This document shows, in pieces, positions 1-64,000 of a stretch of DNA of 64,000 bases; the first letter of the stretch is position 1; every line of letters starts with the position of its first letter. Below the pieces are notes generated by a model. It saw only the letters and a list, made by a program, of their open reading frames with translations. It searched no databases and was not told the origin of the DNA. The translations under genes and the position numbers were made by a program. Source of the stretch: Macrostomum hystrix (lineage: Eukaryota > Animalia > Platyhelminthes); the NCBI GenBank assembly GCA_950097015.1, contig CATNEN010000011.1:3782001-3846000 (forward strand), given 5' to 3'.

Positions 1-242
1 CTTAAATACTGAAAATACTTAATTATAGCCATTATTTATGGCTAAAAATGGGCAAGAAACCATAAAGCAAATTGGAATAGATATTTTATTAATTTTTGCT
101 AAATGATTACTTTAACTAGGCATAAACTAGAAAATAACAACTTTAGTTTTGTAAAAAAAAGTAAGCAAAATCAGGAAGTGCTTATTCCCACGGTCCCATG
201 CTGATAATTTCAATTTTATCCACATGGATCTGTACCGACATA

Positions 243-506
243 CATGCGCAACACCCGGCCGAACCGGCCAGGTGAAACGAGGGCCAAGCAAGGTAAGTCG
301 CAAAAACCAATTGACCAAGCGCAAAAAACTCAAAGGGGGGACCAAGGGACAAAAAAGGAAGGCGTGAAGAAAAGGAAAAGGGGGAGAGAAAAAGAAAGCA
401 AATGAGAGCAAACTAAGTCATAAATAGAGCAATGAAACGAACTAAGTTGCAAATGAGAGCAAAAACTAAGTCGCACGGCCGGCTAAGATTTGGGAGGTTG
501 AGCATG
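243..506. mobile_element. MITE with CATGCGCAAC terminal inverted repeats and TA target duplication (Tc1/mariner-type); second copy at 23990-24214
   Basis: TA|catgcgcaac...gttgagcatg|TA; the internal purine-rich sequence is the reverse complement of 24020-24210. Confidence 0.75.
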
Positions 507-1853
507 TATGCGTGCCGATAATTTTCTGCTTATCCACACGGCAGCTTGTATGAGGACCATGGGTATAAGCTCTGCCCAAAATCATGATAATTTATTTACC
601 AACTTTGATAAGACTTTGACTAGGCCTATTTCTAATGAAGTTCAGCAACAAAACCTTTTTAAAGTCAATTTTCTAATAATTTTATCCATTAGCATTATTC
701 TACTAACAAAACACTAGCAGAAATTTTTCCTCATTTGGCAACGATTCTTCCTATGATACTATCCTATAGCTAAATAGCTGTGAAGGATAAATAAGATTTT
801 TAACAACATATTTCCAATAAGGCCCTACCTTTTCTATATTCTTGGCTGGCATAGCATGGGCAGCATGCTATGATATAGGCCTAGCACCCCACTTTAGTTC
901 TTTGCTAATGAGTTGTATAGCCCAAAGCTATAGTTAGCTTGGCATAGCACTCTTTTGAGCCAAATTTTATTAAGCCAAGTTTCCTAGTGCAAGTCCATGA
1001 ACTTTGTGCAAAAATTTCAATAGGGGCCTAGGCCTATGGATAGGGGGCCTACTTGCTCCTTAGTTTTAGGCCTAAACAAGAATAGTCAATAACTTTTTCT
1101 GCTAAAAAGTAACAAATGTGTGTAAAAAACATAATTCTTTAAAACAAAGAATTGTGGTCAAACTTTGAATCTGATTTAAAGTAGGCCTAGGCCCTAGTAA
1201 TAAAGAAAAGCTAAATTTGACTGATAGGCCAAGGTAGGCCTATAATTTGGAAAACCATGAAATTAATGGTCAGTTAAATATTTCATTCTAGCTATTTATA
1301 AAATGAATACAGCCTATGGTGGCAGTCCTACCCTTATCCTTTCGGCAAGCACGAAGTTCAATTTTAACTAGGCGCGAGACAGGTCTCTAGCTAGTGGCCA
1401 AGCCACTGCTTAGGGCAGCATTATGAAACCATTAAAAGTGAGCCGTGACATTATGCATGGTAAGAAAAGCAAATAAAATACAAAAAAAGAATACAATAAG
1501 CGACTGGCTACGTCAGTAAATTTAATGGTTTAACGCAGTTAAACAGGAAATGTTACTGTAACGTTATTAACCAGCTCAGGCTATAATTGGTCGTCGGAAA
1601 TAAATTCATACAAACGTAAAGTTAATTTAGTCGTAAGCAAAATCATACGGAAACTCTATTGGCTATAACAAATACACATTCGCGCTTAGGGTCTTAAGAA
1701 ATCGCGCTATATTATTTTTTTTTTAATAATCGCATTTTGGCTTTATAACTTAAAAAGCGAATTAAAAAATCCATGATTTGTAACTTCTGTTTCGTTCAGA
1801 TCTCGTTTAGAAGAGGGCAACAAATATGATTTAATAGGACATTATTTCGGCAG

Positions 1854-2140
1854 ATATAGGCGTAGGGACGGGGAGGAGAGTGGCGCCATGGTATCTGGTA
1901 TCTGTCCCCTCCAGATTTAAAGCGCAAAACGTTCAATTTTTTTTATTTTTACTCATATTTTTTATTCATGCTGCTCAAAGACCACTGCTATAGGAGAGTC
2001 TACAGCTGCTAGTGGTCCTTTGTTGTCATGCTTAATTGCGTCAATGCATAATGGTATAAAATTAAATGTATATATATTTAAACCTTGGCCCCCTTTGCCC
2101 CCCACTTGCCCTCTTATTCCAATCGTTCCTACGTCTATAT
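1854..2140. mobile_element. Probable MITE with 17-bp imperfect TIRs
   Basis: atataggcgtagggacg (1854-1870) versus cgttcctacgtctatat (2124-2140). Confidence 0.55.
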
Positions 2141-3520
2141 GACGCCAGGTGCCTCAGATCAATCTTTCAAATCGGGCCCAACACTGCAATTGCCAGTCAA
2201 TGCAAATTCATTGCATGTCACTATTATATTTGTTAATTTGATCATTTTTTCAAGAACCTAATTAATCTGTCAAAGATCCGTTTTCATTTGGTACATGAAC
2301 ATAATACAACTCGCATCCGTCATCGACATCGCCTCGTTTGCTCATCGTCAAGTTCACAGATCTGCAATGATGGCTGCTCGATCTCCGTTTCCTGCGATCG
2401 GAGCTAAATTTATAAGCATATGCATAATTGTTTTTAAATCGATATTTAATTATATAATGGTTTAAATTATTTTGCTCAAAATTAAGTCAATGGATATTTT
2501 TTTCGAATATTGACACCTATACGTCCCTGTACTAGCTATCTACTTTTTATTACTGGGTTCCTCTAGCATCGCATTTCACAGGTTTATAGTTTTCTAAAGC
2601 AACTTGACACTGCTTACACATATTATATTATACATGCTGCTTGCACTGATTTACCAGCAGCAGGCCGGCCGTCATGTAGAAAGTGCATGCTAACTGTTTC
2701 GGGGGGCTGCATGGTACCAGAGTTCATTCTAAGCCGAAAACACCCTTTATATTTTTTGTGACATCGAAATTGTAATTAGTCAAAATTACAGTTAAAATTA
2801 CATGCAGTAGCGGAAACATCGACTTCTTAATATACGGCACATATAGTATACACGCTTAATAAAGTTTAGCTTAGTTGCGCTGTAAATTATTGAAATGGTA
2901 AGGTGTTTATTATTATTATTATTACTATTATTATTACAATGTACACGCGCCGTGTGGGTGCTGATTTTTTTGTTTATTCTGCGTTAATAATGAGTAATGA
3001 GTACATGCATGGTTGATTCGAAAAAATTGGCGATGAAACAAACAGAAGCGTGTAAAAAAGTGCAAGAAATAAAGAGAAAATTATTATAATTTTAAATAGA
3101 AATTTAAACTCCGAGGATCTAAAAGCTAGAAGTTTACTTTGCTCATGGAAAAAGGACATGTCATACAGAAATTAATAATTAACTTTTTCTATGAAGTATT
3201 TTTTCTTACTATAAAGAATTTCTTCTTTGTAGGTACAGCTCAGTACTCCTTTAATGTTGAGAAAACATTGAGGATGTGAAATGGTTTCCCAGAGAGACGA
3301 AAAACTTTACATTGTGAGGAAGACGTGCGGAATAGCAACTACGCGACAATGCGTCTGTCAAACAGGCTAGTCTTTAATTGGCTAAAAACTGGCAGTCAAT
3401 ATTTTTGCTAAAATGCTATAAGGCTTTTCTCGCGGTATTTTAGTATGGAAATCAATATAGGATTCAACGCCTTCAGCTAATTAACAACCGTGTAAAGCTT
3501 TATAATCATCATTCATCCGG

Positions 3521-4336
3521 ATGTCCTCTGTGACAACAACGGTCCTGCTGACAGCAGCGTTGCTGCTCCTGACTGCAGGAAGCCTCAGCAATGCTGATCA
3601 GCTGCTCCTGACTGCAGGAAGCCTCAGCAATGCTGATCAGCAACAAAGAAATCGGCTGACTGGCTTCACTTTGAAATTCGCTCGACTGTGCCTGCAGCCG
3701 GATTTCATTGTTGCCCAGCACAATCGCATAAAGAACGAGTTGATGTGCGCGTTCGCCTGTCTCAAACTCAGCTCCAGCTGCCAGGGATTCCAGTGGGAAA
3801 ACGATAGCAATTGCCGATTGTTCGTGTTCGACAGGTGCAGCCACAAGGTCCGGACCGACTGCAGTCAGTTCGCGTGGGTCTTTGTTCGCAATCAGGCGGG
3901 CCTGCCGGACGGTCAGCTGTGTCCCAATGGCTTCGGCAGCTCCTTCTTCGGATCCATCTACAGGATGCTGGCCGTCACGAGCTGGACTGCCGGTCTGACC
4001 AAGTGCAATGCGCTGCCCGGACTCACCAAGTACTCGGACGCCAACGACCGCAATGAGACGCAGCACTTTCACTGGATCAAGACCAATGTGAACTCCGGGA
4101 ATGGCTATTACATTGGTGGCTGGAGACCAGGCAGTTTGTTTAATGACACCTGGTACTGGCGTGACTGCAATGCCAGCTTCCTGCCGGAGGTGTGGTTGCC
4201 GGGCCAGCCGAACGGGGGCAGCCCCACCAATCGGGCAAACATCTGGTCCAGCCACACCGGAGGGGTTGACGACGAGCACGAATCGGGGCGCGGCATCGAC
4301 TTCGCTTTGTGCGAATGCATCGATCCATTCGTTTGA
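3521..4336 (+). CDS. Secreted PAN/apple-domain plus C-type lectin-like protein, intronless, 271 aa
   Basis: Signal peptide; PAN-like C..C......CQGFQW....C; CTLD-like segment with YYIGGW, WYW and WLPGQPN; terminal Cys. Confidence 0.75.
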   Translation: MSSVTTTVLLTAALLLLTAGSLSNADQLLLTAGSLSNADQQQRNRLTGFTLKFARLCLQPDFIVAQHNRIKNELMCAFACLKLSSSCQGFQWENDSNCRLFVFDRCSHKVRTDCSQFAWVFVRNQAGLPDGQLCPNGFGSSFFGSIYRMLAVTSWTAGLTKCNALPGLTKYSDANDRNETQHFHWIKTNVNSGNGYYIGGWRPGSLFNDTWYWRDCNASFLPEVWLPGQPNGGSPTNRANIWSSHTGGVDDEHESGRGIDFALCECIDPFV

Positions 4337-5194
4337 GCAGTCCGTGAAGTGCAAAGAACTATAACAAAATGACAATTTGCTCGTACGAGTAAATAGACTG
4401 GCTTAGAACTATATTCCTTTGAATTTTTATAATCTATAATTATAATGTTTTGATTACCGCTTCCCTAATAGGACTGGATGTGCAGCTGACACAACAGCCG
4501 TAGCTATATCGCGATTTCTAGTAGGCTACAACCCCTTCTAGGGTTCTAGGCTAATTGATAAGATTCGAACTGCAAGGTTATTGCGTGGGAATTACATCTT
4601 TCGAAAGTTAAACTACGAGTATTAGCTATACCATAGCCTAGGCTAGCTTTTATGAGCCGTGCAAGTGATACCAAATAAGGAAATCAGTTTTTGCTATTTC
4701 GTATTATTCTGGCCTGCTTACGTTATAGCTTCTATGAATAAATAGTATGAAGCGCGTTATATGAAATTTAAACTACTCGTAAGTTACTTTAATTCTTGTC
4801 TTTTGAGTCTTTTAATTGGAACCCTTTATGCCAATAAGTTCAGGGTTAGCAATAGTAATTTTCTGAACTGGCAACTTTGTAGCCAAGTCTTTATTTATAG
4901 CTGTCTAACTTTTAATTGGCATAAAATATTCACGCCATGTACTAACTAGCTAGAAGTCTACAACATATTTCTGTATTCTGCAAGAAACTTCCCACGGTGA
5001 GGTATAATTTTTCATCACTTTACAGGCAAATATTTAATAGACAGTTGCAGTGAGGCAAAACTTCTTTGGACACAACAATGTCTTCAATTTATCCCTTTAT
5101 CCCTTGCTATACTTTTGTACACATACACGAATTTAGTGTATTCAGATTTAGATTCATTTCAAAGAATTTAGTATATTTACGATTATACCTGACA

Positions 5195-5690
5195 CAGGGT
5201 GGCGAATACAGGAATTCTATTTGGAGGGGCGAATTGTCAGAGGGCGCCGATGGGGCACCAATGGGGGCGCCAACCACCCACCAGGGGTACCAACCACTCC
5301 ATTAGGGGCGCCAACCACCCATCAGGGGCGCCAACCACCCAACAGGGGCACCAACCACTCCATTAGGGGCGCCAACCACCCATCAGGGGCGCCAACCACC
5401 CAACAGGGGCACCAACCACCCAACATGGGTGCCTACCACCCCATTAGGAGGGACAACCACTCCATTAAGGGCGCCAATGACCCCATTAGGGGCGCGAACG
5501 ATCCCATTAGGGGCGCCAATCACCCCATGAGGGGCGCGAACGATCCCATTAGGGGCGCCAATTACCCCATTAGGGGCGCGAACGATCCCATTAGGGGCGC
5601 CAATCACCACGTAAGGGGCGCTATAAATCCACGACGAAAATTATAGGGGGGATGGCGGTCGTCCCCAGCCCCCCTAAATCCGCCCCCAGT
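5195..5690. mobile_element. hAT-like MITE containing about 20-21 bp GC-rich tandem repeats; same family as 12353-12625 in the opposite orientation
   Basis: Ends cagggtggcgaatacaggaatt and cccccctaaatccgccccc match the two ends of the 12353 element; internal aggggcgccaa(c/t)... repeats. Confidence 0.6.
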
Positions 5691-6026
5691 GTCGTTCTGA
5701 TTGGTCAAAAGTACGTAGCTCCTTTATACGCGCTCGCTTCAACTGTTTGATGAGATCTCACCTATAAATGAGAAGCTAAAAAATACAAAACAAGCCAATT
5801 ATCACTAAGTAAGTTAAGTTCATCTGGATATTCTTGATCGCAAAACTCAGAACAAAGCAAACCGATTTTAGGCTGTAAATCTAAAATCTATTTACATTTA
5901 AATCTAAAATTTACAACAAGTACATTAGTTAGCAAACAAAAAATAAACAATCCATTAAAATCTAGGTTACAAATAGTATTGATTTATATAATTTTACCAT
6001 GAGCATTATAAATAATTAGTTTATCT

Positions 6027-8098
6027 CTAGGCACAGATCACATTTTCACAATTTGCAACCAAAGATCTGGCATCGAAATCCACGCCTTCGTCTGTCTTCG
6101 CGGTCAGAGTCCATTGCCGACGATCAACATCGAATCTGAGCAGTAGCTCACACGCAGCAGTTCCTGAAGGCAGATTCAACAGCAGATCTGGCTCTTGAAA
6201 GTGGCGGAAGAATTCCAAGCTCAGATCTACTCCAGTTGGGACATCGAACGGCTCCCGGGAAATTAGATTGGTCCCTGAGGTTGACTCGAAACGCACGGCT
6301 TTGATATGACTTAACTGATTGCCAATGCCATCGAACGGCTCAAGACGAACCAAGCCGCACACAGGAGTCGAACTTGGGACGACACGAATACGTCGCTCAA
6401 CTGTCCAAGCGGGCACGGGAACGCCCAGCTCGCGCATCAGCAGCGAAATCAGGGTGTCCGCGTCGGCGAATAGCCTCAGCGAGGCGCGCAGATCCCTAGG
6501 CGTCGGCTGAAGGTTGCAGATGGCTAAGCGGCCTCGGCCGTCCTGCAAGCATTCGAGAGGTAGACGAGCCGCCGGATTCACAGTCAGGGAGGAGCCGAGG
6601 ACCAAGCAGAGATCGGCGCGCTGGCACCAGCTGCGGGCTTCGCTGAGAACCTCCGGTTTTAGCGGGTCGCCAAACAGAACTAGAGAGTGGCGCAGCTCCG
6701 CAGCGTCAACTTTGCCGGCTTCGCTGCACGAGCGGCACTGGCGACCGGTGAAGCGCTGAGCTTCTGGCAGGCCTTGGCGGACGCGAAAGTCGCGAAAATA
6801 CTCCGTGCCACAGCTGGGACACCTGCGAGCAATGGCACATCATTTGGTGACACTGTAGACCTGCAGCCAGCGAGGAGGCAATTCTGCCCATTTCGCTGAC
6901 TCCAGAGCACACACGCACACAGGTGTGTACATCTGCCCTGACATTCTCATCGTCAGACAGTGTACACTTCACTGTGCCTTGGAGGTTGGACCTTAAGGGC
7001 GTAAATTGCACGACAAGCCCCCAAACTTTCTCTTCGCGGCTGCGTCCAAAATAAATGTGGCCTCGCCGAGGAATCGAACTTAGGGACCGTGGTGCGAGAG
7101 GCAAACGCGTTAACCGCTCTGCCACCGACCCATATGCGAGCAATGGTGGTGACGAGTCGGTGAGATTCAGCTATACCTATTACAATAGCATCACTAAAGA
7201 CATAGACTTCTCAAATGTTAGAACTCAAAGCTTCTGAATTCTTCTGAAACAAAAGAAAGTACATTGAGGCCCTCTCTACAGTCTACATCGTCATCACGAG
7301 TCCGACGCAACCATCACCTCGTGACCGGTGACCGGCGAAGATACAAAATCTACTGGTCCTACCGTTACTACCGGTAAAAACAGTACCGTGACAAGCAGCA
7401 TTATAAAATTTTAAACGATCTAATTATCTGACTAAAACACTTCTTTCCAACGTCGTGAGCGACTCAGAAACGACCCAAATGCAACTCTAAAACGTAGCGT
7501 CGTCTGAGACACATTTAACAAATTTGATGCGGAGCAGATGTAGAGGCAATGCAGGATCTCAAATTCGAAATACTTCAACATCTATCATTTACGCTTTCAT
7601 TTCGCTTGGTATCGTTACATACAGGTGCGTTAGATCCGTTTAAAAACAAAAATTCACACACGCCACAGACCACTCCACAGCCGTATTGCCGTGTAGTTCA
7701 GCCAGATTGTCCGGCGGAAATCCGCTTCGTCGATGTAGACAGTCCGTGTTCTGACTGACCAGCCGTTTCAGTAAGCCGGCCCGTTCCAGACCCACCAGCG
7801 ACATGTGAGTAAGAGTGGGCGTCAGGCCCATGGGATTTCTATACACTGGCTCCTGGCAGCCGCGAGCGCGCAGAGTCATAATACCAGCTGCGCCGCGGTA
7901 ATCCGGCAGCCCGGCGGCTGTGCTGATGCCAGCTCCGGTAAAGGCGACAAAGAACTTGGCCGACCGGACCAGATTGGCGAGGGACCTAGCCTGCCTAGAC
8001 AGTGTGGCCAAGTCCGATCGAAATTCCCTATGAGAGATTGGTTGCGAGCGACGCTGGCCTGAGCTCGACTGCTCAAATCCTGGCGGGAAGTTGCTCAT
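6027..8098 (-). CDS. Class IV sirtuin (SIRT6/SIRT7-like NAD-dependent deacylase), about 407 aa; exons 8098-7671 and 6822-6027
   Basis: FTGAGISTAAGLPDYRG, PTLTHMSL, SQNTDCLH, ELHGN, Zn ribbon CPSC...CRSC, LVLGSSLTVNPAA; phase-2 GT-AG intron 6823-7670 joins TG|G (Trp). Confidence 0.9.
6823..7130 (-). mobile_element. tRNA-derived SINE family A in the sirtuin intron
   Basis: Minus-strand head ggtcggtggcagagcggttaacgcg...gttcgattcc (A and B boxes); homologous to 40088-40326 and 48446-48806. Confidence 0.8.
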
Positions 8099-9216
8099 GC
8101 TGACTGCGTCTCTTGGACAGACGAGCGATCGAGAAGCTGAAGATTTTGAATAATTAATAAAGATGCGCTTTAGTCTGCTGAGTAGTCGGTGCGGTGCACT
8201 CTGTGTGGGAGGCGTGGGAATTAGAAAACTTGTCACCCGTACCTCATTTCCCCATCGCCACCTCCTCCAAGCTCTGTTTCAGCTCCGCAATACTGTGATG
8301 CAAGCTGTACGCCATGGTGCAGTCGCATTGTCCCGGAAGAAATCTGTCAGTAGAAAGACTAAGCTATTTTTTCCACTTAGCTCCAAAATCGAATGACCGA
8401 TTTTCGTGAAAGTCCACCATCTGGATCAAAATTTCCCGCTCTTTACGATGAACTAACTTTCAAAGCCGTCCCAGTCAGCATCGTCGTGATGCTGAAAAAG
8501 CAATAATTTAATCAATCCGAAATTGTCAACAATGATAGCCGACATGGTTACAACGATTAAATTTCGGCGTTGTCGATTGTTTGTGATTCGGGAAGTTGAT
8601 TCATCGGATAGAGCAGAAAATTTTAGCCGTGTTCTGGGTTATCATGGCGATTGGTTGAATATTTTGGAAGATACAGAAAAAAGATAAATGTGAGAATTAA
8701 TAATAGCCGTGGTTTTTCTACTGTTAATTAGTAGAGTACGGTCTAGAGAAAACGCAAGGCGCTTGTATCTTTATAAAGTCTCTTTGAGTAAGTTTTCCCT
8801 TTGAGTAATTAGAACGACTTAGATATTTTTGTCTGCTCATGTGGCACGGAACCCAGGTACAACAATGACTTGCTAATTCCTGCACTATTTTTGTTAATCT
8901 GCACACGGAAACGACCCAGACAATGGACTAAACAAATTTATGATTTACACGTACTAAGACAAAACCAAAATTTACGTTAGATTTGAAATTAATTTATAAG
9001 ACAGCTAAGACCTAAACTTATTTGTCATTAAAGAGTAATAAGAATGTTTTTTATAGATTTCTATCAAATAATGGATTTCAATTAAAGCTGTAACTTTTTT
9101 ACATTTTCATACAGATAGATTTGGCGACAAAATGATTTGCGCCAGTAGAAAAAGCGAAAAAGAAACTTTGAGTGGAGAAAACAACGATTTTGTAATAATA
9201 AATGTACATTACTGTA

Positions 9217-9497
9217 GGATCTTGTGTACACTGGGTGTCATATAAATGGGATCTTGTGTACACTGGGTGTCATATTGGTTGGATCTTGTGTACACTGGGT
9301 GTCATATTGGTTGGATCTTGTGTACACTGGGTGTCATATTGGTTGGATCTTGTGTACACTGGGTGTCATATAAGTGAGATATTGCGTACACTGGGTGTCA
9401 TATAAGTGAGATTTTGCGTACACTGGGTGTCATATAAATGGGATCTTGTGTACACTGGGTGTCATATAAATGGGATCTTGTGTACACTGGGTGTCAT
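9217..9497. repeat. 32-bp minisatellite (ggatcttgtgtacactgggtgtcata...)
   Basis: About 8-9 tandem copies, period 32. Confidence 0.9.
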
Positions 9498-9674
9498 TGT
9501 ATAGTGGCATAATGTATGATCGCCAAGTTTTTCGATTAAATAATTTGCTTTCGTTAAATATTAAGAATGCAAAATTGACAGTTATAAAGTGGGGCACTCT
9601 GAAGAGTATTATTGCATGAAAGCACTTTCTCAAAGCAGTATTGTGAAAACTGTACAACAATTATGCAATCCAGC

Positions 9675-12600
9675 CTAGACCGGACCTCCACCAGTGGCGC
9701 CCTCGTCCGTGCCCTCATCATTTTGACCTCGTTTCTTTAGCTCCAATTTGGCTCGCTTCTTGGCCTTCTTAGCAGTGTACTTCTCCCACCGGCGGTGATC
9801 GAGTTCGCGAAAGTCGTCAACGTCGGCGATGGCCTCAAGGTATTCAGCGATTCGAACTAGTTCGCGGTCGTGCTGACGATTCTGGTGCGCCTGACGAAAC
9901 GGTCGAATGCGCAGACCGGACTGCGGATTCATGGCGAAATTGCGTCGAATATCGTCAATCATGATGGTATTGGCTGCCGAGTACTGAGGATACTGGCCCC
10001 AGATGACGGCCAACGGTTTCACGCTGACATTGCTCTCATCCTCATCGCAATAGACGGAGATGCAGGCTAGGCAATCAACTAGGAGGCTGATCTTGAACAA
10101 TTCGCTAGCGAATAGGCGCATCTCGCCTAGCTTGGATAAGATCCACTTCATGCTGGTGGCGGACCACACGGCTAAGTCGTAGTGCGGATAGGCAACCTGA
10201 TTAACGATGCGTTTTGAAGACTTCGGATTCAGGGAGATTAAATAATATTTACGTATATCTGCCCATAACTGTTGTCGGTGTTATGGGTACTGATAACAGA
10301 CTGCAATCTCAAATCTTCAACAATGCAATCTGGGAAGATCAAATCCCAATCCGGGAGGATAAAATCCCAACCTAGGAGGATAAAATCCCAACCTGGAAAG
10401 ATCAAATCCCAATCTGGAAAGATCAAATCCCAATCTGGGAAGATCAAATCTTAATCTAGGAAGATCACATCTTAATCTAGGAGGATCAAATCCAAAACTA
10501 GGAAGATCAAATCCCAATCTAGGATCATCAAATCCCCAAACTGGGCAGATCGAATCCCATTCTGGGCAGATCAAATCCAAATCTGGGCAGATCAAATCCC
10601 AATCTAGGAAGATCATATCCCAACCTGGGAACATTAAATCCTAATCTGAGAAGCTTAAATCCCAACTTGGGAAGTTTAAAAGACATTAATTATTGATTAC
10701 CGTCAGCAGGTGATGAATGTACGGTCTAGTGAGCTCGTCAATGTGGCTGCCAACCGATTTGTGATCAAAGAATGTATAGTCTATGTCCAATACTAGCAGT
10801 TTCTTGTCGGGCCTGGGCGAATGAAGTTCGGTGATTTTGTATTCTCGAATGCGACGCTCAATCTTATCCAGGTACTCGGGCCGCTGCTCAAGGCGCACCT
10901 CGCCGTCGCAGTAGGCTTCGTTGTCTTCGAGGAATTCAATCGGCTCGCGTTTCTCCTCGGTGACCTAAGTTTTTTCGAAGCATCGTTTTTTGGCATTAGT
11001 GAACGGAGAGAAAGACTCCTGATTAGTCAAAAACGGTGTGTCTGACTTAGCTTCATCACTTGTGAAGCTAGGTTTACATCTATATTTTACTCTACACCCA
11101 CACTGACTAAGGGATGCCACTGTCCTGACTAATGTCTATTTTTAGTAACAAGTCTGCCTGGCCTAGGATTCACTGCCCTACGTATTCATGACGTCAGTTT
11201 CTATTTTTAGCAACAAAACCTCTTGGTTATGGTTCTATTAATAGAAACCATGTGAAGCACTACCTTTTCTGCACTATGTTAACTGTGCCCGCTAAGGCCA
11301 AGACCAGAAAATTTCTTTCCATTGGTTTTTGTTCTCGTAGTTTGTTTTCCCGTGTGATTCTTTGCATTCCCTTAAGTGCGTACATGTATGCCGCTAAATC
11401 TATATATATAAAAGTGAAAACTCTGTCTGTCTGTGTGTGTGTGTGTGTGTGTGTGCAACCTTTTGTCTTTATAGACGCCGAAACCGCTCAACCAAATCGC
11501 ACCAAACTTTGCACATACCTAAAACCACCTACGCTGAGTGCAATAGGCTACTCAAATTCCCGAAAAATCATTTCCTTCCTGCTCAAAAGTGCAAAAAACT
11601 GCTCAAAAATCGTCAAAAAATCACTCAATTCGACATATCGTCGCCCCACTTTGTCAGATTTTCTCCAAATTTGATCCACTTACACTTTACATGTTTTCCA
11701 ACAATGCCGTCAATTTTGAACATCTCTACTCAATCCAGAGCAAAGCTGCATCATCTCAAAGTGAGTCACTTTTTGTTTTCCGAGGACAGCCACCCCAACT
11801 CCCCTCCGCCACTCTGCGGGCCAAATTTTATTACAGCCACCCCCTCCCTTCCCCGGGCGCCGAAGCCCCAGACTGTACATTGTATTTCAAGCCGTGAATG
11901 TACACAGCCCAAACCCCTAGACTGTCTACTGGCCCCCAAGCAGCACTGAGACTGAGTGTGGTGAGTGCGGTGGCGTCCCAGTGCGCAGGGCTTTTTTGTA
12001 GCTAAAGTGAAAACTCTGTCTTTAGGCTCAAGGCTCAGGGACAGTCGCTGAAGGTGGCTGGCATCAACCTGGAGACTCCTTGCTTCTCGCATGGGCAGCT
12101 TTATGTCGCCTGCTCCCGTGTTGGAACTCCAGCTGGCCTATTCATTTTCGCACCAAGGGGAAGAACGAAGAATATGGTGTATCCCCAGGCCTTGAGGTGA
12201 CTCGCAAGCAATTAATAGAAAAGTAGTCACGAATTGACCTTGACCTGTCTAACTCTGAACTCTGAAACAGTTTAATTTTGTTTCTTTGACATTGTTATTG
12301 TTATGCCATGGCTATTTTCCTTATGTATACGCGTGTACATGCATACTGTATACAGAGGCAGATTTAGGGGGGGGCGGGGGGGCAGTCGCCCCCCTAAATT
12401 TTAATCATGGGAATAAGATGCCCCCACCAGGGGCGCCAGTCGCAGCACTGGCGCCCCTTTTCGGCCGCTGGCGCCCCTTTTTCAGCCGCTGGCTCCCGTT
12501 TTTCAGCCGCTGGCGCCCTTTCTTGGCTCCTGGCGCCCTTTTTCGGCCGCTGGCACCCCCTCTGTGATTCTCATGGCGCTCCCCTGACAGACCGCCCCAA

Positions 12601-13500
12601 AACAAAATTCCTGGATCTGCCACTGACTGTATAGAGGAGTGGCTGAGAGACATGTTTCTAAAGAAGTAATCAAGAGGGGGCTGTTTGGACAAACTTTTCA
12701 CTTATTTTTTACTTAAAACGCCCTTAAACAAACTCTTCACTTTTCATTAATGCAGTACATAAATAAATGGTGACCTTCACTATAAAGTTAATACAGAGAC
12801 GTGAATTGCTTACTGCTTTGCTTTAAATTTCTGCCCCAAAAACAACGGGCAAAAAAAGCTAGTAGTTTTATAATTACACCTCTAATGAACTCTAATAACT
12901 TAACTAACGAGATCCAATTGAGGGCTGACGGACTTTGGTATTGTGCAAACTATAAATTCTTGCGTGAGCTCTAGTTCACACTTCTTTATCTTCGAGTGTG
13001 AAGCTACTGCCTGACCGCAGTGCGAGGAACTTCAGTACACTCTAGTGGCAGTACTGCAATACGTACGCTATTAACTTCTGTTTGGAAATTGAACCCGGTT
13101 TCAGATTGGTGGCGCATGGCGCATGTTGGTGGCGTAAGTTGGCTGATCTGATTGTTACTAGGGGCAGGTATTCCAAGTGTGTGTGATATTTTCACCGCAC
13201 ACTTAGTGTTTCACCTAGCTCACTCACCTGCTTAATCGCAGCATCGGGTGTGCCAATCAGCATCAACTTGGTGCCGACTTTAACGCCAAGATCTTTCAGC
13301 AAAGCCGCATCATCGGCCAGATTCTTGCCCTTCAGTCCCAGCAGCTTCATCCTGTCCGGCGCAACGCCTGTGGCCTCAAACAGCAGTGCTTTCAGCTGGG
13401 CCAGACTCGAGTCAAATTCGAGACTGGAGACTGGAATCTCTTTGCCAGAGTATTTCACGCAGAATGTAAGGTCAGCCACTGCCGCATCGGCCGTTGCCAT
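9675..13500 (-). CDS. UBLCP1: Ubiquitin-like domain-containing CTD phosphatase 1, 352 aa; exons 13500-13228, 10964-10701, 10196-9675
   Basis: N-terminal UBL (VKYSGKE...TGVAPDRMKLLGLK...KLMLIGT); HAD motif LVLDIDYTFFDH; WSATSMKWI; IMIDDIRRNFAMNPQSGLRI; both introns phase 0 GT-AG. Confidence 0.95.
10310..10680. repeat. 21-bp minisatellite in UBLCP1 intron 2
   Basis: ggaagatcaaatcccaatctg-like units. Confidence 0.9.
11399..12200 (+). mobile_element. Helitron remnant: a non-autonomous unit followed by a second 5' end fused to the helicase C-terminus
   Basis: A|TCTATATATATAAAAGTGAAA start with (TG)n; hairpin cccagtgcgcaggg then gcta at about 12004; 12030-12200 translates [32 protein letters not shown]...TKNMVYPQALR*. 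Confidence 0.8.
12030..12200 (+). pseudogene. Helitron RepHel PIF1-like helicase C-terminal fragment
   Basis: Characteristic KAQGQS.....L..[15 protein letters not shown] and TKN.VY motifs. Confidence 0.85.
12353..12625. mobile_element. hAT-type MITE with perfect 8-bp TSD (ACTGTATA)
   Basis: actgtata|cagaggcagattt...ggatctgccactg|actgtata; internal 21-bp repeats. Confidence 0.85.
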
Positions 13501-14270
13501 GGTTATTTGATTTTTTGATTTAGACGATAGATAAATATAGGAAGCTTCGAAATGCCAAATCAATTAAACGGGTTAAGCTGAAAAAAGTTAACTTATAGAT
13601 ATTAGAGATGTTAATTAACGAATTTAGAAGCATTAACAGTAGAAAGGCCACATGGGGGGTATTCAACGAATCCAACACTACGAAGCTACAGCTGCCTAGG
13701 TAAAGATAGCTTATCTCACCTAGGCGTTAAATACTGAGTGTAACATAATTTTCTACCTCTACGAGAAACGAGAAAGTTAGAGAATAAGCATTATCACGTG
13801 ACTGGATGTGCTCATGTTCAATCACGGGTGACATAGCAGAAAATTTATATCGAGGAGTGATTTTTTATTTAGTATACCGCAATACTTCATCTAAACAGAT
13901 TCCACCAAGAGTGCAACAACAATGATTTTCACGCCACATTTTTTTCTTGCAAGATAAGACACTTCCGAGCTGCAGCAGTGTTCAGTGGTACCACCTATTT
14001 CTAGCTGCCTCGAAATTAAGCGAATTAAACGGTGGTACCACTAAGCTCTAGACGGCATATAGGTAAACGCAATTTTGAATTGTGAACTGTGGCCATATTT
14101 TCAGATAACACACACACAGATACGGATAGGGTTGCTGTGGCACGCACGCCTGGACACTTATCCAAGTGAGTCTTCATAAATACAGACCAATGCGACTTCG
14201 GTTCTGACAAAAATACTGTTAAAGACAACTCAAATCGATTAGACACTCCAGATATAGACGCAGAACAGCT

Positions 14271-15498
14271 ATGAAGACTTGTGCAGTTCTCGCCATTCTA
14301 GCTCTTACTGCTAGCATTGTGGCCAGCGACCCAGTGATGGTGAAAGACTGCGGTAAGGACTTCTTTCATTAACAAATGACTATGATCAGTATTCTAACTT
14401 AAGCTTAAGTGTCTTGTAAATTCTTAAGCTCCATAGCGTCAATGAAGCACCAATGTATAGTTTAGGATCCATGATGCTTCCATGGCCATTGCAAGCACTA
14501 TACAGAATCCAAAACCATTCGAACCATGCAAGTTCTATGACCGTTTGAAGCGCACTGCACTATGCAGCATCCATAACCATTCCGAGCATCAGACAGCGTC
14601 CATAACCATTCCAAGCATCAGACAGCGTCCATAACCATTCCAAGCATCAGACAGCGTCCATAACCATTCCAAGCATCAGACAGCATCCATAACCATTCCG
14701 AGCATCAGACAGCGTCCATAACCATTCCAAGCATCAGACAGCATTTCAAGCGCCATGCAGAGTCCATAGCCATTCCAAGTACCATGCATTTTTAACGACT
14801 TTTTAAAGCACCATGCACTATCTAGGACTATTCAAACAACCGATTATCAATCAAATTTTATCTCCAACACAAAACAATATGCGTTACTCAGGCTCGGTAG
14901 CTGGCAAGATTGTCAGCGTGGACATCAATCCGTGTCCCAAGCTGCCCTGTGAATTCAAGCGCGGTACACAAGTGAGCGCCACAGTCACCTTTCAATCATC
15001 GGAGTCGTCCAATGCTGTCAAGTCGGTGGTTCACGGCATCATCGGTGGCATTCCGGTGCCATTTCCTCTGCCGGATTCCAACGCGTGCAATACAATGAGT
15101 CCGCAGTGCCCTCTGGCGTCTGGCAGTCAGTACGTGTACAAAACTCAACTAGACGTTCTACAGTCCTATCCACAGGTAAACATGACGCAACACCTTTGAC
15201 CTTTTGATGATATGACCAAAGTGACCAGTCCTGCTGACCGTTTGATGAGCCGTCAAAAGTGTCTTTCTGACCATTTAATGGGACCAAACAGCGTCCTTTC
15301 CGAGGTGTCCTTGGAATGCCCCTGAGTTAATGAGTGTCTCTGATTAATCCAAGTATCTTCATAGGAACCTTGTCACTCGATTCAAAACTAAGTAAAAACA
15401 AAAACAAATTTCAGATCGCTGTCGTTGTCCAATGGGAGTTGGTCGATCCAAACACCAAGGACTTGGTTTGCTTCGAATTTCCAGCTCGTGTTATGTAA
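14271..15498 (+). CDS. NPC2: NPC2-like (ML domain) sterol transporter, 149 aa; exons 14271-14352, 14892-15175, 15415-15498
   Basis: Signal peptide; VKDCGS...VDINPCPKLPCEFKRG; VHGIIGGIPVPFPLP..NAC; CPL; VVVQWEL...LVCFEFP; consistent exon phases. Confidence 0.92.
14571..14760. repeat. 29-bp minisatellite in NPC2 intron 1
   Basis: ccataaccattccaagcatcagacagcgt units. Confidence 0.9.
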
Positions 15499-16064
15499 AT
15501 CAATCATTTCGGTCGTATTGCTTTTTTAATGACAAATAACGTAGTTATAATTATTTTCACAATGCTACTAGTTCAAGGCATCCTACAAGAAGCAACTAAT
15601 TCAAAACACTAAATAAACTGCCAGATTACATTTAAAAGCAATTAGGAACTAAAAATATAACTTTTCAAAATTCAACACTATTTAAATCTATTTTTTATTC
15701 ATGCTTTTGCAATTTGAAGAAAAATTAGTAAGATTTTTAGGAAGCGAGCGAGACAGGCAATAGTTTGGAATTGCGAGTACCTGAAATTTAAAATCTAGAA
15801 AGGCAACTCCCGACAAACCACTTACTTTCCCGACCATTATAGGCTGACTGGCTGTCCCTATGCTTACACAGGGTGGGTACTCGGAGTTAGACAAATCAGA
15901 TGTACTTCTTTTGCAACTTGGAAAATATATAGTTAACTTCCGTTTCGTTTAAACGATTCTTAAAAATACTTTCTGTCAAATTTAATGTGTTTGCCTTACT
16001 TTAGCCAGTGTTTTAAGGGAGATCTGGTTAAAGGAAGGATGTAACTACAGTGTCCTACAGACTA

Positions 16065-16180
16065 TTCAATAGGATGTGACCAGTGTCCGACTAAACATTC
16101 AATGGGATGTGACCAGTGTCCTACTAAACATTCAATAGGATGTGACCAGTGTCCCACTAAACATTCAATGGGATGTGATA
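16065..16180. repeat. 33-bp tandem repeat (about 3.5 copies)
   Basis: ttcaataggatgtgaccagtgtcc.actaaaca. Confidence 0.8.
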
Positions 16181-16357
16181 AAAAACGAAAGAAAGATAAG
16201 ATGAACAAAGATTTTTCCTAGCAAATCACTACTTGAGCTGAATCTTCGTTTACTTAGCATGCAATTAAAATATTACAAATTTGTATATTTCTTGAAGGCT
16301 AGAAGCCGAACTTATTTTCGCAAATGCAGATTAAGGAACAAAGTTAGCGTGGCTAAA

Positions 16358-18903
16358 TTAAACTGGCACATTGACATATTTGCCATAGGCCTTGTTGTTA
16401 ATCTTCTGCAAAATATAGCCTAACTGTTGGCCGGGTCCGACTTCGTAAATGTGCGGATGCGGCGTCTCCGGACTGCGCCTAGTCAGGCTGGTGACAATCT
16501 GGTGCCATTTGACCGGACTGTGCACCTGCTTCACCAATAGCTTGGCTATGGTGTCCACCGTGCGAGGCGGTTTCACAATCACATTCGAATATACTGGAAT
16601 GCGTGGAACTCGCAATGTGCAACGGTTTAGAGCTCTGGCTAGTGTTTTAGAGGCCGGATACATTAGGCTGGTGTGAAATGCGCCGCTAACTTGCAAAGGT
16701 TTCACTGACGCAATGCCGTACTCAGAGTAATGCTGCTCAATGTACTGTAGAGCCTGGTGGATTGGTTGAGGAATAAATTCAAAACCATAGTGCAAGTGAG
16801 TAACAATGATTGGCGAGTCAAATGAAGCATTGTTATCTAGATGTGGTGAGACCCATCATGGTTTAAAGAATAAGATTAACGTTAGGTTTAGATTTATTTT
16901 GATTTGCTTACTTAGCCCATGATCATAGGATTAGGATTATACTACCGATTTCCTAGAATAGGTAAGATTTTCTAACATCCTATGCACTTTATGGAATCTT
17001 TTAGGTTTCCAAGAAGGTTTTGGACTTTGCATTAGCGTTTCGGATTTCCTAAAATCCTTCGGATTTCCTAAAATCCTTCGGATTTCCTAGAATCCATCGG
17101 ATTTCCTAGAATCCATCGGATTTCCTAGAATCCATCGGATTTCCTAGAATCCTTCGGATTTCCTAGAATCCTTCGGATTTCCTAGAATCCTTCGGATTTC
17201 CTAGAATCCTTCGGATTTCCTAGAATCCTTCGTATTTCCTAGAATCCTTCGGATTTCCTAGAATCCTTCGGATTTCCTAGAATCCATCGTATTACCTAGA
17301 ATCCTTCCTTCGGATTTCTTAGAATCCTTTAGATTTCCTAAAATCCTTCGGACTTCCTAGAACCCTTCGGATTTCCTAGACTTCTTCGGATTTCTTAGAA
17401 TCCTTCGGACTTCTTAGAATCCTTCGGACTTCCTAGAATCCTTCGGATTTCCTAGAATCATTCGGATTTCCTAGATCTAAAAAGATTCTTAGTTTCTATA
17501 ACTACGCACTGATTCTAGATATTGCTTCAGAAGCTCCAAAACTATATCTTACCTCTTTATGCCCGGCCACAACCACACACCTGGCAAACAGGTGGCTGGC
17601 AATCTCGCACACTGGTCGCACCATGCCACGCTGAGATCTGCAATGATCTTTGGCGGCTTTCATTGCTAAGCCAATGTTTGAGTCGCCGGTTAGAAAACAG
17701 GAGGCCATGCCGCCGGACACCTGATCGCTGGCTAGCTGCATGGCCTGCGCGCGGACCTGGACTAGGCGGAGACCTGTTCAGGTGAGAGATTTTTTATTTA
17801 GTTGCTATGCGGTGTTGTTGATAAACGACGTTGATAAACAAAGAGAGAAGAATGAAAACTCTGAAGAGGATAAAGTTAAGGAGCTCGTCGGGAAGCTCGT
17901 AGCTCAGTGGTTAGAGCTACGGACTTCTGATGGAGAGGTCGGGAGTTCGAATCACTTTTATTTCTTGGGAGTTTTTAGGGAATATGGTTCAATGAAATTA
18001 AATCATTTGTTTTAAGATTGTTAAACTTTGTTAAAAGTTTGTTTTAAGGAAAATGGGTTTTAGGGAATATGGATTTAGAGAATATAGTTTTAGGGAATAG
18101 GGGTTTTGTAGATAATAGGGTTTTAGGGAATACGGTTTTAGGGAATATAGTTTTAGGAAATAGGGTTTTAAAGAATATGGTTTTGGGGAATACGGTTTTA
18201 GGGAATAGGGTTTTAGGAAATAAAATTTTAGGGAATAGTGTGGCAGGAAACAGTTATAGTAAACTATGATCAGTAATTGGAGTTAAAAGGGCAGTTTTGC
18301 AGAGAATACAGTTGTAGGGAATGAGTGAGACGAGAGCGCCAGTTTCTCACCCTCTTCAAAAGTGAAAGTGCCAGCGAAAGCGTGAGCTGCAAACTCGCCG
18401 ACGCTGTAGCCGGCGGCACCGATGCACTTGGGCAGGGCGTTCGGATGTAAAGCCTCGAGGGCGAGTAGGGCGGCCATGGAGGTCACGTAGATGGCCGGTT
18501 GGCTGAACTGTGTGAGACCGAGCTTTCGCTCGGGGCCAGTTAGGCATAGTTTCAATAAATCGTATTTTAATATATCGTTGGCGTGCTCAAACACTTGCTT
18601 AGTGCCCGGATAATTGAGCAGTTTGGAGCCCATGCCAACAAACTGGCTAGACTGACCTGGGAACAGAATGTAAGTGGTGTCCTCTGGTGCGACACCCTCT
18701 GGCCCGCGATAAACAAATCGAGTGTGCGATTCAAAGGGTTCAATTTGATCTTCGACTGATTTTGACTTTTCTGAATCGGCTTCGTTGCTACTACTTTTAG
18801 AAGCGCTGTCGGTTGCTAGGCAACGGAAATGATTTGAGCATGGGTTAGCGTAATAACGCCTGTAGAGGGCGCTCAGGATGCAGCGACTGAAGGATGACGT
18901 CAT
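16358..18903 (-). CDS. MCAT: Mitochondrial malonyl-CoA:ACP transacylase, 389 aa; exons 18903-18351, 17773-17553, 16753-16358
   Basis: Mitochondrial-type leader; LFPGQSSQFVGMG; TQFSQPAIY; GYSVGEF catalytic Ser motif; VSGAFHTSLM; YEVGPG. Confidence 0.93.
17039..17475. repeat. 19-bp minisatellite in MCAT intron 2
   Basis: cggatttcctagaatcctt units. Confidence 0.9.
17895..17952 (+). mobile_element. tRNA-like SINE head fragment in MCAT intron 1
   Basis: gtagctcagtggttagagc...gggagttcgaatc (A and B boxes); no acceptor stem closure or CCA. Confidence 0.55.
18050..18240. repeat. 15-bp minisatellite in MCAT intron 1
   Basis: gggttttagggaata units. Confidence 0.85.
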
Positions 18904-18994
18904 GTTCTAAAAATAGCACTGGAATTAAATACGCGTGCAGTCATGGAATGGTTGTCAGGGTGCTTTTTTTAAATGTATTAACAATAATAACTGC

Positions 18995-19146
18995 GTACAG
19001 TTGTTCAGTCCATGGACTGGGGGTGCCACACTCAACCTAAATTACCCCAGCTAGTGTCTTACTAAACGATACAAATTATTACAGTAGAGTCGGGAATCGA
19101 ATTTCCGACCGACCATTGTGAGTCCAACGCTCTAACCACTAAGCTA
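18995..19146 (-). mobile_element. tRNA-derived SINE family B (internally deleted)
   Basis: Head tagcttagtggttagagcg...ttcgattcccgactc and tail cagtccatggactgaaca shared with the 36005 and 39675 copies. Confidence 0.7.
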
Positions 19147-19430
19147 AAAACACAGGATGGTCTTGATACAATAATTAAACTCGCTCGCTCGCTCACGAAA
19201 ACATAGCTCGACTATATCTTGGCCTAGATAAAAACAAGCAAAACAAAGAAAATTTTATTCAGCGTAAAGACAGATAAAATAAGATTATATTAAAATATAA
19301 TTTACCAATGAAACGAATTGACCTGATGCCTTCGAATAAGCTAGCATGTAGAGCAAAAGTACCAAACTTGGACTAATTGATTCTAAGAATGCATTACATC
19401 TGCCAATTTTTAAACAATTAACAACAAATC

Positions 19431-19748
19431 TCATTCCTTCCAAACGTGAGCACACTTTGCGCAACGATACTTAGTAGTCATAGGCTCATCGGCTGATCTG
19501 GTCTGCATCTGTACAAAATAGCACTGCATGTGCGAACACTCGGGACAGCGCTCCTCTGTAGTAGCCGCATTCTTCCAAGCATCTTCCCCGCCAAGAATGT
19601 CGTCAATCTCTTTCAATCTGGGATATTTAGTCTGCTCCATTGGGCACAGGACATTGTACACGTAGGGGCAGGATTCGCAAGCGTATCGATAGCAACGATC
19701 GCCTAGCTCCAACCGGAGCAGATTTGAGCAAGTTGGACAGAAGAGCAG
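19431..19748 (-). CDS. POLR3K: RNA polymerase III subunit RPC10/C11; coding region starts directly at a splice acceptor with no in-frame ATG
   Basis: cccgcag|LLFCPTCSNLL...CESCPY...CPECSH...QMQTRSADEPMTTKYRCAKCAHVWKE*; only the initiator Met of the MLLFCP consensus is missing. Confidence 0.92.
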   Translation of the reverse strand: MLFCPTCSNLLRLELGDRCYRYACESCPYVYNVLCPMEQTKYPRLKEIDDILGGEDAWKNAATTEERCPECSHMQCYFVQMQTRSADEPMTTKYRCAKCAHVWKE

Positions 19749-19904
19749 CTGCGGGTGATTGACAATGTGAACTGGGAGTATATTTGCTTTAGACTGAAGC
19801 TTCCTTTGTGTGCCTTCTAAATATTAACTGCACTGCCTAAACTTAAAACCATTATTAGGATAATAGGCCTTTACTACATGCTAACCCCTTATGACCCTTC
19901 ACCC

Positions 19905-21435
19905 TTAACCCTTCAAATTTTCCTACAACCCTCCATGTTCATTCAATCGACTTTTGCTACACCCCTCCAAGATCATTCAATGAGCTTATCCTACAACCCT
20001 CAATGATCATTCAATGAGCTTTTGCTACACCCCTCCAAGATCATTCAATGAGCTTATCCTACAACCCTCCATGATCATTCAATGAGCTTATCCTACAACC
20101 CTCAATGATCATTCAATGAGCTTATCCTACAACCCTCAATGATCATTCAATGAGCTTTTGCTACACCCCTCCAAGATCATTCAATGAGCTTATCCTACAA
20201 CCCTCCATGATCATTCAATGAGCTTTTGCTACAATCCTCCATGATCATTCAATGAGCTTTTGCTACAACCCTCCATGATCATTCAATGAGCTTTTGCTAA
20301 AACCCTCCATGATCATTCAATGAGCTTTTGCTACAACCCTCCATGATCATTCAATGAGCTTTTGCTAAAACCCTCCATGATCATTCAATGAGCTTTTGCT
20401 ACAACCCTCCATGATCATTCAATGAGCTTTTGCTAAAACCCTCCATGATCATTCAATGAGCTTTTGCTACAACCCTCCATGATCATTCAATGAGCCTTTG
20501 CTAAAACCCTCCATGATCATTCAATGAGCTTTTGCTACAACCCTCCATGATCATTCAATTTGAGCTTTTGCTACAACCCTCCATGATCATTCAATGAGCT
20601 TTTGCTACAATCCTCCATGATCATTCAATGAGCTTTTGCTAAAACCCTCCATGATCATTCAATGAGCTTTTGCTACAACCCTCCATGATCATTCAATGAG
20701 CTTTTGCTAAAACCCTCCATGATCATTCAATGAGCTTTTGCTACAACCCTCCATGATCATTCAATGAGCCTTTGCTAAAACCCTCCATGATCATTCAATG
20801 AGCTTTTGCTACAATCCTCCATGATCATTCAATGAGCTTTTCCTACAACCCTCCATGATCATTCAATAAGCTTTTGCTACAATCCTCCATGATCATTCAA
20901 TGAGCTTTTGCTACAATCCTCCATGATCATTCAATGAGCTTTTCCTACAACCCTCCATGATCATTCAATAAGCTTTTGCTACAATCCTCCATGATCATTC
21001 AATGAGCTTTTGCTACAACCCTCCATGATCATTCAATGAGCTTTTGCTACAATCCTCCATGATCATTCAATGAGTTTTTGCTACAATCCTCCATGATCAT
21101 TCAATGAGCTTTTGCTACAATCCTCCATGATCATTCAATGAGCTTATCCTACAACCCTCCATGATCATTCAATGAGCTTTTGCTACAACCCTCCATGATC
21201 ATTCAATGAGCTTTTGCTACAACCCTCCATGATCATTCAATGAGCTTTTGCTACAATCCTCCATGATCATTCAATGAGCTTTTGCTACAATCCTCCATGA
21301 TCATTCAATGAGCTTTTCCTACAACCCTCCATGATCATTCAATAAGCTTTTGCTACAATCCTCCATGATCATTCAATGAGCTTTTGCTACAACCCTCCAT
21401 GATCATTCTATCAACTTTTACTTCAACCCTCCATA
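19905..21435. repeat. About 1.5-kb array of a 34-bp unit between MED30 and POLR3K
   Basis: atgatcattcaatgagcttttgctacaaccctcc, roughly 40+ copies. Confidence 0.95.
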
Positions 21436-21812
21436 ATTTAGAAAACAGATAAACACGCACTGTTTAACTTAATAAAAACTAAATAAAATACAAGGTTCTG
21501 GAAATATGGTTTTAATACGCAACTGAAAGATAGTGAATAAATGTTTATTTTTACAAAAATGTATAACTTTTTGTGTATACCAAAACGTGCTAACTGTACA
21601 TATTAAGTAGTACAGACTACTACAAGTAGAACAAGCAGTGAGTTGATTTCTTAGAACTTGATTTATGAAAAATGTAGGACTATTTTGGCTATGAAAATGC
21701 AGTATTAGCTAGAAAATTTTATGACCAATATTTTTTTGCCTAGAGACACTATTAATTGTTTAGCAAACAATTACATAAATGACTTCTAAATTGTTCATTA
21801 AGTAGGCTCTGT

Positions 21813-22298
21813 TTAACTAGGATTAGGTAATTCGCTTAGCATTACCGACAGCTGATGAATTAATTGAGCATTTCCCGATGCCAATCGTTTAATAGTGCCA
21901 TTCAATTGATTAACGCGTTCAATCAATCGTTTAGCTTCCTCTGCTCTAGCCGTGGACTCAAGCGAAGCGCTAGCCTTGACTGTCTTCTTATTCGCTAAGC
22001 CATTGTTGTCGCCTTCATCGCCTTCTAACGGCAGCAGTTGTACGGGATCGGGTTGATTCAAATGACGACTAGCCGAGACCACGCTAGTGTAGACAGCTCT
22101 TAGCCTGCTTAGCTTCTCGTCTAGAGCTACAACTAGTTCAGTGGGCGGCACCTGCTGCTGCTGCTGCTGTACAGAACCTGCCCCGAGGCCACCCTGAGCC
22201 GGCCGATAATAAGCACAAATATCCGACACCGATTGAAGAACATCGAAAACTAGATCGCTACCCAGCTGACAAAGGCGAGCTGATTCAGTTAGGGACAT
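21813..22298 (-). CDS. MED30: Mediator subunit 30, intronless, 161 aa
   Basis: SARLCQLGSDLVFDV resembles TASLCRIGQETVQDI; LSRLRAVY resembles FRKLRLVY; DPVQLLP resembles VEQLIPY; C-terminal coiled coil (comparison from memory). Confidence 0.75.
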   Translation of the reverse strand: MSLTESARLCQLGSDLVFDVLQSVSDICAYYRPAQGGLGAGSVQQQQQQVPPTELVVALDEKLSRLRAVYTSVVSASRHLNQPDPVQLLPLEGDEGDNNGLANKKTVKASASLESTARAEEAKRLIERVNQLNGTIKRLASGNAQLIHQLSVMLSELPNPS

Positions 22299-22734
22299 GT
22301 TTGATAAGTTTTGCTTTGGTCAGTAGTATCTGAAACTATAATGTGGGCAAGGCAAAACTTATTTTGTACATTTTATCAACCAAGGTCTACTGTAAGTAGT
22401 ATAGAACAACCTAGTGAAGGTTGTAGTGTTTCTACTCTTGAATGGCATTAACTACATCAAAACGGGCGCTCTATGAAGACAGGAATATCAGCTGCTTACA
22501 CTAGACATTTCCTTCGAAGTCTTAGAAAGCCGCTAGTAGTTATTTGAAAAAAAACTATATGAAAAGCGTCAATGTGTACACAGACAAATGTTAATATATT
22601 TTTTCAATCTACATTTTTAATAATTTTAGCTAACAGACAATAATGATGCTAGATGTTGTAGGATGTACAATAATTTAATTGTTTGAAACTGTTTTCAACC
22701 GAATTGGCAGTAAATGACACAATGATCTGTTTAT

Positions 22735-23685
22735 TCATTGCATATTGGTCTTCGGCTTTGGTTTGCCAGGATTGATATCAATTGGTCCTAACAGGTCAGC
22801 GTGGTAACCGGTTCGTCTGGCTAATTTCAAGCGCTGCTCAATTTTCTGAGCCGGGTCCCAGCCAACTGACCGCAGTTTCAATTGGTGCAGACACTCCTGA
22901 AATTCGGCCTCCTTTTTCTTTTCGCGCAGATGTCGCTTGTCGCGCAGCATGGCGGCGCAGCGTTTGCGAAACTTCTTCAGCTGATGCCGCTTCATTCTGC
23001 GGCGTCGATTGACAATGTCAAGATGGCCGCGCGGCCAGATAATGCCTCGCGATGGGATGAAGATTGGCGATTGGCGAGTCTTTGTTGCAGCTGTGACAGA
23101 CGAACTGATTAGAGAATTCGGCCAACATATTGTGGTCAGGCTACGATTTGGTAACTGCAGACCATTTGGCTGGTGCTTTAAGAGGCCTAAAATATGATAA
23201 GTTGCATTTTAAGTTAACTACAAACATGCATAATAAAAGTGAACACTGCCTGACGATGAGAAAGCCAGGGCAAATGTACACATCTGTGCGAGGGACTACA
23301 AACCTCTATGATCATTCAAAAAACACTAGTTTCAAGAAATTCAAGTCACCATGATTCTTTAATAAAATTTATTACACTTTTCTCCAAAAAAACGTTGGAC
23401 TAAACACTGCACGAGTATATAGTAGTTCTACTTCTTTAAATGCATTGAAAAGAACTGTAAGGACTGCTTACCATTGTAAGAAGCAGAAAAATGACAACTC
23501 GACATTGATTTAGATGAAAACTGGCGCCTAATTTGAGAATTAATTGGAGTCTGCATCGACTGCTGATGGATCGATGCCAGATTTGATGTGTTAAGAACTA
23601 TCTGCCTATCAAATGAAGCCAGTGAAGTTGACCGTGTCAATGACATCCCAGCTAAGCGACTAGTCAGGCATGCTATGGACCACAT
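22735..23685 (-). CDS. AURKAIP1: Mitoribosomal protein mS38 / AURKAIP1-like, 221 aa; exons 23685-23472 and 23186-22735
   Basis: Ser/Arg-rich mitochondrial leader; phase-1 intron gtaagc...tttag; basic RRRRMKRHQLKKFRKR...KKKEAEF motif (DUF1713-like). Confidence 0.7.
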
Positions 23686-23989
23686 TTTTTGGCTGCACTG
23701 TCAAAATAAACCAGTTTGTGGCTGAAAATTAAAGTTTTTGCAGTTATTTCTAGACCCCATGACGATTTACATATTTGCCATTTAATAACTTTACTATTTA
23801 GAAGCTAGGACACAAAATACAGGTTTATCATGGGACAAATGCATTATTTTTGAATACCTTATGAATTCCTGTGATTTGCTAATGAATCCAGATCTCTCTG
23901 GCTTAAAGAAAGCACAGAACTTCTCATAGTACAAACTCAGATGAAATAAGCTATCAACTGTATTTTATATGCATACAATACTACCCATA

Positions 23990-24214
23990 CATGCGCAACC
24001 TCCCAAATCTTAGCCAGCTGTGCGACTTAGTTTTTGCTCTATTTACGACTTAGTTTGCTCTCATTTGCTCTCTTTTTCTCTCCCCTTTTTCCTTTTCTTC
24101 ACGCCTTCCTTTTTTGTCCCTTGGTCCCCCCTTAGATTTTTTTGCACTTGGTTGATTGGTTTTTGCGACTTACCTTGCTTGGCCCTCGTTTCACCCGGCT
24201 GGGTGTTGCGCATG
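23990..24214. mobile_element. Second copy of the CATGCGCAAC MITE, inverted relative to 243-506
   Basis: TA|catgcgcaacc...gttgcgcatg|TA. Confidence 0.75.
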
Positions 24215-26104
24215 TATGATAGTACCAAACCCACAGCTTATAAGATGAATTCTAACCACTTCAGGCATAATTACATTTATTTGTTAATTTTATTTCATAG
24301 AGATCCATGCAGAATATAAACCATGAATCTGAATACAGTCTATAGATGTACAAAGAAGAATGAGTAGCAAAATATAAGCCTATTAAATTAAGTGCCACCA
24401 TGCAAACTTTTTTGTATACAATATATATTGGTCCACTATAGTAAAATTGTTTATAACCATATGGATCGACAGTATCTATATTCTATTGAAGTCTAGGGCT
24501 TTAGACTTGCTAGATTTTTGTGTATTACAAAATGACACAAAATTGTTCCAATGGAATTAGCCATAGCATTAAAAACTTCCTAGAAATTGGCCAGCCTAGT
24601 GTCTAATCAGTTTGATGCTCTACCCGACAGACAGCAGCCAAACATTTGGGAATTAAAGGAGTGTATTAGCAAGGAGTAAGCTCTCACTATGCAATAAGCA
24701 GTGGCTCATACAATGGAAACTATCAGAGTCTACTATCCATTGTCTATTGAGAGAACAACCAATCAGCAGATAGTTAGTTAGGCCTACCAAAACATTTAAA
24801 ATTGAGTCCTACACTATTTTTGGATTTCTGTAAAAGTCTATTTACTTTTGTGCACATTTTCCTAGTTTTAAATAGGTCCATAATTCATATTTTGCATTTT
24901 GGTTTTACTTTTGCCTTTTACTAGTTATTTTTTCTTTAGTTGAGCTATTTTAAAGGTGAAAAAAATATGTATATGATAGGTCTACATTCTGGTTTTGTAT
25001 CAATGAACAGAAACTTTCATGTTGCTTAGTTAATTTTTACATAGGCCCTACAGGCTATATATCTTTCTTTATGTCAATACTCTTTCCAAAGCTAAGAAAT
25101 TATTGAATACTTGTTGTAACAGGGGCCTAAGCCTAACTGTTAGGGCTTTTAATACAACAAAAAACTATTTTTTCAGAAATTCAGTACAAATGAACACAAA
25201 TTAAGCTAAAAGAGTAAAGTCTAAAACAAATAGTTTGTGGGGGTGCATTTCAAATTGACAAAGTTCAAGTAAAAAATCAGCCACACTAACCAATCTGCTA
25301 CCATATATAATATCAGAACGCCACGTAAAAATATTACTGATGCAAGAGTTAGGCCTAACTTGAAATATTTATTTTTTATTGCACTTTTTCAATAAACTAG
25401 GCATATACTCTTTAGACTAGGCCTAAATCAAGTTGGTCATAAACTAAAAAGAAGGTGACATATATTCTTAATATTTTACACCAAATTATTCCTAGCAGGA
25501 AAACAGCACTGATGCTATATACACATATTAGTCGTAATAACACACTTTGATCTGATTCAAGCCAGTGTTTTCTGTAAGACACTCAAATTTGTACATACAT
25601 ATGATAGCAGACGAGAGGCGAGCCGACGCTACCGACAAGGCATTAACATTTTTTTTCACTATTTCCATCTTTCTGAAGTGTGCAGCGAGGATTCAAAGTT
25701 TTTTAAAGTTTTCCATACATAAGAGAAAAAAAGCGTTTTTACTGGATTCTTACGTTGTTTAAAATCAAAGTTTAGGTTTTTGCGAAATTTCAAATTTTCT
25801 GCGCATGCACATTTGTCATAAAAGTTCAAGACTGCAGGCTTAATTATGAAAATATATTGCGTATAACTCGCGTCTAATGAAGAAAATAGTAATCTAAACT
25901 AAAATGACAGTTAAATGTGTGCCATTAAGTTCTATGACTCTGATTTTTTCGAAGTAACTCATTTAAAAACCTAAAGTTTAATAAATTGTGTCGTATTCAA
26001 GCTTCATTTTTGAAAGCGATTAAAATAAAGAAGCGAAGCAATTACACAAAAAATCATAATGAAATCTTAAAATCGCATACTCCATCGAAAAATTGCAGAA
26101 AGTA

Positions 26105-26520
26105 CACGCTTACAACCGCCGGTGAGTATTGCCTCGATGGCTCGTTTGCATTTGACAGTAGATATATACTTGTAATATTGAAAGATTATTCAAATAAATT
26201 TGTATCAGGAAATGTGTATTTATTGTATCAGACAGAATAAAACAAAAAATAATTAACCAGAATTTTCGTCCAAACCATCCTTTCAGTCTACCCTCAAGGC
26301 AGCGATCGAGTGGGTCTAGTACAATGGTCAATGTTACCACTGCAATTGTAGAATATGGCTCACAACAGGTTCAAAGCCGAACTGACCTGCCAAAAGTCTG
26401 GCGGTAATCTGGCCTCGATTGGAAGCCAAATTAACGAAAACAACTTCCTATAACTCCGTCTCACCCAATTATATTATATAGAGGAGTATTGCGGGTGGGC
26501 ATGATAAACACAATTATCAC
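26105..26520 (+). pseudogene. Decayed paralog of the C-type lectin gene at 34248 (exon 1 end, intron, exon 2 start)
   Basis: cgcttacaaccgccg|gtgagtattgcc matches the 34320 donor; tttcag|..cctcaaggc...tacaatggtcaatgttacc...ttcaaagccgaactgacctgccaaaag...ggcatgataaacaca matches 34450-34660, with stops and indels. Confidence 0.8.
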
Positions 26521-29500
26521 GCACAAAAAGGACCGACTCTAATTCAGAAGCTATAAATTGAACATATGATCATTAGTTGTTGCATGAACTCCGGTAATAT
26601 TTTCCTATAAAAAGCTTTTCAGCTTTCTAATAACGTTGTAACATTGTCTGCCTTTTTAAAAGTCTGGAGAGATCCCTGTCGATCGAGTTTAGAATGATGA
26701 GCATCGATCAACTTGCAGATACCAAAAATTATATCTTTTATGAGTTCTATGGCCTGATGAGTAATGTGCTACTGCTCCCTTCGCGTTCTTGTATTGTAAT
26801 AAAATGAATGTCCTAGCTGGAGCGGGAGGAATTTTAAAGCTAGCGACTATTCACTATTCACCGGGGTCGGTGTCCTACCAATCGTTTCAATAGCAGCAGG
26901 GAAACTGGAATTAAATAGAGACTGTGTAGCGAGTGAAGCGGAATAGATAAGCGATGAGACCCGGGTGTTCCTCCTGCCCGGCGAAACTCCCAATGAAAAA
27001 GAATAACACAGTATGAACGCGAAGACTCGAATAAATTGATTGGGAGTGAGTTAATCGGTTGTGACTCGCTAAGATTTCAGATAAGAATAGGAATTGATTT
27101 GAATATCGTTTACTTGATTTAAAAGTTATACTGACAGAATAGATGTTCACATGGAAATAAAATATAGCGCGCTCACAGTGAAAAGCAAGTTCGGTTTAAC
27201 AATTTGGATATAACAATTTTACTTAACTGGCCTAATCCGCGCCCTACTCTTCCCTAGAGGCTTCGATTGTCTCTGCATTCAGCGCTGCCCCGACAGATCC
27301 TATCGGTTGGCACTCCTTCTGCCTGACGGCGGAGTCTCCGAAGAGAGCACGTACTGACTTCGACAACAAGCGCCTATCTAGACCACCCTTGCCAGCGGCG
27401 CACTCTCAAGACGCGTAGCGCCGAAAGCTACCTAACTGAACAAGCGGAGCGTGGTCGGGCGGGGAGAGACAAAACAAAGTGGACTTGTTTGCACGTGCTT
27501 CTCACAGTGTGAGGCGGATTGCGGAGAACGATAATTTGCACTGCAAAAATACGCTTCGTTGTATAGAGTCATTTTAACCCCAAATTAGGCCGATCGGCGA
27601 GGTGGATGCCTGGCTGTAGCTTGAGCCAAGGCGACAAATCGCAGTAGACTTGCGACCGCCATTCTGAGCCCCGGGGTAGCTTCTTGCCGAGGGTAGACAG
27701 GTAGTGAGGCCGGGTCGCTCGCTGATTGGCCGGGACTGTAGCCCAGGGGTAGCGCTCGCGGGGTGGTGGGCGTCCGTTCCCCCAGCTGGTCCGGCCCGGC
27801 TTGGCGTGGGTGACTCTTAGCAAAAAACACGTGTCTAAAAATAAGTACTGATCAATCATAACACGGGGAGATAGAAGGGCAAATAAGGTGACACTACAGT
27901 ATAATCCAAAATATTTCCACTCTTTCAGGCTCAACCACTCTCACAAATCAGTTTTTGATTGGTTTCTGTGTCTCACAAAGAATTATTGCTGCTGGGAATT
28001 TATTACTGACTTGAAACAATTCTGTATATTTAGCAATTTTCGAATTCATAGCGCAGATTATTATATAAGTACACGATAGGATCTTATACTATATGAAGCA
28101 TATCATATCGCGTTGTACTGCTTTAAATCGAATATGAGAGCTATAATATGACTATATGATTTCCGAAAGCAGATCAGAGACAAAGTTCATTTCTTTACTG
28201 GTTCGATATCGAAAACTAGCGGTGGTGCCTTAAAGTCGTATAGTGACTTCTGACAACTGTAACAATGAATGTAACGTTGTAACAGCGTCTCATATTCGAC
28301 CGCACTGCAGGCACTATAAGGTCGATCAAATGATCTTGCTTAGGGTAGCCTCCGGAAGGTCGTCACTGCTGCCTCTCGGATTCTAGCTATAGCGGCTTGC
28401 TGACTGTCTGTTTTAAAAGGATTCATCAGTGTTGCTTGTGTGGCTTGATGTGTCATCAGGTAGTCAGTCGGGTTTTTGTAACTGCCAACAGTCTCATTTT
28501 AAACCACAAAAAAACTTAAATAGTAGGCTGCATCGGACATCGATTACTAATAAGGGTGTGCGCTGCACTTTGTTTTGTGTGGACTTAACAATGTCTTGAA
28601 TTGCTCATATTAGGTGAACCGTCTCGTTCACCTCTACCCCGAATGTACGGGCCGACTAAGTTAGCTTATCTTATTCGCATGCTTGTAAGTAGCTTATATT
28701 TAAACCAATACGTTGGAATTGGAAAGGCACGTTCTTAACATATTGACGCCTTATTGACTGCATGAAAGGATATTACAATAATATACTTTAGGACAGGGAT
28801 ATTTTATCTTAAAAAAAACAAAATAAAAAAGGACTAACTAAACTTTGTACCATATCATTTTACTAAGCCCTTTATATAATTCAAGCACATTTAATACACC
28901 AAAACTATTATATCCTTTACCACATCTCGATTGGACTCCAGAATGAGCTCATAAAGAGAAGTTGCACCAACTACAGTCATCAATCGCTGCAGGTTATGAG
29001 GATGCTTTCTTTATCGTAGAGTCAGCAAGTTCTACACCTGCAGCACCTTTTAAAGAGCACTGAGGAACTTGTAGAAATGGCGCTGCGAATGGCGACATGC
29101 TGGACGCGGTAGACTGGGAAACGGCCAGCATTATCCAAGCAGCGCTCCGGGCGTTGCAGGACAGACGGAAGGGCGAGTGGCAAGACGTGCGACATTGCTG
29201 GCTGAAGATCGCAAACTGCCCCATAATTTTTTATAACAGAATTATGTAAAACTGTACTGCATTTGATCTCACAGGATCCAGTTTCTAATTTTGCTTCTCA
29301 GCTTTATTGAAAACCGAGTGCGCTTTAACTTAAATGCAGCAACAAATTAAAAAATGTACTCCTTTTCTTTCTTTTTGCCTCTCTTTTCTGTGTTCGTCTT
29401 TGTTTCCTCTCTTGTCTTTCTCGTTTTTAAAACTTCTTTGGTGCTTCCTTTTTGGCCTTTTTGGTTGTTGCGTTCTATTCTAGTGGGTTTTTGTTTGCCT

Positions 29501-29789
29501 GTTTTTTGTACTTTTGCTTTTTTCCTTTTTAGTGCCACTTGCTGTTGTAGTTGGGGACCCTTTCGAACAAAAATCTCATCGCAGTTTGATTTTATTTACT
29601 TGCTAAAATAATACTAGTATTTTGCGAATTCTTTGTGTACTTTTTATCGTATTTTCGAAAAATTATATTATGTATGTTCGTACCCATACCCGTACCCTAA
29701 ATTTTTTTGTTAATTTATTTCTCTAATATAAACCTCTCGACGTCTGAATTTTCTTGATAATATAGTTTCTGCTCGGGTTTTATGTAGAA

Positions 29790-31885
29790 GATAAAGCCAT
29801 GCTTTATCTCATATAAAACATAGATACCAGTTGCGTTTCTCCGGGATTATATTTCAATATAATCCCGGAGCGCGACTGTCTATGGGCAAACTCGCGCGCG
29901 TGGAGAGAGAGAAACGAGCCGGAAATATAATCCCGGAGAAGCCCAGTCAGTGTCTATGTCCCATATCGTTGGTGAACATTTGAGGGAGAGACGAGCCTGT
30001 TTGGCTGAGGAAGAGGGTAGAGCGGAGCGGACGAGCAAGTAACGCCCATACACAGTCAAACGCAAATCGCTAAAATGCGTAGAGTGATAAATCCGCTTGT
30101 GGATTATTCGAAAGATTTTGTTGGTAACTTTGACCCGAATGTGTTGCCAGCCGCGTTCGTAGCGTCCGTAGAGTCACACCCTGATCACGATATGCGTGAA
30201 CATCAATGGCTGGCCGCTGCGATGAACGAACAGCGAGAATTGGAGCTTGAAGATCTAGAAGGAGTAGAGCCAATCGATGGCGCGCTGAGAGAACTGGAAG
30301 GCACGGACGGAGCGGTGAACAACGGCGAGGCGGATGGCAGGCGTTTCGCTGTAGTCGGCGACATTGGGGTGTTAAACCAATCTGTTCGTCCGAGGGGCAC
30401 TGTCAATCGCAACAAGTGGGCCCTGCGAACCTTCCAAGAGTGGATAACTGCGCGTGGTAGCACCGTCGCCGTGAAGCCCATCACGGAGTTCACCATCGAG
30501 GAGACTAATACGACGCTGGGCCGTTTCATCCATGAGGTGCGAAAAGTGAATGGCGACCGATATCTTGGCGGTTCACTCGTGTCAATCGCCGCTGGACTTC
30601 AGGCGGTCATTCGCGAGGCCAATCCGACTGTTGATCTGTTCAAGTCTGCGGAGCTGCGGCCATTCAGAGACTCCCTGGACGCGGCCATGAAATTGTCAAC
30701 CGCAGCTGGTTCGTCGCTCAACGCTAAGCCTGCTGGAATCCTCTGCGTGTCCGACGAGGAGAAGATCTGGCAGTCCGGAGTTCTCGGCGTGGACGATCCC
30801 GTCCGGTTGACGAAGACGCTCTTCTTCCTCAACGGACTTCATTTCGCCCTGCGTGGCGGTGTGGAGCACGCGGGTATGCTACTGACGCAGCTGCAGGTTG
30901 CAGTGCGCGAGAATGAAGAGTGCCTTGTTTACAAGGAGGCAACGTCAAAGACCAATCAAGGTGGCCTCAATGACAAACGGCACAAACTAGTGGACCGGGT
31001 ATACGTCCCATCTACGTCCCATCTAGGCAACCGCATCTGCCACCTGACATGCACAGCGTTCAAGAAGTTTCTGAAGGTGCGACCATCAGGTGTGGAGAGG
31101 TTCTACCTGCAGCCAGCTAAGAACTGGGAGAGCAACACGGTGTGGTTCACACCCAGACCGATTGGCAAGAACCAATTGTGCAAGATGATGGCCGACATCA
31201 CCACCGACTCTGGCGTGCCCAAGCTGACCAACCACAGCCTGAGGGCAACATGTGCGACGCGCCTGTACCAAGCCGGAGTGGACGAGCAGATTATCATGGA
31301 GCGCACGGGACACCGCAGCGTAGAAGGCGTGCGCGCGTACAAGCGGACATCGATGAATCTGATCAAGACGTCAAGCCTGGTGGTCGACGGCAAGGTGGTC
31401 CCAGAGGTGGCAAGTGATTCGCGATGCGGCGGACACACGTTCGTCTTCAATAACTGCACGGTCGTGCAGAACATCGGGCCAACGAACGTCGGAGTGTCTC
31501 CTGATGGGCCTGTGTGAAGTATCCGCTGTATGAAACTGTGTTTCTCTGCCGCAAAGACAGTTTTGCATATCTCCCTGTCACCCTCATATCGTTGTACTTT
31601 TGTTTTTTTATTACTGGTTGTCGCTCACTGCTATTGAATGACGTTGAGTGGGTTTGCTTAATATCGTCTATGGCTGTAACCCAGCCACGGCTACAAAATA
31701 AAATCCCGGAGAGCGCCAAGTTACAGCGCCATATAATAACTCGCATCCCGCATAATTCGACTGGAAGTCCTTATATCTATGTTTTATTGGTAGATTAAGT
31801 CTGAGGTTTCCGACTTGGATAATGATCACAGTCACGAGTGGCGAAGACACTGATCATTATTTAATTCTGAAACCATAGACATAAG
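29790..31885 (+). mobile_element. Crypton element 1 (boundaries approximate)
   Basis: Intact YR ORF flanked by palindromes and repeated ATAATCCCGGAG and CCATAGAC motifs. Confidence 0.65.
30075..31517 (+). CDS. Intact Crypton-type (DUF3504, ZMYM/KIAA1958-related) tyrosine recombinase, 480 aa
   Basis: Catalytic set present: ALRGG (R), TSKTN (K), NHSLRAT (HxxR), TGHRS (H), RAYKR (Y); C-terminal FNNCT motif; single uninterrupted ORF. Confidence 0.88.
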   Translation: MRRVINPLVDYSKDFVGNFDPNVLPAAFVASVESHPDHDMREHQWLAAAMNEQRELELEDLEGVEPIDGALRELEGTDGAVNNGEADGRRFAVVGDIGVLNQSVRPRGTVNRNKWALRTFQEWITARGSTVAVKPITEFTIEETNTTLGRFIHEVRKVNGDRYLGGSLVSIAAGLQAVIREANPTVDLFKSAELRPFRDSLDAAMKLSTAAGSSLNAKPAGILCVSDEEKIWQSGVLGVDDPVRLTKTLFFLNGLHFALRGGVEHAGMLLTQLQVAVRENEECLVYKEATSKTNQGGLNDKRHKLVDRVYVPSTSHLGNRICHLTCTAFKKFLKVRPSGVERFYLQPAKNWESNTVWFTPRPIGKNQLCKMMADITTDSGVPKLTNHSLRATCATRLYQAGVDEQIIMERTGHRSVEGVRAYKRTSMNLIKTSSLVVDGKVVPEVASDSRCGGHTFVFNNCTVVQNIGPTNVGVSPDGPV

Positions 31886-31887
31886 CG

Positions 31888-33511
31888 CATTATCATATAG
31901 ACTAGCGTTTTCGGTTGATCATTATGTAACGCCCTTAAGCCACGCCATTAAGTAACGCTGCAGTGTCTTCGTGCCATAGATATTGGCTCGGCAGTGAGCA
32001 GGGTCAAGGGAGCGCAGCTCCCTTGGAGATTTTAATTGAAATTCTTGGAGATTTTATCGACTGCCTGTCTAAAATCGAGACGGCTGATGAGGCCGCTGCC
32101 TCAGTTTCTAGTGTCGAGCTTCCAGAACTATCTGATTTACCCAGTGCGATGGATGTTGTCGAACTGGAATCACTGCCGAGCACTACACGAGAATACATGT
32201 TTCTGTATGGCAAAATGTTCATGGAGTTTTTGAAGAAGCATGGTGCTGTGGATGTGAGCGTGATCAGTGACAGTCGCTTGGTCGAATTTCTAAGGTTCTT
32301 TTACTTCTGTAAAAAAATCTGACGGCAGTTGCTATTCGCCAGCTACGTTGGTCTGCATTCGTGCTGGAGTGCAGAGGTACTTGACTCTCGTGCTGAAGCG
32401 TCGAACAAATATTATTTCCAGTGACGAGTTCGCCACTGCCAACCAGATGCTGCGAGTAAAGGTGCGGCATTTTCATGCTGATGGAGGCACTGTCAATCAG
32501 CACGAGCCAATAGATGAAGGTGATTTACAGAAAATGCGTGCTTATTTTGACCGTTCTAGCGCTGAACGGTTGCAAGATGAAGTACTATTTACGCTGCTGT
32601 ATGTCCTGGGCGAGAGAGGTCAAGAACACCTGCCAAGTCTAAAGCAAGTTGGCACGCTCCAAGAAGAAGTCGACGCTGATGGGAATCCATATCTTGCGTT
32701 GCCGCCGTTAAAGACAAAAAATCTGAGTAGCGATCCAACAAAATGCAAGGGAAATTAGCGCAAAAAGAGTCGGATCTCAGGCGCACAGCGGGATTTGATC
32801 CTGCATTATCAGAGTTTGTTACCGCAGAATTCCTCCTCGTTCTTTCCGCGCCCTCTGACTAACAATTCGGGAGGACAAATTCGCTTCTCTGCTACGCAAG
32901 TGCGCGGTGTCAATTGGTTGGCTGCATTCATGAAGCACCTTAGTATAGTGTGTGCAACCTCTCCAAGCAGTACACGAATCACTGCATACGCGTCACGCGT
33001 ATTGCGGATCTTTTCGACAAACGAATGCCTTATGGGTGAGATAATGGCGGTAACAGGACAACGATCGGAGTCCACTGTTCGACGTTATCTCGCACGCAAG
33101 CGTGACAGAACCCTCAGGAAAGTTGCTACCGCTGTTAGTGACAATTTGGCCCCACCAACCCGAGGCGACTACGAGTGCAACCACTAATGCAACAGTCATG
33201 CAGCAAGCTCAAGTTGACATGCGAAGTGTGCAACAGCCGATGTTTGCCAACTGCCTCTTCGATGGGTGCAGGTGCACGTTCAACTTCTAACAAAGAATAT
33301 AAGCTCGTACTTATAAGTATTATAACTGTCGAAAATTAAATACTTTGGTATTCGTTTGCTTTGCTATATCCTCGATCTGTTTACTGTTAAAGTTCTTGTT
33401 GCTTAAATTAATAAAAACCGTGAATTTCTCGCTCATAATCTACGGCAATTTATCGTGACGTAACAGCTTCATTAAAAAATGCATTAAAAAACTATAGTCT
33501 ATATGATAATG
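31888..33511 (+). mobile_element. Crypton element 2 bounded by 17-bp perfect inverted repeats
   Basis: cattatcatatagacta (31888-31904) and tagtctatatgataatg (33495-33511). Confidence 0.7.
31963..33290 (+). pseudogene. Frameshifted Crypton tyrosine recombinase
   Basis: Pieces FLRFFY..KK/DG..YSPATL..IRAGVQRYL, DLQKMRAYFD, LGERGQE, YTNHCIRVT, TGQRSESTVRRY, FANCLFDGC; frameshift at about 32318, TAG at 32756, further shifts near 32960-33045. Confidence 0.85.
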
Positions 33512-34247
33512 TGGTCTCGCCGCGGAATCGAGCTTATGGTGTATGGTATATAAATCGAATTTAAACAGCCAGACACAGCTACAAGACAATTAAAAGTTGC
33601 TTCATAGTTACTTTTGTCAGTTGCTAAAAGATGCCTAAAAGTTTGCTCACAAAAGCTTATCTTTTGGAGGGACATTTAGACATGTTTTAGTCAATTATTA
33701 GTCATTAATCAGACAACTTTTAGTCAACTTTTAGCCAAAAAATTTACTAGGGTAACGCTAGTGTATATAAAAAACAAATATATCGTCGACAATATTATTA
33801 ACGATTGGTGGTGCCAATCACAGAAATTCTAGTGTAGCATGACTGGCTCAATCCAGTTTATTAATTTATGAGATGTGCCATATCAGTGGGTGAGGCTATA
33901 GTTAGAATAGTTGCTAGTCGAACCCAGATATCGTAGAATAGTCAAACCCAGATATTTTCGAATCGAATAAAGTTTTTAGTTTAGTTTTTGTTAACGCTTA
34001 TTGTTAGCGCGACATACTTAACCATTGTTGTTGGTCACAGTTTGTGCACGTACCGTTGATTCAATGCACAATATGTTGATTCATATATTTATTAAAAAAG
34101 CAAGTCTGAGAAATCTAACTTCTGTCGGTTTTCAATGCGTGACAAAAACAGATATTTTAGTAGGAAATTTTGGGTATAAATTGAGCGCAGCAGCATTACT
34201 GACTTTAATATAAAAAACTCGTTTCACTCCTATTTAAACGATTCACG

Positions 34248-35695
34248 ATGGACTTCCTATTGGTTCACTTTCGGTCACTGACTGCCGCCCTGTTGCTGCT
34301 AAGCTGCACAGTATCGCTTGCAATCGCCTGTGAGTATTGCCTTGGTCGGCTGTGTTTGAGCATCCAACTGAAAATTTATTTCATAGCGATCAGGACAGAC
34401 TATAAATAAATAAATAATTAACCTGGCTTTTGGCCCACGATCGTTTCAGACTGCCCTCAAGGCGGCGAGTGGATCGAGTACAATGGTCAATGTTACCGCT
34501 GGTCGAAGACTGTAGCTGAAAACTGGTTCAAAGCCGAACTGACTTGCCAAAAGTATGGCGGTCATCTGGCCTCCATCGGAAGCCATTCTGAAAATGACTT
34601 CCTACGCCGCCTCACCCAATGTAGGAGCGCATTCTATGTTGGCATGATAAACACAGATCCATCTTTAAAAGGACAGACTCGAGGCTACGAATGGTGGGAT
34701 CACAGGCAGCACAACTACACTGCCTTACGGCCCCGGACGAACGACTACCATGACTGCGTGTATTCGAGCACTGATGGAAATTGGTATAATTACCCGTGTC
34801 AATTTTCCTTGACGTACGTCTGCATGGCTCCAGCATCTCAGGTCGGTAACACAACTGCCAACACGGAGACTTCCTCATTGATTGGACAGCAAGGTGCGAA
34901 TAGCAGCAAAGCCGAGGTAGGCGAGCAAGCTCAATTTGGCAACACAAATCTGGCCTCACCAACTGCGACTCAGTCTGCACCTTGGGTAAGAATTTCGAAT
35001 TCCCAAGACAATTTCTTTAAACTCTGGCATAACACTGCATAACTGAGATTGTGTCTGTTGTGGTGGCATCGCAGTGCCCTTCGGGTTGGCAACTGCTGGA
35101 CAACAGCTGCTATTACATCACCCCCAACAAGACCAACTATTTCAACGCCCAAATGTCCTGCCAAGCGATGGGAGCCACCGTGACGAGCATCCTGACTCCG
35201 AGGGAGCACACCTTGCTGACTGTGGCCATCGGCTGCTACTCTCCACGCTGGATCGGACTGGAGAAGGCTCGACCATGCTTCAAGCAGCCGTGTAAGTTTT
35301 GCTGCATGTTTATCAGTGAATTTCTAAGATCAGATTGTATGAGTAGTGATTGCAAATACATTCATTGCAATCACTACTCAGATCCATTCATCCAGAACAT
35401 TCGAAGTGTTCACTAACAAGAGTTTAAACGGCAGTTTACTTAAATATTCTATGGCTTATTATGCAACTATCACTAATTCTGCAACCATGCAGCCAGGAAT
35501 CATTGCTGGGTGTGGATGGACAGAAGCCCAGTCGTGCATCTCGAATGGGCCTCGGGCCAGAATTTGGACAGAATAGACGCCGAATGCGTGATCCTCGATG
35601 GCCAGTGGAAGGTGACGAACTGCTACGGCGAGTATGGCTACATCTGCAAGAGGCACGCCAACGGATTCGGCGACAAGGCTGACGAAGGCAAATGA
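34248..35695 (+). CDS. Secreted two-domain C-type lectin, about 354 aa; exons 34248-34329, 34450-34985, 35048-35291, 35493-35695
   Basis: Signal peptide; CPQGGEWIEYNGQCY..AELTCQKYGGHLASI..FYVGM..CV...GNWYNYPC..YVC; second CPSGWQLLDNSCY..CQAMGATVTSI..WIGL..W..W..CV..W..C..ICK; phases consistent (exon 3 acceptor uncertain). Confidence 0.85.
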
Positions 35696-36004
35696 AGCAG
35701 CGGTTGATTTGATTTGAGAAATCCGTAAATGGTGGTTGTGAAACTTGTGAAACCAAACATTTGTGTAACGTTTAACGCGAGAGTATCAATATAACGGAAT
35801 CGATGCGTGTTCTGAAAATTGCGAATAAACGTTAATTAAAGTTCCTTAGTTGTTATGCCATTTAAGTTAAATATTTATGTGGCCAGAAATGAATGTCAAC
35901 ATGTACGAGAGGTTTTGTTGCAGATACATAGCTGCGTACCGATTTTTTGCCCAGAGGCAGAAGGTTTCATTAGTTTTTGTTTTAATAAAAATAATAATTG
36001 ATTA

Positions 36005-36210
36005 CACCTGCCCTTACCGGGTCACCCTCAATTACCCCAGCTAATGCTGGAACCAATTTAACAGCTGGTTGAACCGAAGCAATGCTGAGTATTGGTTTAA
36101 TGCTTAGTAATGATTTGTGTCTTGCTGAAGGACACAAATTAATCCAGTGGAGTCGGGAATCGAACCCCCGACCTTCAAGTCCTGAGAACGACGCTCTAAT
36201 CACTAGGCGA
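36005..36210 (-). mobile_element. tRNA-derived SINE family B
   Basis: Head cctagtgattagagcg...gggttcgattcccgactccac; body cagcaagacacaaat...ccagctgtta; tail gggcaggtgtaat. Confidence 0.75.
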
Positions 36211-36244
36211 CAACCCACTTACTTACTATTAGTAATTACTTACT

Positions 36245-36830
36245 TACCGATCAGTCTCACTGATCAGTGTCAGTCACTCTCACAGATCAGTGTCAGTCAC
36301 TCTCACTGATCAGTGTCAGTCACTCTCACAGATCAGTGTCAGTCACTCTCACAGATCAGTCTCAGTCACTCTCACAGATCAGTGTCAGTCACTCTCACAG
36401 ATCAGTGTCAGTCACTCTCACAGATCAGTGTCAGTCACTCTCACAGATCAGTCTCAGTCACTCTCACAGATCAGTGTCAGTCACTCTCACAGATCAGTGT
36501 CAATCACTCTCACTGATCAGTCTCAGTCACTCTCACAGATCAGTGTCAATCACTCTCACTGATCAGGGTCAGACACTCTCACTGATCAGGGTCAGACACT
36601 CTCACTGATCAGTGTCAGTCACTCTCACAGATCAGTGTCAGTCACTCTCACTGATCAGTCTCAGTCACTCTCGCTGATCAGTGTCAGTCACTCTCGCTGA
36701 TCAGTCTCAGTCACTCTCACTAATTAGTTTCAATCACTCTCACTGATCAGGGTCAGACACTCTCACTGATCAGGGTCAGACACTCTCACTGATCAGTGTC
36801 AGACACTCTCACTGATCAGTGCCCCAGTGT
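36245..36830. repeat. 23-bp minisatellite
   Basis: gatcagtgtcagtcactctcaca units. Confidence 0.92.
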
Positions 36831-37979
36831 GAGAGATACAATTCAGACTACTGACAACAGTAGAAAAGCAAAGAATTGGCTGCAAAACTCTCACATAACA
36901 CTAAAAAAATATCGCCATAAAAATGGCAAGCTTAAAAGAAACTTCTGTGCACACTAAGAGTGGTGGGAGAGGACTGCGTGTGGCTTGTGTCACTTGATTA
37001 TCGATAATTGATTAGAGCGAAGGCTGGATGGGTAGATAGATCCATTCTCTATGGGTGCATGACGACAGGTTGACCAATGGCGCTAGACTGTACCTCCTTT
37101 ACGCTGGTGAAAATGCTTATGAAAAGGTACTAATTAGCTGTTTATAACTTTAGCTTAGGGGACTTACGTAGGGGACTCATGTAGGTACTTAAAATTGTGA
37201 CAATTCAAACTTATAGGGTGGGTGTGGCGTCCTCCCCCAGTCCATGGACTGAACAGCCGTTCGCAGCTTTCAGATGCGTCCAGTTTATAAAATTTTAGAT
37301 TATGGATTAATTCATTATAAGTGTACTGTTGCACAGTCATAAAATTTCGTATTTTATCATTCTTTCGGGATTGTTTTCTGCTATCGAATGCTCATTCAAA
37401 AGTTTTATGCTATTTTGCATGCATTTTTAAACAAGCGATTCAAACATACACAGTAATTTGTTCAAATATTTTGATATTTTGTAAAATTTCACTCTTTTTT
37501 ACACCGCTGCTCGATTTAAGTTTCTATCGATACTTTACCGGTTAATCAGCTACTAGAAAAAAGTGAGCAGTCTGATACAGGAAAATACAGAAAAAAACTT
37601 GGAATATCAAAATAATTGTATATAGAATCAAATGGAATGTCGGATATTAAATTGAGAATTAGCACTGAGTAAACTCTAGATTTACTGTGGATTCACAGGG
37701 AAAGATTAGTACAGTAGTTTAAAGCGATCGATTAAGTCAAAAAGTACACATTTTTAATTAGTGCTTCTGCTACTTTGTGTTAAAACCGGTTATTTTCGGA
37801 TGCGAAAAAAATTACTTGAAACTGTGCAGAAAATCTATTCAAAGCTGTATGCACTTAAAAACTACGAATTTCTTGGACGAAAACATGCCAGTTATAATGG
37901 GTTCGGGGTTAGGGTATTGCTTCTAGGATACCGAACGAATCTATGATTCAGGCCCAAACGGCATCAATTCTTCTACACC

Positions 37980-38440
37980 CACCTAACTCCACTCTTTGAC
38001 ATCCACCTCACTCCACTCTTCAATACCCACCTCACTCAACTCTTCGACACCCAGCTTACTACACTTTTTGACATCCACCTCACTCCCCTCTTTAATACTC
38101 ACCTCACTCCACTCTTCGACACTCACCTTACTACACTCTTCGACACCCACCTCACTCCCCTCTTCGACACCCACCTCACTCCACTCTTCGACACCCACCT
38201 TACTACACTCTTCGACACCCACCTCACTCCCCTCTTCGACACCCACCTCACTCCACTCTTCGACACCCACCTTACTACACTTTTTGACATCCACCTCACT
38301 CCCCTCTTTAATACTCACCTCACTCCACTCTTCGACACCCACCTCACTCCACTCTTCGACACCCACCTCACTCCACACTTCGACACCGACCTCACTCTTC
38401 AATACCCACCTCACTCTACTCTGCGACACTCATCTCACTC
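37980..38440. repeat. 24-bp minisatellite; family also at 59120-59400 and 60530-60770
   Basis: ttcgacacccacctcactccactc units. Confidence 0.92.
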
Positions 38441-39015
38441 TCACTCATATTTGGGGGACATATGAGTATGGATTGGTGCAGATGGGGTTGCGGAGGGGAG
38501 AAGTGAAGTCAGGGATATTGGAGAATAGTGCAGGCGATACCCCAGTTGGTTGTGGCTTTAATGGTGTTGGACTTTGGGTGAAAATGAAAAAATGTACTTT
38601 AAACGGTAAATAAAACCTACTTACAGATGTTGTAATCACAAAGAACAACATGGCAGTTAAATACACAGAACCTTGGTTAAATAGAGTAGTTTTGAGTTAA
38701 AACTGCGATAGCACAGCAAGAAACAAATACTCTGGTTCGTTCATAATTTTACGAAAAAAAATAAAAACTTTCGCGTAATTAAATCGAAAAATAAGTCGAT
38801 ACGCTAGTAACTAGCCTAGAAAACTTAGTAGTTTTTTTAACGACGAAAATGACGACTTTTCGAAGCTTCAAGAAAAAAGCGGTTGATCATCGTTCGTATA
38901 AATAAATTAAATCTTTAGCATGAGGACACTCGGTATAAATTCCCATTCATTTAGTCCTTTCTGCTGAAAAATCGCGCCACCCCTCCCGCTGTCCATGGAC
39001 TATTAAATAAGACAA

Positions 39016-41775
39016 TCACGGCTCAACAGGCGGCGAGTCCCAGCTGTATGGTGGCGGTGGACGAGCCCGTCCTCCGCTGACCAGGCCGTCGTTGAAACCA
39101 CCGCGAGGCATTTCAGGTTGAGAGGTGTATGGCGGTGGTGGAACTTGCTGCTGCTGCTGCTGACTGCTGCTCCCTTCACCGGAGCTGTTCACATTGGTCG
39201 AAGATCCGGCCACTTTCAATGAAACAGTCGGCACCGGGCCGCTGCAGCCGTCGTAAAAAGCGGCCGAGCCGTAGGCTGGCGCCGATGGCACTGCGACGCC
39301 GACCATGCCGACGCCGCGGCGGAAGCTCGATGCAATTCTGGCAGCGAAGTTCGGCCTGGACCGCTGCGATACTGCCGCCGCGGTAGTCGCTCGTTTCTTC
39401 TTGCACATTGAGCAGCAGATGACCAGGATTGTGACGACTGCGACGACTGCCACTAGGACAGCCAGACAGCCGATCACAATGGGAATCGGACTCTTGTGTC
39501 GCTCTTCATCGACAATGGTATGATGGCCTTATTGGTGGAGATTGGGATGACTCGATAATACTAACTGCTGGAACCAATGCTAAACATTCACCACCCAAAT
39601 TTTAAAATATCGTACGAGGGCCAACACGAGGGCCAAGCCTCACGGATGAGAAAGTCAGGTCAGATTTACAACAATCATAATAAAATTTATTACACCTGCC
39701 CCGATTGGGCCAGATGTGCAGCCGACAGCACAGCCGCAGCTAATGCGCGGCGCATCTGAAGGCTGCGTACGGCTGTTCAGTCCATGGACTGGGGAACGCC
39801 ACACAGCCACACCCACCATCAGTTACCCTTGCTGGTACCCAATTAACAGCTGGGTGAACTGAACCAATTCAAAGTTAAGTGTCTTGCTGTAGGGTACAAA
39901 TTTTTCCAGTGGAGTCGGGAATCGAACCCTCGACCTTTAAGTCGTGAGTAGGACGCTCTAACCACTAGGCTAGAACCACTTGTACGTACACGCTATATCA
40001 GTGCGTGTGTGAGCTCATCGGAATGAGTAGAATTTACCTACGCGATTCTATGAGTCGACTGTCATAAAAAATGATGAAAATAATAACTGCAGGATGGCTG
40101 CGGGCAATGGCACATCATTTGGTGACACTAGACCCGCAGCCAGCGAGGAGGCAATTTTGCCTCTAACTGTGCCTTGGAGGTTTGCCCTTAAGGGTAAAAA
40201 TTGCACGACAAGCGCCCAAGCCTTCTCTCCGCGGCTGGGCGCCAAAATAATATTGCCTCACCGCGGAATCGAGCTCAGGGATTTCGGTGCGAGAGGTAAA
40301 ACGCGTTAACGACTCTGCCACTCACCCCTTGTTACCAAAATGTTGATTAAAAACGATAAATTCCATTCGACCAACCTTGCCGACAGTTGCTAGCGTAGCT
40401 ACAGTCGCCACCAGTGCCGGAAGTGCAGTTGACGTTCTTTTGTTGATTATCAACAGAAGCAGATGCCGGCTGTGTGCTGCAAACTGGCTCAGGCACCCAG
40501 CTGGATATTCTACGAGTAGAAGAACAGCCGCAGCGGCGCTGCCGACTGCGCTTGAGCAGGCAGCTGGAGGACCCGGCCAGACTGGTACTAGCCGGATCGA
40601 TGTACCACGAACTCCAGTACGCCCAGGGACACCAAACAGTTGATCTGCCGGGATCGGGTCTGGAATGGCGCGCGGTTTGAGTACTATGAGTATCATGGTT
40701 TGGAGATTATCAGCTGGGCTACTACCAAGCCATTTTGCCGCCCGCTTTTATACTAAGGGGGGATTCCCCCAGGGAAATTATTTTTGGCAGCGCTGAATGA
40801 TAGCAGCGTTAAGTGGTGACTGATTGGCTGAAAGGCTAGGCGATGGTGTCCTGTGGTTGAGCTGCGCCTAATATATAGGCTTGATCAGTGAAATTGGAGA
40901 AATTCGGATCAGGGTATCCATAGTGGCCTAGTTCCACCTGTTGTGGCCCTTGAAGGTCCAGGAAATCCGTCTAGATAAAGGTAGTTGACCACCAAAGAGA
41001 GAGATGCTGCAGGCACATTCTGGTGACATGCTGATGCATTTTGAAGGCCTGGCAAGGCCGCACTGAGGCGCAGTGCTAATTCGTATATTGGTGTGTATGA
41101 AATACACCAGCGCGTATGGGAAAAATACCACCTTCGGCCAAAACTAAAGAAAATATTTCTCGACGATCTGATGAGCTGGCGAATCTTACTTCAGATAATG
41201 CGCAACAAAAAGTTGGGCCGTGTTCTTGAGTTTAGCGTTCTTGCGCTGTTCTGTTTGGATGCACTCAGGGGTGGCGGAAATCCTAGCTCTTTCTTAGTTC
41301 TACTGTTATAGAAGACTTGAAGAGACATCGATTGTAAGTCTTGTACTAAGGAACAATTCACATAATGTACATATACTCACATGGGATAGGCGGTAGTGCA
41401 GGCTTCCACTTTCAAATGAACCGCAAAGGAGCCAGACAGAAATGCATCATTAACCGGACACCTCATGCCTCGATAGCGGCCACTTTTCGCCAATTGTTCG
41501 GGGCCCCCATCTCGTCGGCCCGTGAATGGACCCGGGCAGACGTTCTTAGCCAAAGGCGGCTCGCTGTTGCAACAGAAACGCTGCCGACGCAATTGACATT
41601 CGACCGTCTCTCTGGGAGCGCTGTGCCACCACGGTACTGGCGTGCGCTTAGTCTCGCAGGTCCACGGCAGCCAGGGGCACCAGCCAGTGTTGTCTGCCGC
41701 CTGTGCGCAACATGCCGTGACGACTAGAAGTGTCCAAGCGAGCAAGACAGCAGCTCGAAGTTCGCTGATGGTCAT
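39016..41775 (-). CDS. Type I membrane protein, 391 aa: signal peptide, two TSP1-like Trp/Cys modules, TM helix, cytoplasmic PPxY motifs; exons 41775-41381, 40644-40376, 39527-39016
   Basis: WCPWLPWTC...RRQRFCC and WCPWAYWSSW...RSRQRRCGC; IVIGCLAVLVAVVAVVTILVICC; PPPPY twice; phase-2 and phase-1 GT-AG introns give one open frame. Confidence 0.75.
39675..39972 (-). mobile_element. tRNA-derived SINE family B, longest copy
   Basis: A and B boxes, central gcaagacacttaac...cacccagctgttaattgggtacc, tail cagtccatggactgaacagccg...gggcaggtgtaataaatttt. Confidence 0.8.
40088..40326 (-). mobile_element. SINE family A (internally deleted)
   Basis: Matches 6823-7130 at both ends. Confidence 0.8.
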
Positions 41776-42451
41776 TGGAATGTCTTCAATTATACAATAG
41801 TCCAGATAGCAAGTTTGCAGCTTGAGTATAGACTTCTCGAGCTATTGAGTCTCTCCTTTTACGAGGCTGCAGAAAGTTAAAGTAATTTACACCTCGTCCA
41901 CCTCACGATATTTAATTTAACTTCATCTCGCAGTTTCGCACACAAACTCAGACCCAACTAGAGATGGGGCGTGGCTGCCCAGTGATATTCTTTTTCCTGT
42001 CTTAACCCGTCAAGCAAGTCGCAAATGCAAATGAGTTTCTCATTTCTACCTTGCTAGACAAAAAGGGAAGAGAGTGCATAGCAACGCTGTGCATGGCGAG
42101 GAAGAGAGAATGACGTATAGAACATCGATTGGCGACATAAGAGCGTATTCTGCAAGGGCGCTGAGCAGGGAAGAACGTCAACAGTTACTGTACTGTAGAA
42201 CTATCAACTCGCTGCTGTGTATTCTATAGGCTATTCATTTTAGGCAGCACTTTTATTTGTACAGCTTTACATATTGTACAGTTTGAGAAAACAAAAGCGC
42301 ATTCGTTTAAGCTGGAAATATGGAAATTTGTGGAGCATAGGGTTTGCCAGTCAGGAAAAACTGGTTTTAAAAAGCTACTTTAGCCTCAGCCTTTAGACCC
42401 AAAAGGCTCTAAATTCTTTCAAAAAGAATCGAAAACGAGAAGCATAAAATA

Positions 42452-43778
42452 TAACTTTTTGCGATCTAATTGGCCAATTTGCCAGCCTGGGATAGACAAA
42501 AAAGCACAGTGGCCCAGATTTCACCATAGAATCTGCCGCAAACTGCGATCAAATTGGCCAGCAGTAAACTTAGCAATCAGTTGCATTGTACTGAAGGATA
42601 TTCATTAAGTAAACAGTGCAAGGAACGATAAACATGCCTACCGACTGTACATATTGAACCCAATTCATGCTGATGAGCAGACTTTAACCAATATAAATGT
42701 TAGCAAGCGCAAAAAATGGCAAAGAATGGCGAATATGGCGGCAGGAACCGGAAGTCGTGTCCACCTGACATTGTGGGGGCATTGAGGTCGTCAAATAGGA
42801 TCACGAAATCGCCTCCCACCAGCTGGTCAACTTCGGACAGAAATGCGCAGAAGTGTTCATTGCGGACGCCTCCCTCCACCAGAGCAAAGTGAACCAGGCC
42901 AGTCTCCTGAGAAATCGCAAAGCAAATGCTGAGATTTCTTCCGCGTTGTCCATTTACAATCGCAACCGCCCGTTCACCCTGTACAGCTCGGCCTTGAGTG
43001 CGTGAGGTCCACAAGTTCACTCCGAACTCGTCCATGTACAGCAGATGTTTCTGGCTCCCGTGCTCCAACAGCCACTCAACGTGCATCATTCGAGCCTCCA
43101 TCGTGACCTCTTCATTCCAATTCCGCGGCACCTGCCTGACCAGCTTGAGGGTAACTAGGCGGCCATCAAGTGCGCGGCTTATGGTCGTGAGGTTCACATT
43201 TGGAGCATTTGGAAACTCTATAGGATGAGATGGCTCTTCATCTGCTGCAGAGTCGCTGTCGGATTGCCACCAATGTATGCGCAAATGCTGTCGAGCATGG
43301 CGTCGGTCAACGACTTGCGCTTGTCACCTCCTCGAGGCAGAGGTTCAGTACGACCAGTGGCTGCGAACATTCCTACGATGTTTCTTACTGTTTTTCTAGC
43401 GATGCCCATCAGCCGACCCAGATGCTGCCAGTCACCCCAATTCTCAAATGCTGTACTATGTACTCAACCGATGGCGATCCGGTGTGGAAACTTTTCTGTA
43501 TGGACCTCTCTGGGCCATGTCGAAACTCTTCCTTTGGCTCTGACATAGAGACCTGGGCCAAATTGATCGCAGTTTAGGCCAACTTGGTCGCAGCCAAAGA
43601 TTATAAATACCCTACTTATAATCTTTGGTTTTTATAATCTTTGGTCGCAGCTAGACAACTTTGTCTATGGAAAAACCTTATCTAAGCTGAGAAAAACTTA
43701 GGGAGAGATTTTCGTCTCTACGCTTTTCATGTGGGCAAAATTGATCGCAGTTTTGGCCAACTAGATCGCAAAAAGTTC
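42452..43778 (-). mobile_element. IS630/Tc1/mariner element with TIRs and TA TSD; transposase pseudogene about 43545-42700
   Basis: TA|taactttttgcgatctaattggccaa ... ttggccaactagatcgcaaaaagttc|TA; HTH (MGIARKTVRNIV..PRGG), YMDEFGVNLW, FLPPYSPF. Confidence 0.85.
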
Positions 43779-43915
43779 TATTTGTCTGCTTTTTGGTTTG
43801 TGTGGCTGAGAAAGACCGAAGACGCGGTTCTCAGGCCGAAGCTTCTAAACATCGCGTCCGAGGTCTTTCTGCCGTAGACATCAAAAGAACAGAGAAATAA
43901 TTTACTTAATCTCCT

Positions 43916-45821
43916 GGGGGGTTTCTCGAAACCAACTTAGGAAAGACCATAGACGTAAGTTGTCTAAACCAGACTTAAGGTTTGCTGGAAACGAGCGCAA
44001 AATCCGGTCTCTTAGGATCCATCTTATATTTACTAGGTCGTATGTTTTCGCAGAAAGTCGTTTCTCGATCACGATCGTTCCTCCTAACTGCTGAAAAGGA
44101 GGAACTGTTAGATGGCGTCAACAAATATACATTTTCAAGCTCGACTTTGGCAAAAGTGACTTCATTTTGGCAGAACATAGAAAAAGCATACGCCTGCCGG
44201 CAACATGTCTATGGTCAACTGTGGTAGAATCGGTTAAAGCGTGCATTCAACTTTAGCAAAAGTGAGCGACTCAACCGAACAATAAGCCGAACGCGCGTAT
44301 ATCGCTGCAGGATCGAGAACGGCTGGTGCGCAGCTACCAAGAAGGAAGAGACTGGAGACGACTGGCGAAGGACCTCGGCATAAAGAGAACCATGACCGAC
44401 ACAATTATCCACAGGTTTGTCACTGAAGATCGCGTTGCGCTGAAGCAACGAGGAGGAGCCGTGAGGCCAAAATTTACAACACCAATGTTAAATGCTGTGA
44501 CTCGGTTTGTTGAAGAAAAGCCCATCATAACGTTGAGGGAGATGAAGGAGAAGATGGAAGCCGAACTTCCAGGCGCACCAGGCGTGTCGGTGCAGGCAAT
44601 CAGCCGTCGCCTGGACTGTACTCTGTACATCACACTGAAGGACCTTCGGCGAGTGCATGAGCACTGGAATTCGGATATCACCAAGGCGGCGCGCTTCGAC
44701 CACATGCAGTGGTATATGTAAGCCGGCATCTTCGCACACAATCTCATCTACGTGGACGAGTTTGGCTGTAATTTGTGGACGGCAAGGACAATGGGATGGG
44801 CAGGTGCCGGTGAACGTTCCGTCATGATGTCCGACAGCCAGCGCGGACAGGACTGTCGTGCTGGCAATCAGTCCGCAGCTTGGATTGGTACACCTTCGAC
44901 ACCATACTGGAGGCTTTACCGAAGTCAAGTTACATGAGTTCATGAGTGAGGTTAGTGCATTGGTGCACGACTCATTTATTGTACTGGCAGACAATGCTAG
45001 GCCGCACGGTAACCAACTCAACCTTGGCCGACAAGATCAGTCCATTCGCTACATGCCGCGTATTCGCCTTTTCTGAACGCTGCGGAGATGGCGATCTCCT
45101 GTTTGAAGGCTCAAGAGGCGCCTAACTGAACCCCGCATCGTGCAGGGGCTTCACGACAGGCATGCTGCAGCGCAGGCTGGTGAGACGCTGCAGCATCGTC
45201 GACTGCGCATTCTGACGGCTTAAGTTGAGGCAGCGTCCAGTTCCATCACCGCCGAAAAATGTCGGCAGTGGCACGAACACGTGCTGAGCTACGGACCCCG
45301 CTGCCTCACCTACAATGACATAGATCAGTGATGGTATTCAATGACTTCAACAGTAACAACGACAGTATCGTGCTTTGTATTTAAATCTTGTTTCCTAGTC
45401 CGTTTGTTACCGTTTTCCGTTCAGTTTATTGTGTTGCCGAAATTCGCTCACTTTTGCCAAAGTTGAATGCACGCTTTAGCCGATTCTACCACAGTTGACC
45501 ATAGACATGTTGCCGGCAGGCGTATGCTTTTTCTATGTGCTGCCAAAATTGAAGTCACTTTTGCCAAAGTCGAGCTTGAAAAACGTCATCAATTCGAAAT
45601 ATCAAAAAGCCGAAATACAGAAACAAAAAAATCATGCTGGGACACCATGGAAGCCATGTCACGATTTCAGCCATAGACAATTCTTTTCGCTTCTGCCTAA
45701 GTTGCGCAAAAGAAAAGATGGCTTTGGAAAATGTACTTACGAACACACTTAGGGTCTGCGCAAATTCCGGACTTACGGGGGATCTTACCATAGATCTTAT
45801 GACACTTTCGAGAAACCCCCC
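43916..45821 (+). mobile_element. Second IS630/Tc1-type element with long imperfect TIRs; transposase pseudogene about 44290-45330
   Basis: Termini ggggggtttctcgaaa; near-perfect 150-bp inverted block 44138-44290 versus 45440-45592; QRGG..KFT, YVDEFGCNLW, LADNARPH, YSPFLNAAE with stops and frameshifts. Confidence 0.8.
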
Positions 45822-45900
45822 CGTTATTAGAAGCGAGGAGAGTTGGTTCAGTTTTTAGATGTCACATCTCGCCGTAGCTGCGGTATAATACTTATTAGCC

Positions 45901-47117
45901 TGCGGTAATGGAACTTTACCAGTTGGGTGCCGAGCAAGTTAATGGCGGTCGATCGAGGCGCGTAGCGCCGAGATCGTAATCGCCATTAACTGCGAGGCAG
46001 CCAACCGGTAAAAGCATTATAAGGCTTCAGGCCATAGACAAATTAACTCCCCCTATAACGCCGTTGCTTGTCGACCGTCATTATTGTGGGGTTGATTTGT
46101 CTATGGCTAAGAGTGGGCAAGCGAGTCATCGTGCGAAGAGGGAGGGGGTTAGGAGCAGGGAGCGAAATTTATTTTAAAACTAAGTTTGTCTGCTTCTATC
46201 TTGGCTCTGGCTGAAATGGAGGAAATGGCAGCATTTCCAACCGGATTACTAGACCTGCGAGAAAGGGACGTGGTCGGTCTCACTGTGGACCAAATTGTGG
46301 AGCGCATTGCCAACCAGCGGCTATTTAATGAGCCGCCAGACAAACTGCCTGAACTGCCTGTGGATGACGTCACGGAGGCGCTATTGTCTGGATTGCCTGA
46401 ACTGCCTGATGATGACGCCACGGAGACGGTACTGTCTGGATTGGATCAGGTGGAGCTACAGAATCGCAATCGCACTGCTGTTGTCCACGAGAACTCTGCC
46501 GTCAAGAGGTTCAACGTCTGCATGAGGAAACTGAATATTGAGTGCGACCTGGCATGCGTCAATACTGAACAACTGGGCAAGTACCTACGGATCTTTTATG
46601 GCCTACTGCGCAAAGATGACGGTGGTCTGTATGCGCCGGCAAGTCTGGCATGTTTTCGCGCCGGACTTTACCGCTGCCTGAAGCGCACACGGTCAATTGA
46701 TATAATCGGTGATATTGCCTTCACTTTCACGGGATGTCACTTCTAACAAACGGTCGGAAAGCAGGACTGATTGTCACGCCGCAGCTGGTAAACTGAAATA
46801 CATTTTCCTTATTCAATCGAACTAAACTTGCTGCACCCAAAACTGTTGCCCGTTTCTGCGCACCGTTTTTCCTACATACTTTAATTTATAATTAAAAGAA
46901 ACAAATATAAGCGTCCAAATTTTGTCAGCTTCTGGCTCATGGCGGATTGGCGCAGTTTGTGCCATAGACATGCCATTATCGCTGAGTGATCGTTTATACC
47001 ATAATACGTTGCTGAAGCCTTATAATGACAAATGTCTATGGTGATTTCGTATGCGTTGGACTTAAGAGAAGTCCAAAAAGCGTGCGGTAATGGCGGTGGC
47101 ATTACCGCACGCCTTTT
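45901..47117 (+). mobile_element. Crypton element 3 (internally deleted) with N-terminal YR ORF 46186-46746
   Basis: YLRIFYGLLRKDDGGLYAPASLACFRAGLYRCL, homologous to elements 2 and 4; 5' hairpin and CCATAGAC motifs; no catalytic domain. Confidence 0.75.
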
Positions 47118-47124
47118 CAAACTG

Positions 47125-47280
47125 TAGGAAACGAGTTTATTTATGTGAATGAATAAGCGAATGAATTTGTCTATGGCGAGAAACTAAAGACGAGAAAATA
47201 ATTTGCCTAATACCAGGCTTTTGCGTGCGGAAATGTCTATGGCACTCCATAGACATTCACATAAATAAACTCGTTTCCTA
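47125..47280. mobile_element. About 155-bp MITE-like unit with 27-bp perfect TIRs
   Basis: taggaaacgagtttatttatgtgaatg and cattcacataaataaactcgtttccta; TA at both outer ends. Confidence 0.65.
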
Positions 47281-47744
47281 GCTGCCTTTTGTGACGAAAA
47301 CAGAGAGAGAGAAAAAAATCGTAAGGGATATAATTAGAAATGAAACTAATTGTGTTTTTTTACTTTCGTTTCTACGAGTAACTGCCTGTAATTTTATAAA
47401 AAGTTGTTCTCGAAAAATTCTTTATCTACGCTAGTATGTGTCTTTTGCCATTTTATTTGTTTTAGTGAGTGTCACCGTGTTTTGAATACCGAAAATGTAG
47501 ACAGAAAAAATAAATGCTGATACGTAAATTCACATTATAAAGCTGTCTAATGATCACCGAAACAACAATGTTCTCACAGTAGAATTAAATGTATTTCAAA
47601 TAATAGCCATTTACTCGTAGTAGGCCTCCTTGGCAGAATATAATGAGGAAATTACCTGCGAAAATAAAATGACGCTTAGCTTATTTACTAATTAAGAACA
47701 TTTCTCATGTAATTGTGCATCAGAGAAGTCGATTAGAAGCTAGA

Positions 47745-49607
47745 TCAAAAGGTTGAAAAGTCTCCAGATCTCACGAACAACGAAGCACAATCATCATATT
47801 CATATTCATCGTTGACTTCATCAATATCGCCACACACCTCGGTAATTGTTTCGATAATGGCATTTATTGACTTCTTTGCCGCATCGATTTCTTCCTCCTG
47901 TTCGCAGCTCGGCGGTTGCCCAACATTCTCAGCGCCCAGGCTGGTTACTGTCACGGAGTTCAGCTGGTCCAAGCGGGCCTTGGCGACTCGCACGTTTTCG
48001 CACCTGAGCGCCTCTCGCAGGGCAGCCGCCTCCGAGTAGCGTTTTGAAATTAAGCCTGCAATTCTCACCTTCCGCTGAGTGGAATTCAGCAGCTGTTCCA
48101 GGCAGCTCTTCTCAAGGTCGAGGAAGTCGATGAGGTCTTTTATTAGGTGGTTCCATTGTCGCAGGCTTTCGCTCACACGATCGGCTTCCTCTGAGTCGTG
48201 CTCCAGCTGCAGCAAAAGCTTCTGACAGTCGTCCTTGAAATGTTGAAGTTTCTTTAGATTTTAGAGTGCTTCAAACGTTACATCTTCACTGAGCTGCCAG
48301 CAACCATCTCCTTAAATCCATTGGGTAAATTAAGAGCCGTGGCACAGATTGGTTTGAGAGTTTAAGAGTTTGGAAGCTCCAATCTTAGCCCAAGAGAAAC
48401 TCTTGGAATTAGTTTATGGACTAAACAGCTAGCTGTACACAACCTATAATATAATAATAATGGCAGGAGGGCTGTGGGCAATGGCACATAATTGGTGACA
48501 CTAGATCAGTAGCCAACGAGGAGGCCATTCCGCCCATTTCGCTGACTCCTGAGCACACACACTCTCAGATACCGTACGCAGGCACATCCTCCCATAGGTG
48601 TGAACATCTGCCCTGACTTTCTCATCGTCACGCAGTTTACACTTTCACTGTGCCTTGGAGGTTGGACCTCAAGGGCGTAAATCGCACTTCAAGCCCCCAA
48701 GCCTTCTCTCAGCGGCTGCTCCACAAATAAATGTGGCCTCGCCGCGCAATCGAGCCAAGGGATATTGAAGCGAGAGGCAAAGGCGTTAACCGCTCTGCCA
48801 CCGACCTTCCGTACACAACCTAAGCGATGCGCAGTGGTTGTACATCTGTCCTAACTGGGTTCTATCTGAATGAGAATCATTCGTACACCTACTAGTAGTC
48901 AACCGTTTTTGCTCCACAGTTTGAAAGTTCATGAAATATTTTTATGTACCTGAAACTTTATACGATGCGCGCTAAAGTGCAAATCGCAAAGATCCCGATC
49001 ACAATGGTGGCACCTTGCCAGTACAGGCGTGGAGCATTGCTGACCTCTTTCAGCCATTTGACAGATGGCGGTTAGCCTTGGATTTGACTTCAAAGCCTGG
49101 ATGAGCCTGTACATGGATTTGTTCTGCACTGCAGGAGTCACGAGCGGGTCTCTGCACTCGGGACACCTGGCTTCTGCTTCCGATCTCGCCTCTTCGATGA
49201 TGCCATTGTAGCATCTTCGGCACAGGGTGTGGTGGTTCTGACACACGAAGCACGGGTCCTTAAATGTACTCAAGCATACTGGACATTGCAAGTCCTTGTC
49301 TTGCTGTCCACCTTGGTGAAAGAATTGGGGTTTTGAAGTATGTTAAAATACTATAACCCCTTAATGTTTTCTCGCACCTTTAAATATATCAAGAGACTCA
49401 TCATTTATAGCGCGCCTGTTCCATCAATAAATGCAGTTTTCTTCTCTCTGGGGTTTTCAGTGTCTCAAGAATTGAAAGTCACAAAAATCTGCTTATGAAT
49501 GTCTGGGTTCCATGTCAAGAAATATACCTCATTTTTAAGGTTAGACGCAAATAATTTTTAAACCGAAAAGCTCTGCACTTACTATCGGTCGTGTCTAGCG
49601 TGTCCAT
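47745..49607 (-). CDS. RING / B-box-like / coiled-coil (TRIM-like) protein; exons 49607-49583, 49311-48950, about 48251-47745
   Basis: CPVC...CQNHHTLCRRC...CPECR RING; CHHCDRDLCDLHFSAH B-box-like; heptad-rich third exon; third-exon acceptor uncertain. Confidence 0.65.
48446..48806 (-). mobile_element. SINE family A, full length with (TTA)n-like tail
   Basis: Matches 6823-7130; tail attattattat. Confidence 0.8.
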
Positions 49608-50862
49608 TCGAGCGCTGTTGGCCGTTTCAACTAGCGAAAACTTTCCCAGCCTCTGTCTCACTTTATATATTTCTAACTGAATTGAGTTAAAGAACAATGT
49701 GCCATACAAAATAGCCATAGGTATAAAAAGGTCTACACAAGAGAAGCTAATCCTTCTTTCTAAACAAAAGTGTCTAATTTTTGTAACAACCAAGCCTGTC
49801 TACTGCATGTACTTCGGATGAGCAGCTACGATTATCATGAGTAGTATGGGTTAGCAGAACCCTGCCGAACAGTGGAGAGATAGGAGCGCCCGCGGGGGGT
49901 TCACCGAGTGTGGGGTGCTGGCCGCACGTGGGTTGGTGGCCGGGGGCCAGGGGAACGATTGTAGAACCCTGCCGAACAGAGAGATAGCCCGGCAGAAAAA
50001 AACTGGCTTACTAAGTCTTATAAGTGCTATGCTTTAGTTATGCCTAACTTACTAAGACAGCTTGTTTATTTTTGTCAACATGCTTAGCTTTCTAAGTTTT
50101 AATAAGTACTTTCTACGAACTTAAAAAGTTTAGTATGTTTATAAAAAATAACCGCGTAATATGACAACTGGCTTTAAAAGCATGTATAGTACATTGGAAA
50201 GCTTTGCGCGTATTCGATACCTTATATGCACAAAATGTATGTTGTTTGTACTACATGCGACTGTTACACTGTAGTGTATGCAGATTAAAATGATCAAAAA
50301 CGTTCATGATTAGAAACAAGCATTGATAAGTACGTAAAGTACAATTTATTACTATTAATCAATCAGTCGATGATCAAGCGGCAAGATTTTGTACGTTCAA
50401 ATGTAGTTTTCACTTTTAGTGAGAATTTTCAGTTTTAATTAATTGGAACAAAATTAAATCTAGCCTAGGTAATGCTTCAGTATGATCAATCAGTTTTTTT
50501 CTCACAAGCTTAATGAAAATGTGTGTTTTCTTATTTCAACAGCAAGAAATAGTGATTTATTCAATCCTGCTGGTTATTAATAAACAATTTGTTTGTTCAC
50601 CCTGGTTTCGTACAAATTTTAAAAATAGTTGTGCAATTGCGAGGCGCCACGAGGGCCAGAGCTTATTGGCACGATTGGATTTGAATTTTTCTTCCGATAG
50701 TAGAAGACCACCAATTACTATTTCGCCCTCAAGAAAGCGAATTTCTTGCTGTTCTTATTCATTCTATTTACTGTTTCCACTATTACTTGTTAATTTAGTT
50801 TTCAGAGGGCATGCAACAATGTAATATTCCTGCACGAAAACGAGTGCGTCAATGATATAGTA

Positions 50863-52081
50863 ATAAACGGCTATGAGTGCTGCAATGTTTTTAACCGAGG
50901 GCGCGTAGCGCCCGAGGTTTAAAACCTTGCAGTACGAATAGCCGTTTATCACTGGCATTGTATACTTTTGGACCACAGACAGTTGGGGCGTGCAACAATC
51001 AGTCTCACGGAGCGGATATTATAGCCAGCGGTCGCGCGGGGCGTGCAGCAATCGATTATTTTGTCGATTGGTGCACGCCCGAAATGTCTATGGTCCAAAA
51101 GTAGACCGCCTGACTTAGGGCAGCAAGAGAACTCAGTTTGGGGAAGGCTGTAAGACAGCGAGACGAGCCGTGGCATTACCGGGCTGCCTAGAACCATGTT
51201 TCCAAGGATGACTGGAGATCCGATTTACGGAGCAAGTACCGGCGTTCCATTAGGACTGGTGCACATGTCTCAAGGTGACGTCGTGGGTGCGTCTAACTCC
51301 GAGGTTGGCGAGCGAGTCCAACGGGAGACCGCTATGCAAGTTATGCTTGACGACCTGGCGCAGCTGGACGCGACGGAGCTCGAGGATCTGTTAGGCAACC
51401 GAGACCCCGAGCAAGCCCTGCTGGACGAGATGGACACGATGCAGCTGGACAACACGCCGCGGTCCATTCTTACGCAGGAGAACTGGGCTTTGCGCAAATT
51501 TAACGAGGTGCTGCAAATGAAGAACTACCCGTGCAATCTGGAGACTGCAGGTGTTCAACAGATGGTTACCGCCCTGCGCATTTTCTACGCCTTCATCCGC
51601 AAACTAGATGGCGGGTACTATGCCCCGGCCTCATTGATTACCGCGCGTGCAGGTGTGTTCAGATATCTGATGCGTACCCGAGGAATCAATATCATCGAAG
51701 ATAAAGACTTCGCCAAGGCAAATCTGCAATTGAAGGCCACGGCCGCAATGTTCATCAAGGAAGGTGGCTCCGTGATGCGATTCTGCGCCTTGGAGACGGT
51801 GGACCTCGAAAAGCTGCGCGTCTACTTCGATAGGAGTGATCCGATGAAGTTGCAGCAAGAGATGTACTATGTAGCTGCGGTGCATTTCGGGTTGCGGGGT
51901 CGCGAATGGTTCAGAAAGTTGACTACAGATTCCCTGATCGGATGCACCATCAATGGCCGGCGTGTATTCCGGTTGGCCTCAATGGAGTCCAAAAACGTGC
52001 GCGGGAGCTTGGAAACGAGCTGGTCGGCCGAGGATAGGAAGCAAAGTGTCCTGGTCGAGACTCGTGAGAGCGGATGCACAT
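50863..52081 (+). mobile_element. Crypton element 4 (3'-truncated); YR pseudogene from 51196 to about 52080
   Basis: ALRIFYAFIRKLDGGYYAPASLITARAGVFRYL, DLEKLRVYFD, HFGLRGRE, ESKN; HxxR/H/Y region lost at the Gypsy junction. Confidence 0.8.
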
Positions 52082-53800
52082 TACCAGGCTTTGTAATACA
52101 CGCACAATCTCAAGAACGATTGGACCTTCGCAGCACTGCAAGGCCTTGGCCAGTTTTGAATCTCCGCACACTTCTCGGGGTTCGCGGCAATTCCATCCTT
52201 TGAGATCACGTGACCTAGGAACTTGATTCGGTCGGCAAGGAAGACACATTTCGCGGGCTTTAGCCTAATGTTAGCTGCCCGGAGACACTGAAAAACGTGC
52301 AAGAGGCGCTCAAAGTGCTGCCGGACTGTTATAGAAAAGACGACAATATCGTCGAAATACACGAGGCACTCCTTCCAGTTCACCTCGGATAGCGCCATAG
52401 ACATGAGTCTCGTGAATGTCGACGGGGCGTTCCTGAGCCCGAAGCTCATGCAATTCCAGGCGAACTGTCCCCGATTCGGCACTACGAAGGCCGTCTTCAA
52501 CTGATCTTTTGGATCCAACGGGCACTGATGGTACCCGGCAGCCAGATCCATGGTGGAGAAGATGCAGTTTCCCCCAAGGCATCCAGCGTCTCATCCATCC
52601 TGGGCGGAGGTAGCGGATCCGGCACAGTCACGCTGTTTAGCCGCCTGTAATCCAAACACATTCGGAGGCTGCCATCCGGTTTCTTGACCGGCACCACCGG
52701 GCTCGACCAGGGTGACTGGCACGGGAATATGTGGCCTTCGGCCAGAAGCTGATCCACCTGTTTGTTGACTTCCTCTCGCCAGTGGGGCGGTAGCCGACGC
52801 AGCGGCTCACTTACCGGCTTTGCGCTGCCCGGTGTTAATCTCGTGGGACAAGAGGCCCGTCAGGCCAAGTTCAGAGCTGTCTTTGGCAAACACATCGCGG
52901 TTTCTGGCGACAAGCTCCACGAACTCCCTCGACTCACCCTCAGTTAGGCCACACGACCCCCACTCCTTCACTTCGCTAAGGGGGTTCCACGAATCCTCCT
53001 CAGACTGCACAGTGTTCAGCTGCAGCTCTGCCGGCTGCTGCGCTGAGATCGGCGAGAACCAGCCGATGCGCGCCCTCTTTTTCATTGACAGGCTGGACTC
53101 GGACATGTTCATGATCCTGACTGACAGATGCCCGTCCTGACTCGGCATCTGCACGGACCGGGCCAGGAGGTGCTCACGCTCACCTTGCCGACAGGGCTCT
53201 ACCATTCCTGGAAACTGGAAACCTTTCGCTCCTTTTCTCTGCAGGCGAACCGGAATCAGCATCTCCTCTCCCATACTCATCCGGATATTCTGGCACAGTA
53301 CAATACGACAAAGAAGCGGCCTCTCAGCGCACAGGCGAAAAGGATACACGCTGGTTTCTGTCTGCAGGCAGTGTTTGGCAAAATCAATAATCATGCAATG
53401 CTTAGAAAAAAATCTGTTCCAAGAATGCAAGGCTGTGAAATTCCGTCGACAACCAGGAACTCGTGTGTGAAATTTGTCTCCCCAATTGAAAAATGAAATT
53501 GAATGTTGCCCTGAATTTCGATCGGCTCACCCTTATCAGTAAAAATAGAAAAATCTAATACGTTCTGTTTTGCAATTGACCTTTAATATTTTCAGCTTCT
53601 AAGAAACGATTGCTAAGCAAAGTTACGTTGGACCCACTGTCCAGCAAGCAAGCTACCAGAGGCCCCGACTCGAACTTCGCGTCGATGTAGCCCAGCCCAG
53701 CTCTCCCAAGCACACCGTGGGTCTGGGTCGAGGGCCCTGGCGCTTTTTCAGTTACTGAAATCGGGGCCCGGGACGCTGGCCTAGCCGGGCCCCCATCCCG
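52082..53800 (-). pseudogene. Gypsy pol (protease-RT) with several frameshifts, truncated before RNase H
   Basis: LLDSGSNVT, CILGTDFF, SPWSSPVVPVKKPDGSLRMCLDYRRLN, DLAAGYHQ, KTAF, FGLRNAPSTF, LVYFDDIVVFS spread over different frames. Confidence 0.88.
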
Positions 53801-54699
53801 TTTCCCTGCTGCCGAGCAGCCTGTTGATTCGGGCATCTGGCGCGGGTGTGACCCGGCTGGCCACAGGCGTAGCATGCCACCCGATTCCTGCACTCCGCCG
53901 TCGAATGTCCAGCCTGAAGGCACCTTCCACAGCTCTTGGCCGACTGAGGCGCTGCTGCTGACTGTGGCTGTGGGCTCGGCCTCCCAGCATGCGCAGACGC
54001 ACCTCCTTGCTTCAGCTGCGCGATTTCCGCCTTCAAGCTAGCGATCTCCGCTGCCATGCGGGCTGCCTGACTTTCAGCCGCCGCGGCAGCCTGGTTGTTC
54101 ACCACGTGAACTGACCGCTTCCCTTCCAGCAGCTTCATCGAAGCCAGAGTCTGGCGGACTCGCTGGATGGCGGCCTGTAGCGTGTCAGGGTCCTGCAGCA
54201 GCACGTTCTCAAGCACCCTGTCCGGCACCCGAATCCCCTTGAGGAAGCGGTCTTTCGCTAGCTCGTCCCTCTGCTCCACCGGCAGCGCCAGGTACGCCTT
54301 GCGCATTAGCTCCTTCAGAGCGTCAGCGTAGTCCTCAAGAGCCTCCCCGTCTCTCTGATTCCTGCTCTGAAATTCCGTCTTATAGTCCTGAGCCGTTCGA
54401 TTTCGACTAAACCGAGCCTCCAGCTGTTCAACGAACTGGTCATAACCTAACTCCTCGTCCAACTCCATGTTGGCCACTGCCTTGAAGGCCGTGCCGAAGT
54501 CAAGGAGACTCAACAAAGTCTGTTTCCTCTGATCCTCGGGGATCTGGGTGGCCTCGCAGTACGCATTAAATTGCTGCAGCCAGAGAGCAAAATCTTGACT
54601 GGGAACATATTTATTCGGACGAGAGATTCTCTGACCCACATGAAGCTGTTCCTGGATTCTCGCTGTCAACGCACCAATGAGATCGTCTAATCCGGCCAT
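53752..54699 (-). CDS. Gypsy Gag with two CCHC zinc knuckles
   Basis: ATG at 54699; CGRCLQAGHSTAEC and CYACGQPGHTRARC. Confidence 0.85.
   Translation of the reverse strand: MAGLDDLIGALTARIQEQLHVGQRISRPNKYVPSQDFALWLQQFNAYCEATQIPEDQRKQTLLSLLDFGTAFKAVANMELDEELGYDQFVEQLEARFSRNRTAQDYKTEFQSRNQRDGEALEDYADALKELMRKAYLALPVEQRDELAKDRFLKGIRVPDRVLENVLLQDPDTLQAAIQRVRQTLASMKLLEGKRSVHVVNNQAAAAAESQAARMAAEIASLKAEIAQLKQGGASAHAGRPSPQPQSAAAPQSAKSCGRCLQAGHSTAECRNRVACYACGQPGHTRARCPNQQAARQQGNGMGARLGQRPGPRFQ
53763..53806 (-). other. -1 programmed ribosomal frameshift signal between gag and pol
   Basis: Slippery G GGA AAC in the gag frame, 6-nt spacer, then stem ggggcccgg/ccgggcccc; pol lies in the -1 frame. Confidence 0.75.
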
Positions 54700-54770
54700 G
54701 ACGCACAGCACTCTCTCTCACTCTACAACCAGACGTCAAAAAAACTGAATCACCGGTAGCACCAACTGAA

Positions 54771-54788
54771 ATCCTGGTCACGGCACCA
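54771..54788 (-). other. Primer-binding site, tRNA-His-like
   Basis: TGGTGCCGTGACCAGGAT 2 nt after the LTR end; resembles the complement of the tRNA-His(GUG) 3' end. Confidence 0.7.
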
Positions 54789-54790
54789 GT

Positions 54791-55236
54791 TGTTGTGACT
54801 CACGGTCCTACAGCCTTTGGGGAAGCTGCGACAGCCCCAGGTCCCAGTCGGGTGCCACCCGTTCCGCCTCCCAAGGAATGGCAGAAAATAACTCACAGTA
54901 TCTCGGCTGATGCAACAGTTAGTAGCCGGTCGGTTTTATTTGCAATAAGATAGACAGTCTCGTAACAGGTGGGCAGACGAGGTTAGCAGGGTCTAATTAA
55001 CTGGGCACAACTATATAGCTATGTTGGCACCACAGAACTCTGGGCTTTAGCGACAAAACAAACAGGGGGTGGGGTACGAGAGCGCGCAAGGCGGGTGAGA
55101 TGTACATTCAACAATTAGGGGTAGGCTGGGCGATCGAAACATATGAACTGGGGTGGGGCACGCTAGCCGACTGGCGGGGCAGGGAATGAGAAAGAGATGA
55201 AAATGATAGGGCAGAGGTGAGGGCTGCGTCACAACA
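54791..55236 (-). repeat. Gypsy 5' LTR (446 bp)
   Basis: 9-bp inverted termini TGTTGTGAC/GTCACAACA adjacent to the PBS. Confidence 0.85.
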
Positions 55237-55357
55237 CAATGAACCAGAAAGACAGAAAGTTGTGAGTTCAATTTGCTCTTGGTGAAGTGAATAGTTTATG
55301 TATAGTAAAATACTAATTATAGCTAAATCTCCGTGACCGTGTACATGGATCAATTGC

Positions 55358-55938
55358 ATGCCTAAATTCCTGCTTAGATTGAGCTACTCAGAGACGCACC
55401 GGTGGCCGAACGACCGACAAGACTATCTGCAGAATGATCGACTTTTTGCTGACTACCCAGTTTCAAACGCAGTTCAACCAGACAGGCTAAGATTACACAC
55501 AATCCGGGAGACCAAAGTTGAAGATCAGCTTTGTAGAAATTATCAAGCCTTATCAGTGCCTAAAGGTAGGCACTTCGTATTCTCCATAGTTCCTGCATAT
55601 GGATTTTCATATGTACATATTTTTTTCGTTGATTAATTTCTGCATGCTTGCCTTGGGTTATGTATTCCTTTTGTATTAGTCTTCTACTTGCGTGTTGCCA
55701 TTTACTCTTCTGGTCATTTCTAGACGCAATGGCGAATTCCGGCGTTTCTGATTGGTCGGTTGGAGCTCGCATTGCGCGCTACCTGCAAGATGTCCGCCAG
55801 CGCCTGACATCCGAAGAAAAAGCTGCAGCCACTGTGCGCGCGCCTCGGCAGGCAGCCTGGGTGCTGCAGAGCGACAGCGACGAGTCACCCCCGCCTCTTC
55901 GCAAACGCGCGCGCGTGACTGGCCTTATCGAGGAGTGA
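55358..55938 (+). pseudogene. Disrupted DUF4806/BEN-like gene inside the CMC element
   Basis: One frame gives RMIDFLLTTQFQTQFNQTG*...KLKISF; after an intron SVGARIARYLQDVRQR and an NLS-like PLRKRAR; frames inconsistent. Confidence 0.4.
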
Positions 55939-56582
55939 CAGATTACAACACTGACATGTGCTACATAGTTGTAGTTTTTGGTAGGGCTTTGCAGATATCC
56001 ACGAATCTACGAATAATATAAACGTTGAACATTTAAGTTAAAGTTTTTATCCTTATCACATTAGTGTGTCTCATTCACTTTCTACGGCATCTCATATAAG
56101 CATCGCGTTAATTTTTTTTTTACAACTTCTGTTGTTGGCCTGTGCTCCGAAATATCGAGCTGAACATGCAAAGTTCTTTATACGCATTTTAGTCACAGGG
56201 GCTGTTGCTATAAACCATTCTATAAGGCTACTATCAAATATATATAATAAAAAGTTTTTTGTTATTTCGCGCTGTTGTTAAGTTTGCTTTCCTATTACTC
56301 ACCTTTTGAGTCATATGATTTTGCATACTGTGTTCAAGTCCTCTTTATTTGCCTATTCGCTTGCCATTTTAAACCATCCGAAGTAACGCCCTTACGATTA
56401 GGCACAATGACAAAACGCTATCGAATCGCAAAGTATAAGTATAATGCACATGTAGAATACTACTTGAGACTAGCTTACTACTAAACAATTATAGCTACGT
56501 CGTAAAACACAAAGTACGAAAAATCTATATCGAGCGAACCCTGCTTCCATTACCTATCATCTCGAATCGACATCGATTTTGA

Positions 56583-57337
56583 CATCGTTTTCGACGTACA
56601 TTCGAGGTTGAAAACGATGTAGTTTTACCGGAAACTCGCACGACCTCGTTTCGAGATCGAAGCGAGATTGCGCGCCCCAGTGGGGAGTTGCCGGCATTTG
56701 AAGAGGACCCGGGGACAGCTGCAGAATGTGTATCACCTTCGGTTAGTGACGAGGAGGCAGGAAGTGATGGCAGCAGCAGTGAGGTTGAAGATGGTATTGG
56801 ACGTGAGCCTGCGGACCCTGCTTTGCAAATTTCCACTCAGAGTGATAGCAGATCTGATTTGCAAGTTCAGCTGCTTAGGGTACTAGTGCGGCAGAATAAG
56901 GCAATGAACAACACATTGGTTGGTATTTTGAGAGAGTTGAAAAAGGCCAACAAGCAGGCTTTGAAATCTAATACCACTGCTTCTGTCCGAGTGCCCGAGA
57001 CCATTGATTTGACACCAGTTGTATTTGATGGGAAGGATCTGATGCAGTGCGTGCGGCGGAATGCCACTGCCTCAATGTTTGGAGTTGAGGTTGTGCGATG
57101 TCTGTGGGCAGATGACGAGCTGAAGGCTGGCCGGATTGGTGTCTGCAGCGAAACACTGGCCGACAACCGCTTGACGAGGCAAGGCAACAAGTTTGGCTTC
57201 AGGCTTGCCGGCAAAGGTTCGGGGAAGATGATGACATGCTTGAGGAAGCTGCTCAGGCCGTCAACCAGCTTGGACTTGACCTGAAGAACAATCGACGAAT
57301 GCGCAACCAGAACACAAACCCTGCTGCCAGTGACTAA
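56583..57337 (+). pseudogene. Acidic / coiled-coil / BEN-domain gene with one frameshift near 57150
   Basis: ASMFGVEVVRCLWADDELKAGRIGVC then, in a shifted frame, RNTGRQPLDEARQQVWLQACRQRFG...AAQAVNQLGLDLKNNRR*. Confidence 0.6.
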
Positions 57338-58459
57338 TTGCGTGACAAGACTAGTGTTGGACATCGTTTACATATTTTTACCACCGCTATTAATGAAAGT
57401 AAAATGTTAAAATGCTAAATTATTTGCGCGTCTCAGATCTCATTGTTTTGGTGTCTCCTATTTTTGATTGAGTGATGCATTTTTATATAATGGGAGATGT
57501 GGGATTTTTAATGACTTTATTTTAATGAACATCTCCATTCTCTGTTTGCTAATTTTATTTTCTTTGTTGTTAAAATTGGAAGTAAATGGAAATAAATACA
57601 GTGCGTTTTTATGGCTGCAGTGTGCACATCGGAATTAGTGCAAATATCCGTTATTTTGTCCAGTGGCCTACTGGTAACTTTGGATAAATAAAGTGGGCTG
57701 GATTTTTTTTCGCTGTAAATATTTTGATTGTTATCTGTATGCATGAGTCCAAAGTCAACTGGAACTGATGTAAAAAATTAGGCATTGATGAAGCAATACA
57801 TGTGATAATATTGTACCACGTCTAATGCATTCTAAACCTCATCTAGACGCTTAAAAGCACACGGAGACTCACTAGAACTACGTGCATATATAATCATAAA
57901 GGTTACACATTTTCATATTATCGCCTCTTATTATTATGAGTACTTACTAAGTCTTATTAAGTTACATACTCAACTAAGTAAGCTATGACTAAAACTTGCT
58001 TGACATACTAAGTATTACTAAGTAGTTGGTAAATACTTGCAAGTACTTACTAAGTTTAAGACACATGACTTATTACGACTTAGTAAGTATAGCCTGTTTT
58101 TTTCTGCCGGGAGGAGCGCCCGGGTGGCGGGCGGGGCTCGCAGAGCTGGATTGGGGTTGGGTTGGTTGCGTTCATATTTTTACACTGGGACTGGCTAACA
58201 CCGCAGTGATAGGAGGAGAGGGTGGCCTATCATATTGTTGGTGTTGGGTGCTTTGGGGTGGAGGTTTCAAAGGGCTTCAAAAGGAGGAGGAGTGCAGAGT
58301 TTTTAAAGTCCATAGGGTAGAATTAAAATGTGAATCAAGTCTAGAATCAGTCTAGTGGGAAATTTGAAGAGACAGAAGCATGGTTGAAAAGAAAACAGAT
58401 TTAAAAGGAAACGGAAGCTAAACAAAAGTACAACTGCACCGACAGAAATCAGTCAGATT

Positions 58460-59748
58460 TTAAGTCGGCTGTGACCCTGTCTGCGACAGGTGCCTAATAA
58501 CGTCAACCCAGTCGTGACCGCGCGGGAATTCGCCTTTGTTATCCAATCTGTCGTACAATTTCCGCTTCTGAGCCTTGGTGAGCTGCTCCTGTTTGGTTGT
58601 CGCCTGCTTGCCTGTAACAGTAGCAGCAACAGCAGAAGCAGCAGACTCTGCTGGGCCGGCAGAAGACGAATTCTGAACCAGCGCACTCTGGGGCGGCTGA
58701 AATGCGGCCGTCAATTCGGCCAGGTTATCCTTGACGTGCTGGAACAGGGTGAAAGTCATCGGTTCGCCTAGCCAATTGGAGGCTTCCTTAGCGACGGCTG
58801 TTGCTAAGGCGGTTTTATCGGCTGAGGAAATGTGACGATTGTAGAAAGCGTCCAGAATAATGATTGGAGCCTCAGTAGGATAATTTGCGGGCCACCGAAT
58901 GTCGATCATAAACGATTTGGATTGATCTTCGTTTTCGAACTGCAGGATTTAAAAAGTTAATATTCTCATATTGTATTTTTATGATGCTTTAGCAAGAAGT
59001 CACTCAACAAGTTTAACTTTATTGGCTCGAGTACATAATATTTCAAATCAGTTTTTATTACGGTTTTGTGTAGCGAAATCATAAATATTCAACTAAAAAA
59101 TGAAACGAGGTATGAAAAATTGACTGGGGTGGGTGTCGCAAAACAGAGTGAGGTGGGTGTCGAAGAGTGGGGCGAGGTGGGTGTCGAAGATTTGAGTGAG
59201 GCGGGTGTCGAAGAGTAGAGTGAGGCGGGTGTCGAAGAGTAGAGTGAGGCGGGTGTCGAAGAGTAAAGTGAGGCGGGTGTCGAAGATTTGAGTGAGGCGG
59301 GTGTCGAAGAGTAGAGTGAGGCGGGTGTCGAAGAGTAGAGTGAGGTGGGTGTCGAAGAGTGGGGCGAGGTGGGTGTCGAAGAGTGGAGTGAGGCGGGTGT
59401 CGAGAGAGTACAAAGACCTGATCGTCATATTATTTCGCGTAAGTGTTAAACACAACAATCTACCAGAATTAAAGTGTTCTGAACTGTAGTGTTTATTAAT
59501 GATTTCATAACTAGATAGATTCAGGAATCAATCCAAGAGTCAAGGAATTAAGCAACCAACCTTATACTGATAGTGATTGTCAGCTACAACCGTGAAACAG
59601 TCGTCGCCATCGTAGATGCTCAGCAGAACGTCCTTCTCTTCCTAGAATTACAAACAAACACTTGGCGAATAAGGAATAAAAGTCAAAACTGTATTAACAA
59701 ATGTACAAACTCACATACCTGCTGTTCCGCTGTTAATTGTACTTCCAT
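58460..59748 (-). CDS. RWDD4: RWD domain-containing protein 4, 196 aa; exons 59748-59719, 59641-59561, 58939-58460
   Basis: EEKDVLLSIYDGD; YPTEAP; LGEPMTFTLF; KEQLTKAQKRKL.D..DNKGEFPRGHDWVDVIRHLSQTGS. Confidence 0.92.
59120..59400. repeat. 24-bp minisatellite in RWDD4 intron 2 (reverse of the 37980 family)
   Basis: gagtgaggcgggtgtcgaagagta units. Confidence 0.9.
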
Positions 59749-60529
59749 TAAGATATTGTAATTCTTGATTTATAGTTAGCCTAAATCGAAGATCAAGTCT
59801 GCAAAGAGATAAAAAAGGTATTCAAAAAACATTTACCTTACAAAACCTAATGCACTACTAAAAGTAGATTAAATTTTTCCAAAAACTTGATTTGATTTTT
59901 TGTCATTTATTTGTACAATTTTACAATTTAGATTTTTACAAATAAAATTAAGCGGAAGTCAAGCAAACGAGTTAGTATTTGGGTCGAAATTAGGCGGAAC
60001 ACTAAATTTTCGAATTTCTTTTATTTGGCAATCATTTCTGGCTTCTACGTGAAGGTTTTTTTGTACAAAAAAGGTTATTTAGTAGGTTTAATTTTTATTG
60101 ACATTTGCTTCTAGATATATAAATATCAACATGTAATCTATTTAAATCTATGAACAATTGAAATGAAAAGGCACATGCTATTTATTAGACCAATAGAAAT
60201 TGAACTTTATAAGGATCGAATTTTGCAACTTTTTTTCACAGGAAAAATCAATTTGTGTAATCAAACATAGACTAAGTTGCGTGATATTGATTTAGGAAAG
60301 AGGAAAATTATTCAATATAATAATACGGCTCGTACGTATTAGCAAATTTAAATGACTGAAACAAGAAAATCAAGAATTAAGAGAAGTCAATTTGTTTCAA
60401 GTAAGAAGCAATGTAGTTTTCTACAACCGGAATCGACCACAACAAAAGTGTGAATCGGCAACATCAGCCAAAACAATATTTATTTCACTACGAAACAAAA
60501 GTGCACTTTACATAGTCAGTAGGTGGTGC

Positions 60530-60770
60530 GAACCACCCCTCACTCTATTTTGACCACCTAAATTATCTCACTCTGCGACACCCACCTCACTCCGTTTTGC
60601 GACACCCACCTCACCCCTTTCCGCGACACCCACCTCACTCCATTTTGACCACCTAAATTATCTCACTCTTCGACACCCACCTTAATCTATTATGCGACAC
60701 CCACCTCACTCCATGCCACAACACCCACATCACCCCTTTCCGCGACACCCACCTCACTCCATTCTGGGAC
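60530..60770. repeat. Degenerate copies of the cgacacccacctcactcc minisatellite
   Basis: Several interrupted units. Confidence 0.7.
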
Positions 60771-60929
60771 AGCCAAGTTTTTTAGTGTCTAAAAAGGAGA
60801 TGAAAAAGTAAAAAAACATTTTTCAGAGGCTGTAAAATACTGATACGTCGTAAGAAGCAAAAATTAAACAAGTAAAAAACCAGTCTTCTAATATACTTAG
60901 TGTGCTAGTAAATAAACTAACAATTCGCT

Positions 60930-62998
<2,069 letters not shown>

Positions 62999-64000
62999 TA
63001 TACTTTTTTGCAGCACTCTTTAAGCTTACAGAACTCTGTAATTAGTGTGCAAAAACTCTTTTAAAACAGAATTCATTGTCTTCTAATTTTATTACTATCT
63101 AAATCTTAATTGCCTGATTTAAAATATGTGCTAATTTTCATAATAAATTGAAATAAAATGGAAAAACTATTTAAAAAACTGTAATATATATTATTTTAAT
63201 TGGTAAATTGTCTGGCAACTGTGTACTTGTTTAAATAAACAATTAGCTAATGTAACACTTAAGGACTCGAAAACTCAAATAACTTAATAAGTGTAAGACG
63301 AAGAGTAAGGTTGGATTTGTGTAGCGGCAATGGTCTAACAGTCTAGATATTTATTAAGATGTCGGTCATAACCTGCGAATTAATTTAGATTGCCTTGTCT
63401 TAGTAGAAAAGTCTTAAATAAGCTCTAGCCCCCCATATATGCGTCCAACACCACTGGTAACCGGCTAGGCCAAGGCATGAAATATGCAGTGAATCAGTTT
63501 TTAAATACGGTGCGCATGGAATATAGTATGCGACAATCGAACTTTCTATACTTGCATAAATAATGAATAATTATGTACTGTTATAGATTTAATATATATA
63601 AATAGGAGACATTACACATAGACAAAATTCACTAAGAGTACAAAAATGCAATTCACACAGAAACTAAAAATTCCTAGACAAATAACGACAAACTACAATT
63701 ACAAAATAAATGACATCGTCACACTAACAACCAATGACAAAACGAATTCCGCATAAATTGTAAACATAGATTGAGACAAATTGTTTCAGAAAAACAATTG
63801 CGAAAAACTCTTTTGGAAAAAACTACATAAAATGCAAACAAAAAACAAAGACTAATAATCGACCACATCAAAGAAGTCAATAGGCAAAGGTCTAATTACT
63901 TTTTCTTATTAATTGAACCGAAATAAGAACAGATACACTTATTTGTAACTTACACTTGCTAAACCTTCATTTATTGTATATAACTAACTGAAAATAATAA

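What the first reader, a model, noticed from the sequence alone, without database searches (positions are those of the whole stretch)
19740..19860. POLR3K has no genomic start codon; the spliced leader may donate the initiator AUG
Seen: the conserved N-terminus (M)LLFCP begins exactly after cccgcag| in phase 0, and the ORF track finds no ATG upstream in frame. The only nearby ATG|GT is a weak ATG|gtttta at 19852-19844. Established: the flatworm SL ends in AUG, which can act as the initiator Met. Inference: an essential Pol III subunit depends on trans-splicing to be translated. This is the best-supported unusual host mechanism in the window.
Basis: partly seen in the sequence, partly recalled or inferred. 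Interest (0 to 1): 0.85.

Follow-up and report, generated by a model that had tools for sequence, protein, structure and literature searches.

The report
Spliced leader supplies POLR3K start codon
In this Macrostomum-type flatworm the gene for the small RNA polymerase III subunit RPC10/POLR3K has no start codon of its own, and assembled transcripts show the trans-spliced leader, which ends in AUG, joined exactly in front of codon 2. This mechanism is already known in flatworms, and here it is confirmed for one more gene.

Summary
On the minus strand an intronless RPC10/POLR3K reading frame (19748-19431) starts at residue 2 of the conserved protein, directly after a CAG acceptor. There is no in-frame ATG upstream.

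Transcript contigs from two runs of one study, identical to the window, end at the acceptor and continue with 22 letters. With the shared G, these are the last 23 nt of the published Macrostomum spliced leader (…TTGCATG). A third run's contig has 23 unaligned letters at the same end, not printed. The mature mRNA therefore reads AUG|CUG CUC UUC UGU. No contig covers the proposed cis exon at 19852.

Use of that AUG for initiation is inferred:
- The 34 codons before the first internal Met are under purifying selection (dN/dS about 0.13).
- They encode the N-terminal zinc ribbon, the essential part of yeast C11.

M. lignano has two copies in the same Med30-RPC10-MCAT arrangement. One also lacks an ATG (TAG|TTG). 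The other has a genomic ATG exactly where the acceptor sits.

The mechanism has been established in flatworms since Cheng et al. 2006. This scan noted it at least 31 times elsewhere in this genome, and one follow-up on other genes reached the same reading. It is a new example of a known kind and of modest interest.

The parts
19749..19755 (-). Trans-splice acceptor cccgcAG (AG = 19750-19749). The spliced leader is joined to base 19748.
   Evidence: Sequence. Contigs of runs X5 and X6 align up to 19749 and then continue with SL letters; the X4 contig ends at the same place. It partly fits the published M. lignano trans-acceptor motif [T/C]TNCAG.
19434..19748 (-). RPC10/POLR3K codons 2-106 (LLFCPTCSNLL...AHVWKE), a single exon. 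The N-terminal Rpb9-type zinc ribbon uses C4, C7, C24 and C27. The C-terminal TFIIS-type ribbon carries RSADEP.
   Evidence: Covered without mismatch by RNA contigs of three runs.
19431..19433 (-). Stop codon TGA
19258..19430 (-). 3' UTR as far as the contigs reach: they end at 19258 in two runs and at 19317 in one. An AATAAA lies at 19259-19254.
   Evidence: table 8 and the sequence. Contigs cannot define the true 3' end.
19848..19852 (-). Rejected.
   Evidence: It is the only ATG|GT upstream as far as 23000. GTTTTA does not fit the cis-donor motif GT[G/A]AG. Contig depth is 0 at 19762-19915 in all runs.
19918..21434 (.). 34-bp satellite, 44.6 copies, filling most of the space between Med30 and RPC10 (likely outron or intercistronic region).
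21813..22298 (-). Upstream neighbour on the same strand: Med30 (161 aa, with its own ATG).
   Evidence: The same order Med30 -> RPC10 -> acyltransferase occurs in M. lignano locus L001; L002 has Med30 -> RPC10, with no acyltransferase gene called.
18349..18920 (-). Downstream neighbour: first exon of a malonyl-CoA:ACP acyltransferase-type gene (Acyl_transf_1). Acceptor ttccAG at 18920-18919, its own ATG at 18903, and a cis donor GTGAGA after 18349.
   Evidence: RNA contigs cover 18349-18919 and carry 23-24 further unaligned letters beyond 18919. They jump from 18349 to 17771.

Best explanation
The RPC10/POLR3K gene of this Macrostomum-type flatworm is an intronless exon that begins at codon 2. 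Its pre-mRNA is SL trans-spliced at the CAG acceptor (19750-19749), either from a promoter of its own or, more likely, as part of a Med30-RPC10-acyltransferase transcription unit. The roughly 35-nt leader ends in AUG. The splice places that AUG in phase 0 directly before CUG CUC UUC UGU CCA, so the mature mRNA encodes MLLFCP..., the canonical RPC10 N-terminus.

Shown: the missing genomic ATG, the SL-exon junction in RNA, and the lack of RNA over the proposed cis exon.

Inferred: ribosomes initiate at the SL AUG, so a full-length, functional RPC10 from this copy can only be made from trans-spliced mRNA.
For: 1. No genomic start. Residue 1 of the ORF piece equals residue 2 of human and yeast RPC10, and there is no in-frame ATG before the upstream stop.

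2. RNA junction.
- The 514-nt contigs of runs X5 and X6 cover 19258-19749 with 0 mismatches, then carry 22 loose letters. In mRNA sense these read GCGAAGACTCAATTTATTGCAT, followed by the G at 19749.
- The X4 contig (456 nt) covers 19317-19749 and has 23 extra letters.
- This equals the last 23 nt of the published M. lignano SL. That sequence is absent from the 64-kb window even at 3 mismatches, so it is not a nearby cis exon.

3. The runs are RNA. The neighbouring gene's contig is cis-spliced from 18349 to 17771 across a GTGAGA donor.

4. Codons 1-34, which lie before the first internal Met, are under purifying selection against the M. lignano copies. dN is 0.10 and dS is 0.75-0.87, so dN/dS is about 0.12-0.13. 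All four N-ribbon cysteines are invariant. The N-terminal domain plus linker carries the essential function of yeast C11 (PMC8501072).

5. M. lignano copy L001 has the same architecture. Its acceptor is ttTAG|TTG CAC TTT TGT, and the acceptor TAG is itself an in-frame stop. The NCBI record for that protein is 'partial' and is named g4 of a transcription unit.

6. Precedent. The flatworm SL AUG serves as initiator Met in vivo, and dozens of schistosome and Echinococcus mRNAs need it (Cheng 2006, as reported in PMC9851317, PMC3510090, PMC7653826 and PMC12582326).
Against: - No translation data exist for this species (no ribosome profiling and no N-terminal peptides).
- The RNA evidence consists of assembled contigs from three runs of a single study whose library type is not on record. 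Contigs show presence only. They do not show the share of trans-spliced molecules or the absence of rare isoforms.
- The AUG context is weak by vertebrate rules (U at -3, C at +4).
- The acceptor matches the published trans-acceptor motif only in part.
- Other RPC10 copies with their own ATG may exist elsewhere in this genome, as in M. lignano, so dependence at the level of the organism is not shown.
Confidence: 0.86

Rival explanations
1. A tiny upstream cis exon ending in ATG (donor ATG|GTTTTA at 19852-19848, roughly 100-nt intron) supplies the start codon. The SL-bearing form would be a minor or alternative isoform.
For: It would be in phase and give the same protein. It is the only ATG|GT on this strand up to 23000.
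Against: - Contig depth is 0 at 19762-19915 in all three runs.
- The contig ends printed for two runs carry the SL beyond the acceptor rather than this exon, and the third run's extra letters were not shown.
- GTTTTA does not fit the M. lignano donor motif GT[G/A]AG.
- The M. lignano copies share no homologous sequence upstream of the acceptor.
Confidence: 0.03
2. The SL AUG is skipped and translation starts at the first internal AUG (Met35 of the piece). This would give an RPC10 without the N-terminal zinc ribbon.
For: The SL AUG context is weak, and 5'-proximal AUGs can be leaky.
Against: - Codons 1-34 are conserved, with dN/dS about 0.13 and four invariant Cys.
- The N-terminal domain plus linker is the essential part of C11.
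- A scanning ribosome that skips the SL AUG first meets an out-of-frame AUG (gtacaATGtcc, read directly) that opens a short dead-end ORF.
Confidence: 0.04
3. Non-AUG initiation occurs at the CUG that is codon 2, on trans-spliced or unspliced RNA, so the SL AUG is not needed.
For: From my own knowledge, CUG is the most efficient near-cognate start codon. The M. lignano copy L001 has UUG there.
Against: - In the mature mRNA an in-frame AUG lies immediately 5' of the CUG and would be met first.
- CTG and TTG are simply Leu codons matching the conserved Leu2 of RPC10.
- No unspliced RNA was seen upstream of the acceptor.
Confidence: 0.03
4. The copy is a non-functional, start-less pseudogene or retrocopy, and the working gene lies elsewhere.
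For: It is intronless and has no ATG. Macrostomum genomes hold many duplicates.
Against: - The ORF is intact, expressed and trans-spliced.
- It is under purifying selection.
- It sits in synteny conserved with M. lignano, Med30 -> RPC10 -> acyltransferase in L001.
- It has no poly(A) tract or target-site features of a retrocopy.
Confidence: 0.02

Closest known systems
Flatworm SL 3'-terminal AUG used as initiator methionine (Cheng, Cohen, Ndegwa & Davis 2006, J Biol Chem 281:733; Schistosoma, later Echinococcus and Hymenolepis)
   Same: - The SL ends in AUG.
- It is spliced in phase 0 to an ORF that lacks its own start.
- The conserved N-terminus is restored only with the SL Met.

In S. mansoni the SL AUG is in frame in 28% of trans-spliced mRNAs and more than 40 cDNAs need it. 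Its use is conserved among Neodermata.
   Different: [quoted passage not shown]
- The gene differs. I found no paper linking RPC10/POLR3K to SL trans-splicing.
- Translation from the SL AUG was not tested here.
M. lignano SL trans-splicing and operons (Ustyantsev & Berezikov 2021, PMC8629364)
   Same: - The SL tail is identical.
- The acceptor is of CAG type.
- The neighbours lie on the same strand, and repeat-filled intergenic spacers are under 1 kb after removing repeats. That is the paper's own criterion for an operon.
   Different: That paper does not analyse SL-donated start codons. The window is not the Mlig_3_7 sequence: it differs from the two M. lignano copies at dS of about 0.75-2.2.
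slORFs in nematodes, Oikopleura and trypanosomes (slORFfinder, PMC9851317)
   Same: The leader contributes the start codon of a reading frame in the recipient mRNA.
   Different: Those cases mostly rely on near-cognate NUG codons inside the SL and create new or alternative ORFs. Here a true AUG restores the canonical ORF of a conserved housekeeping protein.

Membership tests
SL-donated initiator AUG (flatworm type) | The organism's spliced leader ends in AUG | tested here: met
   The loose ends of the RNA contigs read ...TTGCAT followed by G. This is identical to the 3' end of the published M. lignano SL, which ends in ATG and is followed by GTAAG in the SL RNA gene.
SL-donated initiator AUG (flatworm type) | The mature mRNA carries the SL joined at an AG acceptor at the start of the ORF | tested here: met
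   Contigs of X5 and X6 show the SL tail joined at 19749/19748 with 0 mismatches. The X4 contig ends there with 23 unshown letters. The SL sequence is absent from the window.
SL-donated initiator AUG (flatworm type) | The SL AUG is in frame with the main ORF, with no stop in between | tested here: met
   The junction reads AUG|CUG CUC UUC UGU, which translates to M-LLFC....
SL-donated initiator AUG (flatworm type) | No genomic in-frame AUG can give the conserved N-terminus | tested here: met
   The upstream frame has a stop and no ATG. Residue 1 equals residue 2 of the orthologues. The first internal Met is residue 35.
SL-donated initiator AUG (flatworm type) | Translation actually initiates at the SL AUG | not testable with these tools
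   There is only indirect support: dN/dS of about 0.13 for codons 1-34 and the essential role of the N-terminal domain in yeast C11.
RPC10 / C11 / POLR3K | N-terminal Rpb9-type zinc ribbon with four Cys | tested here: met
   PF02150, E 1.1e-05, above the curated cut-off. C4, C7, C24 and C27 are invariant.
RPC10 / C11 / POLR3K | C-terminal TFIIS-type zinc ribbon with the acidic hairpin (RSADEP) | tested here: met
   PF01096, E 7.4e-18. QTRSADEPMT is invariant.
RPC10 / C11 / POLR3K | Closer to the Pol III subunit than to the Rpb9, RPA12 or TFIIS paralogues | tested here: met
   Human RPC10 scores E 4.8e-41 and yeast C11 2.4e-26. RPA12 scores 4.4e-10 and Rpb9 about 3e-08.
SL-resolved operon (Med30-RPC10-acyltransferase) | Same-strand neighbours with short, repeat-adjusted spacers (under 1 kb by the published criterion) | tested here: met
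   The Med30 stop (21813) lies 2064 nt from the acceptor (19749), of which 1517 nt are satellite. The RPC10 3' region (about 19258) lies about 340 nt from the next acceptor (18919).
SL-resolved operon (Med30-RPC10-acyltransferase) | Downstream genes are SL trans-spliced | tested here: inconclusive
   For RPC10 the answer is yes. The acyltransferase contigs carry 23-24 unaligned letters past the ttccAG acceptor at 18919, but those letters were not printed.
SL-resolved operon (Med30-RPC10-acyltransferase) | A polycistronic precursor from one promoter | not tested
The M. lignano gene name '...Mlig009527g4' hints at a multi-gene transcription unit.

The most novel reading that the evidence does not exclude
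In Macrostomum the RPC10 start codon switches between leader-donated and genome-encoded among closely related copies (M. lignano L001 versus L002, dS about 0.1). The genomic ATG of L002 would have arisen by copying the 3' end of the spliced leader from a trans-spliced cDNA over the acceptor.

The grounds are as follows. All five differences between L002 and L001 in the 14 nt before codon 2 change L002 towards the SL sequence. L002 matches the SL at 9 of 14 positions, against 4 of 14 for L001 and for the window. If true, this would be a route by which SL-dependent genes regain autonomy.
Probability: 0.1. Interest if true: 0.55.

Novelty: new member of a known kind. Interest (0 to 1): 0.27.

Why it matters
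- Annotation. Start-less but perfectly functional genes are missed or marked 'partial', as NCBI did for the M. lignano protein. Gene finders for flatworms should allow an SL-donated ATG at phase-0 acceptors.
- Biology. For this copy, production of a core Pol III subunit is tied to SL trans-splicing. Ustyantsev & Berezikov found SL trans-splicing enriched among conserved and stem-cell genes in M. lignano.
- Evolution. The pair of M. lignano copies, one with an AG acceptor and one with an ATG at the same three bases, is a small natural experiment. It shows how such dependence is gained or lost.

None of this changes the known picture of flatworm trans-splicing.

Tried and rejected
- Rfam scan of the whole window: no family at gathering score, so no SL RNA gene here.
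- ARAGORN on 16000-24000: no tRNA, although the repeat at about 19085-19145 looks tRNA-derived.
- Search for the SL tail in the window at up to 3 mismatches: none.
- Cheng et al. 2006 itself is not held. I cite it only through papers that describe it.
- Supplements of the parasitic-flatworm SL paper, the Hymenolepis genome paper and the S. mansoni SL landscape paper were searched for RPC10, RPC11, POLR3K and 'polymerase III'. Only other Pol III subunits appear (RPC8, RPC3), so I could not learn whether the orthologue is SL-dependent in Neodermata.
- Exact-sequence look-ups of the window's Med30, the 86-aa ORF and the RPC10 piece, and of the 106-aa M. lignano product: none is in the collections. 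I could therefore neither name the species nor assign M. lignano transcripts to L001 or L002.
- The homologue search returned only one Macrostomum protein and no identifiable planarian, fluke or tapeworm orthologue.
- The cis-exon, internal-Met, CUG-start and pseudogene readings were considered and rejected (see rivals).

Full report
**What is in the sequence.** The feature lies on the minus strand. The sequence reads ...aatcacccgcAG|CTG CTC TTC TGT CCA ACT TGC..., with the AG at 19750-19749 and the first exon base at 19748. From there a single uninterrupted frame runs to TGA at 19433-19431.

In-frame translation upstream of the AG gives 26 sense codons and then a stop, with no ATG among them. 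The 105-residue piece matches Pfam Zn_ribbon_RPB9 and Zn_ribbon_TFIIS. It aligns end to end with solved RPC10 chains, residue 1 of the piece to residue 2 of human RPC10 (E 4.8e-41) and of yeast C11 (E 2.4e-26). Matches to the paralogues are far weaker: RPA12 at 4.4e-10 and Rpb9 at about 3e-08.

In a multiple alignment every orthologue has Met in column 1 and the window's frame starts in column 2. All eight zinc-binding cysteines and the RSADEP hairpin are invariant. That includes the lone ATG|GT at 19852-19848, which is the only one on this strand up to position 23000.

**RNA evidence.** Three small runs of one study (X4-X6) hold contigs identical to the window.

- In X5 and X6 a 514-nt contig covers 19258-19749 and then carries 22 letters that lie on nothing in the window.
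- In X4 a 456-nt contig covers 19317-19749 and has 23 extra letters, which were not printed.
- Read in mRNA sense, the loose letters are GCGAAGACTCAATTTATTGCAT. The next base is the G at 19749, shared by the acceptor AG and the leader's final G. Then comes CTGCTCTTCTGT.

The published M. lignano spliced leader is a 35-mer ending ...GCGAAGACTCAATTTATTGCATG, and GTAAG follows it in the SL RNA gene (PMC8629364). The contig tail is exactly its last 23 nt. That sequence does not occur in the 64-kb window even with three mismatches, so it is not a nearby cis exon.

The library type of the runs is not on record, but they are RNA. The neighbouring gene's contig leaves the window sequence at 18349, just before a GTGAGA donor. 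It resumes at 17771, a 577-nt intron.

Contig depth is zero across 19762-19915 in all runs, so the proposed cis exon at 19852 is not represented. Its GTTTTA also does not fit the species' donor motif GT[G/A]AG. The mature mRNA therefore reads AUG|CUG CUC UUC UGU CCA, which translates to MLLFCP.

**Is the leader's AUG the start?** This step is inferred. Three things support it.

1. The first internal Met is residue 35. The 34 codons before it, compared with the two M. lignano copies, show dN 0.10 against dS 0.75-0.87, a ratio of about 0.12-0.13. The region is translated and constrained.
2. It encodes the N-terminal zinc ribbon. In yeast the N-terminal domain plus linker provides the essential function of C11, whereas the cleavage domain is dispensable (PMC8501072).
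3. A ribosome that skipped the SL AUG would first meet an out-of-frame AUG (gtacaATGtcc) opening a short dead-end frame (read).

The precedent is strong. Cheng et al. 2006 showed that the flatworm SL AUG acts as initiator. In S. mansoni it is in frame in 28% of trans-spliced mRNAs and more than 40 cDNAs need it (as reported in PMC9851317). In Echinococcus, 10 of 15 orthologues of SL-AUG-dependent schistosome genes keep that dependence (PMC3510090). All flatworm SLs end in AUG (PMC12582326; PMC7653826). [quoted passage not shown]

**Relatives.** The only Macrostomum hit in the protein search is a 96-aa M. lignano protein annotated 'hypothetical protein BOX15_Mlig009527g4, partial' (93% identity). 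It is encoded at two places in assembly GCA_002269645.1. The order there is Med30, RPC10 and, in L001, an Acyl_transf_1 gene; no acyltransferase gene was called in L002. The window has the same order: Med30 at 21813-22298 and the acyltransferase exon at 18349-18903.

- Copy L001 reads ...ctcattttAG|TTG CAC TTT TGT CC. It has no ATG, and the acceptor's TAG is itself an in-frame stop.
- Copy L002 reads ...ttcattcATG TTG CAC TTT TGT CC. A genomic ATG occupies exactly the three bases where L001 has TAG.
- The two copies encode identical proteins and differ at dS of about 0.1.
- Both differ from the window at dS 0.75-2.2. The window is therefore a different Macrostomum lineage or an old paralogue.
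- Homology among the three loci begins precisely at the acceptor/ATG position.

With the window as outgroup, the start-less state is the more parsimonious ancestor and L002's ATG is derived.

A marine environmental relative is 64% identical over 103 residues. It has its own ATG 5 nt after a ttttcag.

I could not find planarian, fluke or tapeworm orthologues with these tools.

**Context.** By the published criterion (same strand, repeat-adjusted spacing under 1 kb), Med30-RPC10-acyltransferase qualifies as an operon.

- The Med30 to RPC10 gap is 2064 nt, of which 1517 nt are a 34-bp satellite.
- About 340 nt lie between the RPC10 3' region and the next acceptor at 18919.
- The acyltransferase contigs carry 23-24 unaligned letters past that acceptor, probably also the SL, but the tool did not print them.

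A polycistronic precursor was not tested.

**Comparison and verdict.** This works exactly like the SL-donated initiator Met described for parasitic flatworms. It passes every membership feature that sequence and RNA contigs can test. Only initiation itself remains untested.

It is a new example (gene and lineage) of a known mechanism. The scan has flagged the same pattern at least 31 times elsewhere in this genome. One follow-up on other genes reached the same reading (s1-316733).

The claim that the animal 'depends' on trans-splicing for Pol III should be limited to this gene copy. The one mildly new point is the L001/L002 pair, which shows that SL dependence of a start codon can flip between closely related copies.

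The limits of the evidence are these: contigs rather than raw reads, one study, no quantification of isoforms, no translation data, and a species that could not be named.

Noticed in passing
L001:3960-3980 and L002:3520-3540 (M. lignano, GCA_002269645.1): Two M. lignano RPC10 copies encode identical proteins (dS about 0.1) but differ at the start. L001 has the acceptor ttTAG before TTG. L002 has tcATG at the same bases. All five differences in the 14 nt before codon 2 move L002 towards the SL 3' end. L002 matches the SL at 9 of 14 positions, against 4 of 14 for L001 and for the window. This is a post hoc observation on a small sample.
   Followed up: partly
L001:3092-3955 and 4481-5510; L002:2987-3522 and 4025-4540: In M. 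lignano the RPC10 gene is bracketed by inverted arrays of one 24-bp satellite, with unit ACCCTCTGGAATCGCCCCTCAAAC upstream and its reverse complement downstream. In a common precursor RNA these arrays could pair and loop out the gene.
   Followed up: no
window 19918-21434: A 34-bp satellite of 44.6 copies (93% matches) fills the Med30-RPC10 spacer. The same slot in M. lignano holds an unrelated 24-bp satellite.
   Followed up: partly
window 18903-18920 (-): The acyltransferase gene has an acceptor ttccAG|TGCTATTTTTAGAACATG, and RNA contigs continue 23-24 letters past it. If those letters are the SL, its AUG would open a 4-codon uORF (AUG UGC UAU UUU UAG) ending 3 nt before the gene's own ATG.
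   Followed up: partly
window 18978-19145: A dispersed repeat lies between RPC10 and the acyltransferase gene. Summed RNA-contig depth reaches about 3400, and many contigs join it to unrelated sequence. Its part at about 19085-19145 (-) looks tRNA-derived (tagtggttagagcg...ttcgattcccgac), but ARAGORN calls no tRNA. It is probably a SINE.
   Followed up: partly
P0001 (NCBI, M. lignano): The public M. lignano RPC10 protein is annotated 'hypothetical, partial' and starts 10 residues inside the exon. This is likely an annotation casualty of the missing genomic ATG.
   Followed up: partly
L003:131-465 (Logan ERR14224704; also a TARA metagenome scaffold, L004): An AT-rich marine environmental contig encodes the closest non-Macrostomum RPC10 (64% identity). 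It has its own ATG 5 nt after a ttttcag. The gene caller reported only the C-terminal 61 aa from an internal Met.
   Followed up: partly
window 17039-17475 and 18041-18238: Two further tandem arrays were found: a 19-bp unit with 22.8 copies and a 15-bp unit with 12.9 copies. The second lies in the first intron of the acyltransferase gene.
   Followed up: no
window 22735-22995 (-): An 86-aa basic ORF (MKRHQLKKFRKR...) lies on the same strand upstream of Med30. It has no Pfam match and may be a further member of the same gene cluster.
   Followed up: no
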